Below are positions 1-64,000 of a DNA stretch of 64,000 nucleotides, piece after piece. The notes beneath the pieces are model-generated. The model saw only the letters and a list, made by a program, of their open reading frames with translations, searched no databases and was not told where the DNA came from. A program made the position numbers and the translations under genes. This stretch comes from Thermodesulfobacteriota bacterium (GTDB lineage Bacteria > Desulfobacterota > Binatia > Bin18). How positions within the stretch are numbered: the first letter of the stretch is position 1; each line of letters begins with the position of its first letter. Location of the stretch: contig OZ219926.1 of assembly GCA_964291405.2 (NCBI GenBank), forward strand, positions 4,512,001 through 4,576,000, in the 5' to 3' direction.

Positions 1-114
1 GACCCGCCCGGACAGGGTGACGCTCTGTTGGGCATAAGCCGGCTGGGCAGCCACCAGCCAGCCGATAAGGAAGACCAGGAGCAGGGGACGTAGGATCGAG
101 CGCGGCTCGTGCAT
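1..114 (-). CDS. 5' end (partial) of a secreted protein paralogous to 130..4212
   Basis: Manual translation MHEPRSILRPLLLVFLIGWLVAAQPAYAQQSVTLSGRV; GAGGAG RBS; signal peptide; nt 1-22 identical to 4096-4117; not in the ORF track. Confidence 0.85.
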   Translation of the reverse strand, partial: MHEPRSILRPLLLVFLIGWLVAAQPAYAQQSVTLSGRV

Positions 115-129
115 GAAGTTCTCCTCACG

Positions 130-3100
130 TTACTCCAGTGGCTCCAAATCACGGATCGCATTGGGACCAGGCGCGACCGGCGTCAGGTTCAGGAACTCCG
201 CCCCGTGTAGCGTCACCACCCGCGCCGCATAGCTCGGTTGGCCTTCACTGTCCGTCCCCTCTCCAAACAGACTGACTGTGACCACATCCGCCGCAACGGG
301 GCGACCATCACGTTCTACGTCCAGGATCGGTACTCCAGCAGCCAGACTCACCGGATCGTAGTCATAGGTCAGCCCGTTGTTCCTCAACGACAGCGGCCCG
401 TCCTCCAGTACCACTCCCGGCATCAAGGCTGTCATATGCCCGCTCGTAAGCGTCATCTCTGTTGGTGTACTGGCCGTGACCGTGAAGTCCGATGGTGCCG
501 TCAGGAAATCATGCCGAGGCAGGTCCACAGTCAACGGCATACTATGGGGCGAGACGACGTAGACCGAGAATTGCCCCCGTGCCGTGCCGAGTACGTGGCC
601 GGTCGGAAAGGGGGCCGTGACTTGCCCAGCGGACGTACTCCCATCATAGGTGACTTGCAGATCAACGGTGTATCGTCCAGGTTGGTCCACGATGAAGTTA
701 TCATCCGGTTCGTAGTAATAGCCGATCTCATTCGCCCACCCACTGAAGCGGCGTTGGCTGCCGTCCGGGGCCGTAACGGTATAGGTCACCTGGGCCGGCA
801 GAGTGGGACCGATTGCTCCGACCAAGGCAAAGGTATTACCTGTCTCTAGTACGCTACCGGGTCGCACACCGGTCAGATGCATGAAGAGGTCGATATCTTC
901 ACCTTTGAGGGTAAAGAGAGGCCCGCCACTTGGGCCCCCACCGTTGCCCTGAAACGGGGGAAAGGTCCGGGTGCCGTCCGGGTCGTTCTCTGGAAGTAAG
1001 ACAAACAGAGAGCCGTGGATGGCGTAATGTGCTTGATCGAGCGCGGAGCCGTGCAGTACCGCTGCCCCATACTGAAACTTGAACTCGCCGGGCAGGTCAC
1101 CGTGGGCTCCCACCCCAATTTGCTTGGCGTAACGATCATTAAAACGCCAATACGGATTCGGAATAGAGTCTTCGCTGATCTCTTCGCGGACGCGGACGAG
1201 CGGGCGCTGTACCGAGCGATAGCTGTAGGCCCACAGATCCACCTTGCTGGGATCGAGATGGGGATCATCCCCATCGGGCCGACTGGAGAACAGCGGGGTT
1301 TCACCCACCACCACCCGCTCGGCAAAGCTGCCGGCCCCCACTCCGAGAGGGACGCTCTCACCCCCTCTTTGCCGCAGCAGCGCGGTGAGCTGGCGACTCG
1401 GGTCGTGAAAGGTCAGGACCGGGAGGGAGGAGTCGACATCGCCTGCCTCTTCGACCCAGGTCACATCACCGGACTGAAAGGGAAAGGGCACATGGGGAGT
1501 CTCCCCATTCCGGGACAGTTGGTCGAAAAAGAACCACTGCGGTCCGATCGTATTCTGCTGATCAATCCCCCGCCGTCCGTGGGCCACAATGGTGGGATTG
1601 ACCGGAGCTACGACGCCGCCCCAAGTGCGCGAGCCCCTCCACAGTTGTTCCAGCGCATCCCGACCTCGCGCAGTGACATCCACCCGGTACTCCCCCGGTT
1701 GATCGAATATCACGCTGTTACCCGCCGGTTGGAAATAGCCAAAGCGGTTCGTCTGCCCCCGAATAACGCGCTCCTCAAGCTGACTGATATCCGAGTGGGG
1801 TATATGCTGAATCCGTACCTCCACTTCGGTCGTCATCGGTGGGGAGACCACCAAGCCTGGATTGAAGCCATCACCGACCTCGAAATGTGTACCGGGGAGC
1901 ACGGCGGTATCCAGGGCCAGAACCCGCCCAACATGAACTTCATAGGTGCCGCCCCCAGTCCAGGTGTTGCCCCAGATATCGTCAATCGTCCCCTCCACAG
2001 TAATAACGTGCGGGCCGTCTTGTGTGAACGTGACGTCAAAACGCGGGCCCAAGGTGGTGAGTTGGTAGGCATCGGTAATATGGCCTCCACCCCCGTCTAA
2101 GAGAAATCCCTCTTCGTTCACGAGGCTCTTGAGCCGGGACTGCACGAACGGGGCGGGACCCAGGACCCGCTCGGCTCCATCGGGCTGGCGGATTCTAACG
2201 GTGAGACTCCCCGAGGGAAACCGGAAGGCAATATGGGGGACATACAGTCTTCCGGCGCTCCCAGCGCCTCCCGCTGGGACAAACGGCTCAAGGCGATAGG
2301 TCAGCAGCCTGCCTGACGCTGTGCTCTGCCGCGGGATTACAAACGTTTCCGAGGAAGTCAGAATCCGTTGGGCGATTCCGAAGCGGTCAGCGTCTTCTCC
2401 AGCCAGAACCCCGCGCGAGCCGTTGCTGAGCGTATCCAGCAAGAGCACCCAGTCCAGGTGTGGCAGGGCAGGACTTCCCACCCGGATAATCGGCAGGCGG
2501 GCTGTGTCTGATGGACTTATACTAAAATCTGGGAGAATAACTGGACGGCTAGGGGAATGCTCCATAGGCATATCTGGGAAGAAGAGGGTAAGAAACGGTC
2601 TATAGTATCCGGCGGGTAAGTCAGCTGGTAGGGTGAGCGTCAGGTCAAGCTTCGCTTCAACCTGATCGGTAGTCGTTTTAACCAAAGGTCTCTCTTGGTA
2701 TTGGTTCAACCCCTCATCCCACCACTGGGGTTCCCGTTCAATCGGCAGTCCGGTGGTGGTGACGAAGGTAGATGCAAAGATGCTTCTACGGAGGAGACTT
2801 GACCCATCGGAGTCGGAGAGTCGCTCAAACCTGAGGGCCGCATTCACCTGGAGATTGTCAACCCCCTGTAAGACTGAGGAAGCCACCCGGACCGTGCCGC
2901 GGACCCGCAGGGGATCGCCTGGGGCGAAAGTGCGGGCTGTGAGAGAGCCCTGGAACGTCCAGGCAGGAAGCGTATCCCAATGGGACCGTCCGGCACCGCC
3001 GATTGGTATGCCACCGCCTGGGGGGGCCGCTACCCGCAGAATCGTCCCGGGGAGGCCTGCCAGCACTGCTGGCTTGGTATTTGCGTCTGCTTCTAAAGAT

Positions 3101-4212
3101 AAGAACTGTGCCACGGCTGTGCCGACCGGATCGGCTTTGATGAGGATGGACGTGCCGGCCGGAGCAAACAGGGCCGCCCGAAAACTCCCCCTATCCGTGG
3201 CTTGAGCGGTGGCAACGTGCCCGGTCTCCAGGGTAATGGCGACCACTGTGCTATGAGGAGCAACGGAACCCGCCGCCCCGTTCAGCGTCACCTCGCCCTC
3301 TGCCGTAGGAGCGGAGATGCTGATGAGTGCGGCTTTGGGAGGATCGTCAGGTACGAATGGCATGGGGTCCCGACTCACTGTCAGCACGAGGTCTGTCTCT
3401 CCCTCCTCGCTGACCTCTAGCACCTGCCGAGTCCGGTGGAGGGGGAACACCGGGCGGATCGTAACCACATATACCCCCGGGGTGACTTGGAGCTGAAAGC
3501 TGCCTCCATCTTCGCTATTCGTACAGAAACCTTCCCAGAACTCTTCGGTGGACAGGTGGACGCAGACCTGGGCGTTGGACACGGGCTGGTCCCCGTCGTC
3601 CACGATTTTCCCTCCCAGCACAACCCCGGCCTCCAGGATAATGTTGAGGACAGTGTCTTGGGCCACTGCCACCTCTTCCAGCCTCCGATCTATGAAGTCT
3701 TCGCTAACCACGTCGATCTGGTAGGTCCCAGCAGGTATTCCCAGGCTGTAGTGGCCATCGTCCGTCCAGGCAAAACTGATCTGCTGGCCTGCATCGTCCC
3801 GGACGGATAGATACACCCCGGGCGGCGACTGCCCACCGGGGCCGGTCACCTGCCCCGACAGTGTCACGCCGGTCTCCAAGACGATGTTCTGGGTGGCATT
3901 CGTCGAGAGCGACAGTTCTCGCTCGCGGGCAATGAGCGGGCCCTGAGCCCAGACCTTCAGCAGATATCTCCCTGACGGCACCGAGAAGCGATAGTCGCCG
4001 TTGCTGTCCGTGTCTTGCCCGTCAGTATAAATATATCCTGGCAGGCGTTCCAGAGAAACGCGTACGCCGGGCACGGCTTGACCGGCGGCGTCGGTGACCC
4101 GCCCGGACAGGGTGACGGTCTGTTGGGCTAAGGCGGGCTGTGTATTAACTGCCAGCCAGCCACTCAAGACGACCAGGAGCAGGAGACATAGGATAGTGCT
4201 CGGCTTATGCAT
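130..4212 (-). CDS. Large secreted protein with three N-terminal carboxypeptidase-regulatory-like (beta-sandwich) repeats and an unassigned C-terminal region
   Basis: 1360 aa ORF; signal peptide ending ALA-QQ; repeated 'V.LSG.V.D..G.PV.G..V...T...G.Y...V..G.Y' units. Confidence 0.8.
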   Translation of the reverse strand: MHKPSTILCLLLLVVLSGWLAVNTQPALAQQTVTLSGRVTDAAGQAVPGVRVSLERLPGYIYTDGQDTDSNGDYRFSVPSGRYLLKVWAQGPLIARERELSLSTNATQNIVLETGVTLSGQVTGPGGQSPPGVYLSVRDDAGQQISFAWTDDGHYSLGIPAGTYQIDVVSEDFIDRRLEEVAVAQDTVLNIILEAGVVLGGKIVDDGDQPVSNAQVCVHLSTEEFWEGFCTNSEDGGSFQLQVTPGVYVVTIRPVFPLHRTRQVLEVSEEGETDLVLTVSRDPMPFVPDDPPKAALISISAPTAEGEVTLNGAAGSVAPHSTVVAITLETGHVATAQATDRGSFRAALFAPAGTSILIKADPVGTAVAQFLSLEADANTKPAVLAGLPGTILRVAAPPGGGIPIGGAGRSHWDTLPAWTFQGSLTARTFAPGDPLRVRGTVRVASSVLQGVDNLQVNAALRFERLSDSDGSSLLRRSIFASTFVTTTGLPIEREPQWWDEGLNQYQERPLVKTTTDQVEAKLDLTLTLPADLPAGYYRPFLTLFFPDMPMEHSPSRPVILPDFSISPSDTARLPIIRVGSPALPHLDWVLLLDTLSNGSRGVLAGEDADRFGIAQRILTSSETFVIPRQSTASGRLLTYRLEPFVPAGGAGSAGRLYVPHIAFRFPSGSLTVRIRQPDGAERVLGPAPFVQSRLKSLVNEEGFLLDGGGGHITDAYQLTTLGPRFDVTFTQDGPHVITVEGTIDDIWGNTWTGGGTYEVHVGRVLALDTAVLPGTHFEVGDGFNPGLVVSPPMTTEVEVRIQHIPHSDISQLEERVIRGQTNRFGYFQPAGNSVIFDQPGEYRVDVTARGRDALEQLWRGSRTWGGVVAPVNPTIVAHGRRGIDQQNTIGPQWFFFDQLSRNGETPHVPFPFQSGDVTWVEEAGDVDSSLPVLTFHDPSRQLTALLRQRGGESVPLGVGAGSFAERVVVGETPLFSSRPDGDDPHLDPSKVDLWAYSYRSVQRPLVRVREEISEDSIPNPYWRFNDRYAKQIGVGAHGDLPGEFKFQYGAAVLHGSALDQAHYAIHGSLFVLLPENDPDGTRTFPPFQGNGGGPSGGPLFTLKGEDIDLFMHLTGVRPGSVLETGNTFALVGAIGPTLPAQVTYTVTAPDGSQRRFSGWANEIGYYYEPDDNFIVDQPGRYTVDLQVTYDGSTSAGQVTAPFPTGHVLGTARGQFSVYVVSPHSMPLTVDLPRHDFLTAPSDFTVTASTPTEMTLTSGHMTALMPGVVLEDGPLSLRNNGLTYDYDPVSLAAGVPILDVERDGRPVAADVVTVSLFGEGTDSEGQPSYAARVVTLHGAEFLNLTPVAPGPNAIRDLEPLE

Positions 4213-4231
4213 ACGAGCCTCCCGTCACCCG

Positions 4232-4768
4232 TTACTCTTCCACCCCCTCAATCACAAACCCCTGCACATTCTGATTCCAGCGCAGCAGCACATTCACCCC
4301 CGGGTCCGGAAAGTCCCGCGCCCGAAAGCGGCCACTTATCCCTCGGACAAAGTCCTCACCTTCCACGAGGGTGGCGACCTGAAACGTGCCGCGGGCAAAC
4401 TCCTCCCCATCATCGTAGGCCACGGCGGTATGGGTCCCATCCCCGAGCCGCGCCCAGTTCCAGATAGCCACAAAGCCGACATCGGCGCTGGCACACGCCC
4501 CGGCGTCGAGAACATCGGGCCGCTCGCTGCCGTACACCAGGGGAATCGGGTCTCCGCCGTTGAAGCGCACGGTGAGCTCCCCGTTGGCTTCACACTTCCA
4601 GCCCGAGATGACTCCCACACCCGAATAAAACAGCCCCCCACTCGGATTCTCCAGCGAGGCGGCCTGTGCCAGAGACGACGCCAAGACCACCAACCCCAGA
4701 CAGAGATGGAGGAGCAAAGACCTCCATCTCTTCCCAAAAGTCCTCCGTCGAGCAGGGTGCTGGCTCAT
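4232..4768 (-). CDS. Secreted hypothetical protein
   Basis: 178 aa; signal peptide (AQA-AS); 'LENP..SGVGVISGWKC...C' domain; same strand and adjacent to the large gene. Confidence 0.75.
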   Translation of the reverse strand: MSQHPARRRTFGKRWRSLLLHLCLGLVVLASSLAQAASLENPSGGLFYSGVGVISGWKCEANGELTVRFNGGDPIPLVYGSERPDVLDAGACASADVGFVAIWNWARLGDGTHTAVAYDDGEEFARGTFQVATLVEGEDFVRGISGRFRARDFPDPGVNVLLRWNQNVQGFVIEGVEE

Positions 4769-4864
4769 GTGCGATCCTCCGTTCTGCGCTCTAGATTAAA
4801 GGCTCTTTTATCGCGCGAATCCGAATATGTCGAATGGAAATAAAAAGTCGAAGTAAATGGAGTC

Positions 4865-5596
4865 TTACGTCAGCCGCCGCCCCCCGTCCACCGAAAACAC
4901 CGCGCCCGTACTGAAATCGGACTCCGCCACAAAGACAACGAGTTGGGCGACTTCCTCGGGGGTTCCGGCGCGTTTGACCAGAGTCTTTTCGATTTCGCGG
5001 CGCTGGATCTCCTGCGGCGTATCGTCCTGGAAGAGGACTGGCCCCGGAATAACCGCGTTGACCATGACTTCGGGCGCAAGTTCCATGGCCAGCCCCTGAC
5101 TGAAGGCCAGCACGCAGGCTTTTGAGACAGAGTAGGGCACGTAGTCAGCCCACGGGTGCTGTCCTGCGACATCGGCCATGTTGATAATATGGCCCCAGCC
5201 CCACTCCTTCATGCGCAGGCCGATTTTATGCGCGCAATAGAAGGTGCCGTCCAGGTTCACGTCCATAATCTGTTCCCAGTCATCAAACGTGACCGTATCA
5301 ATCGGGGTACGGTAAAAAAGGGCGGCGTTGTTGACTAACACGTCGATGCGCCCGAAATGCCCAAGCGCTTGTTCGATCAGGCGGTCAACATCCGCTTCAC
5401 GGCTGATGTCAGCCTGAAGGGCGAGTGCCTCATGCCCGGCGCTTCGGAGTTCTCGAACGGTTGCTTCCGCTTCGGTCTGAGAGGTGTAGTAGTGGACCAC
5501 CAGCTTGCAGCCCCGTCGGGCAAGCGCAAAGACGATGGCTTTCCCTACACGCTTTGCTCCACCGGTGACGAGGGCGACTTTGCCGCTGAGGTCCAT
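4865..5596 (-). CDS. SDR oxidoreductase, pteridine reductase/FolM-like
   Basis: TGGAKRVG, NNA and YSVSK motifs. Confidence 0.85.
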   Translation of the reverse strand: MDLSGKVALVTGGAKRVGKAIVFALARRGCKLVVHYYTSQTEAEATVRELRSAGHEALALQADISREADVDRLIEQALGHFGRIDVLVNNAALFYRTPIDTVTFDDWEQIMDVNLDGTFYCAHKIGLRMKEWGWGHIINMADVAGQHPWADYVPYSVSKACVLAFSQGLAMELAPEVMVNAVIPGPVLFQDDTPQEIQRREIEKTLVKRAGTPEEVAQLVVFVAESDFSTGAVFSVDGGRRLT

Positions 5597-5613
5597 AAGA
5601 GAATAATACGGGT

Positions 5614-6348
5614 TTACGTAAACGGCTCAAATTGGGGCTGGAGGATCACTTCAGCCGGACAGGCGCGCGGCGAAGCGGCGGCAATATGGTAGGCTGCCTC
5701 TGCGACGTCATCCGGACTGAGGAGCTTCTCGCGATCCAGCCGCTTATTGTACGGAATGAGCGTAGTGTCAACCGAGCCCGGACAGAGTAACGAGACCTTG
5801 ATGCCGTACCGCCGTACCTCCTCAAATAAGGCTTGCGTAAACCCGCGTACGCCAAACTTACTGGCCGCATAGGCGGCCTCGCCGGCCCGTCCGCTCAAAC
5901 TGGCGGTTGAGCCCAGCATGATGATGGTGCCGCGTCGGCGTTCGATCATGGACGGGAGGACGTGCTTGGTGAGAGACATAGACGCGAACAAATTCACCCG
6001 TAAGACGGATTCCCAGTCGGTGAGGCGCGATTTCACGATGGGCGTGCGCGGCGGCCCGCCACCGGCGTTATTGACAAGGATGTCAATACGCTCGTATCCC
6101 GCGAGCGTTTTCTCGATGAGAGCCGTAACCTGCTCATCCTGCTGTAAGTCGGTCGGAATCGAGAGTGCTTCGCCTCCCTGGTCCTGAATACTGCGCGCTG
6201 TATTTTGAAGCTCCTGTTCAGTCCGGGCGGCCAAAACCGTCTTCGCTCCCGCCTGAGCGAGCCTGAGGGCGATGGCTCTGCCGATGCCGCGGCCCGCACC
6301 GGTAATCAGGGCCACCTGTTCTGACAGAGGGGAGGGATGAGCCGCCAT
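5614..6348 (-). CDS. SDR family oxidoreductase
   Basis: TGAGRGIG, NNAG and YAASK motifs; start trimmed to MAAHP. Confidence 0.85.
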   Translation of the reverse strand: MAAHPSPLSEQVALITGAGRGIGRAIALRLAQAGAKTVLAARTEQELQNTARSIQDQGGEALSIPTDLQQDEQVTALIEKTLAGYERIDILVNNAGGGPPRTPIVKSRLTDWESVLRVNLFASMSLTKHVLPSMIERRRGTIIMLGSTASLSGRAGEAAYAASKFGVRGFTQALFEEVRRYGIKVSLLCPGSVDTTLIPYNKRLDREKLLSPDDVAEAAYHIAAASPRACPAEVILQPQFEPFT

Positions 6349-6431
6349 TTTGTTGCTTTTACCATGACGGAACGGTAGTATCCAATCCGCTTTTGACCAG
6401 GTGAAGAAAGACATACAACGAGGGAGGAGCT

Positions 6432-7208
6432 ATGGCGTACGAATATGCAATCTATGAAAAGGAAGGCCATGTTGCCACCATCACCATGAATCGCCCGGAG
6501 CGGCTGAATGCCGTGCATCCACCGGCTGCCGAGGAATTATCGGCAATCTGGGATGACGCGCTCGCCGATGACAACACCTGGGTGATTGTCCTGACTGGCG
6601 CTGGAGACAAAGCGTTTTCGGCCGGGAATGATCTCAAATACACGGCCGAGCACGGCTTCCCGAAAAAGCGAGCCAAGGGCGGCTTCGGGGGCTTAACCGA
6701 CCGTACCGATATCTGGAAACCAACAATTGCCGCGGTGAACGGTTTTGCCCTGGGTGGCGGATTTGAGATGGCGCTGGCGTGTGACATCATCGTGGCTGCC
6801 GATCACGCGAGACTCGGGCTGCCTGAACCACGCGTCGGCCTGGCGGCTGCCGCCGGGGGGGTTCACCGCTTACCGCGCCAGATGCCGCTCAAGATTGCGC
6901 TCGGCTATATGCTGACCGGCAAGCATATGACCGCCCAGGAAGCGCATCGCTGGGGTATTGTGAATGAAGTCGTCCCACTGGCCGACCTCAAGGCCACGGT
7001 CAAGCGCTGGACGGATGAAATCCAGGAATGTGCCCCCCTGTCGGTCCGGGCGACCAAACAGTGCGCCATGATGGGTGCGGGGCTGACCTTGGACGAAGCC
7101 TTTGCCCAGTCCTACCCGGCGCTCAAGCAGATGATGAACTCCGAAGACGTGGTCGAAGGGCCACGGGCCTTTGCCGAGAAGCGTAAACCCAATTGGAAAG
7201 GGCGATAG
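6432..7208 (+). CDS. Enoyl-CoA hydratase/crotonase family protein
   Basis: AFSAGNDL, AAVNGFALGGGFE, LPE motifs; GGAGG RBS. Confidence 0.92.
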   Translation: MAYEYAIYEKEGHVATITMNRPERLNAVHPPAAEELSAIWDDALADDNTWVIVLTGAGDKAFSAGNDLKYTAEHGFPKKRAKGGFGGLTDRTDIWKPTIAAVNGFALGGGFEMALACDIIVAADHARLGLPEPRVGLAAAAGGVHRLPRQMPLKIALGYMLTGKHMTAQEAHRWGIVNEVVPLADLKATVKRWTDEIQECAPLSVRATKQCAMMGAGLTLDEAFAQSYPALKQMMNSEDVVEGPRAFAEKRKPNWKGR

Positions 7209-7233
7209 AGATCCGGGGTTGGGGCTAGAGTGC

Positions 7234-7689
7234 ATGGCAAAGACCGAGCAATCTTCTTCCCCAATCCCCAACCCCCAACTCCCAGCCCCTCCCTCCCATA
7301 CCCACACCCTGCGTGTCCGCTACGCCGAGACCGACCAGGCGGGGATGGCGCACCATGCCGCCTATCTGCCGTGGTTTGAAGAGGGGCGGGTGGCGTTCCT
7401 GCGCGCGCTGGGTAAACCGTACCGTGAGCTTGAAGCTGAGGGTATTCATTTCCCGGTTCGGGAAGTCCAGTGTCGCTACCGGGCGGTCGCGCTGTTCGAT
7501 GACGTGCTCAGGATGACGACAACAATAGAGGCGGTCGGCGGAGCGAGTATTCGCTTCGGCTATCGGATTGTCCGTGTGGCTGACGATATATTGATCGCAG
7601 AAGGGGCGACGCGGCACGCCTGTGTTGATGACGCGGGCAGGGTGAAACGGTTGCCCCGTGAGTTGCGGGCGGTGTTGAGGGTCGATTGA
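7234..7689 (+). CDS. Acyl-CoA thioesterase, YbgC/FadM family
   Basis: RVRYAETDQAG.AHHA.YL.WFEEGR hotdog-fold motif; start uncertain. Confidence 0.88.
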   Translation: MAKTEQSSSPIPNPQLPAPPSHTHTLRVRYAETDQAGMAHHAAYLPWFEEGRVAFLRALGKPYRELEAEGIHFPVREVQCRYRAVALFDDVLRMTTTIEAVGGASIRFGYRIVRVADDILIAEGATRHACVDDAGRVKRLPRELRAVLRVD

Positions 7690-7723
7690 GTGGGTTGGGT
7701 CGATTGGGTTAGTTGGGTCGGTT
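7690..7723. repeat. Short 9-bp-unit tandem repeat (TTGGGTyNN)
   Basis: TTGGGTCGA TTGGGTTAG TTGGGTCGG between convergent genes; a similar repeat lies at 25272-25297. Confidence 0.55.
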
Positions 7724-7736
7724 GTTAAGGCTGCCC

Positions 7737-8288
7737 CTATACCAGGTTCTGCTGCTCCCGGAGCTGTTTCAGATATTTCGTGCGGGCTTGTTTCAGGAAG
7801 TCGTGCGTCTCCGGCCAGCGATAGTCTGCGTAGGTGTACACAAAAGGATGGTAGGCTGCGTGGTGGTAGAGGAGTGTCACCTCGGCATAGATGCCCTGAG
7901 ACAGGTAGAGTCGATGGGCCTGGGCCTTGGTTGATGCCAGGACGAGCTTCGTCGTATCGATATAGCCGGGGTCGAGATTCACGCGGCGCGGCGAAGCCGG
8001 ACCTGGTGGAACGGCAAAGGCGTATTCCAATTTGTTGGCTTCGAGTTTTAACCGAATCAGGTCTTCGGGCATGATGAGTTGCTCAAACGTCACAAAGCGC
8101 CGCAGTAGATGATCGCCCATCTCCGCTCGGTAATAGTCCGTGGTCTCCCAGGGGAAAACCGCGCTTTCCAAATCAATCCGACCATAAGCCGCTTCCAGCC
8201 GCGCAGCCGTCTGGGCGAAGAGGGCAGTATCGGCGGCGAGCAGACCCATCAACAATTTCACGGGCTGGGGGAGGCTCGGCGTGCCCAT
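7737..8288 (-). CDS. DUF4416 family protein
   Basis: T.YY..EMG..L.RRF, RRVNLDPGY, LVLASTK, HRLYL..GIYAEVTL, YPDY-like motifs. Confidence 0.85.
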   Translation of the reverse strand: MGTPSLPQPVKLLMGLLAADTALFAQTAARLEAAYGRIDLESAVFPWETTDYYRAEMGDHLLRRFVTFEQLIMPEDLIRLKLEANKLEYAFAVPPGPASPRRVNLDPGYIDTTKLVLASTKAQAHRLYLSQGIYAEVTLLYHHAAYHPFVYTYADYRWPETHDFLKQARTKYLKQLREQQNLV

Positions 8289-8300
8289 ATGCGGAGGGAC

Positions 8301-9506
8301 CTACGGGGTTGGGGATTTCTTTAGGGCGAGCAGATGGTCATAGACTGCATGGGCGACTGCGTCTTTGGACATCAAAGGGAGTGGTTCTTGCTGACCGGCT
8401 CGGTCCAACAGGGTCACGATGTTGGTATCGCCGGCAAAGCCGGCGCCTTCTTGCGTCACATCGTTGGCCACGATCATATCGAGATTTTTTGAGTGGAGCT
8501 TGCGCTCGGCGTTTTGGAGGACATCTTCCGTTTCTGTGGCAAAGCCGACCAGCAGCCGGTTGCCCTTGTCCTGGCCGAGTCCGGCCAGAATGTCCGGATT
8601 ACGGGCGAGCGGAATAGAAAAGTCGCCGTCTTTTTTCTTGATCTTTTGAGTCGTGGGCTGGGCCGGTCGATAGTCGGCGATAGCCGCGGCTGAGACAACG
8701 ATAGTGGCCCGAGGGTAGTGGGCGAGGACGGCCTGCTGCATTTCGAGTGCGGTGCGTACCGAACACAGCCGTACCCCGAACGGCGCGTCCAACGCGGTTG
8801 GTCCGCTGACCAAGGTGACCTCCGCACCGCGCTGGTGGGCAATGCGGGCCATGGCAAAACCCATTTTCCCGGTCGAGCGATTGGTGATAAAGCGGACCGG
8901 ATCAATGGGCTCACAGTTGGGACCGGCCGTTACGATGACATGCTCGCCCTGCATATCCTTTTTGGTCAGCGTGGCCTCCACGCACTCGACAATCTGTTCG
9001 GGCTCGGCCAAACGGCCCTTGCCTTCGTAGCCACAGGCCAATTCCCCTTCCGCGGGCTCGATAATGTGGTGGCCGAAACGCCGTAAGGTCTTAAGGTTTT
9101 CCTGCGTTGCCGAGTGGGCGTACATATGGACATTCATGGCCGGCGCAAGGACGACCGGAGCCCGCGTGACTAAAAGCAGGGTAGAAAGCAGATCGTCGGC
9201 AATCCCGTGCGCAAGTTTGGCCAGGATATTGGCGGTTGCCGGCGCAATAAGAACAAGGTCGGCCGTATCCGCCAGTCGGATATGGCCGATTTCGGATTCT
9301 TGCGTCAGGTCAAACGTATCGGTTGAAACCGGATTACCGGACAGCGATTGCAGGGTGAGCGGAGTAATGAACTCCTGGGCGTTTTTGGTCATCACCACGC
9401 GCACCGTGGCTCCCGCCTTGACCAGGAGGCGGACGAGCTCTGCCGCCTTATAGGCCGCGATGCCGCCGCTGACGCCAAGAAGGATGTTTTTGTTTTGTAG
9501 TACCAT
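8301..9506 (-). CDS. coaBC: Bifunctional phosphopantothenoylcysteine decarboxylase/phosphopantothenate-cysteine ligase
   Basis: GGIAAYKA, APATAN, PAMN, LACG..GKGR, DPVRFITNRSTGKMG, GFATET motifs. Confidence 0.97.
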   Translation of the reverse strand: MVLQNKNILLGVSGGIAAYKAAELVRLLVKAGATVRVVMTKNAQEFITPLTLQSLSGNPVSTDTFDLTQESEIGHIRLADTADLVLIAPATANILAKLAHGIADDLLSTLLLVTRAPVVLAPAMNVHMYAHSATQENLKTLRRFGHHIIEPAEGELACGYEGKGRLAEPEQIVECVEATLTKKDMQGEHVIVTAGPNCEPIDPVRFITNRSTGKMGFAMARIAHQRGAEVTLVSGPTALDAPFGVRLCSVRTALEMQQAVLAHYPRATIVVSAAAIADYRPAQPTTQKIKKKDGDFSIPLARNPDILAGLGQDKGNRLLVGFATETEDVLQNAERKLHSKNLDMIVANDVTQEGAGFAGDTNIVTLLDRAGQQEPLPLMSKDAVAHAVYDHLLALKKSPTP

Positions 9507-9737
9507 GCTGATAGCAGAACCCTCCGCTCCTCCATTTTTTAAACCGTATTTTGCATCATACGGGGGAAAAGAGGCGAGGAGCAAGGTCTTGAGGCTGGAT
9601 CACAGCTCCTCGTACAGTTGGGCCTTTTCGCCCGAATTGGCAAGATATTTACACTCCTTGACGTTTTTCCTGCCTTTGGCATTATGTGAGAAGCCTCAGG
9701 ACGGGTCTGAGGGAATGTTGACCGATTTGAGTGTAAT

Positions 9738-10724
9738 GTGTCTGCCAAAGCCAGCCTCTCGCAACCAGCTTCCTTTTCGCCACAGGACTGCGTCGCCGCC
9801 GAGCTTGAGCAGGTTGAAGAACGGCTGACTGAGCTCCTCCAATCCCGTGAACAACTGCTGAGTGATATCGGGAATTATCTTGTTGGGGCAGGTGGGAAAC
9901 GAGCCCGGCCAACCGTGGCCCTGATGGTGTTTCGCGCCTGTGGCGGCAAAAATGTGAATGACATCGTTGATGTTGCCACCGCCCTGGAACTTATTCATTC
10001 CGCTTCTCTCCTCCATGACGACATTATTGATGAAGCGGAGACCCGGCGCGGGAAAGAGTCGGCCCTGCACCGCTTTGGGCTGGCGGAGACCCTAATAGCC
10101 GGGGATTTTTTATTTGGACGAGCCTTTGCGCTGTGCGGTCGTTTTGAGGAAAAGGTCATTACCTGGGCGACGGATGCCTGTATCAGCCTGACCGAAGGAG
10201 AAGTCTTGCAGGACCGCTTGCGTCACGACCCGAGCGTGACGCGGGACGACTATTTCGAGATCATCGAACGCAAAACCGCCTCGCTGTTTGCCCAGGGAGC
10301 GCGTATGGGGGCTTATCTTGCCGGGGCTTCGCCGAACGTGATCGAAAGCCTGGCAGAGTCCGGCTACTGCCTGGGTATGGCCTTCCAGATTGTTGATGAT
10401 GTGCTTGACGTGGCCGGCGACGGCAACCGGACTGGCAAGCCAACCGGGGCCGACCTCAGAGACGGTAATCCATCTCTGCCGCTTGTTCTGGCACTTGCCC
10501 GTGACTCTGAGGTCAAACGCGTCTTTGAGAAACACTCGCCGAGTCAGCAAGAAATTGACGGCGCACTGGAGCAGGTTCGTCGCTCCGGGGTGCTCGACGA
10601 AGCCACGCGTATGGCCCACGCCTACAGTAAGCAGACCCTGAAGGCGTTAGAAGTGCTGCCGCCGTCGCCATATTACGACGGTCTTGCTTTTTTTGTATCC
10701 CAGCTTGTCAATCGGACTGCCTAG
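9738..10724 (+). CDS. Polyprenyl diphosphate synthase
   Basis: GGKRARP; LLHDDIID..TRRG and FQIVDDVLD aspartate-rich motifs. Confidence 0.95.
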   Translation: MSAKASLSQPASFSPQDCVAAELEQVEERLTELLQSREQLLSDIGNYLVGAGGKRARPTVALMVFRACGGKNVNDIVDVATALELIHSASLLHDDIIDEAETRRGKESALHRFGLAETLIAGDFLFGRAFALCGRFEEKVITWATDACISLTEGEVLQDRLRHDPSVTRDDYFEIIERKTASLFAQGARMGAYLAGASPNVIESLAESGYCLGMAFQIVDDVLDVAGDGNRTGKPTGADLRDGNPSLPLVLALARDSEVKRVFEKHSPSQQEIDGALEQVRRSGVLDEATRMAHAYSKQTLKALEVLPPSPYYDGLAFFVSQLVNRTA

Positions 10725-10742
10725 GCATATCCTCGACAGGTA

Positions 10743-11603
10743 ATGGCCGCTGACTCGCCACACGCACGACTGGCCCAGATTACCCACTCCCTGCATGCGT
10801 ATGCAAAGGAGTTGCAGGCTGGTGGAGTCGAGGGTTTCCCGCCCGCTCCGCCCGTAACGTATCCGTCCTCTTCGACGATATCGGCTGACGAGGACTCTCC
10901 AGGATCAATTGTCAGCAGTCGTACGGCAATGGTGGAACACCGGCCTCAGCAGGCCGCTGACGCTCCCGCACCGTCCACGGATTTTCCGGCCTCACCCCCG
11001 GACGCGGCTGCCCCGACAGCCCCAGCCGGGGAAGCCCCTCTGGCTGGAGTCCAGACGCTCGTAGAACTCCGTGATGAAATAGGCGACTGCCAGCGCTGTC
11101 GTTTGTGCGAAAAACGCAATACCATCGTCTTTGGGGTTGGGAATCCCGATGCGGAGATCATGTTTATTGGTGAAGGACCGGGCTACGAAGAGGATAAGCA
11201 GGGCGAACCCTTTGTTGGACGAGCCGGGCAGTTGCTGACACAGATCATTACCAAAGGCATGCAAATGCAGCGCTCGGACGTCTATATTGCCAATGTCGTC
11301 AAATGCCGTCCGCCTGAGAATCGGAATCCTGAACCTGATGAAATTGCGGCGTGTGAGCCCTTTCTTGCCAAACAGTTGGAGATCATTCGGCCCAAAGTTA
11401 TTATTGCCTTGGGAAAATTTGCCGCCCAGACGCTGCTGAAGGAGACGACCCCCATCACCCGTTTGCGTGGCAAGTGGCAGTCCTATCACGGGATAAAGTT
11501 GATGCCGACCTTGCATCCGGCCTACTTACTGCGTAACCCGAAAGATAAGCGTTTGGTGTGGGAAGATATTAAAGCGGTACTCCGAGAAATAGGACGTCTC
11601 TAG
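10743..11603 (+). CDS. Uracil-DNA glycosylase family 4 (Fe-S)
   Basis: CQRCRLC, GEGPG, PFVGRAG, NVVKCRPPENR, HPAYLLR; Pro/Ala-rich N-terminal linker. Confidence 0.95.
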   Translation: MAADSPHARLAQITHSLHAYAKELQAGGVEGFPPAPPVTYPSSSTISADEDSPGSIVSSRTAMVEHRPQQAADAPAPSTDFPASPPDAAAPTAPAGEAPLAGVQTLVELRDEIGDCQRCRLCEKRNTIVFGVGNPDAEIMFIGEGPGYEEDKQGEPFVGRAGQLLTQIITKGMQMQRSDVYIANVVKCRPPENRNPEPDEIAACEPFLAKQLEIIRPKVIIALGKFAAQTLLKETTPITRLRGKWQSYHGIKLMPTLHPAYLLRNPKDKRLVWEDIKAVLREIGRL

Positions 11604-11604
11604 C

Positions 11605-12948
11605 GTGCGAAAGCGTTGCCGTACAGTTCGACCCGTCGGCCTCTTTTCTGCCGTCTGTCTCCTGACGGGCCTAGGTATGCTCATAGGTATTCCCGCCCAA
11701 AGTCAGAATGCCCATATCAACCGGATTATTATCGACGCCTCGATTAATCCGGCGGTGGGTGACTTCATCCACGAGAATATCGATCAGTCGGCCCAAGAGG
11801 GGGCCCTGGCGCTGATTATTCAGCTCGATACCCCAGGTGGCTTACTGAACTCGACCAAGAGCATCGTCAAGGACATGCTGGGCGCCCCTCTGCCCGTTCT
11901 TCTGTACGTATCGCCCAGCGGGGCGGGGGCTGGCTCGGCAGGCGTGTTCATTACGATGGCCGGTCATATTGCGGCCATGGCTCCGGGCACAACCATCGGT
12001 GCGGCACATCCGGTTGCCAGCGGCGGGCAAAATATCGAAGGCGATATGCGGGAAAAGATCGAAAATTTTACGGTCTCATTTATTGAATCGATTGCGCAGC
12101 GCCGGGGCCGCAATGTCGAGTGGGCGGAAAAAGCGGTCCGTGAAAGTGTCTCGATCACCGAGGTCGAGGCGCTGGAAAAGAACGTCGTTGATTTTGTTGC
12201 AACGGATGTGCACGATTTGCTGACCCAGGCCAGCGGACGGGCCGTCGAGGTTGGCTCGGAGAAGATCACCCTGGATTTTAGCCCTGCCCAACTGAGTGAG
12301 GGCCGCTTCAATATCGTCACGGTCGAGATGCGGTTGAAGCATAAGGTGCTGAATATCCTGGCCGACCCCAATATCGCCTACCTGCTCATGATGGCCGGCA
12401 TGCTGGGCCTGTATCTTGAATTCTCGAACCCCGGCCTGTTGCTCCCTGGTCTGGCGGGCGGCATTTGTTTGATTCTCGCGCTGACGGCCTTTCAGGTTCT
12501 ACCCATCAATTACACCGGTCTGATCTTAATCGGTCTGGGCATGGCGCTGCTCATAGCGGAGATGTTTCTCCCCAGCTTCGGTATCTTGGGCGTTAGCGGT
12601 ATTGCTGCCTTTGTGTTGGGCTCATTATTCCTGTTCGATACGCCGGACGCCGAGCTTGCGGTTGATCGGGGTATTATTTTTGCCGCCTCGCTTGCCATGG
12701 GGACCTTCATGTTTATTGTCGGTTCACTCGCCGTGCGGGCGTGGCGCCGCCCGGTCGCGTCAGGAATGGAGGGGCTCCAGGGAGAAATCGGTGAAGTGCG
12801 CACCCCGCTTACCCCACAGGGAAAAGTCTGGGTGCACGGCGAGTATTGGACGGCTCAGAGTGACGAAGAGATTGAAGTCGGTCAAAAGGTCCAAATCGTC
12901 GAGATTGACCATATGATCCTGCGGGTACGCCGCGCAGCGAATTTGTGA
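11605..12948 (+). CDS. nfeD: NfeD family membrane-bound serine protease
   Basis: LDTPGGL, SAG, GAAHPV; TM region; C-terminal OB fold (V.VHGEYW.A); next to a slipin gene. Confidence 0.92.
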   Translation: MRKRCRTVRPVGLFSAVCLLTGLGMLIGIPAQSQNAHINRIIIDASINPAVGDFIHENIDQSAQEGALALIIQLDTPGGLLNSTKSIVKDMLGAPLPVLLYVSPSGAGAGSAGVFITMAGHIAAMAPGTTIGAAHPVASGGQNIEGDMREKIENFTVSFIESIAQRRGRNVEWAEKAVRESVSITEVEALEKNVVDFVATDVHDLLTQASGRAVEVGSEKITLDFSPAQLSEGRFNIVTVEMRLKHKVLNILADPNIAYLLMMAGMLGLYLEFSNPGLLLPGLAGGICLILALTAFQVLPINYTGLILIGLGMALLIAEMFLPSFGILGVSGIAAFVLGSLFLFDTPDAELAVDRGIIFAASLAMGTFMFIVGSLAVRAWRRPVASGMEGLQGEIGEVRTPLTPQGKVWVHGEYWTAQSDEEIEVGQKVQIVEIDHMILRVRRAANL

Positions 12949-12966
12949 TGAAGAGGGGGATACTCC

Positions 12967-13773
12967 ATGTTTGATTTTGGTCCGGCAGCAACATTTCTGA
13001 TTATCGGTCTGGTACTCCTGGCGAGCGGCATCAAGATTCTGCCCGAATATGAGCGAGGGGTTATTTTTCGACTCGGCCGTCTGGTGAAGCACCGCGGGCC
13101 GGGATTGATCTATGTCATCCCGTTGATTGAGCGCATGGTCCGGTTGGATATGCGGACGATTACCCTGGACATTCCTCCACAAGACGTGATCACCAAGGAC
13201 AACGTCTCGATCAAGGTCAATGCGGTCCTCTATTTTCGTGTCCTGGAGCCCAATAAGGCAACAATCGAGATCGAGAATTATCTGTTTGCCACCTCGCAAC
13301 TCTCCCAAACGACGCTGCGGAGTGTCTGCGGCCAGGCCGAACTGGACGAACTGCTCTCCGAGCGGGATAAGATCAATGCCCATCTGCAAGAGATCGTTGA
13401 CACCCAGACGGACCCGTGGGGGATTAAGGTCTCACTGGTTGAGGTGAAACATATTGACCTGCCTCAGGAGATGCAGCGGGCGCTGGCAAAACAGGCCGAG
13501 GCCGAGCGGGAACGCCGGGCCAAGGTGATTAATGCCGAGGGCGAATTCCAGGCGGCCCAGCGGCTGGCTGATGCCTCCAGTATTATCGAACAACACCCGG
13601 TCGCCCTCCAACTGCGCTATCTCCAAACGCTTTCTGAAGTCGCAACGGAGAATAACTCAACCACCCTCTTTCCGGTGCCAATTGATCTCTTACAGCCCTT
13701 TCTACGTGGGATGGGCGGACCCGCATCAACGGAGAGTGCGCCAGATAGCTCGCCAGACAGCTCAACAACGTAA
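12967..13773 (+). CDS. Slipin/stomatin (SPFH) family protein
   Basis: [47 protein letters not shown]. Confidence 0.95.
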
Positions 13774-13801
13774 GCGAGCCTTGAGTTGATTAACTTAGAA
13801 T

Positions 13802-13836
13802 ATATGTCTCCTCTCCCCGGAGGGAGAGGAGATATG
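13802..13836. terminator. GC-rich hairpin (terminator or REP-like)
   Basis: TCTCCTCTCCC-CGGA-GGGAGAGGAGA inverted repeat downstream of the slipin gene; no U-tract. Confidence 0.5.
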
Positions 13837-13849
13837 TCAGCCCTCCTGA

Positions 13850-14887
13850 ATGGACCTTTCTGATTTCGACTACGACCTGCCGGCCGAGTTGATCGCTCAA
13901 GAGCCGGCGAAACAACGCGACCAGTCCCGTCTTCTATGTGTGGGGCGAGGCGACGCTTCCCTCTCGCATCATCGGTTTGCGGACCTGCTCGGTCTGTTGC
14001 CCAAAGACTGCGTACTGGTCTTGAACAATACCAGGGTTATCCCGGCTCGGTTACGCGGGAAGAAGACGACGGGCGGAAAAGTCGAACTCCTTCTGGTTCG
14101 ACGCACCGCTGCTGAGGAAGAAGTCTGGCAGGTCCTGTGTAAAGGCGGCCAGAATCAGAAAGTCGGTGGACGCATTAATTTCGCGGATAATTTTTGGGGA
14201 AAGTGGGTGGAAGCCCCGAGGGCAGGGCAGGGTCATATCCGATTTTTCCCGGAAAAGAATTTTCAACGACTTGTCGAACAGCACGGAGAGGTCCCGCTGC
14301 CGCCGTATATCAGGCGCTCGCCGGGCCGGCACGCAGCCGACCGGGAGCGCTACCAAACGGTGTATGCCCAGCAACCCGGTGCGGTTGCCGCTCCGACTGC
14401 CGGGCTGCATTTTACGCCGGCATTGCTCGACAAGCTGGTCCAGAGTGGCATTCATCTGTGCTTTGTGACCCTGCACGTTGGTCTGGGTACGTTTCAGCCT
14501 ATCCGGGTAGAGCAGGTTGAGACGCATACGATGGGAGCCGAATCGTATGAAATCGATGTGGCAACCGCAGAATGCATCAACGCGGCCAAAGCGTCCGGGA
14601 GAAAAATCATTGCCGTTGGGACAACCACCACACGAGCGCTCGAATCGTCAGCCCAACAGACGGGCCACGTCCAGCCCGGACCGAATCAGTCCAAGTTGTT
14701 CATCTATCCCGGCTATGAATTTCAGGTGATAGACGGCTTGATCACCAATTTCCATCTGCCCCGTTCAACCCTGTTGCTGCTCGTATCAGCCTTTACCGGA
14801 CGAGATCGCATACTGCACGCCTACGCGGAAGCGGTAAAGCAGCGCTACCGGTTTTACAGTTATGGAGATGCAATGTTGATTGTGTGA
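13850..14887 (+). CDS. queA: S-adenosylmethionine:tRNA ribosyltransferase-isomerase
   Basis: FDYDLP.ELIAQ.P, PLPPYI, AAPTAGLHF, VGTTT.RALE, TNFHLP.STL, YRFYSYGDAM. Confidence 0.98.
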   Translation: MDLSDFDYDLPAELIAQEPAKQRDQSRLLCVGRGDASLSHHRFADLLGLLPKDCVLVLNNTRVIPARLRGKKTTGGKVELLLVRRTAAEEEVWQVLCKGGQNQKVGGRINFADNFWGKWVEAPRAGQGHIRFFPEKNFQRLVEQHGEVPLPPYIRRSPGRHAADRERYQTVYAQQPGAVAAPTAGLHFTPALLDKLVQSGIHLCFVTLHVGLGTFQPIRVEQVETHTMGAESYEIDVATAECINAAKASGRKIIAVGTTTTRALESSAQQTGHVQPGPNQSKLFIYPGYEFQVIDGLITNFHLPRSTLLLLVSAFTGRDRILHAYAEAVKQRYRFYSYGDAMLIV

Positions 14888-14929
14888 GAGAGGGTTGGCT
14901 TGGAGTTGTTCCCCCGTAACGAGGCCGAG

Positions 14930-15351
14930 CTATGCTGCTATCCGTTCCGTAGGTATCGGAACGTTGACGTAGGCAAAGACCAGTTCCTGAAATTCGGAAT
15001 TCTCCAGATGGTGCTCCACTGATTGACGTTCGGGGACCGCTTGGCCAGCTTCCCGATACGCTTCCACATTAACCCGGATCGCTTCACTAGAGCAGTTTCC
15101 TCCGTGGTGTAGCGAGGTGCTCTCCAGAGTTCCGTAGGGTGCATCCCATGCACCACCTTGCCCCGGTGCGCAGGGCGCACCCTACGGATCGGGAAACGCG
15201 CGGAGGCCGTTGGACGCTACACTAATGTGAATTTTGCGCTAACCGCTTGCTTTGCCGCTTCGATCGTTTCTCCGTATGTCACGATTGCTAAATCGGGCAC
15301 TTGTACGGCAAACCCTACGTCCGTTTGTTCCAGCATAATGAGGTATCGCGT
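14930..15351 (-). pseudogene. hicB: HicB-family antitoxin gene split by a 150-bp MITE
   Basis: Removing 15090-15241 gives the in-frame sequence (T/M)RYLIMLEQTDVGFAVQVPDLAIVTYGETIEAAKQAV|SEAIRVNVEAYREAGQAVPERQSVEHHLENSEFQELVFAYVNVPIPTERIAA*; the likely start codon now reads ACG. Confidence 0.8.
15090..15239. mobile_element. MITE with TA target duplication carrying an inverted REP doublet
   Basis: TA at 15088-89 and 15240-41; imperfect TIRs GAGCAGTTTCC..GTGTAGCG / CGCTACAC..TTTTGCGC; internal TCCGTAGGGTGC...GCACCCTACGGA (15131-15188). Confidence 0.78.
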
Positions 15352-15370
15352 AACGGAACCTGTAGTCTGA

Positions 15371-15871
15371 TTACTGCAATACGGGAGCCACGGCAAAGCT
15401 TTTTATCCAGTTGCTCTGTTCAATAGTATCCGGGACTGTACATCCTCGTGCCTGACTAATTTGGACCAGGGCAGCTTCCGGGTCTATCCCGGCTGAGACG
15501 AGTAAGAGAGCCGTTATCAGGCTTGAGCGTCCAATCCCTTGCCGACAATGGACGGCTACGGATTTGCCCTCTTCAAGAGATCTCTCCAGATTCTGTACTA
15601 AGTCAGTCGTTGTTTTTCGTGACGCAGGGACCCCTCGGTCCTGTATCGGGTAGGCGTAGAATTGGATGCCCTGTACCCGGCACAAAAGTTCTTCCTGATT
15701 CAGTTCAAGCTCGGTATTTTCATCGGGGGCGAGCAGTGAAACCACTACATCCAGCCCGGCTTCCTGCCAGGAGCGGACTTCCTCTTCGAGCCAGTCGCCT
15801 CCGCGCGGACGCGGTACTATCGCCAGACGCCCAGGCCAGGGGCCTGCTATCCAATACGCTGTTGTTCTCAT
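15371..15871 (-). CDS. Cys-based protein-tyrosine/dual-specificity phosphatase family protein
   Basis: VHCRQGIGRS (HCx5R); PIQDRGVP acid loop; VPDT.EQ. Confidence 0.92.
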   Translation of the reverse strand: MRTTAYWIAGPWPGRLAIVPRPRGGDWLEEEVRSWQEAGLDVVVSLLAPDENTELELNQEELLCRVQGIQFYAYPIQDRGVPASRKTTTDLVQNLERSLEEGKSVAVHCRQGIGRSSLITALLLVSAGIDPEAALVQISQARGCTVPDTIEQSNWIKSFAVAPVLQ

Positions 15872-15884
15872 GCAAGTCTCTTCG

Positions 15885-16133
15885 TTACGGCAGTGGCTCC
15901 TTGTCAAAAAGCTCACGGGGGAGCGCGTCTACGTCAACCCCTCGGTCTCGTAAGACTTTAATCCGATGATGACCATCGATCATAGTTCCATCGCGCTTGA
16001 CCTTGAGCGCCCCTTCTTGTCCAGGACTGAGCGATTCCATGAGTTCTTCAGTTGTCAGTTTATCAAATTGGGCCAACTTAGGCTGACTTAATGAACTTTC
16101 AGGGTGTAACGACTTTAAGGATGATTGATCCAT
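15885..16133 (-). CDS. Small ParB/sulfiredoxin-like domain protein
   Basis: 82 aa; 'GTMIDGHHRIKVL' matches the ParB/Srx (I)DGxHR motif; 13 nt upstream of the phosphatase gene. Confidence 0.7.
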   Translation of the reverse strand: MDQSSLKSLHPESSLSQPKLAQFDKLTTEELMESLSPGQEGALKVKRDGTMIDGHHRIKVLRDRGVDVDALPRELFDKEPLP

Positions 16134-16374
16134 AATTCAGGAGATCTCGTCCGAGAGAAATGTGGATGTTTCTATTCGTGTAAAGTCCATTCATATTACT
16201 ATTATTTCCTTCTAGTTGCTCAACTACAATCAAGCTGCCTAATGAAATGGGTAAACTCTACAACTTCTTGCGGTCAAACGCGTCGCCGCCTGCCGCTCAC
16301 CCATCGGTAGTGATGCTTTGTCGCATTGATTCAACCTTATGACCTTTACATGTCGCGGGCAGCCCTACAAGTAG

Positions 16375-17938
<1,564 letters not shown>

Positions 17939-17939
<1 letters not shown>

Positions 17940-19504
17940 TGCCCCAAGGTCTGCGTTATCGCCTCCTTTTGATTGTCGGTCTCGCGCTGTGGGGGGGTCT
18001 CTATCTCATCCCGTCTTTCAGCTCCGCGTTGCCGGGTTGGTGGCCGTCCTTTCTGCCCTCCCATCAGATTCGTCTGGGTCTTGATCTGCGTGGCGGAACA
18101 TATCTGTTGTTGACGGTTGACCTGGAGAAGGCTGTTGAAAACAGCCTGGATCAGTACGCCGAAGAATTCCGACGGGCGCTGAGTGAGGCCGAGGCCGGCA
18201 TCGTCGATATTCGGCGAGAAGGCAATACGTTGCGCTTTTCCACCATATCCGAATCAGACCGAACAATAGTGCGGGAGATTCTGGCCGACCGCTTCCCCAT
18301 TCTCGAACCCCGGATCGGCACCGGTTCAAGCTCGGATATTGTCGTTGACCTTGACAGCCGCCAGATCGAAACGCTTCACCAGTACGCAGTCGATCAATCG
18401 CTGGAAACCATCCGCAACCGGATCGACCAGTTCGGCGTGGCCGAACCCATTATCCAACGTCAAGGCGACCGGGATATTCTGGTCCAACTGCCCGGCATCC
18501 AGGATCCTGAACGCGCCAAGGAATTGATCGGTAGAACCGCGGTATTGGAATTCAAGCTGGTGGCGGAAGAGGGCAGTACACGCGAAACCGAGACCCTGAA
18601 TGGTCAGGACCGTGACCCGCTGAGCGGGGAGCCGATTCGGACCACTTATACCTTGGAAAGACAGACCTTGCTTTCCGGTGATGGGGTGGCTGACGCCCGC
18701 GTGCGTCCCAGCGTAGACATTGAAGGGCCGTACGTCGAGCTGATTCTGAACAATCGCGGGGCCGAGACCTTTGAAGAAGTAACCGGGGCCAATGTCGGCC
18801 GCCGTCTGGCCATTGTGCTGGATAATACCGTGTATTCGGCCCCTGTGATTCGCGACCGGATCGGCGGCGGACACGCCTCCATCACGGGCGGGTTTGACAT
18901 TAGGGAAGCCCGCGACCTCGCCATTGTCCTACGCGCCGGTGCGCTGCCTGCGCCCGTCACCATCGCCGAGGAGCGGACAGTCGGGCCGTCTCTCGGGCGG
19001 GACTCGATCGAGCAAGGAACCATGTCCTTTATTATTGGCGGGGTCTTGGTCGTGGTCTTCATGGTCGTGTATTACAACCTGGCCGGCCTCCTGGCCGACC
19101 TCGCGCTGACCTTGAATATCCTGCTGCTCCTGGCTGCCCTGGCCATGTTTGACGCCACCCTGACCCTTCCGGGCATTGCCGGTATTGTCCTCACCGTGGG
19201 CATGGCGGTGGACGCCAATGTGCTGATCAACGAACGCATGCGAGAAGAGGTGCGACTCGGCAAAGGGGCACGGGCCGCGGTAGACTCCGGCTACGAGCGC
19301 GCCTTGCCGGCTATTTTTGACTCGAATATCACCACGTTTTTATCGGGCCTGATTCTGTTTCAGTTCGGGTCCGGCCCCATCAAAGGCTTCGCCGTCACCC
19401 TATGTATTGGGATTATCAGCACGGTGTTCACGACGGTGTTCTGCACGCGGGCGGTGTATGATTATTTTCTGGCGCGGCGGCGTTTACACACCCTGAGCGT
19501 CTGA
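17939..19504 (+). CDS. secD: Protein translocase subunit SecD
   Basis: LGLDLRGG, RIDQFGVAEP, LRAGALPAP, GMAVDANVLINER. Confidence 0.98.
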
Positions 19505-19534
19505 GCCGGGCGGGACAGCCAAGAGTACAAGACC

Positions 19535-20437
19535 ATGGAACTGATTAAAGCTGGCACGACAATTGATTTTCTGCACTACGCCAAAGGCGCGTATCTGTTT
19601 TCCGCTCTTCTCCTCCTGCTCGGTATCACCGCCTTTTGGTATCGGGGCGGTTTGAACTATGGGGTTGATTTTGCGGGCGGGACCATCGTCCATGTCAAAT
19701 TCAGCCAGCAGACCGAGGCGGCAAGCATTCGTGCTGTTGTCTCCCAAACGGATATTTCAGATATCACGGTCCAGGATTTTGGGCAGAACGGGGATGAATT
19801 CCTGATTCGTATTCCCAAGTCGGAAACAGGCGCTGAAAATTTCTCAAATCGGATTCGCGAGAGCCTGGTTGATGGCTACGGTCCTGAGGCGTTCGATGTC
19901 CGACGGGTCGAAAGCGTCGGCCCAAAAGTCGGGAGGGACTTGCGGCGGAAAGGCATTCTCGCCGTTGTGTTCGCCACCTTCATGATGGGTGGCTATATTG
20001 CCTTCCGGTTTGAGCCCCGGTTTGGGGTGGGTGCGGGTGTCGCCCTGGTCCATGATGTCTTGGTGACTACTACCGTTTTGCTTGTAGCCGATGTTGAGTT
20101 CGATCTGACCGTTGTGGCCGCCCTGTTAACCGTCATCGGCTATTCGGTCAACGATACGGTCATTGTGTGTGACCGCGTGCGGGAAAACATGCGCAAGCTG
20201 CGTCGTGAGACTATGCGGACGATCATCAACCGCAGTATTAATGAGACCCTGAGCCGTACGGTGATCACGACCGGGACAGTTCTCATGGTCATCCTGGCCC
20301 TCTTCTTTTTGGGTGGCTCGGTGATCCATGCCTTCGCGCTCGTTCTGCTGGTCGGGATGACGGTCGGAACGTATTCCTCCATCTATGTTGCCAGTCCGGT
20401 TGTTCTGCTGTGGGAAAAGGGGACCGCCAGGCAGTGA
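19535..20437 (+). CDS. secF: Protein translocase subunit SecF
   Basis: GVDFAGG, VGPKVG, GYSVNDTV..DRVREN, GTYSSIYVA. Confidence 0.98.
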   Translation: MELIKAGTTIDFLHYAKGAYLFSALLLLLGITAFWYRGGLNYGVDFAGGTIVHVKFSQQTEAASIRAVVSQTDISDITVQDFGQNGDEFLIRIPKSETGAENFSNRIRESLVDGYGPEAFDVRRVESVGPKVGRDLRRKGILAVVFATFMMGGYIAFRFEPRFGVGAGVALVHDVLVTTTVLLVADVEFDLTVVAALLTVIGYSVNDTVIVCDRVRENMRKLRRETMRTIINRSINETLSRTVITTGTVLMVILALFFLGGSVIHAFALVLLVGMTVGTYSSIYVASPVVLLWEKGTARQ

Positions 20438-22185
20438 ATAGCCCAGGCGCACGGCTCGAAAAACGCTGGTACCTGCGGCCGGCTGACCCGAGGCGGACTC
20501 AAGACCTGATCGAGTCAACCCAGCCCGAACCCCTCTCTCCAGTTACGGCGCGGCTACTCGTCAACCGCGGTATTGATACGGCCGACAAGGCCGCTACATT
20601 TTTATCTCCTACCCTGCGTACGGGTCTCCGTTCGCCCATGCTCTTCCCTGATATGCGGCGCGCGACAGACCGTTTGCTCCACGCCCGCGAGCGAGGCGAA
20701 CGCGTGTGTATATGGGGAGACTATGACGTTGATGGGGTGACCGGAAGCTCTCAGCTCATCCTGTTCTTACGGGAAATCGGTATGGACCCGAGGCTGTACA
20801 TTCCCCATCGAACCCGTGAAGGATACGGACTGAACACGCCCGCTATTGAGCAACTGGCCGGTGAGGGCACGCGGGTCTTGGTGACGGCTGACTGCGGAGC
20901 AACCAGCCATCAGGAGATTACGCGGGCGCAGCAACTCGGTATCGATGTGATCGTATGTGATCACCATCACGTCCCGGAGGAAAAACTGCCAGCCTATGCG
21001 GTGCTGAACCCGATGGAAGCCGACTGTCCCTTTTCTTTTTCCGGGCTGTCCGGGGCAGGTGTTGCGTTTTATTTGCTTATGGGGTTGCGGATGCAGCTGC
21101 GCGAGCAGGGGGAGCAGCCCGTTCCCGACCTCCGGCGCTATTTGGATTTGGTCTGTCTGGGGACGGTGGCTGATCTTGTACCGTTGATTGAAGAAAATCG
21201 TGTGCTCGTCACTCACGGTCTGAGACACATCGCAACCAGCCAACGCCCTGGTATTCGTGCGCTGCGAGCGGTGAGCGGTGATGACGATGTGACGGCGAGC
21301 TATATCGGCTTTCGTCTCGGACCACGCATCAATGCCGGGGGGCGGCTGGCCGAGGCGCAGAAGGCAGTTGAGCTACTCACGACAACGGATACCGAACGCG
21401 CCCGGTTTCTGGCTGCTGAGCTGGATAAGGAAAATATCGCCCGCAAAGCTATTGAAGAAGAAATATTGCAACAGGCGCTCGCCCTGGCGCAAGCCCAGCT
21501 TGCACAGGGCCTGCGCTACAGCTTTGTCTTAGCCTCGCCAGAGTGGCATCCCGGGGTGATTGGCATTGTGGCGTCCCGCTTGGTCGAGCGCTTTGGCCGT
21601 CCGACCATCCTCATTGCGATTGACGGTGATACGGGGAAAGGGTCGGGACGGAGCCCCAAGACTTTCCACCTGTATAAAGGAATGCAGGCATGTGCCGAGC
21701 GCTTGGCTGGTTATGGCGGGCATCGCCAAGCCGCCGGGCTGTCGATCCGGGCAGCGTCAATAGCGACCTTTGCCGACGAGTTTGAGGCGGTTGTGCGCCA
21801 GCACCTGACCCCTGATGATCTTGTCCCCATTATCGAGTTTGACGCCGACCTTGATGTTGCGCTGGTCGGGCCGGAATTGCTCGATGAACTGCATCGTCTT
21901 CAGCCCTGTGGGCCGGGCAATCCAGAACCGGTGTTTCGGTCCTTGCAGACTGAAGTGGTCAGTACCCGTGTCGTCGGCGATCAGTCTCGTGGAAAGTCCG
22001 GACACCTCAAGCTCGTGCTGCGCTCTTCCCAAGGTGGACCGCCTGTTGATGCTATCGGGTTTGGGATGGGTGACCGTCCGATTGTTCCCCGCCAACAGGT
22101 TGATATACTCTACACGCCAACGCTGAACGTCTGGAATGGGCAGGCGAGTCTCCAGCTTCGCCTGCGCGATCTGAAAGTTCACTAA
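20434..22185 (+). CDS. recJ: Single-stranded DNA exonuclease RecJ
   Basis: GDYDVDG, EGYGL, DHH, PRINAGGRL, GSGRS, GGH..AAG; GTGA overlap with secF. Confidence 0.96.
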   Translation: MNSPGARLEKRWYLRPADPRRTQDLIESTQPEPLSPVTARLLVNRGIDTADKAATFLSPTLRTGLRSPMLFPDMRRATDRLLHARERGERVCIWGDYDVDGVTGSSQLILFLREIGMDPRLYIPHRTREGYGLNTPAIEQLAGEGTRVLVTADCGATSHQEITRAQQLGIDVIVCDHHHVPEEKLPAYAVLNPMEADCPFSFSGLSGAGVAFYLLMGLRMQLREQGEQPVPDLRRYLDLVCLGTVADLVPLIEENRVLVTHGLRHIATSQRPGIRALRAVSGDDDVTASYIGFRLGPRINAGGRLAEAQKAVELLTTTDTERARFLAAELDKENIARKAIEEEILQQALALAQAQLAQGLRYSFVLASPEWHPGVIGIVASRLVERFGRPTILIAIDGDTGKGSGRSPKTFHLYKGMQACAERLAGYGGHRQAAGLSIRAASIATFADEFEAVVRQHLTPDDLVPIIEFDADLDVALVGPELLDELHRLQPCGPGNPEPVFRSLQTEVVSTRVVGDQSRGKSGHLKLVLRSSQGGPPVDAIGFGMGDRPIVPRQQVDILYTPTLNVWNGQASLQLRLRDLKVH

Positions 22186-22206
22186 CCCTGCGAAATTACA
22201 CGGACA

Positions 22207-22235
22207 TTGACGATTAAAGGGGGGTGTGGTATACC
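22207..22235 (+). promoter_or_regulatory. Putative sigma70 promoter
   Basis: TTGACG-17 nt-TATACC with an extended TG, upstream of the HTH gene. Confidence 0.55.
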
Positions 22236-22273
22236 CCAGCCACCAATCTGAGTCACGCGGGAAATAGAGAGCT

Positions 22274-22465
22274 GTGGAAGAAAAAGAAGAAGTGCTGCTC
22301 AATAGCCGCCAGGTAGCCGCGCTCCTTGAGCTGAGCCCGGATACGGTCAACGAGCTTGCCCGGAAGAACATACTCCCAGGTGTCAAACGGGGGAGGCAGT
22401 GGCGGTTTCGTCGGCAGGACATCACGCTTTTTAAGAAACAGCAGCAAAAGCAGGAAGCCGCCTAG
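22274..22465 (+). CDS. Excisionase-like helix-turn-helix (HTH_17) protein
   Basis: LLNSRQVAALLELSPDTVNELARKNILPGVKRGRQWRF. Confidence 0.85.
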   Translation: MEEKEEVLLNSRQVAALLELSPDTVNELARKNILPGVKRGRQWRFRRQDITLFKKQQQKQEAA

Positions 22466-22485
22466 ACTTTGAGGGAGGATAGCGG

Positions 22486-23199
22486 GTGCTGGCTACACAG
22501 AATGAGCGGGATACCCGGCACGCTCACGAGAGTAAGATTTACTCCGAGTTTTCCCATCTCTACGATAAGATCTTCGCTCGTTTTTTTACCGACCGTATCT
22601 CCGCGGTCATCCAGGGTCTCAACATTCAGCCTCACGACAGTGTGCTCGAAGTGGGAGTCGGAACTGGCCTGTCCATGGAGGCCTACCCGCCCCACTGTCA
22701 GGTGACCGGGGTAGACCTTGCTCCCGACATGTTAGAGCGTGCCCAGCAACGGGCGGACGAGAACCAGTGGCACCATTTTCACCTGCTGACGATGGACGCC
22801 ATGAGCCTCGACTTTCCGGACAATTCTTTTGACTATGTGACCTCGTTTCACGTCATTAGTGTCGTGCCTGACCCCGTACGGATGATGCGCGAAATCCACC
22901 GGGTCTGTAAGCCGGGCGGAAAAATCGCCATCATCAACCATTTCCGATCGACCAAGCCGATTATTGGCGCCCTTATTGGCGCCCTCGACCCTCTCACCAG
23001 ACGGCTGGGCTGGAGCGCTGCACTGCGTCTGAAACAAGCCTTTGACGATGTTCCTATCCGCATTGAGAAGCGGTATAAAACCCACCCGATGTCCTTGTTT
23101 ACCGTGGTGCTGGCCGAAAATCTGAAGAATGGTGTTGCCCCGGAAAACAGTCCGGACAGGCAACTTGGCGCCGACCGGAACGGTATCCATCTCACGTAA
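22486..23199 (+). CDS. Class I SAM methyltransferase, phospholipid N-methyltransferase (PmtA)-like
   Basis: VLEVGVGTG, GVDL..DML, SVVPDP, CKPGG.I.IINHF. Confidence 0.8.
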   Translation: MLATQNERDTRHAHESKIYSEFSHLYDKIFARFFTDRISAVIQGLNIQPHDSVLEVGVGTGLSMEAYPPHCQVTGVDLAPDMLERAQQRADENQWHHFHLLTMDAMSLDFPDNSFDYVTSFHVISVVPDPVRMMREIHRVCKPGGKIAIINHFRSTKPIIGALIGALDPLTRRLGWSAALRLKQAFDDVPIRIEKRYKTHPMSLFTVVLAENLKNGVAPENSPDRQLGADRNGIHLT

Positions 23200-23257
23200 T
23201 TATACCCCCCAAGCCTGTCCCTGGCTGACCGGAACACGGTTTCCCTCGACTGTGATA

Positions 23258-23971
23258 TTAGAAATTTGCCGGTCTGCCCACCGCAGCCAAGAGCAGATGG
23301 GGGAAATCCACGGTCATGCCATCAACTCCGGCGTCAATGGCCGCACGCATCATATCGGGGTCTTTGATGCCCCACGCCCGGACCTCGAGGCCCGCGGCTT
23401 TCCAGGCCGTGACCATCTCACGCGAAAGAAATGGGGCCGGCGGACAGATTTGATCAAACCCGGCGTCCAGCACGCGCTGGGTGGTTTCCGGTTTGGCATC
23501 GATCGTCAGCTGGCCGACTTTCGCCGTGGGCGCATGGGTCTTGAGATTGTGGACAATGGAAAAGAAAAACGACGAGAAGGTGACCTGGGCCAGCAACTCC
23601 ATTTCGCGGACCATGTCGAGCACCCGGAGCTCTATGCCGCGCTGCTTGACTTCGAGCACGAGGTGGGTCCGTTTGCCGTAATGCGCGAGCGTCTCTCGGA
23701 GTAAGGGGACCCGCGCGCCAGCATAGTCTTCGCTAAACCAGGAGCCAGCATCGAACTCCTTCACGACTGACCAGGGGGTATCGTGCACAACCCCCGACCC
23801 ATTGGTCGTCCGGCTCAGATTTTTGTCATGAATGAGGACCAGCTCACCGTCGCTGGTGGAATGCACGTCAGTTTCGATTGCGTCCACGCCGATCGACAGT
23901 GCTCGGTCGAAGCTGGCCCAGGTGTTCTCCGGAGCGAGCGCCGCCGCGCCGCGATGTCCAATCACTTGCAT
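23258..23971 (-). CDS. Glycerophosphodiester phosphodiesterase
   Basis: IGHRGA...APENT, ETDVH, HD..L.RTTNG. Confidence 0.93.
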   Translation of the reverse strand: MQVIGHRGAAALAPENTWASFDRALSIGVDAIETDVHSTSDGELVLIHDKNLSRTTNGSGVVHDTPWSVVKEFDAGSWFSEDYAGARVPLLRETLAHYGKRTHLVLEVKQRGIELRVLDMVREMELLAQVTFSSFFFSIVHNLKTHAPTAKVGQLTIDAKPETTQRVLDAGFDQICPPAPFLSREMVTAWKAAGLEVRAWGIKDPDMMRAAIDAGVDGMTVDFPHLLLAAVGRPANF

Positions 23972-24012
23972 GAGAAAAACCGCCGCCCGGACAAATCCCC
24001 GCTCCCCGCGCC

Positions 24013-25257
24013 TTAATTTAACTCCTGACTCGAATAGCCCAAAATGCGGCGCGCAATAATGAGCAAGTTGATCTGCTGGGTCCCCTCATAAATATCGCTG
24101 ATCTTGGCGTCCCGCATCCATTTTTCGAGCAGGGTTTTGCGCGAATAACCCAACGGGCCAAGCAGTTCGACCGCCTTCTGCGTGACCTGAGTCACCATAC
24201 TGCCGGCTTTGGCTTTGGCCATAGAGGCTTCGAGATTATTCTGGATACCCTGATCGAGCATCCAGGCCGCCCGCCACGTCAACAGCCGCGCGGCCTGGAG
24301 ATTGGCCTCCATATCCATAAAGTCCCGCTCAAGCGTGGTCAGCTTTGTCGGCGGGGTGGCGTAACGAATGGTGATGCCTTCTGCCGCAAACATCTCGCGG
24401 ACATAATCCACCGCGGCCCGCGCCACACCAAGCGCGCTTGCCGCAACCAGCGGCCGGGTGGCGTCAAACGTGGCCATGACCCCCTTAAAACCCGTGGTCG
24501 ATTGCTTGACCTCTGCCTTGCCGAGAATATTATCGAGCGGAATCCGGCAGTCTTCAAAGACGAGCATGGCCGTGTCTGAGGCGCGGATACCCATTTTGTC
24601 TTCCACTTTGGCGACCGTCATGCCAGGGGTGTGGTGATCCACCACAAAGGCTTTGATGCCCGCACGTCCGGCCGACTTATCCACCGTGGCCCAGACAACC
24701 ACAAAGCCCTCTGATTTTTCGGCAGCCATGAGCCCGCTGGTGCAAAAGATCTTGGTGCCATTGAGAACCCACTGATCCCCGTCCTGCACCGCGGTCGTGG
24801 TGAGCGCGGCCGAGTCCGAACCACAGCCCGGCTCGGTAATCGCCATGGCGCCCCATTTTGGTTCCCCGTCACGGAAGCGAGAGAGAAAGCGCTCTTTCTG
24901 CTCGGGAGTTCCGGCCGCCGCAACCGCGGCACCGCCGAGCCCCGGATGGGGAATGCTGAGATACAGACCGACATCGCCCCACGATAATTCTTCAACCAGG
25001 ACTGCCGAACGGACGGTGCGTTCCGAGGGGCGTCGTTCGACACTCTCCGCCTTCCCGTTCGCCCCCTTTTTTTGTTTGCTATCCCCGAAGCTGATCATAT
25101 TTTTGGAGGCACCCCACATCATGTTCAGCCATTCCGTCGGCTTTTCATGCTCGCGTTCGTCGTACTCGCGCGAGATCGGGCGCATGGTCCCATCTGCAAC
25201 GGCGTGGATCATGTCGCGGTTTTTTTCAACTGCCGGGGAAAGGGAGAAGTCAATCAT
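24013..25257 (-). CDS. Acyl-CoA dehydrogenase (FadE23-like)
   Basis: AMAITEPG.GSD, LNGTKIF, KMGIRAS, EKWMRDAKISDIYEGTQQI. Confidence 0.93.
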   Translation of the reverse strand: MIDFSLSPAVEKNRDMIHAVADGTMRPISREYDEREHEKPTEWLNMMWGASKNMISFGDSKQKKGANGKAESVERRPSERTVRSAVLVEELSWGDVGLYLSIPHPGLGGAAVAAAGTPEQKERFLSRFRDGEPKWGAMAITEPGCGSDSAALTTTAVQDGDQWVLNGTKIFCTSGLMAAEKSEGFVVVWATVDKSAGRAGIKAFVVDHHTPGMTVAKVEDKMGIRASDTAMLVFEDCRIPLDNILGKAEVKQSTTGFKGVMATFDATRPLVAASALGVARAAVDYVREMFAAEGITIRYATPPTKLTTLERDFMDMEANLQAARLLTWRAAWMLDQGIQNNLEASMAKAKAGSMVTQVTQKAVELLGPLGYSRKTLLEKWMRDAKISDIYEGTQQINLLIIARRILGYSSQELN

Positions 25258-25297
25258 GGTCTGCCTCCAGTTTGGGTCTGTTGGGTCTGTTGGGTCG

Positions 25298-26380
25298 TTA
25301 GATCATGGCCAGTCCCTCAAACGTCGCAAATCCGCGCCCGTTCCGGAGCCAGAGTTCAACCGGATGGTCCCGAATATAGCCATGTCCGCCCAGGGTTTGG
25401 ACGGCATTATCCGTTACTTTGAGGACCATAGTGGCCGCGTAATTCTTGGCCAGACACGCTTCGCGCGTTGCGTCTGCGCCGGTGTCGATTCTCCAGGCCG
25501 CCTCCCAGACGAGGAGGCGGGCCGCGTCGATTTCCATGGCCATCTCGGCCAACATAAAAGCGATGGCCTGTTTCTGGGCAATGGCCGTACCAAAGGCTTT
25601 CCGCTCCTTGGCATACTCCCGCGCATACTCATAGGCGGCTCTGGCTACGCCAACGGCCATGGCCGAGAGAGCGACTCGCGAGCGGTTCAACACGGGCTGG
25701 ATATCGCCTTGCAGTTGTGAGGAAGCAGGAACGCGGCAATTGTCCAGACTCAACTCATACGTAGCCACCGCTTTGAGGCCCATATTTTTCTCCCGTTCGC
25801 CTATGGTCAGGCCCGGCGTATCCTGAGGGAGAAGAAAGACGGTGATACCACTGTCTCCCCTGGCATAGACCAGGAGATAGGCCGCCTCGGCGGCAAGCGG
25901 CACAAAGCACTTGGTACCGTTCAGTACAAACTCGCCGTTGTGTTGCTCGGCTGCTGTAGTGAGTTCATGGAGGTCAAAGCCGAAGCGCGGCTCCATAACT
26001 GCGGCCGTGCCGGCTGTGAAATGGGGGCCGACATAACAGCTGAGAATCTGCGCCTTTTGCTCGTGTGTCCCTAGTGCCATGACCGGATAGGTCACCAGTT
26101 GGGGCGAGAGAATATGGAGCGCCAGAGAGAGGTCGCCCCAGGCCAACTCTTCACAAATAAGTGATCCTGTGACCGCCGAAGACTCTGCGCCAACACCACC
26201 GTACGCCTCGGGAATCGTGCTTTGCACCAGGCCGAGTTCCCAGGCCTGCTGGACCACGGAGGCGGGGCATAAGCCATTCTCGTCTGCATCATGGGCAAGC
26301 GGGCGGAGCTGTTCACGGGCAAACTCCGCAACCGTGTCTCGAATCAGTTGTTGTTCGTCGTCGGGTTGAAAACCAAGCAT
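25298..26380 (-). CDS. Acyl-CoA dehydrogenase family protein (FadE24-like partner)
   Basis: LNGTKCFVP, ER.AFG.AI...QAIAF, GGHGYIRDHPVELW.R. Confidence 0.9.
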   Translation of the reverse strand: MLGFQPDDEQQLIRDTVAEFAREQLRPLAHDADENGLCPASVVQQAWELGLVQSTIPEAYGGVGAESSAVTGSLICEELAWGDLSLALHILSPQLVTYPVMALGTHEQKAQILSCYVGPHFTAGTAAVMEPRFGFDLHELTTAAEQHNGEFVLNGTKCFVPLAAEAAYLLVYARGDSGITVFLLPQDTPGLTIGEREKNMGLKAVATYELSLDNCRVPASSQLQGDIQPVLNRSRVALSAMAVGVARAAYEYAREYAKERKAFGTAIAQKQAIAFMLAEMAMEIDAARLLVWEAAWRIDTGADATREACLAKNYAATMVLKVTDNAVQTLGGHGYIRDHPVELWLRNGRGFATFEGLAMI

Positions 26381-26514
26381 ACCAGCCGTCTCCTTGTGAT
26401 TCCTGTCCCTGCGCCGTCCCTAGCTTAGCATAAAAAGGGAGAATTGAACCTTGACTCTCATATGCGCAAGTGGGATGTTGACACATCAACTTTATTCCAC
26501 AGGGAGGGAAGACT

Positions 26515-27204
26515 ATGGGCTTACCGAATGGCGTGCATCATCTGGCGATTTGCACCAAGGACATGAAGGAGCAGATTGAGTTTTTTACTCAAGTCGTCGG
26601 TATGGAGCTGGTTGCGCTGTACTGGATGCATGGCGTGAAGAATACCTATCACGGCTTTGTCCGTCTGGGCGACAGCTCGTCCATTGCCTTTGTCCAAGGC
26701 CCGGAGAGCGGCGAGATTCAACCCCAAACCGGAGTCTCTCATGCGAGTTGGACCGCGGGCCTGGTCGCGCCTGGTGCCATGCAACATCTGGCGCTCAATG
26801 TAGACACGGAAGAAGATTTGCTGACTATGCGAGATCGCGTCCGCTCGCACGGGCACTGGGTCATGGGACCGTTGGATCATGGTTTTTGCAAGTCCATTTA
26901 TTTTGCCGGACCAGAGGGCATGATGCTCGAATTCTCGACTTCCGAGGGCGAGACGATTGATGCCGAAGCCTGGATCGATCCCGAAGTGGTGAAACTCAAC
27001 GGCATCAGTCTGGAAGAGCTGGAACAGTATAAAAATCCTCCGGTATTCGAGTCTCAAGGGGGCGCAGTCCAAAACCCCGAGGTGGATTTGAATGACCCCC
27101 CGATGCAGTTTCCGCCGGGCCAAGAGGTGGTCTATTCAATGTCGGATAAGGACGTGACTGAGAAGTTGAGCGAGACGACACCGCCCGTCCAACCAAATCA
27201 CTGA
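26515..27204 (+). CDS. VOC (glyoxalase-like) family protein
   Basis: GVHHLAI, MQHLALNV, DHGFCKSIYF..PEG..LE. Confidence 0.88.
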   Translation: MGLPNGVHHLAICTKDMKEQIEFFTQVVGMELVALYWMHGVKNTYHGFVRLGDSSSIAFVQGPESGEIQPQTGVSHASWTAGLVAPGAMQHLALNVDTEEDLLTMRDRVRSHGHWVMGPLDHGFCKSIYFAGPEGMMLEFSTSEGETIDAEAWIDPEVVKLNGISLEELEQYKNPPVFESQGGAVQNPEVDLNDPPMQFPPGQEVVYSMSDKDVTEKLSETTPPVQPNH

Positions 27205-27226
27205 CGACGCGACCGCAGGAGGGGAT

Positions 27227-27906
27227 ATGGCCGTACAGCACGAGGGCTCGCCATCACGGCTGATTGCCGTCAATGATTTTGCCTGGCAGGAATTGATGCC
27301 GGGCGTACAGGCCCGCAACCTATGGGTTGACGAAAAAACGAACCGGCGGGCGCTTATGACGCGGATCACGCCCGGCCTGCAAATGCCCACCCACAAGCAT
27401 GTGGGCGATGAGTTGGTCTATCTCATCGAAGGGACACTGTCGGACGAGTTTGGCACGATCACCGCGGGTAATATGGGTTATCGGCCTGACGGGTGCGTCC
27501 ACAGCGTATCGAGCAGCACTGGGGCCACCGCCATTGCGATTATCACCGGTGGGGTAGAGCCCGCGACCGAACGAGGGGATACCCCACCATCCCAGATCTT
27601 TTCGCTGAGTGGGCTGGAATGGGTTGAAGCGCGGCCGGGTATCCGCCTGAAATCTATTTGGGAAGATCAGGCGGCCGGGCGGCGGGCCGTGCTCGCGCGC
27701 TTTGAGCCGGACTCGGTGCTGCCCTTGCATCGCCATAACGGGGATGAACTCATTTTGTAATCGAAGGGGAAAACGAGGATGAGTCCGGTCCGGTGTCAAC
27801 CGGCAATATGAGCTATCGACCCAACGGCTGTACCCACACCGTCACCAGCAAAAACGGGGCGACGGCCCTGAATTTTGTTTGGGGCGGAGCAGAGATGATT
27901 GAGTAG
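27227..27906 (+). pseudogene. Tandem ChrR-like bicupin with a frameshift (or sequencing indel) near 27755
   Basis: ORF stops at 27760; adding one T to the T4 run gives DELIFVIEGENEDESGPVSTGNMSYRPNGCTHTVTSKNGATALNFVWGGAEMIE*, which mirrors the first cupin. Confidence 0.8.
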
Positions 27907-27975
27907 ACATCCGTAGCAAAAAATATCAACCTGGCTGTTTGCCGGGCTGTACGGCTGCCAGAGTCGCCAGCCCGG

Positions 27976-29511
27976 CTATAAATCGTCCGCCTCACCCGTT
28001 CGCCCCAAGACCCATACCAGCGCGGCACCCAGGCCAACCCCCAGAGGGAGTAGAACAAGGGGTGGAACGCCAAAACCGGCTGGCAGATAGCCCAGACACA
28101 GCGAGACCGCTCCAACCGTGAGCGCGTATGGTAACTGCGTCCGTACATGAGTGATGACCTCGACCCCGCTGGCCGTAGCGGACAATATCGTCGTGTCTGA
28201 AATCGGTGAGATATGGTCGCCAAAGCAGGCGCCGGCGAGGACCGCCCCAACCGTGGCCAGGACCGGAGGGCCGGCCGTTCCACCTGCAAGGGAGACGGCC
28301 AGGGGAACGACCAGCGGAATGAGAATGGCCATCGTACTAAACGAGCTTCCGGTTGCAAAGGAGACCGCCGCTGCCACCAGAAATGTCAGCGCGGGCAGGC
28401 TCCACGTGGTCACGCTATCGGTGAGTAAATTGGTCAGGGCATGAGCCGTGCCTATGGTTTCGAGAGCCGACCCTAATCCCCAGGCCAGATACAGAATCAC
28501 CAGCGCGCCAAAAATACGCCGCATGCCGCTCCAACTCGCTCGGAGTGTTCCTGGGAGCGTGAGGGTGTGGCTGGATAAGGACAGCACGACGGCAACGACA
28601 AAAGCAACGCCGGCACCCAATACCATAGACCGATAGGCGTTAGCCGCCCCCATAATCGAGAGGAGCGTGGGATTGGCCGGACCATTCGCTCCTGCACTGG
28701 CTCGGCCGTCCACGTATAGACAGATCAAAGTCGCCAACAGGAGGCTCAGAATAGGGCCTGCCGCCAACCACGCAGACTGAGCGGGCTCGGGCGTATTGTT
28801 CTGCTCGACAGTGAGCGTCGCGGCTCGCGTTTTATGTTCCAGACGGGCCATGGGCCCAAAGTCTCGGCCCGACAGGGCAACCGCGCCAACAAAAGCCAAA
28901 GAATAAATACTGTAAAAACGAAACGGCAGGGTGCTTACAAAGAAGACTAAGAGACCTCCGGCAAGCGGAACACCGTCGAGCGCGTCGGCGAGTAGTCCCA
29001 ACTCGTAGCCGATCCAGGTTGAGATAACGGCAAACGAAGCAACCGGCGCCGCGGTTGAATCTACAATATAGGCGAGCTTGGCGTGCGAAAGCTTGTGGCG
29101 ATCGTAGAGGGGTCGAAAGGTGGTGCCGACCATGAGGCAGTTGGCGTAATCGTCAAAAAAGACGAACAGACCGGCCAACCAACTAGCAGCCATAGCGCTC
29201 CGTGGGCCACGAACGATCCGTTCCGCCTTGCGGACAAGCGCGATGGTTCCACCATTGCGCTCAATGACCGCGACCATGCCGGCAACGAGGAGGGAAAAAC
29301 TCGTAATGAGAATATTGTCGGTATCAAGCGCCACGTGGAAAAGGAAACTAGCCGTTCGTGTGGCCGCGGCCAGGGGGTCGAGCTGGGTGGCGAGGAGCGC
29401 GCCGAACCCCAGGCCGATGCTCAATGAGAGGCGAACCCGTTGGGTGACAATCGCCAGGCCAATAGTGACCAGCGGAGGGAGGAGGGTAAGGGGTGAGCCA
29501 TACCATTCCAT
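27976..29511 (-). CDS. Na+/H+ antiporter NhaC family transporter
   Basis: FFDDYANCL, KLAYIVDSTAAP, GDHISPISDTTILS, HVRTQLPYA; many TM helices. Confidence 0.9.
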   Translation of the reverse strand: MEWYGSPLTLLPPLVTIGLAIVTQRVRLSLSIGLGFGALLATQLDPLAAATRTASFLFHVALDTDNILITSFSLLVAGMVAVIERNGGTIALVRKAERIVRGPRSAMAASWLAGLFVFFDDYANCLMVGTTFRPLYDRHKLSHAKLAYIVDSTAAPVASFAVISTWIGYELGLLADALDGVPLAGGLLVFFVSTLPFRFYSIYSLAFVGAVALSGRDFGPMARLEHKTRAATLTVEQNNTPEPAQSAWLAAGPILSLLLATLICLYVDGRASAGANGPANPTLLSIMGAANAYRSMVLGAGVAFVVAVVLSLSSHTLTLPGTLRASWSGMRRIFGALVILYLAWGLGSALETIGTAHALTNLLTDSVTTWSLPALTFLVAAAVSFATGSSFSTMAILIPLVVPLAVSLAGGTAGPPVLATVGAVLAGACFGDHISPISDTTILSATASGVEVITHVRTQLPYALTVGAVSLCLGYLPAGFGVPPLVLLPLGVGLGAALVWVLGRTGEADDL

Positions 29512-29532
29512 GGGGTATGAACACCGCGGTGC

Positions 29533-30273
29533 CTACAAGCCCAGGCTCATGCCTCCATCAGCGATCAGCATCTGGCCGGTGAGATACGACGCCAGCGGCG
29601 AGGCAAGAAACAACGCAATTCCGCCCATGTCTTCCGGTGTCCCCCAGCGTTTCATGGGAATAGAGTCGAGCGAATCCTGATAACGGCGCGGATGACCCCA
29701 GGTGACCTTGGTGATTTTGGTAGCAATCAACCCTGGGGCGATACCGTTCACCCGGATGCCGTCCCCGGCCCAGGCCTCGGCCAGGGTTTTGGTCAGGGTG
29801 ACGAGCGCACCCTTGCTGGCGCTATACGCGGGATTCCCAAGCACAGAGAAAAAGCTCGCTCCCGAGCCGAGCATAATGATGCTGCCCTGTGTTTTGGCCA
29901 GCATGGGCTGGAACTTGGTGCAACTACTCATGACGCTCATGAGGTTGACGTCCAGTACTCGCCTGAAGGTTGGCATCTGAAACTCGGCCCGCTTATACTC
30001 GACAATACCCTGTGAGACGACCAGCACATCGAGGGAGTCAAAGGGCGGTTGCAGGGCTTCGACCTTGCTATCGCTAGACACGTCCCATTGGAAATAATCT
30101 AGGCCGTCCAGTTCGGAGCCTTCTTCGTCTACGTAATCTGCCGCACTTGCACGGGTGCCGGAGACAAAAACCTGCCCGCCGTGGTCGCGGAAACGGCGGG
30201 CTATGCCGTTTCCTATCCCGCTCGACCCGCCGATGACCAGAACCGTTTTATCGCTGAAATCGATTTCATTCAT
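29533..30273 (-). CDS. SDR family oxidoreductase
   Basis: GGSSGIG, YSASK, RVNGIAPG. Confidence 0.9.
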   Translation of the reverse strand: MNEIDFSDKTVLVIGGSSGIGNGIARRFRDHGGQVFVSGTRASAADYVDEEGSELDGLDYFQWDVSSDSKVEALQPPFDSLDVLVVSQGIVEYKRAEFQMPTFRRVLDVNLMSVMSSCTKFQPMLAKTQGSIIMLGSGASFFSVLGNPAYSASKGALVTLTKTLAEAWAGDGIRVNGIAPGLIATKITKVTWGHPRRYQDSLDSIPMKRWGTPEDMGGIALFLASPLASYLTGQMLIADGGMSLGL

Positions 30274-30434
30274 GGCTGACTGCCCCTCTTCCGAAGATTG
30301 CCCGTCTTGAGCGAAGCCAGCCTACTGTACCGAGTGTCACCTGGCTGAGAAAGGGCAGGGAGGGACACGGGCGGCTTGCATCTCGGCGCGGGGACAGGCA
30401 TGTAAGAAGGCACAACTAGAGTAAGGAGGGAGCT

Positions 30435-30962
30435 ATGGCTTTACCGCAAGAGATTCGCCCGATTAACAGCGAATTGATGGATGCAATCACACAGTCGTCG
30501 GATGCGGATTGGATTCCCAACCCGGATGACCCCGAACGCGCCTTTATGAGGGTGCTCTGGACCGGAGAAGAGAGCGGCCGCTGGATGGTACATTTCCGTT
30601 GGCTGAAGGGCTACGTGGCCCCCCCGCATAAACATCTGAGTGCGGCGCATACCTATATTCTTTCGGGCAAACTCAAAGTCCGGGGTGGTACATTTAACGC
30701 CGGCGATTATGTGCATGAGGCTAACGGCATGGTCCACGGAGCCACCACCGCGTTGGAAGACACGGAATATCTATTCATGTGTGACGGCCCGGTCATCTTC
30801 TTTGGCAAAGACGAGTTCACCGGCTATCTCGGCTGGGAAGAGATCCGGCGTATGCAGCAGGCCCATGAAGCGTCCAAAAAGAAGGCTGCGGCACGGAAAA
30901 GAGCATCCTCGAAAAAACGAGTGACAGCCAGAAAGCGAACCACCAAGAAGAAAGCGGCCTAG
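30435..30962 (+). CDS. Cupin, 2,4'-dihydroxyacetophenone dioxygenase-like, with a Lys/Arg-rich tail
   Basis: PPHKH...H, GDYVHEANG..H; C-terminal KKKAAARKRASSKKRVTARKRTTKKKAA. Confidence 0.75.
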   Translation: MALPQEIRPINSELMDAITQSSDADWIPNPDDPERAFMRVLWTGEESGRWMVHFRWLKGYVAPPHKHLSAAHTYILSGKLKVRGGTFNAGDYVHEANGMVHGATTALEDTEYLFMCDGPVIFFGKDEFTGYLGWEEIRRMQQAHEASKKKAAARKRASSKKRVTARKRTTKKKAA

Positions 30963-30994
30963 GCGGCCGTGCTGTTGAACAGCGAGCCAGTCAC

Positions 30995-31033
30995 CAGCGC
31001 CCGGAGTTCTGACGGACTCCGGGCGTTGTCTTT
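30995..31033 (+). terminator. Putative intrinsic terminator
   Basis: CAGCGCCCGGAGT..ACTCCGGGCGTTG hairpin followed by TCTTT. Confidence 0.55.
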
Positions 31034-31098
31034 GGGGCGGCAGAGCGCTCACCGCACGCGCTCTACCTCCTAGCTCATCTCTCGGATACATTCGACAT

Positions 31099-31806
31099 AT
31101 GGCAGAAAACAAAACGCCGTCCCCCGCGCTCCCTGCCGCCACCGTCATCGTGCTCCGGGATGCGGAGAGTCTGCCAAAAGGTATCGAGGCTCTGTTATTA
31201 CGTCGGAACGCGAAAACGGCCTTTCATGGTGGGGCCTGGGTGTTTCCTGGCGGACATATCGATCCCGAAGATCACAATCCAGATGCGCCGGACGATATGC
31301 TGGCTGCCGCCCGGCAGGCCGCGGTCCGCGAGGCTCAGGAAGAAGCCGGCCTCAACCTCTCGACAGCGGACTTGCGCTATTTTTCGCACTGGACCGCACC
31401 GCTGGTTCGTCCGAAACGTTTTTCAACCTGGTTCTTTGTTGTCCAAGCCGGTGATGAGAACGTCCAGGTCGATGGTACGGAAATCAGCGCCCATGCCTGG
31501 ATGCGCCCGCACGAGGCGCTGGCGGCGCGGCAGGCCGGTGAGCTTGAGCTGCCGCCGCCAACGTTTGTCTCGCTGACGAAACTCTCCGCTTTCGAGACCG
31601 TCCAGGACGTGCTTGCGTATGTACGCGGACGCGAGCCGGACATCTTTTTTCCCAAGCTAGAGAAAGTCGAGGGCGGCTATTGTTCGTTGTACCATGGCGA
31701 TGCCGGATACGAATCCTCGAATGTCGATGGGCCGGGAAGGCGGCACCGGTTATGGATGCTCAAAAGCGGCTGGCACTATGAGATCGCGCAGGAGTGTGTC
31801 AATTGA
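31099..31806 (+). CDS. NUDIX hydrolase
   Basis: WVFPGG.ID, AAVREAQEEAGL Nudix box, HWTAP...KRFSTWFF. Confidence 0.9.
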   Translation: MAENKTPSPALPAATVIVLRDAESLPKGIEALLLRRNAKTAFHGGAWVFPGGHIDPEDHNPDAPDDMLAAARQAAVREAQEEAGLNLSTADLRYFSHWTAPLVRPKRFSTWFFVVQAGDENVQVDGTEISAHAWMRPHEALAARQAGELELPPPTFVSLTKLSAFETVQDVLAYVRGREPDIFFPKLEKVEGGYCSLYHGDAGYESSNVDGPGRRHRLWMLKSGWHYEIAQECVN

Positions 31807-31837
31807 GAGCGGTTTCATTTTTCAGGAGGAGATGAGC

Positions 31838-32716
31838 ATGGCTGTATCGTTCTCAAAAATTACGGATGTCTTTGGGGCGGAAGTTGATGGGGTGGACATC
31901 GCGGCTGGTGTCAGCGAAACGGCCATGCGTGATATCGTCGATTTATTTAACGAGTACTCCATCCTGATTTTCCACGACCAGAAAATAAACGACGAGCAGC
32001 AGATTCGTTTCAGCCGCCTCTTTTCCGAGATCGGTTATTTTGGCGGACTGGAGAAAACCGTGGTGCAGAATGCCGGCGGTGGAACTGAGATAGCTGACCT
32101 CTCAAATGTTGAGCCCAACACCAAGGCCATTATCCCGCCAACAGACAAGCGTATGGTCTTTAACTCCGGCAACGAGATGTGGCACACCGACAGCTCGTTC
32201 AAGCGTGTTCCGGCAACCGCCTCTCTGCTGTCCGGCCGCGAAGTCCCACCGACTGGAGGAGAGACCGAGTTTGCGACCGAGCGAGCCGCCTACGCCGACC
32301 TGTCCGCAGCCCTGCGCAAGCGGATCGATCCACTGGTCGCTATCCACGATTTTGCGTATAACCGCAGCCTGATTGATCCGAAGCTGATGACCGAGGAACA
32401 GAAGCGGGAGACCCCGCCAGTACCGCAGGCGGTAGTCCGGGCCAACCCGGCCAACGGTCGCAAGAATTTCTATGCCGGGGCCCACGCCTCACATATACGC
32501 GGGATGCCGTTCGAAGAAGGCCGGGCGCTGCTCCGGGAACTGAATGCTATCGCCACTCAGCCCAAATACACCCTTTGTCACTCTTGGCGCGATAATGATC
32601 TCGTGATCTGGGACAACCGTTGCTGCCTCCATCGGGGCCGCCCCTGGGATAAAGCCCGCCATCGCCGGATTATGTATCGCACGACGGTCGCGGGGGTCGG
32701 GCCGACCGCGGAGTAG
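31838..32716 (+). CDS. TauD/TfdA family Fe(II)/2-oxoglutarate dioxygenase
   Basis: WHTDSSF, GGETEFA, DLVIWDNRCCLHR; AGGAGG RBS. Confidence 0.93.
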   Translation: MAVSFSKITDVFGAEVDGVDIAAGVSETAMRDIVDLFNEYSILIFHDQKINDEQQIRFSRLFSEIGYFGGLEKTVVQNAGGGTEIADLSNVEPNTKAIIPPTDKRMVFNSGNEMWHTDSSFKRVPATASLLSGREVPPTGGETEFATERAAYADLSAALRKRIDPLVAIHDFAYNRSLIDPKLMTEEQKRETPPVPQAVVRANPANGRKNFYAGAHASHIRGMPFEEGRALLRELNAIATQPKYTLCHSWRDNDLVIWDNRCCLHRGRPWDKARHRRIMYRTTVAGVGPTAE

Positions 32717-32837
32717 GAAGCGGTTATAATACCATCTCTTCCTTGAGAGGGGCAGTTGAAATCCAGAGAGGCTGTCTGACATCAGCCTATACTGCCGAGT
32801 CTGCTGACAGCTCCCCTGACCCGAGACTTGCTTCTAA

Positions 32838-32856
32838 TGCTATCATTTTGATATCA
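32838..32856. promoter_or_regulatory. TA operator-like inverted repeat
   Basis: TGCTATCA-ttt-TGATATCA upstream of the RHH antitoxin gene. Confidence 0.55.
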
Positions 32857-32885
32857 ATACGGATAAAATCTGGAGGCTGTGAGTC

Positions 32886-33122
32886 ATGGCTCAGGTACTT
32901 GTGCGAAACTTGGACGAAAAAACTGTTACTCAACTGAAGAAGCGAGCTGCGGAGAACGGACGCTCCCTCCAGGCTGAGTTGAAGTTGTTGCTTGAGCAAG
33001 CGATACGGCCTGATGGGATGGATACGTGGCAGAGAGTGAAGCAGTTTCGAGCAAAAATGAAAAAGTCGCGGCGAACTTTTACCGATAGTGCGCTGCTTAT
33101 CCGCGAGGACCGTAAACGGTGA
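32886..33122 (+). CDS. FitA-like ribbon-helix-helix antitoxin
   Basis: MAQVLVRNLDE....LKKRAAENGRSLQAEL; overlaps the PIN gene. Confidence 0.88.
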   Translation: MAQVLVRNLDEKTVTQLKKRAAENGRSLQAELKLLLEQAIRPDGMDTWQRVKQFRAKMKKSRRTFTDSALLIREDRKR

Positions 33123-33544
33123 GTACCTATGTTGTTGATACCAGCGTTGCCGTTAAATGGTTCTTACCAGAAGTCCACAGTGAGGCAGCCCTACGGCTCC
33201 ATGCCCCAACTCATCGCCTGCACCTCCCCGCATTCTCGATCGTGGAGTTCGGAAATGTCCTGTGCAAAAAGGTTAGACGCAACGAGGTGACGATTGCGGA
33301 AAGCGAATCCATCTTCGCCTTGTTTCAACGGCTTTCCCTGACCATTCATCCGGATGAAGAATCTTTATCACTCGCCTTTGATCTGGCTCACCTGACCCAG
33401 CGAAGTCTGTACGACTGCCTGTATTTGGCGCTCGCTATCGGACTGACAGGAGAAATGGTCACTGCGGACAGGAAATTCTTCAATGCACTGAAGGATAGTG
33501 AATTTAGCCCCCATCTCTGTTGGGTGGAAAGTACACCGGAGTGA
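33119..33544 (+). CDS. vapC: VapC/PIN-domain toxin
   Basis: VVDTSVAVKW, E.GNVL, YDCLYLALA, VTADRKF. Confidence 0.92.
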   Translation: MSTYVVDTSVAVKWFLPEVHSEAALRLHAPTHRLHLPAFSIVEFGNVLCKKVRRNEVTIAESESIFALFQRLSLTIHPDEESLSLAFDLAHLTQRSLYDCLYLALAIGLTGEMVTADRKFFNALKDSEFSPHLCWVESTPE

Positions 33545-33612
33545 AGGTCAGGTAAGCGATGAGGAATAGCTTGCAGTGAAACATGCGTCCATCCAATGCC
33601 GACCGGAGAGAT

Positions 33613-34872
33613 TCATGCAGCGTTCTTCTCTGCCAACTCCCTCACCTTCTCTTCCTCCATCAAAACCCCGGCCTCGGTGAGCCGGGCAATCTCGGCTGCG
33701 GAATAGCCCAGATGGGTGCCGAGAATCGCCGCATTATGCTGGCCGACGAGCGGTGCCGGACCCTGCACTTCGCGCGGAGTTTCGGAAAAGACGAAGGGCG
33801 CATTGGTAATTTCCATCCGACCAAACACGGGATGCTCGACTTCGGCGATCATCCCGCGGGCTCGGATATGCGGATGATGAAATGCCTGGCCAACATCAAG
33901 AATAGGCGCGCAGGGAATGCGGGCTTCTGCGAGCGCGCTCAGGGCCGCGTCATTGCTCGGGAAGGACTGGAGCCAGGCTTCAATCATGGTGACGAGTTCG
34001 TCCCGGTTTTCGAGCCGCTGCTCATTGGTCCCGAACTTCGGATCAGTCACTAGGTCTTCGCGACCCATGGCTTTTGCCAGTTGGGGAAATTGATGCTCAA
34101 CCGCCTGGAGCACGATATAGCCCTCTTTGCCTTGGAAGACGCCCAGGGGAGCTATCCCAAAGTGATGCGTACCAAAGCGCTTCGGATTCTGTTCACCACG
34201 GGTGAGGGCGTACAGGGGAACGTTGATCATATCCATGAAGAAGAGCGAATCGACCTGGGAGATATCGATCAACTGACCTTTGCCGCTGCGGTCCCGGTAG
34301 AAGAGCGCCGCGCACACCGCCAGGGCCGCGTGCACGCCGGTGTTGGTGTCTCCAATATAATTGCCGACGTACTGGGGCGGGCCGTCCGGATCGCCGGTCA
34401 TATGCATCACGCTACTCATGGCCTGTCCAATGATGTCGTAACTCGTGTTTTTCGATAACGGACCGGTCTGGCCAAAACCCGAACAGGAAGCCATGATGAT
34501 CTTGGGATTGATCCGGGCCACACTCTCATAGTCCAGTCCGAGGCGCGCCATGACTCCGGGCGCAAAGTTTTCAACCATCACGTCCACCTTGGCGATCAAT
34601 CCGGTGGCGATTTTCATGCCGTCCGGCTTCTTCAGATCGACGCACAGGCTTTTCTTGCCGGCACAGGTGTAGAGAAACATCGAACCCAGACCGCCCTCGA
34701 CCGGAAAAAGACTGCGGCCAAATTCTCCGTTCGGCGCTGGCTCAAGCTTAATGACCTCGGCCCCAAGATCGCTCAGAATCCGGGTACAGGTTGGCCCGGC
34801 CAAGGCGTGGGTAAAGTCGAGTACGGTGATCCCGCTGAGTAGCTTTGAACGGTCCGGATTGGACGCTGCCAT
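33613..34872 (-). CDS. CoA-transferase family III (CaiB/BaiF)
   Basis: VLDFT..LAGP, LGAEVIKLE, ENFAPG, GFGQTGP, YD.IGQA. Confidence 0.94.
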   Translation of the reverse strand: MAASNPDRSKLLSGITVLDFTHALAGPTCTRILSDLGAEVIKLEPAPNGEFGRSLFPVEGGLGSMFLYTCAGKKSLCVDLKKPDGMKIATGLIAKVDVMVENFAPGVMARLGLDYESVARINPKIIMASCSGFGQTGPLSKNTSYDIIGQAMSSVMHMTGDPDGPPQYVGNYIGDTNTGVHAALAVCAALFYRDRSGKGQLIDISQVDSLFFMDMINVPLYALTRGEQNPKRFGTHHFGIAPLGVFQGKEGYIVLQAVEHQFPQLAKAMGREDLVTDPKFGTNEQRLENRDELVTMIEAWLQSFPSNDAALSALAEARIPCAPILDVGQAFHHPHIRARGMIAEVEHPVFGRMEITNAPFVFSETPREVQGPAPLVGQHNAAILGTHLGYSAAEIARLTEAGVLMEEEKVRELAEKNAA

Positions 34873-34999
34873 GTCAGTTCCCCCTTTGTTTATCTCGCCG
34901 TTGTCATCTCATCTGCTCATGAATGGACGGCCTTCGTGTTTCTCTATATATCTCGTGTGGATAACGTAAAAGTCAACGCAAAGAAGAAAGGACACACGG

Positions 35000-35911
35000 A
35001 TGCGTATTGGTATGATGATCGGCGAAGGGGCGGGTGAGTCGCCCAGTATGGATGAAGTGATTCGGCGGGCCCAGCGCGCGGAGGAAGTCGGGCTCGATAG
35101 CGGCTGGCTGGCACATATCTTTTCACACGATGCCATTAATCTGCTCGCCCTGGTCGGTCGGGAGACCTCCCGCATTGAACTCGGAACGGCGGTCGTGCCG
35201 ACCTATCCGCGCCACCCCGTGGTGATGGGCCAGGCCGCACTGACCACACAAGCGGCGTGTAAGGGCCGTTTTACGTTGGGCATCGGATTGTCTCATCAGA
35301 TGGTGATCGAGGGCATGTTCGGCCTGTCGTATACCCGTCATATGGCCCATATGCGCGATTATCTGAGTGTTTTGAAACCGGTATTGCGTGGCGAGGCAGT
35401 AAAATACCAAGGTGAAGAATACCGCGCCAACCTTGAGGTTGCGGTCCCAGGCGCCGATCCGGTTCCGCTCGTGCTGGCTGCGCTCGGACCCAAAATGCTT
35501 GACCTGTGTGGACGTGAGGCCCAAGGCACGGTGACTTGGATGGCCGGCCATAAGGCGCTCAAAGACCATGTCGTCCCGCGGATCACCGCAGCGGCCCAAG
35601 CGGCCGGTGCATCGGCACCGCGCGTCATTGCCGGGGTGCCGATGGCTGTTACCAATGATCGACAAGACGCCCTCGGAGTGGCTACAAAGGTCTTCGCCAT
35701 TTACGGCCAACTGCCCGCCTATCGGGACATGTTGGATCGAGGGGGAGCCCAGGCCCCGGTTGATATGATTCTGGCAGGTGACACCAGTGTCATCAAAGAT
35801 GAGGTCAAACGCCTGGAAGATATCGGCGTCACCGATCTCTGTGCCTTTGTCTTTCACGCCGATGACACGGCGTTTGAGCGAACTGTCGATTTCCTGGGCT
35901 CGCTGAACTGA
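35000..35911 (+). CDS. LLM-class F420-dependent oxidoreductase
   Basis: IELGTAVVPTYPRHP, GRFTLGIGLSH, AALGPKML. Confidence 0.88.
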   Translation: MRIGMMIGEGAGESPSMDEVIRRAQRAEEVGLDSGWLAHIFSHDAINLLALVGRETSRIELGTAVVPTYPRHPVVMGQAALTTQAACKGRFTLGIGLSHQMVIEGMFGLSYTRHMAHMRDYLSVLKPVLRGEAVKYQGEEYRANLEVAVPGADPVPLVLAALGPKMLDLCGREAQGTVTWMAGHKALKDHVVPRITAAAQAAGASAPRVIAGVPMAVTNDRQDALGVATKVFAIYGQLPAYRDMLDRGGAQAPVDMILAGDTSVIKDEVKRLEDIGVTDLCAFVFHADDTAFERTVDFLGSLN

Positions 35912-35931
35912 ATGGCTAGTGCGCATCTGCT

Positions 35932-37389
35932 ATGACCCTCAGCGTGAAAACCCTTGTCCGTAGTCTCCTGTGCCTGGTCGTGCTGGGTGCCGTATACACA
36001 GGAGCGTACGCCTTTTTGCTGGCCCGCCACGAGCGGGCCGTCCAGCACGCGGCCCTGCAAAAAGTCACGTTTTTCTCTCTGGTCGGAGCGGGGAATACGG
36101 GTGCGCTTGAAACCGGCATGCAGATGTTTGATAGGGTCCGCAGACTGGAGGTTCAGTCCGTCCCCCGTTTTGTTGACTTTCTGTGGCAGGCTCCCGAAAC
36201 CGCAATGCCGAACGCGCGCATTCTTGAGGACTGGGCCGGACGTTTCTTTTCTTCGTGTGAGGATGCCGTCTGTCAGGGCCTGTCTCTGCGTGGGCTCAAT
36301 CTCCGGGGGATGCGCCTGAGCGGAGCCCGTTTAGCCCAGGCCGATTTGAGCGGCAGCGATTTACAAGAGGCAGACCTCTCTGAGGCAGATTTGAGCGAAG
36401 CCGACCTGCGTGGGGCGAACCTGACCGGTGCCCGCCTGGTTGGCACGCGCCTGCGCTATACGAATTTTCTGGATGCTCGATTAACGCAGGCTGACCTGGA
36501 GAACGCGAACCTGTCAGATGCCGAGTTGCCGGGCGTGAATCTCGGCCACGTCAATCTGCAATGGACGAAGCTGAACCGTACCAATCTGACCGGGGCCAAT
36601 CTGACCGGCGCCAATCTGTACGGCGCTGACCTGCGCGGCGCAAAGCTCGAAGGAATCAAGCTGTCTGGAGCCGTTCTGGTAGGGGTCGATCTCATAGGCG
36701 CCGGCCTCATAGAGGCGGACTTGCAGAGAGCTGACCTCGAAGAGGCTGATTTGATCGAGGCCAAGCTGCGTGGCGCAAACCTGGCGGGAGCGAACCTGAA
36801 AGCGACGAACCTGCATAAGGCGCATCTGTTTCAAGCCAATCTGAACCAGGCAACGCTTGCTGGCGCGGACCTGTTTCAAACCAATCTGGTGGGCGCAAGC
36901 TTAGCCAATGCTGACCTGAGCGGAGCGGAATTAAGACAGACCGACTTCAGCGGAGCCAATCTGAAAGGGGCGAACCTGACAGGGGCCAATCTGGCCGGTG
37001 CCGAGTTGTCCGGCGCGGAAATCGACGGCCACACCCAAATGGACGAAAAATGGCGTCTGGTCTGGGATATCGTCAACGAGAAGGGGAAAGTCACTCACCT
37101 GGCCGGTGCCAACCTGCGTGGCGCGGCCCTGGCCGGCGTCACCTTGGAGGGCGCCGATCTGAACGGAGCCGACCTGAGTGGAGCCATCCTGCGTTATGCC
37201 ATCCTCACCGATGCCGATATGACCGACAGTTTGCTGCAACGGGCGGATTTGCACGAGGCCGACTTGGCCGGGGCGAATCTGGCCGGGGCCGATTTAAGTG
37301 AGGTGCAGGGACTGACCAGAGAACAGCTCGAATCGGCCAAAACGTATGAAGCCGCGCGGCTGCCCGACTATCTGAACGGGCGGAAGTAA
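35932..37389 (+). CDS. Membrane-anchored pentapeptide repeat protein
   Basis: N-terminal TM helix; long A(D/N)Lxx repeat array. Confidence 0.92.
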   Translation: MTLSVKTLVRSLLCLVVLGAVYTGAYAFLLARHERAVQHAALQKVTFFSLVGAGNTGALETGMQMFDRVRRLEVQSVPRFVDFLWQAPETAMPNARILEDWAGRFFSSCEDAVCQGLSLRGLNLRGMRLSGARLAQADLSGSDLQEADLSEADLSEADLRGANLTGARLVGTRLRYTNFLDARLTQADLENANLSDAELPGVNLGHVNLQWTKLNRTNLTGANLTGANLYGADLRGAKLEGIKLSGAVLVGVDLIGAGLIEADLQRADLEEADLIEAKLRGANLAGANLKATNLHKAHLFQANLNQATLAGADLFQTNLVGASLANADLSGAELRQTDFSGANLKGANLTGANLAGAELSGAEIDGHTQMDEKWRLVWDIVNEKGKVTHLAGANLRGAALAGVTLEGADLNGADLSGAILRYAILTDADMTDSLLQRADLHEADLAGANLAGADLSEVQGLTREQLESAKTYEAARLPDYLNGRK

Positions 37390-37440
37390 GTCGGCATGGA
37401 TTGAGCGTCCGTCAGGTCAGAACGCTCAGCCCGTCCCTGC

Positions 37441-38409
37441 TTACGCGAACTGCTTCAGAAATCCCAACAGCGCCTCGGTCACCTGCGTGGGGCGTTCCAT
37501 TTGCACCCAATGGCCGGCGCCCTCGATATACACCTTACCCCGTAAATCCGTCACAAAGTGATCCATCAGATCAACCCAGCCACCACCACCAAAAGACAGG
37601 ACCGGGTCCTTCTCCCCGGCAATAAAGAGCGCTGGCCTTTCGATCTTGGCGTTCTCCAACTGTGGGGTCAGCTCAAGGTTGCGATCAATATTGCGGTACC
37701 AATTGAGCGGGCCGCGAAAGCCGCTCTGCTCGTACTGAGCGACGTAATAATCGAGGTCCTCTTGGGTCAGCCAGGCCGGGCGCGTTTCCGGCTCGGGCAG
37801 GCCATCGAGGAATTTTGCGGTCGCGGGCTTCTGCATCAGCATGGCATTCGCCGGAGCATCGCCGGACGCGATATAATAGGTCAGGCGTAAGGTCTTCCGA
37901 ATATCAGCCTCAAACTCCGCTTCCGCCACCCCCGGTGTCTGGAAGTAGACGATATACCAGAAATTATCCCCAAAATTTTCCTGCCTGGTCATGGTCCCGG
38001 CCTGACCGCGCACATAGGGAACGCTCAGGCCGGCAACGGCTTTGACCCGCTCCGCGTGGAGCAGGGCCGTATGCCAGGCAACGGGTGCCCCCCAATCGTG
38101 GCCGACAACGAGGAATTGCTCATGGCCCAGGGCGGTTGCCAGGCCGGCGACATCATGGCTGAGGTCTACGATATTATAGGCGTCTATGGCTTCGGGTCGG
38201 TCGCTGCCCCCGTACCCACGCTGGTCCGGGACCGCAACCTGAAAGCCGGCTTCGACCAAGGGGTCGATTTGATGTCGCCACAAATACCAGCACTGCGGAA
38301 AGCCGTGGAGGAGAATGACGAGCGGTCCATCGCCCTCAACAACTGTTCGTAAACGAACGCCGTTGGTATCAATCATCTGAAAATTCCGGTTTTGCATGGA
38401 CGAGCTCAT
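37441..38409 (-). CDS. Epoxide hydrolase (alpha/beta hydrolase)
   Basis: HGFPQ.WY.WRHQ, GHDWGA, GPLNWYRN, GHWVQ.E; start trimmed to MSSSMQ. Confidence 0.9.
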   Translation of the reverse strand: MSSSMQNRNFQMIDTNGVRLRTVVEGDGPLVILLHGFPQCWYLWRHQIDPLVEAGFQVAVPDQRGYGGSDRPEAIDAYNIVDLSHDVAGLATALGHEQFLVVGHDWGAPVAWHTALLHAERVKAVAGLSVPYVRGQAGTMTRQENFGDNFWYIVYFQTPGVAEAEFEADIRKTLRLTYYIASGDAPANAMLMQKPATAKFLDGLPEPETRPAWLTQEDLDYYVAQYEQSGFRGPLNWYRNIDRNLELTPQLENAKIERPALFIAGEKDPVLSFGGGGWVDLMDHFVTDLRGKVYIEGAGHWVQMERPTQVTEALLGFLKQFA

Positions 38410-38454
38410 GAGAACTGCATCCCTCCAGGTCAGGCGTGTCGTATTGGGTTTCTT

Positions 38455-38485
38455 CACCCTCACCCCCAGGGCGGGGGTGAGGGTG
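38455..38485. terminator. Perfect 13-bp-stem intergenic hairpin
   Basis: CACCCTCACCCCC-AGGGC-GGGGGTGAGGGTG; no U-tract, so possibly REP-like or an mRNA-stabilising stem. Confidence 0.5.
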
Positions 38486-38492
38486 CCGCTAT

Positions 38493-39698
38493 CTACTTCG
38501 CGTTGGGCTGTCCTTGGGCTATATCGGCGATGGCCGGACGATAGCCGGTGTCTTTTTCGTAGCGCTCGATTTCCTTTGCCACGGCGTTCATGGCCCCACC
38601 AATCAGCGTGTCGTGGTCTGTTCGGCACCACTCTCTGGACGACACGGCTCGATCGGCGGAACTCTGGACGTGGGGGAAGACTTCTTTGGCCAACAGCTCA
38701 TAGGAGTTGAGGCAAGCCTGGCGCTCGGCCCAGTCATTGGCCATCAGCATATAGCAGCCAAAGCCACCGGACTGTTTGGTCAGCCGTTCGAGCTGAGCGA
38801 TCGCATCATCCGGCGTGCCGATGACCGCCGTTCCGGACTCAATCAGCGCTTGGGGCCATTTGCGCGGGTCCGACTCCTCCGGGGCGAGGGGCAGGGCCAC
38901 CACGTTCTGGAAGTAATCGACCCAGTCATAAATGCCGTACTCCACCTCTTTGAATGCCTGTTCGCGGGTGGGCGCAATATGCATCGGCCCGACCAAGCGC
39001 CAGGAGGACCGATCAACCGTATGACCGTATTCCTTGGCCTGGTCGTTCCAGACCTTCCAGTGATCGCCCAGAACGGCAAAACCACCCATGCTGGTCGCGC
39101 CCAGTGAGAGCAGGCCGGCACCATAGCGGCCCGCAGTCCGGGGACCGGCCGGGGAGACGGTTGCGGCGACCGCAATCTCAAAGTGCGGGTAGGTGTACGG
39201 CCGGAGCTGGAGGCGGGCGTCTTTCAGCGTGAACCAGTCGGTTTCCATATTGACCGGTTCGTCCGAGGTCAGAAGCTGTATGATTGCGCCCAGCGACTCT
39301 TCCATGCGTATGCGTTGCGTATCGGGTGCTATGCCCATCATATACGCGTCCGACGGCAGAGCGCCTGGGCCGACACCGAACATGGTCCGTCCGCGCGTCA
39401 TATGGTCGAGCTGAACAATACGATCGGCCAGGATCAAGGGATGGTGATAGGGCAGGGAGCTGACGCCGGTGCCTAAGCGAATATGGTTCGTCCGCTGGGC
39501 AGCCGCGGCAATAAACACCTCGGGCGAGGCAATGATCTCCAAACCGGCCGAATGGTGCTCACCGACCCAGGCTTCGTCATAGCCCAACTCGTCCAGGCGA
39601 ACGATGAGTTCCAGGTCACGCTCAAGGGCGAGGGTGGGATTTTGACCCGCGGGATGAAAGGGGGCCATAAAGATGCCAAACCGTAACGGGCGTTCCAT
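38493..39698 (-). CDS. LLM-class flavin monooxygenase (limonene 1,2-monooxygenase-like)
   Basis: FGIFMAPFH, EAWVGEHHS, GTGVSSLPYHHP, GVGPGALPSDA. Confidence 0.88.
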   Translation of the reverse strand: MERPLRFGIFMAPFHPAGQNPTLALERDLELIVRLDELGYDEAWVGEHHSAGLEIIASPEVFIAAAAQRTNHIRLGTGVSSLPYHHPLILADRIVQLDHMTRGRTMFGVGPGALPSDAYMMGIAPDTQRIRMEESLGAIIQLLTSDEPVNMETDWFTLKDARLQLRPYTYPHFEIAVAATVSPAGPRTAGRYGAGLLSLGATSMGGFAVLGDHWKVWNDQAKEYGHTVDRSSWRLVGPMHIAPTREQAFKEVEYGIYDWVDYFQNVVALPLAPEESDPRKWPQALIESGTAVIGTPDDAIAQLERLTKQSGGFGCYMLMANDWAERQACLNSYELLAKEVFPHVQSSADRAVSSREWCRTDHDTLIGGAMNAVAKEIERYEKDTGYRPAIADIAQGQPNAK

Positions 39699-39849
39699 AC
39701 TATCCTCCAGTTCCGGGTGTGACGGCCAGTCCTTCCTGGCCAGACTGGCGTTCTAGCCCGGTGATACAATACGAGACAATCGAACAACGTAAGCAAACCA
39801 TAGCGAACTCTCCGCTGGGGCTCAATGCGCGACTGGGCGTCTCAGTTTG

Positions 39850-41025
39850 TTATGTCTCAAGCAGACCCAAAGCTTGATAGGTCGCGTGTTCAAAGCGCTC
39901 ATATACGGGAATGGCCTTGACATCAAAAAAGGGCAGAATCTGCATCAGGATGACGCCGGTGACCTGCTTGGTCGGATCAATCCAGTAATAGGAGTTGAAG
40001 AGGCCGGCCCAGCTCAGGCTGCCAGCCGAGCGGGCTCCTGGCAGCGCGCTGGTATTAATCAAAAATCCCAGGCCGTGTTTATGCACGACCCCGGGGGAGA
40101 ATTTCACATCGTTGGAGAGCGGTGGGACGGCGGTGGTCATGTCTCCGGCGGCGAGGTCGCCAATATGGTTCTCTGACATCAGCGCAACGGTCTCGGGCTT
40201 GAGGATCTGCTGCCCGTTATGGCTGCCGCCTTTGAGGATCATCTGGACAAAGGCCAGATAGTCCGCAGCGGTCGAACTCAGCCCGTGCCCGCCGCTCTGG
40301 TATTCGGCGTCGGGCGTTACCAATTCAATATCCGTCGGGGCGAGTGTGCCGTCTTCACCACGCTGATGGACGCTGACCGTGCGGGTCTCCTGTTCCGCCG
40401 AACGCGTAAAACCGGTGTCTGTCATGCCCAGCGGCTCGAATACATTCCGGGCCAGATAGGCATCCAGAGTTTGGCCACTGACCGCCTCAACCAGTTGGCC
40501 GACCCAATCCGTATTGATCCCGTACTCCCAGCGTTCTCCCGGATCGCATACCAGTGGCATATTCAGCGCCGCTTTCTTGCCGCTGCCAATGCCCGGCTCT
40601 CCGGTTGCTTCCTGGTATTGGCCGAGACCGGGATTCCAGATCTCATAGCCAAACCCGGCGGTATGGGTCAAAAGTTGCCGGGCGGTGACGGGGCGTTTTG
40701 CCGGGCGGAGTTGCGGCTGTCCGGCGGCATCAAACCCTTCCAGCACCTGAGGCTGGGCGAGGGCGGGCATAATCTCACCTAGCGGCTGATCAAGTCCGAA
40801 TTTGCCCTGTTCGTAGAGCTGCATGGCCGCGACCGAGGCCACCGCTTTGGTCATGGACGCGATGCGAAAGACAGTGTCCGTTGTCATGGCCGGACCGGCA
40901 TTGAGCTTGCGCGTCCCAAATGCGCCGGCGTACACCGGCCCCGAGTCAGTGGCGACTGTGGCGACAACACCCGGAACATCCCCGGACTCCACCGCCTGAT
41001 TCAAAACGGCATCAATCTGTTGCAT
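39850..41025 (-). CDS. Serine hydrolase, beta-lactamase/esterase family
   Basis: IASMTK (SxxK), LLTHTAG, PGERWEYG, WAGLFNSYYWIDP. Confidence 0.92.
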   Translation of the reverse strand: MQQIDAVLNQAVESGDVPGVVATVATDSGPVYAGAFGTRKLNAGPAMTTDTVFRIASMTKAVASVAAMQLYEQGKFGLDQPLGEIMPALAQPQVLEGFDAAGQPQLRPAKRPVTARQLLTHTAGFGYEIWNPGLGQYQEATGEPGIGSGKKAALNMPLVCDPGERWEYGINTDWVGQLVEAVSGQTLDAYLARNVFEPLGMTDTGFTRSAEQETRTVSVHQRGEDGTLAPTDIELVTPDAEYQSGGHGLSSTAADYLAFVQMILKGGSHNGQQILKPETVALMSENHIGDLAAGDMTTAVPPLSNDVKFSPGVVHKHGLGFLINTSALPGARSAGSLSWAGLFNSYYWIDPTKQVTGVILMQILPFFDVKAIPVYERFEHATYQALGLLET

Positions 41026-41040
41026 GGTTTTCCCTTCCTT

Positions 41041-41517
41041 TCATTCCTGAGCATCTGGTGTGACTTTGATAGCTACGGTCTTGCCCGACTCCACACGGCT
41101 CACCCGTGGCCGCGCAAAGCCCAACCAGGCAAGCCAGTATTTATTGTTATAGGCTTCACCCATGCGTTCGACGATAGCCGCGTCCGTAAAAATCTCGGCT
41201 TTGCCGGTAAACGTAGGACCGTCTCTCCCTCCGATGGCGATCCGCACCGTGTTGCGCCCATCCAGAATACGCTTGGCTTTATACGAGCCTGGTGAGGCGG
41301 TGAGATAGATTACCTCATCGGCATACCAGAACCAGACCGGTGCTGCGCTGCCCCACTCGCCACTCTTGCGTTTGGTAGAAACATAGATCTCCTTAGCCGT
41401 GTGGAGCTGAGCAATCGTGTCGCTGTCCAGGGCCGCTGTCGTCCGGACCATGCCCGGAATGAGTCCGGCCAGGCAGAGCATGAGCAGGATAAGCAGTGCG
41501 GAAAAGGTGGACATCAT
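41041..41517 (-). CDS. Pyridoxamine-5'-phosphate-oxidase-like split-barrel protein with a signal peptide
   Basis: T.RKSG....PVWF, S.KAKRI, Y..KY; hydrophobic N-terminus. Confidence 0.65.
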   Translation of the reverse strand: MMSTFSALLILLMLCLAGLIPGMVRTTAALDSDTIAQLHTAKEIYVSTKRKSGEWGSAAPVWFWYADEVIYLTASPGSYKAKRILDGRNTVRIAIGGRDGPTFTGKAEIFTDAAIVERMGEAYNNKYWLAWLGFARPRVSRVESGKTVAIKVTPDAQE

Positions 41518-41535
41518 ATCCTCCGGGCGAGCGTA

Positions 41536-42681
41536 TTATTCCGCTTCGAGCGCGTCCGACAGGCGCACGAAGGCATTAAAAAAATCTTCTTTGAACTCCT
41601 GGACCACGGCTGCGGCTGACATCTGGCGATTCATCAGTCCGACCCCCTGGCCGACCCAATAGGTGGCCAATTCCTTGGCCCCGACATGACCGCTCTGGGA
41701 GAGCTTGTCCACTCGACCCAGGGCAGGCTCGGTGACCAGGGACTGCAAGGGCATGGGTAGCGGCGTGGGGCTGTCCCCGGCCTCCCAGGCATCCGTCCAC
41801 GGAGACCTGAGTTGGCGCGAATACTTGCCCGTACGGGCTTTTGATCTCACCGTGTCACGGGAGGAGGCGTGCAGCATTTTTTCCTTAACGACTGGATTGG
41901 TTTCAGCCTCGCTCGTCGTCAGCCACACCGAACCCGTCCACACCCCCGCGGCCCCCATGGCCATGCAGGCGGCCATTTGGCGGCCCGTCACAATGCCTCC
42001 CGCGGCTAAAATCGGGATATTGCCATACGGCTGAATCGCTGCATGAATCTCGGGGATCAGCACCATGGTTGAGACATCGCCGCAATGGCCGCCGGCCTCT
42101 CCGCCGGCAGCAATCAACACGTCAACTCCGGCTTGCACCTGGCGGATGGCATGCTTTTTTGCACCAACCAAAGCAGCGACCTGCACCCCGTGCCGTTTGC
42201 CCATCTCCAGCATGATGGTGGGCGGAACCCCCAGCGCATTGGCTACGAGCTTGATCGGATGCGAAAAGGCCACCTCCAGGGTTTCGGCCGCACCGCTGGC
42301 CTGCATATTCTGGCTGGCCCGGAACGTCTCGTCGCGAAAGCTGTACAGCCCCTCCGCCGGGATATCGTGCTGGGCCAGAATCCCGCCCGCGAACTGAAAA
42401 TACTCCTGGGGAATCGCCGCCTCAACCTTGTCCCGATTCAGTCCGCCAACACTCACCTCGGCCATCTTGTTGGGGACGATCAGATCGATACCGTACGGCT
42501 TGCCCTCAATGTGCTCATCAATCCAGCGCAGCTCTTCTTCCAGGCGATCCGGCGGATGGGCGACCGCGCCAAACACTCCCATCCCGCCCGCTTTGGAGAC
42601 CGCCACCACGACATCTCGGCAGTGGGTAAAGGCAATCAGGGGAAACTCAATGTCAAACATCTCGCAAATAGGGGTTTTCAT
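41536..42681 (-). CDS. Nitronate monooxygenase family flavoprotein
   Basis: AFTHCRDVV.AVS.AGG.G, GGEAGGHCG, LAAGGI.TG. Confidence 0.88.
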   Translation of the reverse strand: MKTPICEMFDIEFPLIAFTHCRDVVVAVSKAGGMGVFGAVAHPPDRLEEELRWIDEHIEGKPYGIDLIVPNKMAEVSVGGLNRDKVEAAIPQEYFQFAGGILAQHDIPAEGLYSFRDETFRASQNMQASGAAETLEVAFSHPIKLVANALGVPPTIMLEMGKRHGVQVAALVGAKKHAIRQVQAGVDVLIAAGGEAGGHCGDVSTMVLIPEIHAAIQPYGNIPILAAGGIVTGRQMAACMAMGAAGVWTGSVWLTTSEAETNPVVKEKMLHASSRDTVRSKARTGKYSRQLRSPWTDAWEAGDSPTPLPMPLQSLVTEPALGRVDKLSQSGHVGAKELATYWVGQGVGLMNRQMSAAAVVQEFKEDFFNAFVRLSDALEAE

Positions 42682-42691
42682 AGGTACGCTC

Positions 42692-43447
42692 CTAGTCAAC
42701 CAAGGCCCTGACTTCAGCCGGACTCGGGCCGTCCGGACGGAGGAGGACGACGGCATCGTCGAACCCGGCTTGTGCAAAACGCTGGAGAATTGCTCTGGCC
42801 CGACCCAGGTCATGATCGGCCGTCAACTGAATGCTGGAAACCATGGCTCTCTGCCCGCCGGCGGCACGATAGCGTCCGAGGGCGTCTATGACCTCGTCGG
42901 CGGTCCGGTAGAAGGCGGAAGCCACCCAGCCGTCAAAGTCTTTTGCGGCCCGCTCCACATTAGCACCCCAGCTACCGAGAATGAGGGGCGGGCCGCCGCT
43001 GACCGTTTTCCACGGCGTCAGGTCCGCGTGTTCATTCTTCTCCTCGGCGAGCAGGCGCTTCAATTGTGCCAGGCTGGTATCGAAGGTCTTGAACCGATCC
43101 GCATAGGAGCGCTCGAAGGCGATGAAGTCGGTTTCCGTAGACCCGACGCCAAGGCCGAGCGTGAGACGATCCCCACAGATTTGCATCAGAGAGAAAATGC
43201 GATGCGCCAGTTCGATCGGCCGGTATAACGGGAGCTGGAGAACCGCTGTCCCCAGTTCGACCTCCTCGGCTGCCGTTGCCGCGGTTGCCAGCGCCGTAAA
43301 CGGGTCTGGGAGCATAAACCCTCTGCCCACCGCCTGAGCCGCCCAGAGACTGTCGAAGCCCTCTCCGGCATAGCGTTTTGCTTGCTCCGCCAGATCGGTT
43401 GGCCGGGGTTGCGACGACAAGAAACCGATGATTGCGCCGAGCCGCAT
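42692..43447 (-). CDS. LLM-class flavin/F420-dependent oxidoreductase
   Basis: GFDSLW, DPF.ALA.AA, ELGTAVLQLP, RLTLGLGVG. Confidence 0.82.
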   Translation of the reverse strand: MRLGAIIGFLSSQPRPTDLAEQAKRYAGEGFDSLWAAQAVGRGFMLPDPFTALATAATAAEEVELGTAVLQLPLYRPIELAHRIFSLMQICGDRLTLGLGVGSTETDFIAFERSYADRFKTFDTSLAQLKRLLAEEKNEHADLTPWKTVSGGPPLILGSWGANVERAAKDFDGWVASAFYRTADEVIDALGRYRAAGGQRAMVSSIQLTADHDLGRARAILQRFAQAGFDDAVVLLRPDGPSPAEVRALVD

Positions 43448-43460
43448 GTCACTCCCGCCC

Positions 43461-43826
43461 CTATTTCTTTTCCTTTTTCTCCAGGTCACGCAAGAACTGA
43501 ATGTTCAGCTCAAGTCTTTCCCCCAGCCACAAGGCTCGGTGTGAGTGGTCGGCGATATCATCGTCGGTCCGTGGGTGAATAAGGACGTTGAGACCGGAAT
43601 GGTTCAGCATCAACCAGGGCACGAGGGCCTCAAACTGGTCCGGCTGGAAGGCGACCTGATACATGGATTGCGGGTGCGGGCCCACGGGCTTGTCGCGCCA
43701 GCGGCCCATTTCGACCTCGAATCCATTGCTGATGGCTTCACGTATGTCTGCGGCAGTCGCGCGGGTGGACTCATCATAATACACATGCGCGTGGAACCCT
43801 CTGATTTCGCTCTTGTCCTGCTGCAT
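43461..43826 (-). CDS. DOPA 4,5-dioxygenase family protein
   Basis: FHAHVYY, PVGPHP, WLMLNH.GL.VLIHP, DH..RALWLG. Confidence 0.9.
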   Translation of the reverse strand: MQQDKSEIRGFHAHVYYDESTRATAADIREAISNGFEVEMGRWRDKPVGPHPQSMYQVAFQPDQFEALVPWLMLNHSGLNVLIHPRTDDDIADHSHRALWLGERLELNIQFLRDLEKKEKK

Positions 43827-43851
43827 AGGGCCTCCCTTGGCTGGAATGGTG

Positions 43852-44469
43852 TTATCGAACGCCGCGCGTATTATCGCCGGCTGGCTCTCCGGGCTGCGGC
43901 TGCCAGTCAAAACCGATCTGGCGCCACAGGTCACGATAATCGTAATCGGTCTTGAGCGCCAGGTTGAGACGGTTGTACGAGGCAAAATCGCTAACGAGAT
44001 GGATCAACTGTACCACACCGGCATCGGTCAGGCCGATCTCGCGCAGGTGGGCAATGTCCGTATCCGTGACATCCTGCGGGCTGAGGTTCACCTTCAGGGC
44101 AAACTCCACAATGGTTTTCAGGCGGGGGTCAGCAATCGCCGCCGTCCCCTCAGCCAGAAACTGCCTGGTGTAGGCTTCGTCGGTCCGCAGGCCGTAGTTC
44201 AAAATCGTACAAAAGGCCGCCGTGCAGTAGGGACAGCCGTTGGCCTTGGAAACGGCAATGCCGACGTGCTGAATTTCCGCCATGGAGAGCTCGCCCATTT
44301 GCCACAGGACCTTGGTTGTGCCGAGCTTGGCCTTGAGCAATTCCGGGCAGTTCAGTTCAACATAGAAGTGATTGGGCACCGCGCCTTCCATGTCGGTGAC
44401 CCAACTGAAAATTTCCCTAATGATCGGATCGTCAATACGTTCTGGTTTGTTGATTGCCACACGGGCCAT
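43852..44469 (-). CDS. AhpD/carboxymuconolactone decarboxylase family protein
   Basis: VSKANGCPYC motif. Confidence 0.82.
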   Translation of the reverse strand: MARVAINKPERIDDPIIREIFSWVTDMEGAVPNHFYVELNCPELLKAKLGTTKVLWQMGELSMAEIQHVGIAVSKANGCPYCTAAFCTILNYGLRTDEAYTRQFLAEGTAAIADPRLKTIVEFALKVNLSPQDVTDTDIAHLREIGLTDAGVVQLIHLVSDFASYNRLNLALKTDYDYRDLWRQIGFDWQPQPGEPAGDNTRGVR

Positions 44470-44599
44470 ACGTCACCACCTGTTGATTGTTGACTGGGGC
44501 GCTGAGCTTCGCCCTGATTTTTAATATCCCGCTATCCACCGAGATGCAAAGTCGGTGGCTTCTGCGAGTCAAAAGAAAGCTACTCAACCGTCGTGGCGG

Positions 44600-47500
44600 T
44601 CAGGCCGCAGCGACGGTTTCGTAATACGGCGAGGGGAGGGTGGGGTAGACCTGGGATATGTGGCGAAAGATGTCCTCGGTCTTTATTTTTACATCGTCTT
44701 CGCTGTAGCTGCTCTCTGGCAGGCCGGTCTCACTGTTATAGAGAAAGTCATAGATAAACACCCGCACCGCGTCTCGGGTAGCTTCTTTGTCCTGCCACTG
44801 ATCGATTCGTAATTTTTCGGCCTTCAGTTTTTCCAGCAGATCGTGCGCTACCACCTTGATCTGCTTGATCTCGGCTGGGCTGAGCGTTGGTTTTTTCAGC
44901 AGATCAAAGATAGCCAGTGATTCTTTGTCCAGTTCCTCACGAATCCACCGCTTCTCTTCTTCATCCAACTCCTGCACCAGCCTGAGCAGCGCCTCAAAGG
45001 TTTGCTCAATCGTCACACGGTCCTTCTCCCGGTTGTATTGGGCAACGATCTCTTCGTAGTGGCGCTGAAAATCGGTCCGCAACGGGTTCTGTTGCAATAA
45101 CCGCCGCAGCCGGCTTTCTACACTGTGGCGCAGGTTCTGGACAACGCTGTTCCTGGTCGGGCTGCGCTCAAACTCGTGTTTCAACCGCTCGAAATCAATC
45201 CGGCTGATGTCATAGGGCTCTTGCTTGTCTTTCATAGCGTCAGGCCAAACCTCAATGGCCTCGTCCACCACTTGGTGCAGGGTGCGGATGATGGCACTGA
45301 TATCAGCCCGCTCGCGATCCCGTTGCAGACTCTTGTAGATAATGTTGATGGTATCGCGTTCACGACGGTAGACATTCACGCCCGACACATTCAGGCAGGC
45401 CCGAAACTTCTTGAACACCTCGCGGCATAGCACCTCGAAGCGCTTGCGGGCCTCGTCGTTCTCATTCGCCGCCTCCTTGCAGGCCATAATGGCGGCGTTA
45501 CGCTCGAAGCCGGACAGTTCGATCACGTCGTCCAGCGGTGCGCCACGCTCGCCGAGAAAGGTCCGTACCAGGGCAATCGCCTCGGCCAGGTCAGCCAGCA
45601 ACTCTTCATTGGGTTTGGCCGGGTCGATTTCTCCACCACCGTCCGTCCGGGTGCCGGCGAAGGTCGCCAATGCCTTGCGCAGGTGGGTCAGGATGCCGCA
45701 GTAGTCTACGATCAGACCGTTGTTTTTTCCTTCGTTGACCCGGTTGGCGCGGGCAATGGCCTGCATCAGCGTGTGGGCCTTGAGCGGTTTGTCGAGATAC
45801 AGCGTGGACAGGCTCGGTACGTCGAAACCGGTCAACCACATGGCGCACACAATGGCGATGCGGAAGGGATGTTCTTCTTCTTTGAAGGCTTCGTCCAGCG
45901 CCATGCGCTGCATATTGCGAAAGCGTGGCTGGCCGCGCATGGATTCGGGCAGTTCCATACCGTCCTTGATGAGGCGGCGGTGCGGGGTGATGTCCAGCTC
46001 CCATTTGCGGAACTTCTCCACCTCGCCCTGCTCCTCGCTCACCACGACCGCCGCGCGGGTCTCACCCATCCAGTTGATGTGCCGCGTCAGATGGCTCTTC
46101 TCCTGCTCGTCGGTAGCCGCCGACTTCTCCGCAGCCAATTCCCTGATGCGCTCCTGCCAGTAGAACTCGATCAGCCGGTGCATCCGTACGCAGGTGATTT
46201 TATCAATACATACCAGCATGGCCTTGCCCGTCTCCCAGGCCGTTGAGTAGTGACGCACGAAATCTCGTGCCACCTGGTCGAGGCGCTTGTCTGCGGTGAT
46301 GATGTGATAGTCGCGCTTCAGTTCCCGTTCCAGCCGCTGCTCTGTGTCGATGCCGTCGATTTCCAGTTCATCCAGCTTGTCGGCAATCCGCTCGTTCAGG
46401 TCGCCGATGGCCACGCCCAGGTTGTCGCCTCGGGCGTCGTAATAGAGCGGCACGGTAGCCTTATCCTCCACTGCCCGCTGAAAATCGTAGGTTGAGACGT
46501 AGTCGCCAAAGACCTGCCGTGTGATTTCGTCATCCTTGAACAGTGGCGTGCCGGTGAAGCCGATATAGCTGGCGTTCGGCAGGGCATTCCGCAGGTTGAG
46601 CGCCAGTGTGCCGTACTGGGTGCGGTGGGCCTCGTCCGTGATAACGATGACATCGTCGCGCGCGGTATAACTCTCGCCCTGACCTACGTCCCGGTTGAAC
46701 TTCTGGATCAGCGAGAAGACGTATGCCTTATGCTGGGCCAACAAGTGGCGCAGGTCCTCGCCGCTGGCGGCCCGGCAGGGGTCTTTGTCGTGATCCACCA
46801 CCCCGCAGCCGGCAAAGGTCTTGTAAATCTGGGTGTCGAGATCGTCACGGTCGGTCAACACCAGAAAGGTGAAGTTGCCGCTGAGTTTACGGTGTACCTT
46901 GCGGGCGAACATCACCATTGAGTAGCTTTTGCCGGCCCCCTGGGTATGCCAGAAGACACCCAGTCTGCGCTGGCGGCCCTCTCGTTCACGCACCGCCTCA
47001 ATAGCCCGGTTGACACCCAGGAACTGGTGATTGCGGGCCAGGATTTTCTTGAGCTCGCCCGAGGACTCGTCAAAGAGAATGAAATTCTCCACCAGGTCCA
47101 TGAAGTTCCGCTTGTCACAGACGCCCTTGAGCAGCGTCTCCATGTCCACCACGCCGGGGTCCGCCTCGTCGAGCCGCTTCCACTCGTGGAAGTGCTCCCA
47201 CTTGCTGGTGATGGAACCGAGCTTGGCCTTCTCACCGTTGCCGAATAGGACAATGGCGTTATGGTGGAACAGGTGCGGAATGGTGTCCCGGTAGTCGGAA
47301 TAGTTTTGCTCAAAGGCGGTCTGAAGGTTGCGGTGGATGTTCTTGCACTCGATAAACAGCAGCGGCAGTCCGTTGACAAAGCCGACAATATCGGCCCGGC
47401 GGTGATACAGGTCGCCCCGCACCCACAGCTCACGCACGCACAGAAAGTGATTGTTCTCCGGCTCGTCAAAGTCGAACACCCGCAGGCGTTCCCGCACCAG

Positions 47501-47842
47501 TTCGTCTTTGTCGTTGCGAAAGGAGACCTGCACGCCGTCACGGATAAGGGCGTATTGATCGCGGTTGGCGGCGACCAGGGTTTGTGAGGCCACAGGAGTG
47601 GTGAGCTGGCGCACGGCCTCGGCATAGGCGGCCTCGGGCAGACCCGGATTCAGGGCGCTCAGCCGCTCGCGGAGCGTGCGGGTCAGCACCACCTCGCGGT
47701 CGGAGCTACGACCCAGCAGGCTGTCCGGTCCGAAGTCCTCGTTGTTATAGGCATAGACCGACTCCCAGCCGAGCTGGTGTTCCAGATAATCCGCAGTCGT
47801 CTGCTGAACGAGCGTGTCTTCGGTGTAGGCTGTCGATGTCAT
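44600..47842 (-). CDS. hsdR: Type I restriction endonuclease subunit R
   Basis: ADIVGFVNGLPL..IECK, HTQGAGKS, DEAHR, GFTGTP, MWLTGFD, QAIARANR. Confidence 0.97.
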   Translation of the reverse strand: MTSTAYTEDTLVQQTTADYLEHQLGWESVYAYNNEDFGPDSLLGRSSDREVVLTRTLRERLSALNPGLPEAAYAEAVRQLTTPVASQTLVAANRDQYALIRDGVQVSFRNDKDELVRERLRVFDFDEPENNHFLCVRELWVRGDLYHRRADIVGFVNGLPLLFIECKNIHRNLQTAFEQNYSDYRDTIPHLFHHNAIVLFGNGEKAKLGSITSKWEHFHEWKRLDEADPGVVDMETLLKGVCDKRNFMDLVENFILFDESSGELKKILARNHQFLGVNRAIEAVREREGRQRRLGVFWHTQGAGKSYSMVMFARKVHRKLSGNFTFLVLTDRDDLDTQIYKTFAGCGVVDHDKDPCRAASGEDLRHLLAQHKAYVFSLIQKFNRDVGQGESYTARDDVIVITDEAHRTQYGTLALNLRNALPNASYIGFTGTPLFKDDEITRQVFGDYVSTYDFQRAVEDKATVPLYYDARGDNLGVAIGDLNERIADKLDELEIDGIDTEQRLERELKRDYHIITADKRLDQVARDFVRHYSTAWETGKAMLVCIDKITCVRMHRLIEFYWQERIRELAAEKSAATDEQEKSHLTRHINWMGETRAAVVVSEEQGEVEKFRKWELDITPHRRLIKDGMELPESMRGQPRFRNMQRMALDEAFKEEEHPFRIAIVCAMWLTGFDVPSLSTLYLDKPLKAHTLMQAIARANRVNEGKNNGLIVDYCGILTHLRKALATFAGTRTDGGGEIDPAKPNEELLADLAEAIALVRTFLGERGAPLDDVIELSGFERNAAIMACKEAANENDEARKRFEVLCREVFKKFRACLNVSGVNVYRRERDTINIIYKSLQRDRERADISAIIRTLHQVVDEAIEVWPDAMKDKQEPYDISRIDFERLKHEFERSPTRNSVVQNLRHSVESRLRRLLQQNPLRTDFQRHYEEIVAQYNREKDRVTIEQTFEALLRLVQELDEEEKRWIREELDKESLAIFDLLKKPTLSPAEIKQIKVVAHDLLEKLKAEKLRIDQWQDKEATRDAVRVFIYDFLYNSETGLPESSYSEDDVKIKTEDIFRHISQVYPTLPSPYYETVAAA

Positions 47843-47848
47843 CGCCGC

Positions 47849-48229
47849 TTATGCCGTCAGCGTACGGACGCCGTAGAGCGGGATGCGGGCGTCCCTGGTG
47901 ACGAGAATCAGTCCTTCGGCTTGGGCCTGGGCGACCAGCATCCGGTCGAACGGGTCGCCGTGGTGCGGCGAAAGGGCGCCGGCCTGCTCTGCGTGATGAA
48001 AGGTAAGAGATAGCGGTGTAAAGCCCTGCTCTTTGATACTCGCTTCCAGGTTATCCGGGGCCTGAAGCTTCCCCAGCGCACGCTTGACGGCGATCTCCCA
48101 GACGCTAACCGGACTGACGAAGACGTCGTTTTGTGCGTCCTCTAAGGCCGTACGAGCGAGCGTGCTCAACTTCCGGGGTTCGGTGAGCGTCCATAAGAGG
48201 GCATGGGTATCCAGCAGGAAACGCTCCAT
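47849..48229 (-). CDS. vapC: VapC/PIN-domain toxin
   Basis: LLDTHALLW, SVWEIAVK, HGDPFDRMLVAQA. Confidence 0.92.
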   Translation of the reverse strand: MERFLLDTHALLWTLTEPRKLSTLARTALEDAQNDVFVSPVSVWEIAVKRALGKLQAPDNLEASIKEQGFTPLSLTFHHAEQAGALSPHHGDPFDRMLVAQAQAEGLILVTRDARIPLYGVRTLTA

Positions 48230-48483
48230 TATTCGTCTTCATCCGGGAATATCTTTGAGTTGTAGAACGCGTCGATAAACTCCTGGGGCGTCTCGTCAAA
48301 GTCCGGGGCAATCCAGATTTGTCCCTTCAGTGCCCCGAGTTTCCGCTTGGTCTTCGGCTTGCGATACGGCTCCAGCCGCAGATAGGGTTCGCCAGCCTTG
48401 GCGATGACGATTTCCTCTCCCTCCCAGGCCAATTTGCCCAGCTTCGAGAGCTGCGACTTTGCCTCGTGCATATTCACTTTCAT
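48229..48483 (-). CDS. Phd/YefM family antitoxin
   Basis: VNMHEAKSQLSKL, GEEIVIAKAG.P; overlaps vapC. Confidence 0.9.
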   Translation of the reverse strand: MKVNMHEAKSQLSKLGKLAWEGEEIVIAKAGEPYLRLEPYRKPKTKRKLGALKGQIWIAPDFDETPQEFIDAFYNSKIFPDEDE

Positions 48484-48636
48484 AAGACTCTCCAGATAGC
48501 TAAGTTAGGCTAAGTCTACAAGAATGCCCTAGCTCCGTCAATGTGAGAAGCGAGTCGTTTGGGTATCTTCAGCACGTCAGTGATCGATCCAGACCGCAAT
48601 ATCGACAAGGATCATGTGGGGCGTTGAAGGAGACTC

Positions 48637-48867
48637 CTAACTTGTAGGGTACTTGCAGGGTAGCTTGTGGGGTACTTGGTCCCGACTTAGTCCCGACTTG
48701 GTCCCGACAATCTCGCCCTTGTCCGTGACCCCAAGCAGGATGACACCCCCGGAGGCATTGGCAAAGGCGCACATCTCTCGTCCAAGATCAGATGGCATGG
48801 AACGTTTGAACTCAGACGTGAATCCTTCGCCTTGGGCAATCAGGGTATGAAGCTCTTGCGCGTTCAT
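48637..48867 (-). pseudogene. Internally deleted Schlafen/AlbA_2-domain gene
   Basis: GEG...EFK......REMCAFANASGGVILLGV.D.G fused directly to 12-bp linker repeats. Confidence 0.75.
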
Positions 48868-48914
48868 GTCGGCTTGGTCCGCTGTTCGCGGAGGGTATTC
48901 AGTCCTTCATCTTA

Positions 48915-48942
48915 TTGACGAATCACCCGGACAGCATACCAT
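48915..48942 (+). promoter_or_regulatory. Putative promoter of hicB-hicA
   Basis: TTGACG-16 nt-TACCAT. Confidence 0.4.
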
Positions 48943-48986
48943 ACATCAAGGGCGAAGATGATAATCTCTTAAAGAGGGAGCGCATA

Positions 48987-49232
48987 ATGTCAGAGGAATA
49001 TCAGTTGCATCTCCAGATCAAGCGGCTGGAGACCGGGGAATATCTGGCAACAGCAGAGGATTTCCCCGGTCTGGTGGCTCAGGGGAGGACCGTAGCCGAG
49101 GCAGTGGAAATTGCTCAGGACGTGACGAGAAAGCTCATCGAGTCCTATCGGGAACATGGCGACCCACTGCCGAAGGGCCTGCGCCCCATGAATAGGACGG
49201 TCGTTGAGTTAGATGTCCCTATTGGTGCCTGA
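48987..49232 (+). CDS. hicB: HicB family antitoxin
   Basis: GEYLATAEDFPGLVAQGRTVAEAVEIAQDV..KLIESY..HGDPLP. Confidence 0.88.
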   Translation: MSEEYQLHLQIKRLETGEYLATAEDFPGLVAQGRTVAEAVEIAQDVTRKLIESYREHGDPLPKGLRPMNRTVVELDVPIGA

Positions 49233-49411
49233 TGGGGCATTTGGCAGGTTTCACTTATCGACAAGTGACTCGTAGGCTACGTCGGTTAGGGTTCGCCTTT
49301 AGCCGTCGTCGCACAACTATTCCCAATCATCCTGGGGATTTACCCGAAGGGACTTTGGCGGCGATTCTGCAACAGGCTGGTGTGTCCGTAGAAGAATTTC
49401 TTGCGGCGTAA
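49232..49411 (+). pseudogene. hicA: HicA family toxin with an apparent in-frame deletion of the catalytic GSH hairpin
   Basis: Manual translation MGHLAGFTYRQVTRRLRRLGFAFSRRRTTIPNHPGDLPEGTLAAILQQAGVSVEEFLAA*; TGATG coupling to hicB; no GSH motif. Confidence 0.75.
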
Positions 49412-49649
49412 AATTTGCCGGATAGGGCGGCTCAAACTCCTCGTCATCCTGCGGGATGGCGAGCAGCAGGTCCGTAAATGTTGGTGCTTTCGCCTTCTCC
49501 AGACGACACAGGCGTTCATACTCTTCGACCGAGAGTACCACGACTGCGGGTTTACCACGCCGCGTCACCCGCTGGGGTTCTCCCGCGACTGCGGCATCGA
49601 CAACGGCGCTGAGTTTGTTTCTTGCATCCTGTAGCGGCCACTCGTTCAT
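49317..49649 (-). CDS. Orphan Phd/YefM antitoxin; 3' end reads through antisense into hicA
   Basis: W.LQDARNKLSAVVDAA..GEPQRVTRRGKPAVVV; no toxin gene downstream. Confidence 0.8.
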   Translation of the reverse strand: MNEWPLQDARNKLSAVVDAAVAGEPQRVTRRGKPAVVVLSVEEYERLCRLEKAKAPTFTDLLLAIPQDDEEFEPPYPANFTPQEILLRTHQPVAESPPKSLRVNPQDDWE

Positions 49650-49674
49650 AAGCATTCTCCGTCCATTGGCCTTA

Positions 49675-49901
49675 GGGCAATTCACGATTCTGTGTAGCCG
49701 TCCGTCATTCCCGCGAAAGAACGTCACCCCGTACTTGATACGGGGCGGGAATCCAGACCCGCCCCCACTCCCCGTTCGTCCTGAGCGTAGCAAAGCGAAG
49801 TCGAAGGACTGGATGCCGGATCATAGCCTGCCCCGGACATGATCCGGGGTCCGGCATGACGGGAGTGGAACGGTACGGCTACAATATATCGTAAACCGCT
49901 C
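49675..49901. mobile_element. 227-bp MITE with TA duplication and nested palindromic modules
   Basis: TA 49673-74 and 49902-03; TIRs GGGCAATTCACGAT..TGTAGCCGT / ACGGCTACA..ATCGTAAACCGCTC; internal ATTCCCGC..GCGGGAAT, CCCCGTA..TACGGGG, ATGCCGGA..TCCGGCAT. Confidence 0.75.
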
Positions 49902-49903
49902 TA

Positions 49904-50742
49904 GGGTCAGGACTCAGAACCAATAGAGGACAATGGCGGCGAGGGTGACGGTGGCGCGGTAGTTCTGCGCGAGCTTGTCGTAGCGAGTGGCGCCGCGCCG
50001 CCAGTCCTTGAGGCGGCAGAACGTGCGTTCAATGACATTCCGTTCCTGGTAGGCCACGGGATCGAAGGGATGTTTGTGCTTGCGGGTTGGGTTGTTGGGG
50101 ATGACGGGTTGACAGCCCCGGCGCCCCCACCAGGCGCGCAACGCATCGCTATCGTAGGCCGTATCGGCCAGGCAGCGCCACGGGGTCATCTCCGCCACTA
50201 GGTCAGCCCCGACCAGGATGTCGCCACGATGGCCCGGCCGGACGAGCAGTCGCCGGGGGCGGCCCGCCCCATCGACCGAGGCGTGGAGTTTGGTGGTGCG
50301 GCCCCCACGCGACCGTCCAATCGCCTGCTGCACCGCCCCCCTTTGCCCCCGGCCGCTGACCGATGGGCCTTGACGGGCGTCGAATCCAGCATCAGCACCA
50401 TGGGCGGCCCGCCCGCCGCCGCCAACTCCGTCAACACCTGTTCCCACACACCTTTCCGCGCCCAGCGCACGAATCGATTATACGCCGTCTTATACGGGCC
50501 ATAGGCCGCTGGCGCATCGCGCCACCGACACCCGCTCTGCAACACATGGAGGATCCCCGAGATCACCCGCCGGTCATCCACCCGCGGCACCCCCCGGACC
50601 TTGTTTGGCAATAGCGGCTGGAGCCGCGCGAATTGTTCCTCGGATAACCAGTAAGGTGTGGCCATGGCTCTGCCCTCCTGACGGGACCGCATCCCAGCAC
50701 ACGCAGCGGACCACGACTACCCCCCGTTATGAGTCCAGACCC
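49904..50742 (-). mobile_element. IS5-family (IS427-like) insertion sequence, 839 bp
   Basis: 13-bp TIRs GGGTCAGGACTCA / TGAGTCCAGACCC (12/13 match); flanking TA; two overlapping transposase ORFs. Confidence 0.93.
49914..50665 (-). CDS. IS5 transposase (orfA/orfB joined by a predicted -1 frameshift)
   Basis: orfA PRVDDRRVISGI..WRDAP..YGP..YNRF.RW..MLDST; AAAGGGGGG slippery site near 50335-50345; orfB IGRSRGG.TTKLH, LAD.AYD, RNVIER.F.RLKDWR..ATRYDK. Confidence 0.9.
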
Positions 50743-50794
50743 TAGTCGAGCCACCACGTGTTCCCTTTTACCTTTCCTCTGAGCGTAATTCGAT

Positions 50795-50977
50795 CTAGGG
50801 TAATCGTCGTCCCAAATCCTGATATAGCTCAATAACCGCGGCCAGTGCGTCTTTGACGTTGCCCAATGCTTCGGACAGAGAGTCCCCTTTTGTGACCAAC
50901 TCCGGCAACAGGGGGGGAAGTGACCGTGTATCCGCCCTCGGGTTGAGGCGTCAGGAGAAGGAGACTTTGTAGTTCAT
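50795..50977 (-). pseudogene. hicB: HicB antitoxin pseudogene with two frameshifts
   Basis: Reconstructs to MNYKV..LLTPQPEGGYTVTSPLLPELVTKGDSLSEALGNVKDALAAVIELYQDLGRRLP*; one base missing near codon 6 and one extra base in the G7 run at 50911-50917. Confidence 0.75.
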
Positions 50978-51010
50978 ACAAACATCTATTTCAGCAAACA
51001 AACTCCATTG

Positions 51011-51901
51011 TCAGAAGCCCATTTGTGCTAGTGCCGGAAGAAACGGCGCAACAACAGGTCCAAAGACTTGCATATGATCTGCCAACATAGACATGAAAGA
51101 ATGATAATGTGTCTTGAAGTCTTCGGTGCCACGACTGCCCCTCATCTCCTCAATGAGGGATGTCATTTTGTCTATGATTTCCTGCTCTGCGGAGGCATTT
51201 GCGACCGCGTCCAATATCTGTGTGAATACCCTGTCGGAAGAACTTGAATCTAATTGAGCCTTCTGTTTGACGTTATTACTTCCGGTTGCCAAGTTTTGAA
51301 CGGTGCCGGTGATATGAGTATTGAAAATCTGTACAACCTTTTCTCCCGGAACAGGATTCGAGTTTATGGCAGCCTCGCCAGCGTTTGGATATTCCTTCTC
51401 AATCTCAAGGACAAAGTTCAGCACTCTGGTGCGAACTGTATCCAATATGGCGATCAGGCTGGAGCGAGGGAGCAATTGCCACGCGCTTAAACAATTCATG
51501 CCTTCGTAGATTCGTTCTCCAACAATGCTTACGAGGTCGGGAGGCCAACTGAGCCTGGAATATTCATCTCCTGCGAGATTGGCCAGTGCGCTGATAGGCA
51601 TATTGATTTTTGAAGTTTGAATAGGCTCACGTGCTTCCTCCGGCAAGGCGATTGGAGGGATTGGCGCGTTTTTCATCTGTCGCCCAAAAGGGCCAACAAA
51701 GTGGCCATAAGAATGGACGTTGAGCACGCGATAAGCTGGTAGTTCATCTTGGTCAGCATAGCCATTCAACTCATTATCGATCCAGCGAGAAAATTCTTCA
51801 CTTCCAAGTCTGGCCGCCAGTACCTTACACTTTCGAAGAAGTGTTGCGACCTGAGATTGCTCGTCGATTGCTGCTGCTTGTATATCCCGTAGCAAACTCA
51901 T
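51011..51901 (-). CDS. AbiTii-like domain protein
   Basis: LLRKCKVLAARL.....WID.ELNGY....ELP.YR N-terminus; AT-richer than flanks; GGAGGAG RBS. Confidence 0.75.
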   Translation of the reverse strand: MSLLRDIQAAAIDEQSQVATLLRKCKVLAARLGSEEFSRWIDNELNGYADQDELPAYRVLNVHSYGHFVGPFGRQMKNAPIPPIALPEEAREPIQTSKINMPISALANLAGDEYSRLSWPPDLVSIVGERIYEGMNCLSAWQLLPRSSLIAILDTVRTRVLNFVLEIEKEYPNAGEAAINSNPVPGEKVVQIFNTHITGTVQNLATGSNNVKQKAQLDSSSSDRVFTQILDAVANASAEQEIIDKMTSLIEEMRGSRGTEDFKTHYHSFMSMLADHMQVFGPVVAPFLPALAQMGF

Positions 51902-51949
51902 AGCTCCTCCAGAGCCTTAACGCTTTCAATCAGCCGGTCTATGGAATTC

Positions 51950-52927
51950 CTAAAATAAGTATAGGTATTTATCTTCGTAGTCCCTAGCGTTTTTGAACAT
52001 CGTATAGGTGAAAAACCGGCAAATCGCCTCTTTCCGTTCTGACGGCATAGAGTCGTAGTATTGCGGTGATATGACGAAATTTTCACACGATTCTAGGATA
52101 AATTTTGAAAGGAGGTATTTCTGTAAATACGCCTCACTTGATAGAAGCGGATGTAAATATGCGCTAACAAACGGTTTATCTCTTGGGATTGCTGACAGGA
52201 CAACCGCTACGTTGTTGTCTGTCGGGAATACGTTGAGTGTGACGCGAGGTGTTTCTGGTGCGTCAATATCGTCGAGTGAAAGCATGGAACTTACGGCAAT
52301 TGACGGTGGCTGGTTTCGGAAAAGAAGAACATGATGTTTTAGTTGTGACCAGTCATGAGATAAATAATATTGATCGAAATAGCGTTTGTATTCATAGCTT
52401 TCACGGGCGTTGAGGATACGAGCGGTTGCGTGCATACCTACGTCACACGGCTCGGTACCTGGAGATAATCCAACTTCAATTCGCTTCTGGTATGTAGATT
52501 GAAAAAGAATCGCGCTCTGAAGTACCGCGTAGTATTCTCGAAGAACTGCGCGATATGCCAACAGGAAAAGGTGGTTTAGGTTATTGAGGTCCGGTAGTTG
52601 GTCGTCTATAGGCTGGAAAAGATCGTTGTCGTGCTTCGCGCAGAGACCACTGAACGTGGTGGCTCTATTCTTACCGACACGATTGAAAGAGACTAGTGGC
52701 TGCGGGAGTTTGAGCTTCACTTGGGGCATTACTACATGGCCGTTGTCGCTTAATCGTTTGAGAACGGTGCCGCTGGGAATGGAATGTGCTCGAATTGCCC
52801 GTTGGTCGCAGCTCTCCATTGGTTCGAGACATTGATCTGTAGAACTGCCATAGATCTTGAAGATATGGTTAACAACTTCAAGGTTTGCCTGGTCGTTTAT
52901 ATCTCTAGGCAATTGATATCTCCCCAC
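51950..52927 (-). CDS. Hypothetical protein with an HNH/zinc-finger-like N-terminus
   Basis: C-x6-C..AIRAHSIP and TFSGLCAKHDN..F..ID motifs; start uncertain (overlaps the end of hsdS). Confidence 0.65.
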   Translation of the reverse strand: MGRYQLPRDINDQANLEVVNHIFKIYGSSTDQCLEPMESCDQRAIRAHSIPSGTVLKRLSDNGHVVMPQVKLKLPQPLVSFNRVGKNRATTFSGLCAKHDNDLFQPIDDQLPDLNNLNHLFLLAYRAVLREYYAVLQSAILFQSTYQKRIEVGLSPGTEPCDVGMHATARILNARESYEYKRYFDQYYLSHDWSQLKHHVLLFRNQPPSIAVSSMLSLDDIDAPETPRVTLNVFPTDNNVAVVLSAIPRDKPFVSAYLHPLLSSEAYLQKYLLSKFILESCENFVISPQYYDSMPSERKEAICRFFTYTMFKNARDYEDKYLYLF

Positions 52928-54035
52928 CCATCAACCGTGGCAGCAGCACGTCACGGGCTTTTGCAAGTTCTTGACTGTATTTTTCCAAACGATTCATCTG
53001 CTCATAAATTGCCGTGGTGTGTTGCTCAAACAGGGTAAGAATCTTGTTGTCCGGCAGAAGGAGAATCCGACTGTGGGCGAAGTCTCGGTTGAGGCCGGGA
53101 ACTGCGACATCTGTGTTGATAAACCGCGTGTGGAGCAAAGCATAATACAGGTAAATGGAGCAGTGCTTAGCTTCGATGAAATATACGGTGTCAATGGGAT
53201 AGAAGTCATCCTTGCTCCAGTGGACGCTTCCGGCGTTGCCTTTTCTGCCTACTATAATCGCTGGTCCGGGAACGAGCGCTTTTTCATGCGTTCCGACTAC
53301 TCCGCTTGAACCAAAGACTGGAAACGGCCCAGGTATCCGATGGTCTTTTTTGAGCGCCTTTCCATAATTCAGAGGAGCAAATTCACCTAACGGTTTCCTC
53401 TCCCACCCCTCCGGCACCCCGTCCTTAACCTTGACGTGCTCATGCCCAGGGAACCGAAGCCGCACGAACCACTCCTTGTAGAGCAGCCGCGCTGCCTGTT
53501 CTAGCAATTGAATCCGGCGTCGGTTGTTTTCAATCAGGTTATCGTAGGCGGAGAGGATGGAGGCGATACGGCGTTGCGTCGTACGGTCGGGGAGCGGAAG
53601 GCGGAATGCTGAGAGCACCTTGGCGTTCGCATTCGGCTGCGCAGCTCCTCCGATACGCGACATAATAAATCGCCTGTAGACATTAGATTCGACGATGCGA
53701 CCAACATAGCCTGGATCAGCTTTCTGTGGGTCAATACGTATTCGAACGAGATAGGAAGCGAATACGGCTTCCGGTTTATTGCGAATCAACTTAGCGTAAC
53801 CGACGGTTGCGCCAGTCCGGGCAATCACAATATCGTCGCGTATCAGTGAAAACTTGTTCTTACTCTTTTCGTCTATCTTACAGTAGGGAACAGAATCCCA
53901 GTCTATTTGCGACGGTACGATGTCCGTTATGCGCAAGAAGTGCGGCCCGATCGGTTGATCCGTTGCAGATGCCGTGTATCCATATTGCACAGACTTCGCG
54001 ATCTCAGCCAAGCTCTTGACTGATAAAGCCGTCAT
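52905..54035 (-). CDS. hsdS: Type I R-M specificity subunit
   Basis: Two TRDs; QRRIASILSAYD.LIENN..RI.LLE..A..LYKEWF, VPEGW, ARD.LLPRLM.GE. Confidence 0.95.
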   Translation of the reverse strand: MTALSVKSLAEIAKSVQYGYTASATDQPIGPHFLRITDIVPSQIDWDSVPYCKIDEKSKNKFSLIRDDIVIARTGATVGYAKLIRNKPEAVFASYLVRIRIDPQKADPGYVGRIVESNVYRRFIMSRIGGAAQPNANAKVLSAFRLPLPDRTTQRRIASILSAYDNLIENNRRRIQLLEQAARLLYKEWFVRLRFPGHEHVKVKDGVPEGWERKPLGEFAPLNYGKALKKDHRIPGPFPVFGSSGVVGTHEKALVPGPAIIVGRKGNAGSVHWSKDDFYPIDTVYFIEAKHCSIYLYYALLHTRFINTDVAVPGLNRDFAHSRILLLPDNKILTLFEQHTTAIYEQMNRLEKYSQELAKARDVLLPRLMGGEISIA

Positions 54036-54047
54036 CCTCCCAACTCC

Positions 54048-54269
54048 TCAACCTTCATGTTCAGGTATATTTTTCAACAAATCCCCGTACATTTCCGGGT
54101 CCGGCTCAATTTCTACGACTTTGCCATCCCGCATGACAATAACGCCGGTGCCGGCCTGGTGGGCGATGAGGTGGGCGCGTTGAGCGGCACGGAAGAGAGC
54201 GGCTGGAGCCGCCTGCATGTCGGGGTCCGCCAATTTGGATACCGGGACTTTGTTCTTGCTCTTCGTCAT
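54048..54269 (-). CDS. Small hypothetical protein, probable partner of the zeta-like gene
   Basis: ATGA overlap with the zeta-like gene; 'AL.RAA.RA...A...GT.V.V..DGKVV' pattern. Confidence 0.65.
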   Translation of the reverse strand: MTKSKNKVPVSKLADPDMQAAPAALFRAAQRAHLIAHQAGTGVIVMRDGKVVEIEPDPEMYGDLLKNIPEHEG

Positions 54270-54790
54270 TGGCCGTTACTTCCTTCGTCTTCCAGAACAG
54301 GTATGTCACCACTGTTGTTGAATTTTTGCCAATGGTCAACGCAATGGCGGTAGGTCTCTTGAAAATTACGCAAGCCCGTACGGAAACGACGACGTATGAC
54401 GTTTTCCGGGACCCCGTGTCCGCCCAGGTAGACGCGCTTGGCAACCCTAGCGATAGCCTCTTCAGGTGTCGTCAGGGATAAAAATATCAATTTGACAGTA
54501 TATCCGTCTGTCCGCCATTGCTTGATTTTTTTCACATAGCCTCGGCCTGCCAGCGTTGTTTCAAAGGCGAAACTCCTTCCCGCGTGAGCATGAGCGTTGA
54601 TTTCTTCCAGCATCAACCGACCGGCGCGAATGGCTGCGGTCTCGGGCCGGAAGGGTGACAAGCCCGTCGCTATCAGGTCGGCGTTGACAAAAACCGGGCA
54701 ATCCGCCTCGTTGGGCAGGTATTCAAGCGCAAAAGTCGTTTTGCCAGCCCCGTTTGGTCCGGCAATGATAATGACTTTCTTATCCGGCAT
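54266..54790 (-). CDS. Zeta-toxin-like P-loop kinase/ATPase
   Basis: IIAGPNGAGKTT, FVNADLIA, FAFETTL, RVA.RV..GGH.VPE. Confidence 0.88.
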   Translation of the reverse strand: MPDKKVIIIAGPNGAGKTTFALEYLPNEADCPVFVNADLIATGLSPFRPETAAIRAGRLMLEEINAHAHAGRSFAFETTLAGRGYVKKIKQWRTDGYTVKLIFLSLTTPEEAIARVAKRVYLGGHGVPENVIRRRFRTGLRNFQETYRHCVDHWQKFNNSGDIPVLEDEGSNGQ

Positions 54791-55790
54791 TCAAATCTGC
54801 CCATACCTGCCGTCCGCGCGGGGTAGGGCGGTATTTCTGATTTCGGGCGTTGGGTGTGTCGGGCTGTGTCATTTCAATGTAACCGTCCTGCAATGCAGGG
54901 AGAAGATAGCGTTGTCGTAGTGACTTACGATCTTTAAGCCCGAGCGCCTTTTGAATCTCCTGTCTCGACATTTCACCTTCTAGTACGGCCAATAATCGCT
55001 TTACTTGGGGGGTTACTTGGGGGGGTACTTGAGGGGTTACTTGGGGGATGCGTATGGCTTCGAGAATGGTGTCCAACATGAACGCAATGAACGAAGTGCT
55101 GCTGCCTTCTGCCGAACTCCGCCGAATGGCTTCGTAATAGGCATCCTGCTTGGCGTGAATCAGACTTTCTACGGGAATATGGGCGAACAGCGGTTTCCAG
55201 CGTGTCAGAATCAGCGTTTGCCAGAGCCGTCCCATCCGCCCATTGCCATCTTCAAACGGGTGGATGAACTCGAATTCGTAATGGAAAACGGAACTGGCAA
55301 TCAGCGGATGCTCATCAGTGCTGCCGAGCCATACCAGCAGATTGGCCATAAGCTGGGGTACCCGCCGGGCGGGCGGGCCGATGTGGTGTATCTGACCTTG
55401 ACCCATTACGGACACTTGGCCTCGACGATAGTGGCCTGGAGCATCCAGCAGTCCGGTCATCAGCAACTCGTGGGCGCGCAGCAGGTCGGCCTCGCTGGTG
55501 GGATTCATGTGCTGGTATTGGTCGTATGCGCGGATGGCATTCCGCACCTCTTGAATGTCTCTCAACGGGGCGGCAATAGGCTTACCGTCGAGAATCGTGG
55601 AGATTTCCGCCTCACCCAGCGTGTTGCCTTCTATGGCAAGGGAGCCGTGAATCGTGCGGATACGGTTGATGCGCCGCAGGCGCAAATCCTGCGAAATGCC
55701 TGCCGCTTCGACTCGCCCAATTGCCTCGCCGACCTGCTCTACGCGAGTCAGAATCGCCGGTGTGATGGAGTAGGGCGGCTCTTCGCTCAT
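54780..55790 (-). CDS. Fic family protein with C-terminal wHTH
   Basis: HPFEDGNGRMGR; SLAIEGN auto-inhibitory motif; (T/P)PQV linker repeats. Confidence 0.93.
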   Translation of the reverse strand: MSEEPPYSITPAILTRVEQVGEAIGRVEAAGISQDLRLRRINRIRTIHGSLAIEGNTLGEAEISTILDGKPIAAPLRDIQEVRNAIRAYDQYQHMNPTSEADLLRAHELLMTGLLDAPGHYRRGQVSVMGQGQIHHIGPPARRVPQLMANLLVWLGSTDEHPLIASSVFHYEFEFIHPFEDGNGRMGRLWQTLILTRWKPLFAHIPVESLIHAKQDAYYEAIRRSSAEGSSTSFIAFMLDTILEAIRIPQVTPQVPPQVTPQVKRLLAVLEGEMSRQEIQKALGLKDRKSLRQRYLLPALQDGYIEMTQPDTPNARNQKYRPTPRGRQVWADLNAG

Positions 55791-57847
55791 AGCCCCAACT
55801 CCTCGAAATTCTTCTTAATCGTCGCTGCCAGACTGACCGCCTCGGCGTTGAGGTCTTCCAGCTCGGTATGAATCTCGCGTAGGGCTTGCCTGAAGTCGAA
55901 GTCCTCGTCTTCCTCTTCGGGCGCGACGCCGACGTAGCGACCAGGAGTCAGGCTCCAGTCGTTGGCTTCGATCTCAGCCCGGTCCACCAGCTTGACCAGC
56001 CCGTCTACGTCGCACAGCTCGGCCTCGGGGAAACGCTCAGTCAGCCAGTGGGCCTGACGCCAGAAATAGCACACCTGTTGGAGCTGTTCGACTACGCGCT
56101 GGCGCGCCTCATCCACGGCTTTGCGGGTGCGGCTGAGGTCGCGGCGTGCCTTGGCGTCAGCCGTGTTTTCGCACGTCTCGCTCAGACGGGAGGCCAGCTT
56201 GTATATCAGGTCGGCCTGTTGGGCCAGGTCGCGGCTGGATTCTTGAAAGGTGAAAGAGGAGGGCCGAAGGGCGCACTGAGTGGGGGAAGCCTCAAAATCC
56301 GTCCTTGTGGTTTGGATTGATTGACCGAATTGCTCAATGTCGTGAGTGAACCGTTTGATTTCCTGGGCCAATTCCTTTTTCAGAGTGTGCGCGGCTTCTC
56401 CCTTTTGTAGGGGTAATTCATGAATTACCCCTACGCATTTGTCTTTGAGTTTTTCCATAGCCGTAAGGAAATCGTGGGTCGGCTGGAGATTCTGGGCAGC
56501 CTCCAGCGAACGGCGGCAGTAGTCGGATACCAGGTTGAGAAACTTGTCGGTCTGGCCGCGATACAGCCAGACAATAGCCAAGAGGTTTTGCTGCTGCTCG
56601 GGGCTGAAGTCGTATATCTTGCGCGTGACCTTGCGGTAGACATTGCGGGCGTCGATCATCAGCACCTTGTCGCGGTGTGGCTGGGGCTTGGCACGGTTCA
56701 GGAACCAGAGCTCGCAGGGCACGGTGCGGGTGTAGAAGAAATTGGAGCGGATGGCGATCATGATGTCCACATCGCCGGTCTCGACCAGCTTCCGGCGGAC
56801 CTTGGCCTCATTGCCGCCGGCGCTTGACGCCTGTGAGGACATGACAAAGCCGGCCCGGCCCGTCTCGTTCAGATAGCCGTAGAAATAACTGATCCAGACA
56901 TAATTACCGTTGGAGACCTTGTCCTTCTTGTTCACGCCGGGCAGGCCGAAGGGCAGGCGCGGGTCTTTCTCGACCTTGTCGGCGTCAATCTCGTCCACGT
57001 TGAAAGGCGGATTGGCCATCACGTAATCGGCCTTGCCGGCCAACTCGTGCGGATCTTCGTAATAGGTGATAGCCTGCTGAACGTTCCCTTCGAGGCCGTG
57101 GACGGCCAGATTCATCTTGGCCAGCCGGATGGTGGTGGCGTTCTTCTCCAGACCACGGAAGGTCAGTTGCTCGGTGGGGCTTTGGCCGTGCTCTTCGACC
57201 GTGCGTGCGCTCTGGACGAACATGCCGCCCGAGCCGCAGGCCGGGTCGAGTACGGTGCCGCGCTGGGGGTCAAGCACATGGGCGATGAGCGAAACCAGGG
57301 AGACCGGTGTAAAGAATTCGCCGTTGTCGTGGGCCTTCTGGTCGGCGAATTGGGTCAGAAAATATTCGTAGATGCGGCCAAAGACATCGCCGGACACCTG
57401 CTTCAGTTCGTCCGGGTTGAGGAGGCGCAGGATATCTCCGAGGGTGGCGTTGCCCAGCTTTTGATACTCGTTCTTGGGCAGGACACCGCGCAGGTTGTTG
57501 TAGTTCGACTCAATGGAGTCCATCGCGTCCATGATGGCCTTGGCACGGTCCGCGCCGTCGGGCAGAGCCACGAGATGATCGAACTGGGCTTCCGGGTTCA
57601 GGAAGATCGCGCTCCGCTGGGAGAAGTCTTCCTTGGTGAGCGCCCTCCTCCTGCCGCCCCGGCTCGGCAGGGTGGGCTCGATCTCCCCCTTGGCCGTGAG
57701 ATAGCGGCTGTAGGCGTGACGCAGGAAGACCAGCCCCATCACGGGCAGGAAGTATTCGTTGCTGGCGTACTCGGAGTTGGCCCGCAGGGTGTCGGCTGCG
57801 CGCCAAAGCCGGCGTTCGATGGCCTCGATATGTTCGAGTTGGGACAT
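55787..57847 (-). CDS. hsdM: Type I R-M methyltransferase (m6A)
   Basis: LW.AAD.LR, GEFFTP, DPACGSGGMF, NPPF, WSLTPGRYVG. Confidence 0.97.
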   Translation of the reverse strand: MSQLEHIEAIERRLWRAADTLRANSEYASNEYFLPVMGLVFLRHAYSRYLTAKGEIEPTLPSRGGRRRALTKEDFSQRSAIFLNPEAQFDHLVALPDGADRAKAIMDAMDSIESNYNNLRGVLPKNEYQKLGNATLGDILRLLNPDELKQVSGDVFGRIYEYFLTQFADQKAHDNGEFFTPVSLVSLIAHVLDPQRGTVLDPACGSGGMFVQSARTVEEHGQSPTEQLTFRGLEKNATTIRLAKMNLAVHGLEGNVQQAITYYEDPHELAGKADYVMANPPFNVDEIDADKVEKDPRLPFGLPGVNKKDKVSNGNYVWISYFYGYLNETGRAGFVMSSQASSAGGNEAKVRRKLVETGDVDIMIAIRSNFFYTRTVPCELWFLNRAKPQPHRDKVLMIDARNVYRKVTRKIYDFSPEQQQNLLAIVWLYRGQTDKFLNLVSDYCRRSLEAAQNLQPTHDFLTAMEKLKDKCVGVIHELPLQKGEAAHTLKKELAQEIKRFTHDIEQFGQSIQTTRTDFEASPTQCALRPSSFTFQESSRDLAQQADLIYKLASRLSETCENTADAKARRDLSRTRKAVDEARQRVVEQLQQVCYFWRQAHWLTERFPEAELCDVDGLVKLVDRAEIEANDWSLTPGRYVGVAPEEEDEDFDFRQALREIHTELEDLNAEAVSLAATIKKNFEELGL
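56407..56434. repeat. Perfect 28-bp GTAG-type REP palindrome inside hsdM
   Basis: GTAGGGGTAATTCATGAATTACCCCTAC. Confidence 0.85.
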
Positions 57848-57856
57848 ACTCGCCGC

Positions 57857-58663
57857 TTACAGCGGGTGTTGTGACAGGAACTCCTTGAAGACAGTGAGAA
57901 ACGGATCACGCGCCGAGGACACAAAACCGTGTCCGGCGTTGTCGAAAATAGCCAGTTGCGCGTTCGGAATCTCTCGGGCCAGAATCTCTGAATTGGCCGC
58001 CGGAATCAGCACGTCGTCGCGCCCGGTGGCGACCAGGGTCGGGGTGGTGATCTCTTTGAGCTGCCGGTACACGCGCAGGGTCATGGTCGCATCCAAGTGA
58101 CGCTTGTAAGCAAAGAAAGGGGTGGAATGTTCCAGGACACGACGCATGGTGGCTTCGAGTTCGTCCCGATGGGCGGCGATATATTCTTCTGTGTAGGACA
58201 ACTTCCAGCCCTCCCGAACAGCTTCTTCCGGCGTTTGTCCGGCGCGGCCTTTGAGCGCTTCCATGGATTCCGGTGGGGCAGGGACGGAGTGCTTGCCGCC
58301 TGGGGTGGTACAGCCCAGGGTCAAACTCGCGACGTGCGGCTGGTGGTGAATGCCGATTTCCTGGGCAATCATGCCGCCCATTGAAATACCGAAAATATGC
58401 GCGCGCGGAATGTCGAGCGCACTCAGTAAGCCCACGGCATCGCTTGCAAACAGCGCAATGGAGTAGGGCTCATCCGGTTTATCCGACTGCCCGGTGCCGC
58501 GGTTGTCATAGGTGATGACCCGATAGTCGTCGGCCATGCGCGTAACAAACTCTTGGTCCCAGGCCGCCGCCGGCCCGCCCAAACCCATGATGAGCAGCAG
58601 CGGCTGACCCTGCCCCTGACTCGTATAGTGCAGATTGATCCCATTCACCTGTGCGTATGACAT
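57857..58663 (-). CDS. Alpha/beta hydrolase
   Basis: DNRGTG.SDKP, GISMGG, D.LIP..NS, AGHG; GAGGA RBS. Confidence 0.92.
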   Translation of the reverse strand: MSYAQVNGINLHYTSQGQGQPLLLIMGLGGPAAAWDQEFVTRMADDYRVITYDNRGTGQSDKPDEPYSIALFASDAVGLLSALDIPRAHIFGISMGGMIAQEIGIHHQPHVASLTLGCTTPGGKHSVPAPPESMEALKGRAGQTPEEAVREGWKLSYTEEYIAAHRDELEATMRRVLEHSTPFFAYKRHLDATMTLRVYRQLKEITTPTLVATGRDDVLIPAANSEILAREIPNAQLAIFDNAGHGFVSSARDPFLTVFKEFLSQHPL

Positions 58664-58770
58664 ACTCTTCCTCCTTTGTGTGAACGTCTTATCCAGTTGC
58701 GGGGAGAAGCGCAAATCGGAGAGAGGACGCTATTTACCGATTCGTACGGTTTGGTATAGGTCCATAGCAT

Positions 58771-59742
58771 ATGCAAATGGCTGTTTCCGAGATTCCCGCT
58801 ATCCGCCAGACGGTGAAAGAGCTGTCCCAGATATCGACGCTACGGGCCGCATACCATCTGGTTGAAGTCTGGGGTGTGATTGGGCTGACGATCTGGCTGA
58901 GCGGCTGGGTCTTGCCTCCATCCTCGGGTATCTGGGGAGCGTGTGTCTATATCGGCGCGGTCGCTGTGATTGCCGCACGGCAGCACGCCCTGATGGTCCT
59001 CGTGCACGAGGCGATTCATAAACGGGTCTCGCGTACGGGATGGATCAACGACGCGCTGGCCCGTGTGGCCGCGGCGTTTCCGATCTTTATTTCGCTCTCG
59101 AAATGGCGCTTCATCCACCTCTATCACCACCAATATACGCATACCAAAGATGATCCCGACCGGGCTATCTATGCCCGCTATCCTCTGGGCAGCAGGCCGT
59201 TCTGGCGGCTCCTCCTCCGGGATGTGTGTAGCCTGAACGTCATCTCGACGCTGAAGTATTTTATTGACCTGCCCTTTGTGACGCAGGACTTTAACCGGAA
59301 ATTTTTGGGTGAGGAGCGCGCCGACCGCTATCGGCAGATCGCTGATATGGGCCAGTTCACGATCTTTTGGACGGCGGTGTTAAGCGGCGGTTTTGTCCTG
59401 TGGGGTTGGGAATTTGGGAAATACTTGGCGTTGTACTGGCTCGTACCGTACTGCACGGTGACCCAGGTCTTCTTTCGCATTCGGGGAGCGATCGAGCACG
59501 GCAACGTGCCCGACCCTGAGAACGCCTATCAACAGACGCGGACCTATTTCATGCCCGCGATCTTGCGTTTTTTCTTTGCGCCCAAGCAGGTGAACTACCA
59601 CCTGGAGCACCACCTGTATCCTTCCGTGCCCTTCTATAATCTCCCCCGGCTGCACGCGGTTCTTAGCCAGGCGATCTATCCTGCCGAGTCGGGCTATTGC
59701 GAGCCGTTCTCCACCGGTCTCAGAAAATTGGTCTACGGATAG
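58771..59742 (+). CDS. Fatty acid desaturase family membrane di-iron protein
   Basis: His boxes HEAIH, HLYHH, EH and HLEHH. Confidence 0.9.
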   Translation: MQMAVSEIPAIRQTVKELSQISTLRAAYHLVEVWGVIGLTIWLSGWVLPPSSGIWGACVYIGAVAVIAARQHALMVLVHEAIHKRVSRTGWINDALARVAAAFPIFISLSKWRFIHLYHHQYTHTKDDPDRAIYARYPLGSRPFWRLLLRDVCSLNVISTLKYFIDLPFVTQDFNRKFLGEERADRYRQIADMGQFTIFWTAVLSGGFVLWGWEFGKYLALYWLVPYCTVTQVFFRIRGAIEHGNVPDPENAYQQTRTYFMPAILRFFFAPKQVNYHLEHHLYPSVPFYNLPRLHAVLSQAIYPAESGYCEPFSTGLRKLVYG

Positions 59743-59762
59743 GGGGAAGACAGACTCTCTAC

Positions 59763-59792
59763 AAAAAAACAGGGCAGCCATAACGGCTGCCC
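59763..59792 (-). terminator. Intrinsic terminator of the amidohydrolase gene
   Basis: GGGCAGCC-ATAAC-GGCTGCCC with an A7 tract on the left (U-tract on the minus strand). Confidence 0.75.
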
Positions 59793-59819
59793 CGTGTCTC
59801 TGCGTTTGTCTACGATTTT

Positions 59820-60941
59820 CTACAGATCATACGCCCGGGCCGCATTATCGCCCAGAATGTTCTGCCGGTCGGGTGGGGGGAGTTCCTTAATCCCATTCTG
59901 TAAGGTGTTGAGAGCATCCGGGAAGCCGTCAAAATGGGGGAAATCGGTTGACCAGAAGAACTTGTCCGAACCCCAGCGAGCGGCAGCCGGCGAGATCATG
60001 CTTTCATCCACATCACAGCCTACCCAGACCTGACGGCGGAAATACTCGCTCGGTGGGCGCTTACAGGCGGTCATGAAGCCGCTGTGTTCCCACTTGCTGT
60101 CCATCCGTTCGATAAAATGTGGCACCCAGCCGGCACCGACTTCCAGCACCAGCAGTTTGAGATTCGGAAAGCGTTCCAGGGTGCCACCCTCAAACATGCT
60201 GACAAAGGAAGCCTGGATATCAAAGCCCAGGGTGACCGACAGGAAATAGAAGGGTGAACCGTGAAAGGTGGTATGGTCATACCAGGTGCTGCCGTGAAAG
60301 TCGGGCCGCGCAATCACGTGCAGGCCGACCGGCATCTGAATATCCTCGGCAACGGCCCAGAACGGGTCGTAGGTCGTATCGCCATAGGCTTTCCCGTTTG
60401 CCGGGTAGGGGGTCAGCATGACGGCTTTCAATCCTAGCTTGGCCGCGCGTTTCAACTCAACAATGGCGGCCTCGGGGTCCATGAGGGAGATGTGTGCGAC
60501 TCCGTATAGGCGATTAGGGTCGTGATTGCAGAAATCGGCGATCCAGTCGTTGTACACGCGGTTATACGCCAGGGCGAGCCCGGGGTCATTGACCTCGCCT
60601 TCCCACAGCAGGCCGATTGTAGGAAAGAGTACGGCCGCATCAATACCATCAGCATCCAACTGCTTGATCCGCTCATGCGGGTCGTAGGCCCCCTTGGGAC
60701 CATCCATATACAGCTGGTCTTTGGAGAAAACGAGTTCGCCGGGCTTGCCGAAACCGGAGGCCACGCCCATCCCTCTGATGGTCGGAGAAATCTTGCCGTC
60801 AATGACAAGCGCTTCCCAGCCTTCCTCATCCTTGGCTATGTACAAGGCACGATCTTTGTATTTTGACTCAAGGTTCTCTTTCCACAAATTGGGCGGCTCT
60901 AAAATATGACCATCGGCATCAACAATTCTTCCGAGTTGCAT
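59820..60941 (-). CDS. Amidohydrolase_2 family protein
   Basis: DADGHILEP, LFPT, YNDWIADFC, STDFPHFDG, ILGDNAARAY. Confidence 0.92.
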   Translation of the reverse strand: MQLGRIVDADGHILEPPNLWKENLESKYKDRALYIAKDEEGWEALVIDGKISPTIRGMGVASGFGKPGELVFSKDQLYMDGPKGAYDPHERIKQLDADGIDAAVLFPTIGLLWEGEVNDPGLALAYNRVYNDWIADFCNHDPNRLYGVAHISLMDPEAAIVELKRAAKLGLKAVMLTPYPANGKAYGDTTYDPFWAVAEDIQMPVGLHVIARPDFHGSTWYDHTTFHGSPFYFLSVTLGFDIQASFVSMFEGGTLERFPNLKLLVLEVGAGWVPHFIERMDSKWEHSGFMTACKRPPSEYFRRQVWVGCDVDESMISPAAARWGSDKFFWSTDFPHFDGFPDALNTLQNGIKELPPPDRQNILGDNAARAYDL

Positions 60942-61217
60942 TGCGCGTCCCTCCTTGCACGTATATAGACTTTGCCCTGCTTCTAGCCTAGTTTATTCTG
61001 GATTACAAACCGTTTTGCGCTTTTTGTGGAGAGAGGTGAGAGGAAAGGACTACCCCCGCCGGGAATCGAATCTATTCTTTTCCGGTCATGGTACAGGTGC
61101 ACCCCTTATTTTCTCTGTCCCGGAACTCTACCACCGCCCCCAGTGGGACCGGGGAGACGCCGCGCGAGAGGCCTCGTGGCGTGGGGCAGCGAAGAACATC
61201 TGATTGCCGAAAATTGT

Positions 61218-61568
61218 CTATTCGTCTGCGGGCACAAGCGCACAACAGTACAACCGATATTGGAGGGGATAGGAGTGCCGGAAGCCGTCGTCGGAGGAGA
61301 GGCCCACCCCGTTGACATAGGAGCCCGCCGGACAGGTTTGAGCCCCCTCGTGGCGGGCGCGCAGCCAGGGCAACCAGGCGCAGTCAGGACTTGCCCCCGG
61401 CGCGCTAACGGCCCCGGCCTGTTCGCGGGCGGCGTTGGGCGCCTCTAAGCGCAGATACGCATAGGAGCCAAGACCACTGAGGCCGAGCAGCAGGAGGAGC
61501 GCGGCCCACCACCTCCACCGCCCGCTTTCCCGCCTTTCCGACTCGCCTTCCAAATAGATGTCCGTCAT
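61218..61568 (-). CDS. Small single-TM protein with a Cys-rich C-terminal domain
   Basis: GGAGG RBS; WWAALLLLLGLSGLG TM; C..W..W..CPAGSYV.GV..Y.LYCC. Confidence 0.6.
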   Translation of the reverse strand: MTDIYLEGESERRESGRWRWWAALLLLLGLSGLGSYAYLRLEAPNAAREQAGAVSAPGASPDCAWLPWLRARHEGAQTCPAGSYVNGVGLSSDDGFRHSYPLQYRLYCCALVPADE

Positions 61569-62048
61569 GACTGCCCTCCCAAGAGGAGATGGGGACTGCA
61601 CCCCTCCTCGGAGGGAATGGCTTCTCGTCTCTCCTTGATTTCATGCCATAGCCGGAAACCCTGCACAATGGTGGTTTCCGGGGGTGGTCCCCCTGTCCCA
61701 CCCCCAAAGACCTGTACCCATCAGGGCTTCCTGAGTATAGGACCACGAATTTCCTCCCAATCGCTCCTCATCAAACGGGAGCGGGATGGTATCGTTCAGC
61801 TTAGGAAAGGCCCGCTCTAGGCTGCGGTGAAACTTGTCTCAGTTCGGAGCGGCCCGCATAAGTACCATCACTGCGGCGATATGCTGACTGAGCTTGACGA
61901 GTCCAGGGTCAGGCGTGAACCACTGAGGGTGCTTATGCTTACGGGTGCCGTAGGGCGGGTGAACCGGAGGCGTAACCTGACCTACAAACTACACGGAGGG
62001 AAATCGAAGTTTTTGGAGGAACCGGGCGCCGTCTACGACAGTCAATCC

Positions 62049-62085
62049 ATAAATATTTGTTATCAAACTGATAAATAAAAACAAT
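62049..62085 (+). promoter_or_regulatory. OxyR-type (LysR) binding site upstream of katG
   Basis: ATAA-N7-TTAT-N7-ATAA-N7-CAAT matches the spacing of ATAG-N7-CTAT-N7-ATAG-N7-CTAT. Confidence 0.7.
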
Positions 62086-62131
62086 TTGAATTATCTCAGG
62101 TGGTGCCTATATTGGGAAATGTTTACGTTAA

Positions 62132-64000
<1,869 letters not shown>

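Follow-up and report, generated by a model that had tools for sequence, protein, structure and literature searches.

Two adjacent genes in a 64,000-nucleotide stretch of a Thermodesulfobacteriota genome (the window) encode an 82-residue protein predicted to adopt the ParB/Srx fold and a cysteine phosphatase. We propose, with about even confidence, that the pair is a self-contained, horizontally mobile intracellular toxin-antidote cassette, in which an ATP-using ParB-fold toxin is joined by a catalytic phosphatase antidote. A toxin with its cognate phosphatase antidote is the best-supported reading because of the predicted fold, the strict linkage of the two genes, the existence of toxin-tip relatives that have an immunity gene of their own, and the lack of an HTH and of a parA neighbour.

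Organization of the locus

The features of the locus are listed in Table 1. Coordinates and sequence agree with the arrangement described in the earlier note, in which an ORF for 82 residues including IDGHHR (residues 52-57) lies 13 nt ahead of a gene with the HCx5R signature; the phosphatase ORF begins with an ATG at 15871 and has its stop codon at 15371-15373. Both genes are on the minus strand, opposite to the flanking queA (13850-14887) and tgt (16375-17592), which are both on the plus strand. Because the queA-tgt gap is only 47, 77 and 125 bp in three genomes of the same genus (G212, G110 and G215, respectively), against ~1487 bp in the window, this stretch is a 1.49-kb insert, and the pair is indeed an antisense one in an accessory insert, as had been suggested. 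A link of the pair with queuosine was also considered and was dropped because the queA|tgt site is confined to the genus.

Table 1. Features of the queA-tgt insert (positions in the window)
Feature	Position	Strand	Basis
Small gene, 82 aa, minimal ParB/Srx-fold domain, predicted toxin component	15885..16133	-	ORF list, homologs, AF2 model
Spacer, 13 nt, small-gene stop to phosphatase ATG	15872..15884	-	sequence
DSP/PTP-type cysteine phosphatase, 166 aa, predicted antidote	15371..15871	-	Pfam, PDB relatives, motifs
hicB-like gene, 5' fragment	15243..15336	-	intact 89-aa relatives
154-bp MITE-like repeat within hicB, outside the module	15089..15242		absent here in G205, G221
hicB-like gene, 3' fragment	14930..15088	-	ORF 14930..15067 = C-terminal half of the relatives' intact HicB-like proteins

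The neighbouring hicB-like gene, previously described as decayed, is broken at 15088/15243 by the repeat and is intact in relatives, where the 89-residue products match Pfam HicB_lk_antitox (E 1e-12). The repeat has 34 matches in the window's genome, 24 of which, besides the local copy, are near full-length with 89-97% identity, and an RNA-library contig of a relative omits exactly the 154 bases, joining 15088 to 15243. Both in the window and in relatives, hicB is preceded by the phosphatase gene, and the locus does not have the make-up of HicAB, an intact hicB with an upstream hicA. An RNA-library contig of 201 nt with 0 differing letters crosses the junction of the two cassette genes at 15841-16036, for which DNA carry-over is a possible source; libraries X19 and X20 gave only short contigs over the region, which are no proof of transcription. 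In most genome loci, the two mechanically called ORFs overlap or sit within a few tens of nucleotides of each other, and the longer overlaps reflect upstream start codons chosen by the ORF caller.

The small protein is predicted to have a ParB/Srx fold

Database searches recovered 239 relatives of the small protein, 45-144 residues in length and mostly about 77-100. Because of these relatives, and because the pair recurs with the phosphatase downstream on the same strand in 80/80 genome loci of the small gene, the two genes are far from a chance pair of ORFs.

When the AF2 model of the small protein (pLDDT 80.5) was ranked by VIA-align against 48,161 PDB representative chains, ranks 1-10 were all ParB/Srx-fold chains (Z 6.0 to 3.3, 56-70 residues aligned), with AtSrx (Z 6.0) and SerK (Z 5.3) as the best matches and SbnI also among the best; the top Foldseek matches came from the same ParB/Srx families (E 0.3-5). 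A ParB/Srx fold is predicted because the top ranks are exclusive to it, the scores themselves being modest for so small a domain. The model, Foldseek and the VIA-align ranking all point to the fold that the earlier note had assigned.

No Pfam family, ParB_N (PF02195) included, matched the small protein at E<=1, and no PDB sequence was found with its profile at E<=10. PHROG gave weak ParB-like matches (best E 0.0023), an Atlas cluster in which 28% of the members carry ParB_N had a score of 0.90, and NCBIfam gave a sub-threshold aroma-sacti match only. PADLOC returned nothing at E<=0.01 for the small protein or the phosphatase, its sole row being a type II methyltransferase model for the small protein (E 0.049).

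G54 and R57 are invariant within D-G-H-H-R in 22 aligned small proteins, indicating that the family has the GxxR phosphate-binding (Box II / P) motif, whose match to the ToxB and Srx motifs is taken from the descriptions in papers rather than from an alignment. Cysteine is absent from all 22 proteins; in the Srx motif GCHR (PMC4619093), the catalytic Cys stands where the small protein has His, and the F-G-G-C-H-R signature of sulfiredoxins is thus not found in the family. The small protein is a single domain of 82 residues with neither an HTH nor a C-terminal dimerisation domain, and ParA-type families were missing from the 25 commonest Pfam families of either flank tally, upstream or downstream (74 ORFs each). 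It does not have the make-up of a canonical partition ParB, and the earlier statement that it lacks an HTH and a parA neighbour holds.

The phosphatase is conserved as an enzyme

The phosphatase carries the motif HCRQGIGRS and a general-acid Asp in PIQDRG. Pfam matches to Tc-R-P (PF22785, 1.2e-10), PTP-SAK and DSPc were all above the gathering cut-offs, a sequence search of the PDB gave Tk-PTP, SsoPTP, KAP and the PRLs as relatives (~1e-7), and the phosphatase domain of a fused homolog matched KAP 1fpz in Foldseek (E 1e-10, TMt 0.81). The HCx5R(S/T) P-loop, general-acid Asp and PTP fold are those of the Cys-based DSP/PTP phosphatases. Because HCx5R (by pattern in 102/102 copies) and the catalytic Asp (by pattern in 92 copies and by reading the printed stretches in the other 10) are conserved throughout, the phosphatase is under selection as an enzyme.

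The family has the common fold, HCx5R loop and general-acid Asp of the small DSP/PTP phosphatases KAP/CDKN3, VHZ/DUSP23, SsoPTP, Tk-PTP and the PRLs, but differs from them in its fixed genomic partner and in invariant motifs of its own, RPRGGDWL and ARGxPVP(E/D)T. Members of the same family (49-60% identical) are also fused to GmrSD_N+HNH, R2K ATP-grasp (4 proteins), GNAT, ORF6N, alpha/beta hydrolase and HEPN-like domains. Pfam detected no DNA-binding domain in the phosphatase or the small protein; a DNA-binding domain for autoregulation, which a toxin-antidote cassette might be expected to have, is thus missing.

The two genes are strictly linked and patchily distributed

Of 160 loci of the small domain, 154 were usable: the next gene was the phosphatase in 108 and a different helical protein of ~112 residues in 43, 3 loci ran into a contig end, and none had both genes. 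Where there was downstream room in the phosphatase-linked clade, the phosphatase followed on the same strand in 108/108 related loci. This neighbourhood survey upholds the claim that homologs of the small gene are linked to the phosphatase.

Natural fusions of the small domain with the phosphatase also occur, at least five of them in the best 150 cluster representatives and further ones in L064 and P0123; such fusions would be as compatible with a two-domain enzyme as with a fused toxin-antitoxin. The model of P0123 had a pLDDT of 93.9 and a pTM of 0.73, scores from which the mutual packing of the domains cannot be read, and complex prediction from the phosphatase and small-protein alignments scored 0.00, which says nothing either way on binding. 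Outside the genus, identity to the window's copies is 55-72% for the small protein, a level reached across phyla, versus 41-63% for the phosphatase. The small protein is thus the better conserved of the two, an order at odds with its being the toxin of a cassette.

The small-protein family has hundreds of members in Acidobacteriota, Planctomycetota, Chloroflexota, and Binatia-labelled and other MAGs. The cassette is patchy: the window's genome has a single copy, and of the 201 genomes sampled from the phylum 1 carries it, as do 7 of 25 in the genus. Of these 25 genomes, 9 have the phosphatase and 7 have the small gene; two (G205 and G210) have an intact phosphatase but no small gene, the reverse case was seen in none, and in G216 both genes are decayed. 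This asymmetry speaks for the proposed cassette.

Within the genus, the cassette shares a hot spot with HicB, HigA-like, HEPN-like, PLD-like and Mrr-like genes, and the upstream neighbour of the phosphatase alternates among Mrr-like, PLD-like and HEPN-like genes. Outside the genus, the flanks are unrelated housekeeping genes and not defence islands. The sparse distribution, the identity across phyla and the unrelated flanks are in keeping with a selfish element. Metabolic or tRNA-related genes often lie a few to some tens of nucleotides from the pair and run in the same direction, and no third gene or pathway is common to more than 10 of the 80 loci. As two small, adjacent, co-oriented genes that are patchy and horizontally spread, the pair resembles a type II toxin-antitoxin (TA) system, although a small first and larger second gene is the antitoxin-toxin order in many such systems, the opposite of the order in the proposed cassette.

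A sister clade forms the tips of polymorphic toxins

Searching with a profile brought up 654 relatives of the small domain at E<=1e-3, and the best 150 representatives were examined. The domain is at the extreme C-terminus behind at least 100 residues in 29 of these 150, and RHS repeats and PT-HINT are visible in the sequences of such carriers. The gene that follows them belongs to one immunity-like family in 40 of 44 loci, namely the Pfam-less ~112-residue helical protein, and the phosphatase is present in none of the 43 loci of that protein. In a tree of the small domain (quick method, 82 columns), a single branch with an SH-aLRT of 99 splits the immunity-linked from the phosphatase-linked domains, whose consensus sequences are closely alike by eye; the sister clade has GN[HT]R where the window has GHHR.

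When the best 150 were scored as members of the window's clade (A) or its sister (B), the A-like proteins comprised 78 short forms, 15 with mid-length extensions, 5 phosphatase fusions and 4 long forms. Three of the four long A-like proteins are ambiguous between the clades, and only P0143, with PT-HINT, has a clear clade A score. RHS/CDI carriers were also sought for the window's own clade by a word search, and its 5 'longer' matches turned out to be fusions or read-throughs. The C-terminal placement that marks a polymorphic toxin domain is seen in the sister clade, whereas the window's protein, like its clade, is free-standing. The relation to toxin tips put forward in the earlier note applies to the sister clade, on RHS/PT-HINT proteins with an immunity gene, and does not extend to the window's clade, almost all of which has no carrier. 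The window's protein would work like a Tox-ParB-like domain, yet it is not itself a polymorphic toxin.

Discussion

Tox-ParB domains with DGHHR were predicted to be polymorphic toxins in 2012 (PMC3482391), and that paper predicts a nuclease and names Imm20, Imm27 and SuFu as the immunity families. By description, the window's family resembles these domains in the DGHHR motif, the ParB fold and the RHS and HINT carriers of its relatives, although no Pfam model matches it. The partners differ, being the Pfam-less ~112-residue helical family in the sister clade and the phosphatase in the window's clade.

A second precedent is ToxB/iToxB, in which the toxin has a ParB-CTPase fold and is carried C-terminally by some CdiA proteins (Kaljevic et al., bioRxiv 2026, 10.64898/2026.05.05.722872). 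According to that preprint, ToxB has a GNHR motif (G105-N106-H107-R108), requires ATP binding and in vitro only converts ATP to ADP, and its authors leave unresolved how ATP binding leads to death. Compared by description only, ToxB and the window's protein share a minimal ParB-type nucleotide-binding fold without an HTH or dimerisation domain, a GxxR motif with His before Arg (GNHR and GHHR; GN[HT]R in the sister clade) and a toxin gene directly followed by a protector gene, and the sister clade adds polymorphic-toxin carriers. Unlike ToxB, the window's protein is stand-alone, intracellular and shorter (~80 residues), it is unrecognised by Pfam ParB_N, on which the survey in the ToxB paper is based, and its predicted protector is an enzyme, whereas that of ToxB is a binding protein occluding the ATP site.

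Writer/eraser pairs are known in DarT/DarG and in the T6SS pair Tre1/Tri1, in which ADP-ribose is erased by macrodomain or ARH enzymes. The cassette would resemble them in having, in the antidote position, an enzyme able to reverse the covalent mark made by the toxin; its putative mark is phosphate, removed by a Cys-phosphatase, rather than ADP-ribose. A literature search of main texts found no paper in which a ParB-like protein has a DSP/PTP phosphatase as its partner, and in a survey preprint on ParB-CTPases (10.1101/2025.10.10.680097), where 'phosphat' occurs five times, the passages available name no phosphatase partner. The source of PF22784 and PF22785, which we take to be Burroughs & Aravind 2023 (NAR Genom Bioinform, lqad029), may already describe the ParB-like/phosphatase association.

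From these likenesses and the genomic context, we infer toxicity, ATP use, phosphotransfer, a target and a catalytic 'eraser' action of the phosphatase as follows. The 82-residue protein would be a bare ParB/Srx-fold nucleotide-binding domain of the same family as the C-terminal killing tips of RHS/PT-HINT proteins, and, by analogy with ToxB, it would hold ATP through its GxxR motif, G54-H55-H56-R57. Its harm to the cell may then come from an ATP-dependent reaction, of which the transfer of phosphate to a cellular acceptor is the most plausible. The phosphatase would fill the immunity slot in place of a binding-type immunity protein and would spare the cell by taking phosphate off the target or off the toxin itself.

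The earlier proposal of a toxin neutralised by its phosphatase accordingly stands in part: the fold, the linkage and the toxin-tip sister clade favour it, but the fusion of the phosphatase to unrelated effector-like domains fits poorly with an eraser of one mark. Since one erased mark cannot account for all these fusion partners, the phosphatase may instead serve more generally as a regulator or sensor, either in cis or in trans, that restrains diverse toxic effector domains, of which the ParB fold is the commonest, and releases them on a signal such as oxidation of its catalytic cysteine or a phosphorylated ligand from phage attack, making an abortive-infection or stress-triggered module. We regard this as fairly unlikely. 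The GmrSD_N+HNH, R2K ATP-grasp, GNAT, ORF6N and HEPN-like fusions, those with the small domain, and the genus hot spot of TA- and defence-type genes with its variable upstream neighbour all speak for it, but PADLOC was empty for both proteins at E<=0.01, the flanks outside the genus are housekeeping genes, and the 18 longer fused forms are few against hundreds of pairs.

The two proteins might also together make up a single non-toxic accessory enzyme or phospho-relay, each as a subunit, in which the ParB/Srx domain binds or activates a nucleotide or phospho-substrate that the phosphatase processes. The strict co-occurrence, repeated fusions and strong conservation of both partners would suit such an enzyme, as would the frequent proximity to co-directional metabolic or tRNA-related genes and the presence of SerK, SbnI and Srx, all ParB/Srx enzymes, among the best structural matches. 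We nonetheless think it unlikely: the small domain has its nearest relatives at the tips of exported toxins that come with an immunity gene, no third gene or pathway recurs in more than 10 of the 80 loci, the pair is very patchy even within one genus, and lone phosphatases persist while both genes have decayed elsewhere. If the pair is such a harmless two-subunit enzyme, the finding shrinks to a new small enzyme family.

A reversal of roles, with the phosphatase as toxin and the small upstream protein as antitoxin, would agree with how genes are ordered and sized in many type II systems, and the phosphatase has its best Pfam match in a family whose name refers to polymorphic toxin systems. This is very unlikely, as G205 and G210 retain an intact phosphatase but no small gene, the RHS/PT-HINT tips bear the small domain and not the phosphatase, and RHS and PT-HINT domains are absent from the precomputed Pfam lists of the 18 longer phosphatase-bearing proteins. 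PTP cysteines are readily oxidised and sulfiredoxin is the best structural match, but the earlier alternative that the small protein uses ATP in the manner of Srx to mend the over-oxidised catalytic cysteine of the phosphatase is highly improbable because the small proteins have no Cys and carry His at the catalytic position, and it is further opposed by the toxins of the sister clade and the persistence of the phosphatase without its supposed repair partner.

Returning to the toxin with a cognate phosphatase antidote, we advance only tentatively, as a rather doubtful extension, the idea that ParB-fold toxins kill by using ATP to phosphorylate a conserved cellular target, not by ATP hydrolysis or DNA cleavage, and that the phosphatase in the immunity slot reveals it. 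The prediction of ParB-fold toxins dates from 2012 and their first characterisation from 2026. In the present case, a domain closely related to the toxin tips has a phosphatase with conserved catalytic residues in exchange for an immunity protein of the binding type. This is independent evidence from genomics that the toxic product may be a phosphoester, and the cognate phosphatase is a ready tool for testing that idea. The pair also adds to the ParB/Srx world a widespread family that has no Pfam model and was missed by a PF02195-based survey. If ParB-fold toxins do phosphorylate, this would be the first kinase-type toxin with a cognate Cys-phosphatase antidote, and a substrate-trapping mutant of the phosphatase could extract the target, with a bearing on ToxB-like toxins.

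Gene pair and its site in the window

The earlier note had described an 82-aa ORF with an IDGHHR motif that is separated by 13 nt from an HCx5R phosphatase gene, both within an insert between queA and tgt that also holds a decayed hicB. All details of this observation were borne out. The stretch between queA and tgt in the window is an insert, as only 47, 77 and 125 bp separate these genes in the congeners G212, G110 and G215. Intact hicB-like copies in relatives encode 89 aa and match HicB_lk_antitox (Pfam). Of the 34 matches to the MITE/REP-like repeat within hicB that the window's own genome contains, 24 besides the hicB copy span nearly its full length (89-97% identity), and congener G205 has about 40 matches; the depth of the DNA run over it shows a spike of more than 100-fold.

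Features of the queA-tgt region (window positions)
Feature	Position	Strand	Description
queA	ends 14887	plus	left border of insert
queA-tgt interval	14888-16374
hicB-like gene	split at 15088/15243		downstream of phosphatase; interrupted by repeat
Repeat	15089-15242		154 bp
Phosphatase gene	ATG 15871, end 15371	minus	166 aa; HCRQGIGRS loop and general-acid Asp within PIQDRG
Spacer	small-gene stop to phosphatase ATG		13 nt
Small gene	16133 to 15885	minus	ORF, 82 aa; I-D-G-H-H-R = residues 52-57
tgt	starts 16375	plus	right border of insert

In X19, an RNA library of metatranscriptome type, a 201-nt contig (15841-16036) that shows no letter differences reaches from the small-gene end across the spacer to the phosphatase start. 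In another RNA library, X20, contigs of a relative (90-95% alike) include part of the small gene as well as a hicB that is unbroken and leads into the 3' end of the phosphatase gene. Being contigs, and with DNA carry-over possible, these give no more than a hint of co-transcription. Twenty runs hold part of the stretch, five of them labelled sponge metagenome, and seven, including one sponge metagenome, hold at least half of its words.

Predicted folds of the two proteins

A word-based search retrieved 239 relatives of the small protein (45-144 aa); the 120 listed ones measure 76-125 aa, mostly 77-100, and are 61-91% identical to the window's protein. The invariant residues in a 22-sequence alignment include H10, K19, K44, G54, H55, H56, R57, R64, D67 and R73. 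Pfam gave no match to the small protein at E≤1, and PHROGs gave weak ParB-like matches. When an AlphaFold2 model from the same alignment (pLDDT 80.5) was compared with 48,161 PDB representatives in a full scan, the ten best chains were of the ParB/Srx fold throughout, namely Arabidopsis sulfiredoxin at the top (Z 6.0, 70 residues aligned, rmsd 3.1), the free serine kinase SerK (Z 5.3, 22% identity), SbnI, KorB, human Srx, Atu1540, PadC, pNOB8 ParB, Spo0J and Osa. Foldseek led with the same families, with E values of 0.3-5. This real, conserved family of small proteins is assigned to the ParB/Srx fold because that fold alone occupies the top ranks; the Z-scores themselves are modest, even given the small size of the domain. 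As the earlier note had stated, the small protein has no HTH and no parA gene is nearby; a dimerisation domain is likewise missing.

The phosphatase falls in the DSP/PTP families, with PF22785 ('Tc-R-P, polymorphic toxin system DSP-PTPase') as its best Pfam match (1.2e-10), followed by PTP-SAK and DSPc, all three exceeding the cut-offs. HCx5R is present in all 102 copies covering the active site, and the general-acid Asp was found by a strict pattern in 92 of them and on reading the printed stretches in the other 10; RPRGGDWL and ARGxPVP(E/D)T are invariant motifs peculiar to the family. The nearest solved relatives in sequence are archaeal PTPs, KAP and PRLs (about 1e-7), and the structural neighbours (KAP, VHZ, SsoPTP and PRLs) are mostly protein phosphatases, which does not fix the substrate.

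Linkage and distribution of the pair

The small gene and the phosphatase are linked virtually without exception. A genome scan using one genome per species yielded 80 loci, from MAGs labelled Binatia, Acidobacteriota, Planctomycetota, Chloroflexota, Thermodesulfobacteriota, Myxococcota and others, and in 80/80 a same-strand phosphatase homolog (41-85% identity to the window's) follows the small gene. The tblastn matches of the two genes lie some 6-70 nt apart, and at most loci the mechanically called ORFs overlap or lie within a few tens of nucleotides; no third gene is common to more than 10 of the 80 loci. The two domains are also fused in one ORF (L064, 258 aa; P0123, 251 aa). When 1.8 billion cluster representatives were searched with a profile, 654 relatives of the small protein were found at E≤1e-3, and five of the best 150 are likewise such fusions. 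The gene calls P0121 (876 aa) and P0277 (296 aa) continue from an upstream ORF, NTPase-like in the former and TPR in the latter, into the small gene or a remnant of it; they are probably read-through or chimeric calls and not genuine fusions.

The cassette is single-copy in its own genome, which was the only carrier among 201 genomes sampled evenly over the phylum. Within the genus, 7/25 genomes hold the cassette and 9/25 the phosphatase, and a small gene lacking the phosphatase was found in none of the 25. In G205 and G210 the phosphatase is intact, with the break at about residue 5, and the small gene is lost; in G205 the phosphatase is joined to a HEPN-like N-terminal region (Pfam pEK499_p136, E 0.0048; RNALAH motif by eye), and in G210 the upstream genes look, by eye, HigA-type, DUF433-type and PIN-type. 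In G216 (L009, L087) the pair decayed together at the same site, with two stops in the small gene and four in the phosphatase (locus translation). This asymmetry, though drawn from small numbers, matches the expectation for a toxin and its antidote.

In the genus the pair is always at queA-tgt, usually with hicB downstream, and the upstream gene varies (Mrr_cat fragment, PLD-like 463-aa, HEPN-like 217-aa). This site (L001-L005, L009, L095, L096, L180) is a cargo hot spot in the genus, empty in three genomes, occupied by hicB alone in G221 and elsewhere by a varied cargo of Mrr_cat fragment, 463-aa PLD-like, HEPN-like, HigA-like, DUF433-like/PIN-like, the pair and hicB; the names HigA-like, DUF433-like and PIN-like rest on reading by eye.

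Outside the genus, the pair lies between housekeeping genes, mostly co-directional. A simple longest-ORF rule yielded 74 ORFs on the upstream side and 74 on the downstream side, and their Pfam tallies, counted separately by side, gave P450-reductase fusion (8) upstream and WS/DGAT (8) downstream, trmFO-type GIDA (8) and TauE (6), cdsA (7) and dxr (4), gltB (3-4) and gltD-like (3-4), and gatC (3) and amidase (5), where the pairing at the same loci comes from locus clustering and examples, not from the tallies. Among L001-L080, gatC-amidase, gltB-gltD-like and cdsA-dxr recur as sites in the same orientation. Several sites are tRNA-related (queA-tgt, trmFO and gatC/gatA), which may reflect chance, expression hitch-hiking or a hint of the target. 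The cassette behaves as a small selfish or accessory element, not as a pathway gene.

A sister clade on exported toxins

Among the best 150 representatives, 29 carry the domain at the extreme C-terminus behind at least 100 residues. RHS core ends and HINT 'LVHN' ends can be recognised in the sequences of the long carriers, and Pfam confirms RHS repeats and pretoxin HINT; this is the architecture of polymorphic toxins. We added 80 metagenome loci, found with an alignment of the C-terminal-tip proteins, and classed the resulting 160 by HMMs for the domain, the phosphatase and the next gene; 6 with partial domain matches were dropped. The partner is the phosphatase at 108 of the 154 usable loci and an all-helical protein of about 112 aa, from a single family, at 43, and 3 loci stop within 60 nt of the domain; the two partners were found together at 0/154. 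The helical family, which has no Pfam match, is the next gene in 40/44 loci by ORF clustering and is probably a new immunity family. It follows RHS/PT-HINT-borne or orphan sister-clade domains (L100-L179, for example L146:592-930 and L100:1678-2025), with 'ELT..ARDTYE' and 'INE..HR' as recurring stretches.

In a quick maximum-likelihood tree of the domain (146 distinct rows, 82 columns), a single branch with an SH-aLRT of 99 splits 38 immunity-linked rows from 105 phosphatase-linked and 3 truncated ones. When the 150 best representatives were scored against both clade profiles, the immunity-linked clade took 25/29 long carriers and the phosphatase-linked clade 5/5 phosphatase fusions. The four other long proteins are phosphatase-clade-like, three of them within 3 bits of the other clade and one, P0143 (PT-HINT), clear by 15 bits; by eye, the two consensus sequences are closely alike. 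The window's small protein is thus a stand-alone close relative of a true toxin tip, and in its clade an enzyme, the phosphatase, occupies the immunity position.

Discussion

The closest characterised analogue of the small protein is ToxB, a tip domain of the ParB fold that certain CdiA proteins carry. According to the preprint (10.64898/2026.05.05.722872), ToxB has GNHR as its phosphate motif, binds ATP specifically and depends on this binding for its toxicity, and hydrolyses ATP slowly (about 300 per hour), while its immunity protein blocks the ATP site; the authors leave the mode of killing unexplained and do not exclude an ATP-derived product with cellular cofactors. Zhang et al. 2012 (PMC3482391) had earlier described 'Tox-ParB' domains, which are carried by RHS and HINT proteins and share a conserved DGHHR motif, and guessed a nuclease. 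Against this background, a phosphatase with conserved catalytic residues in the immunity slot suggests a phosphoester as the product of the toxic act, which would fit the phosphotransferases of the ParB/Srx fold (Srx, SerK and SbnI) that are also the best structural matches. By analogy with these fold relatives, and given the phosphatase in the immunity slot, we favour a reading in which the small protein would be an ATP-dependent phosphorylating toxin and the phosphatase its cognate eraser.

The weightiest objection to an eraser is that the phosphatase may instead regulate or sense effector domains in general. Eighteen longer proteins (43-87% identity to the window's phosphatase, full length in 15) join the same family to varied other domains; the fusions, noted among P0276-P0292 (database proteins with the RPRGGDWL motif), include GmrSD_N with HNH, R2K ATP-grasp domains (4 proteins), a GNAT acetyltransferase, ORF6N, an alpha/beta hydrolase, a HEPN-like region and, in four proteins, an unassigned region of some 270 aa in which reading by eye suggests a possible PD-(D/E)xK-like motif. 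No single erased mark can account for every one of these partners, among which GmrSD_N itself contains a ParB/Srx-fold NTPase (PMC4619093). A two-domain enzyme fits the natural fusions of both domains as well as a fused toxin-antitoxin does. Reversed roles, with the phosphatase as toxin and the small protein as antitoxin, would agree with the stronger conservation of the small protein and with an antitoxin-toxin gene order as in many type II systems, but this reading is weak because the phosphatase survives without the small gene. The sulfiredoxin-type repair offered as an alternative in the earlier note fails because the small protein has no cysteine in any of the 22 aligned sequences.

ParB-fold toxins are already known, as are toxin-antitoxin cassettes and enzymatic antidotes; the combination of a stand-alone, Pfam-invisible ParB-fold toxin relative with a Cys-phosphatase was not found in the searchable literature. 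The source of PF22785, which we take to be Burroughs & Aravind 2023, may already note an association of the ParB fold with a phosphatase. The accessible part of the ParB-CTPase survey (10.1101/2025.10.10.680097) does not name a phosphatase partner. With this pair, the way in which ParB-fold toxins kill can be put to a direct test.
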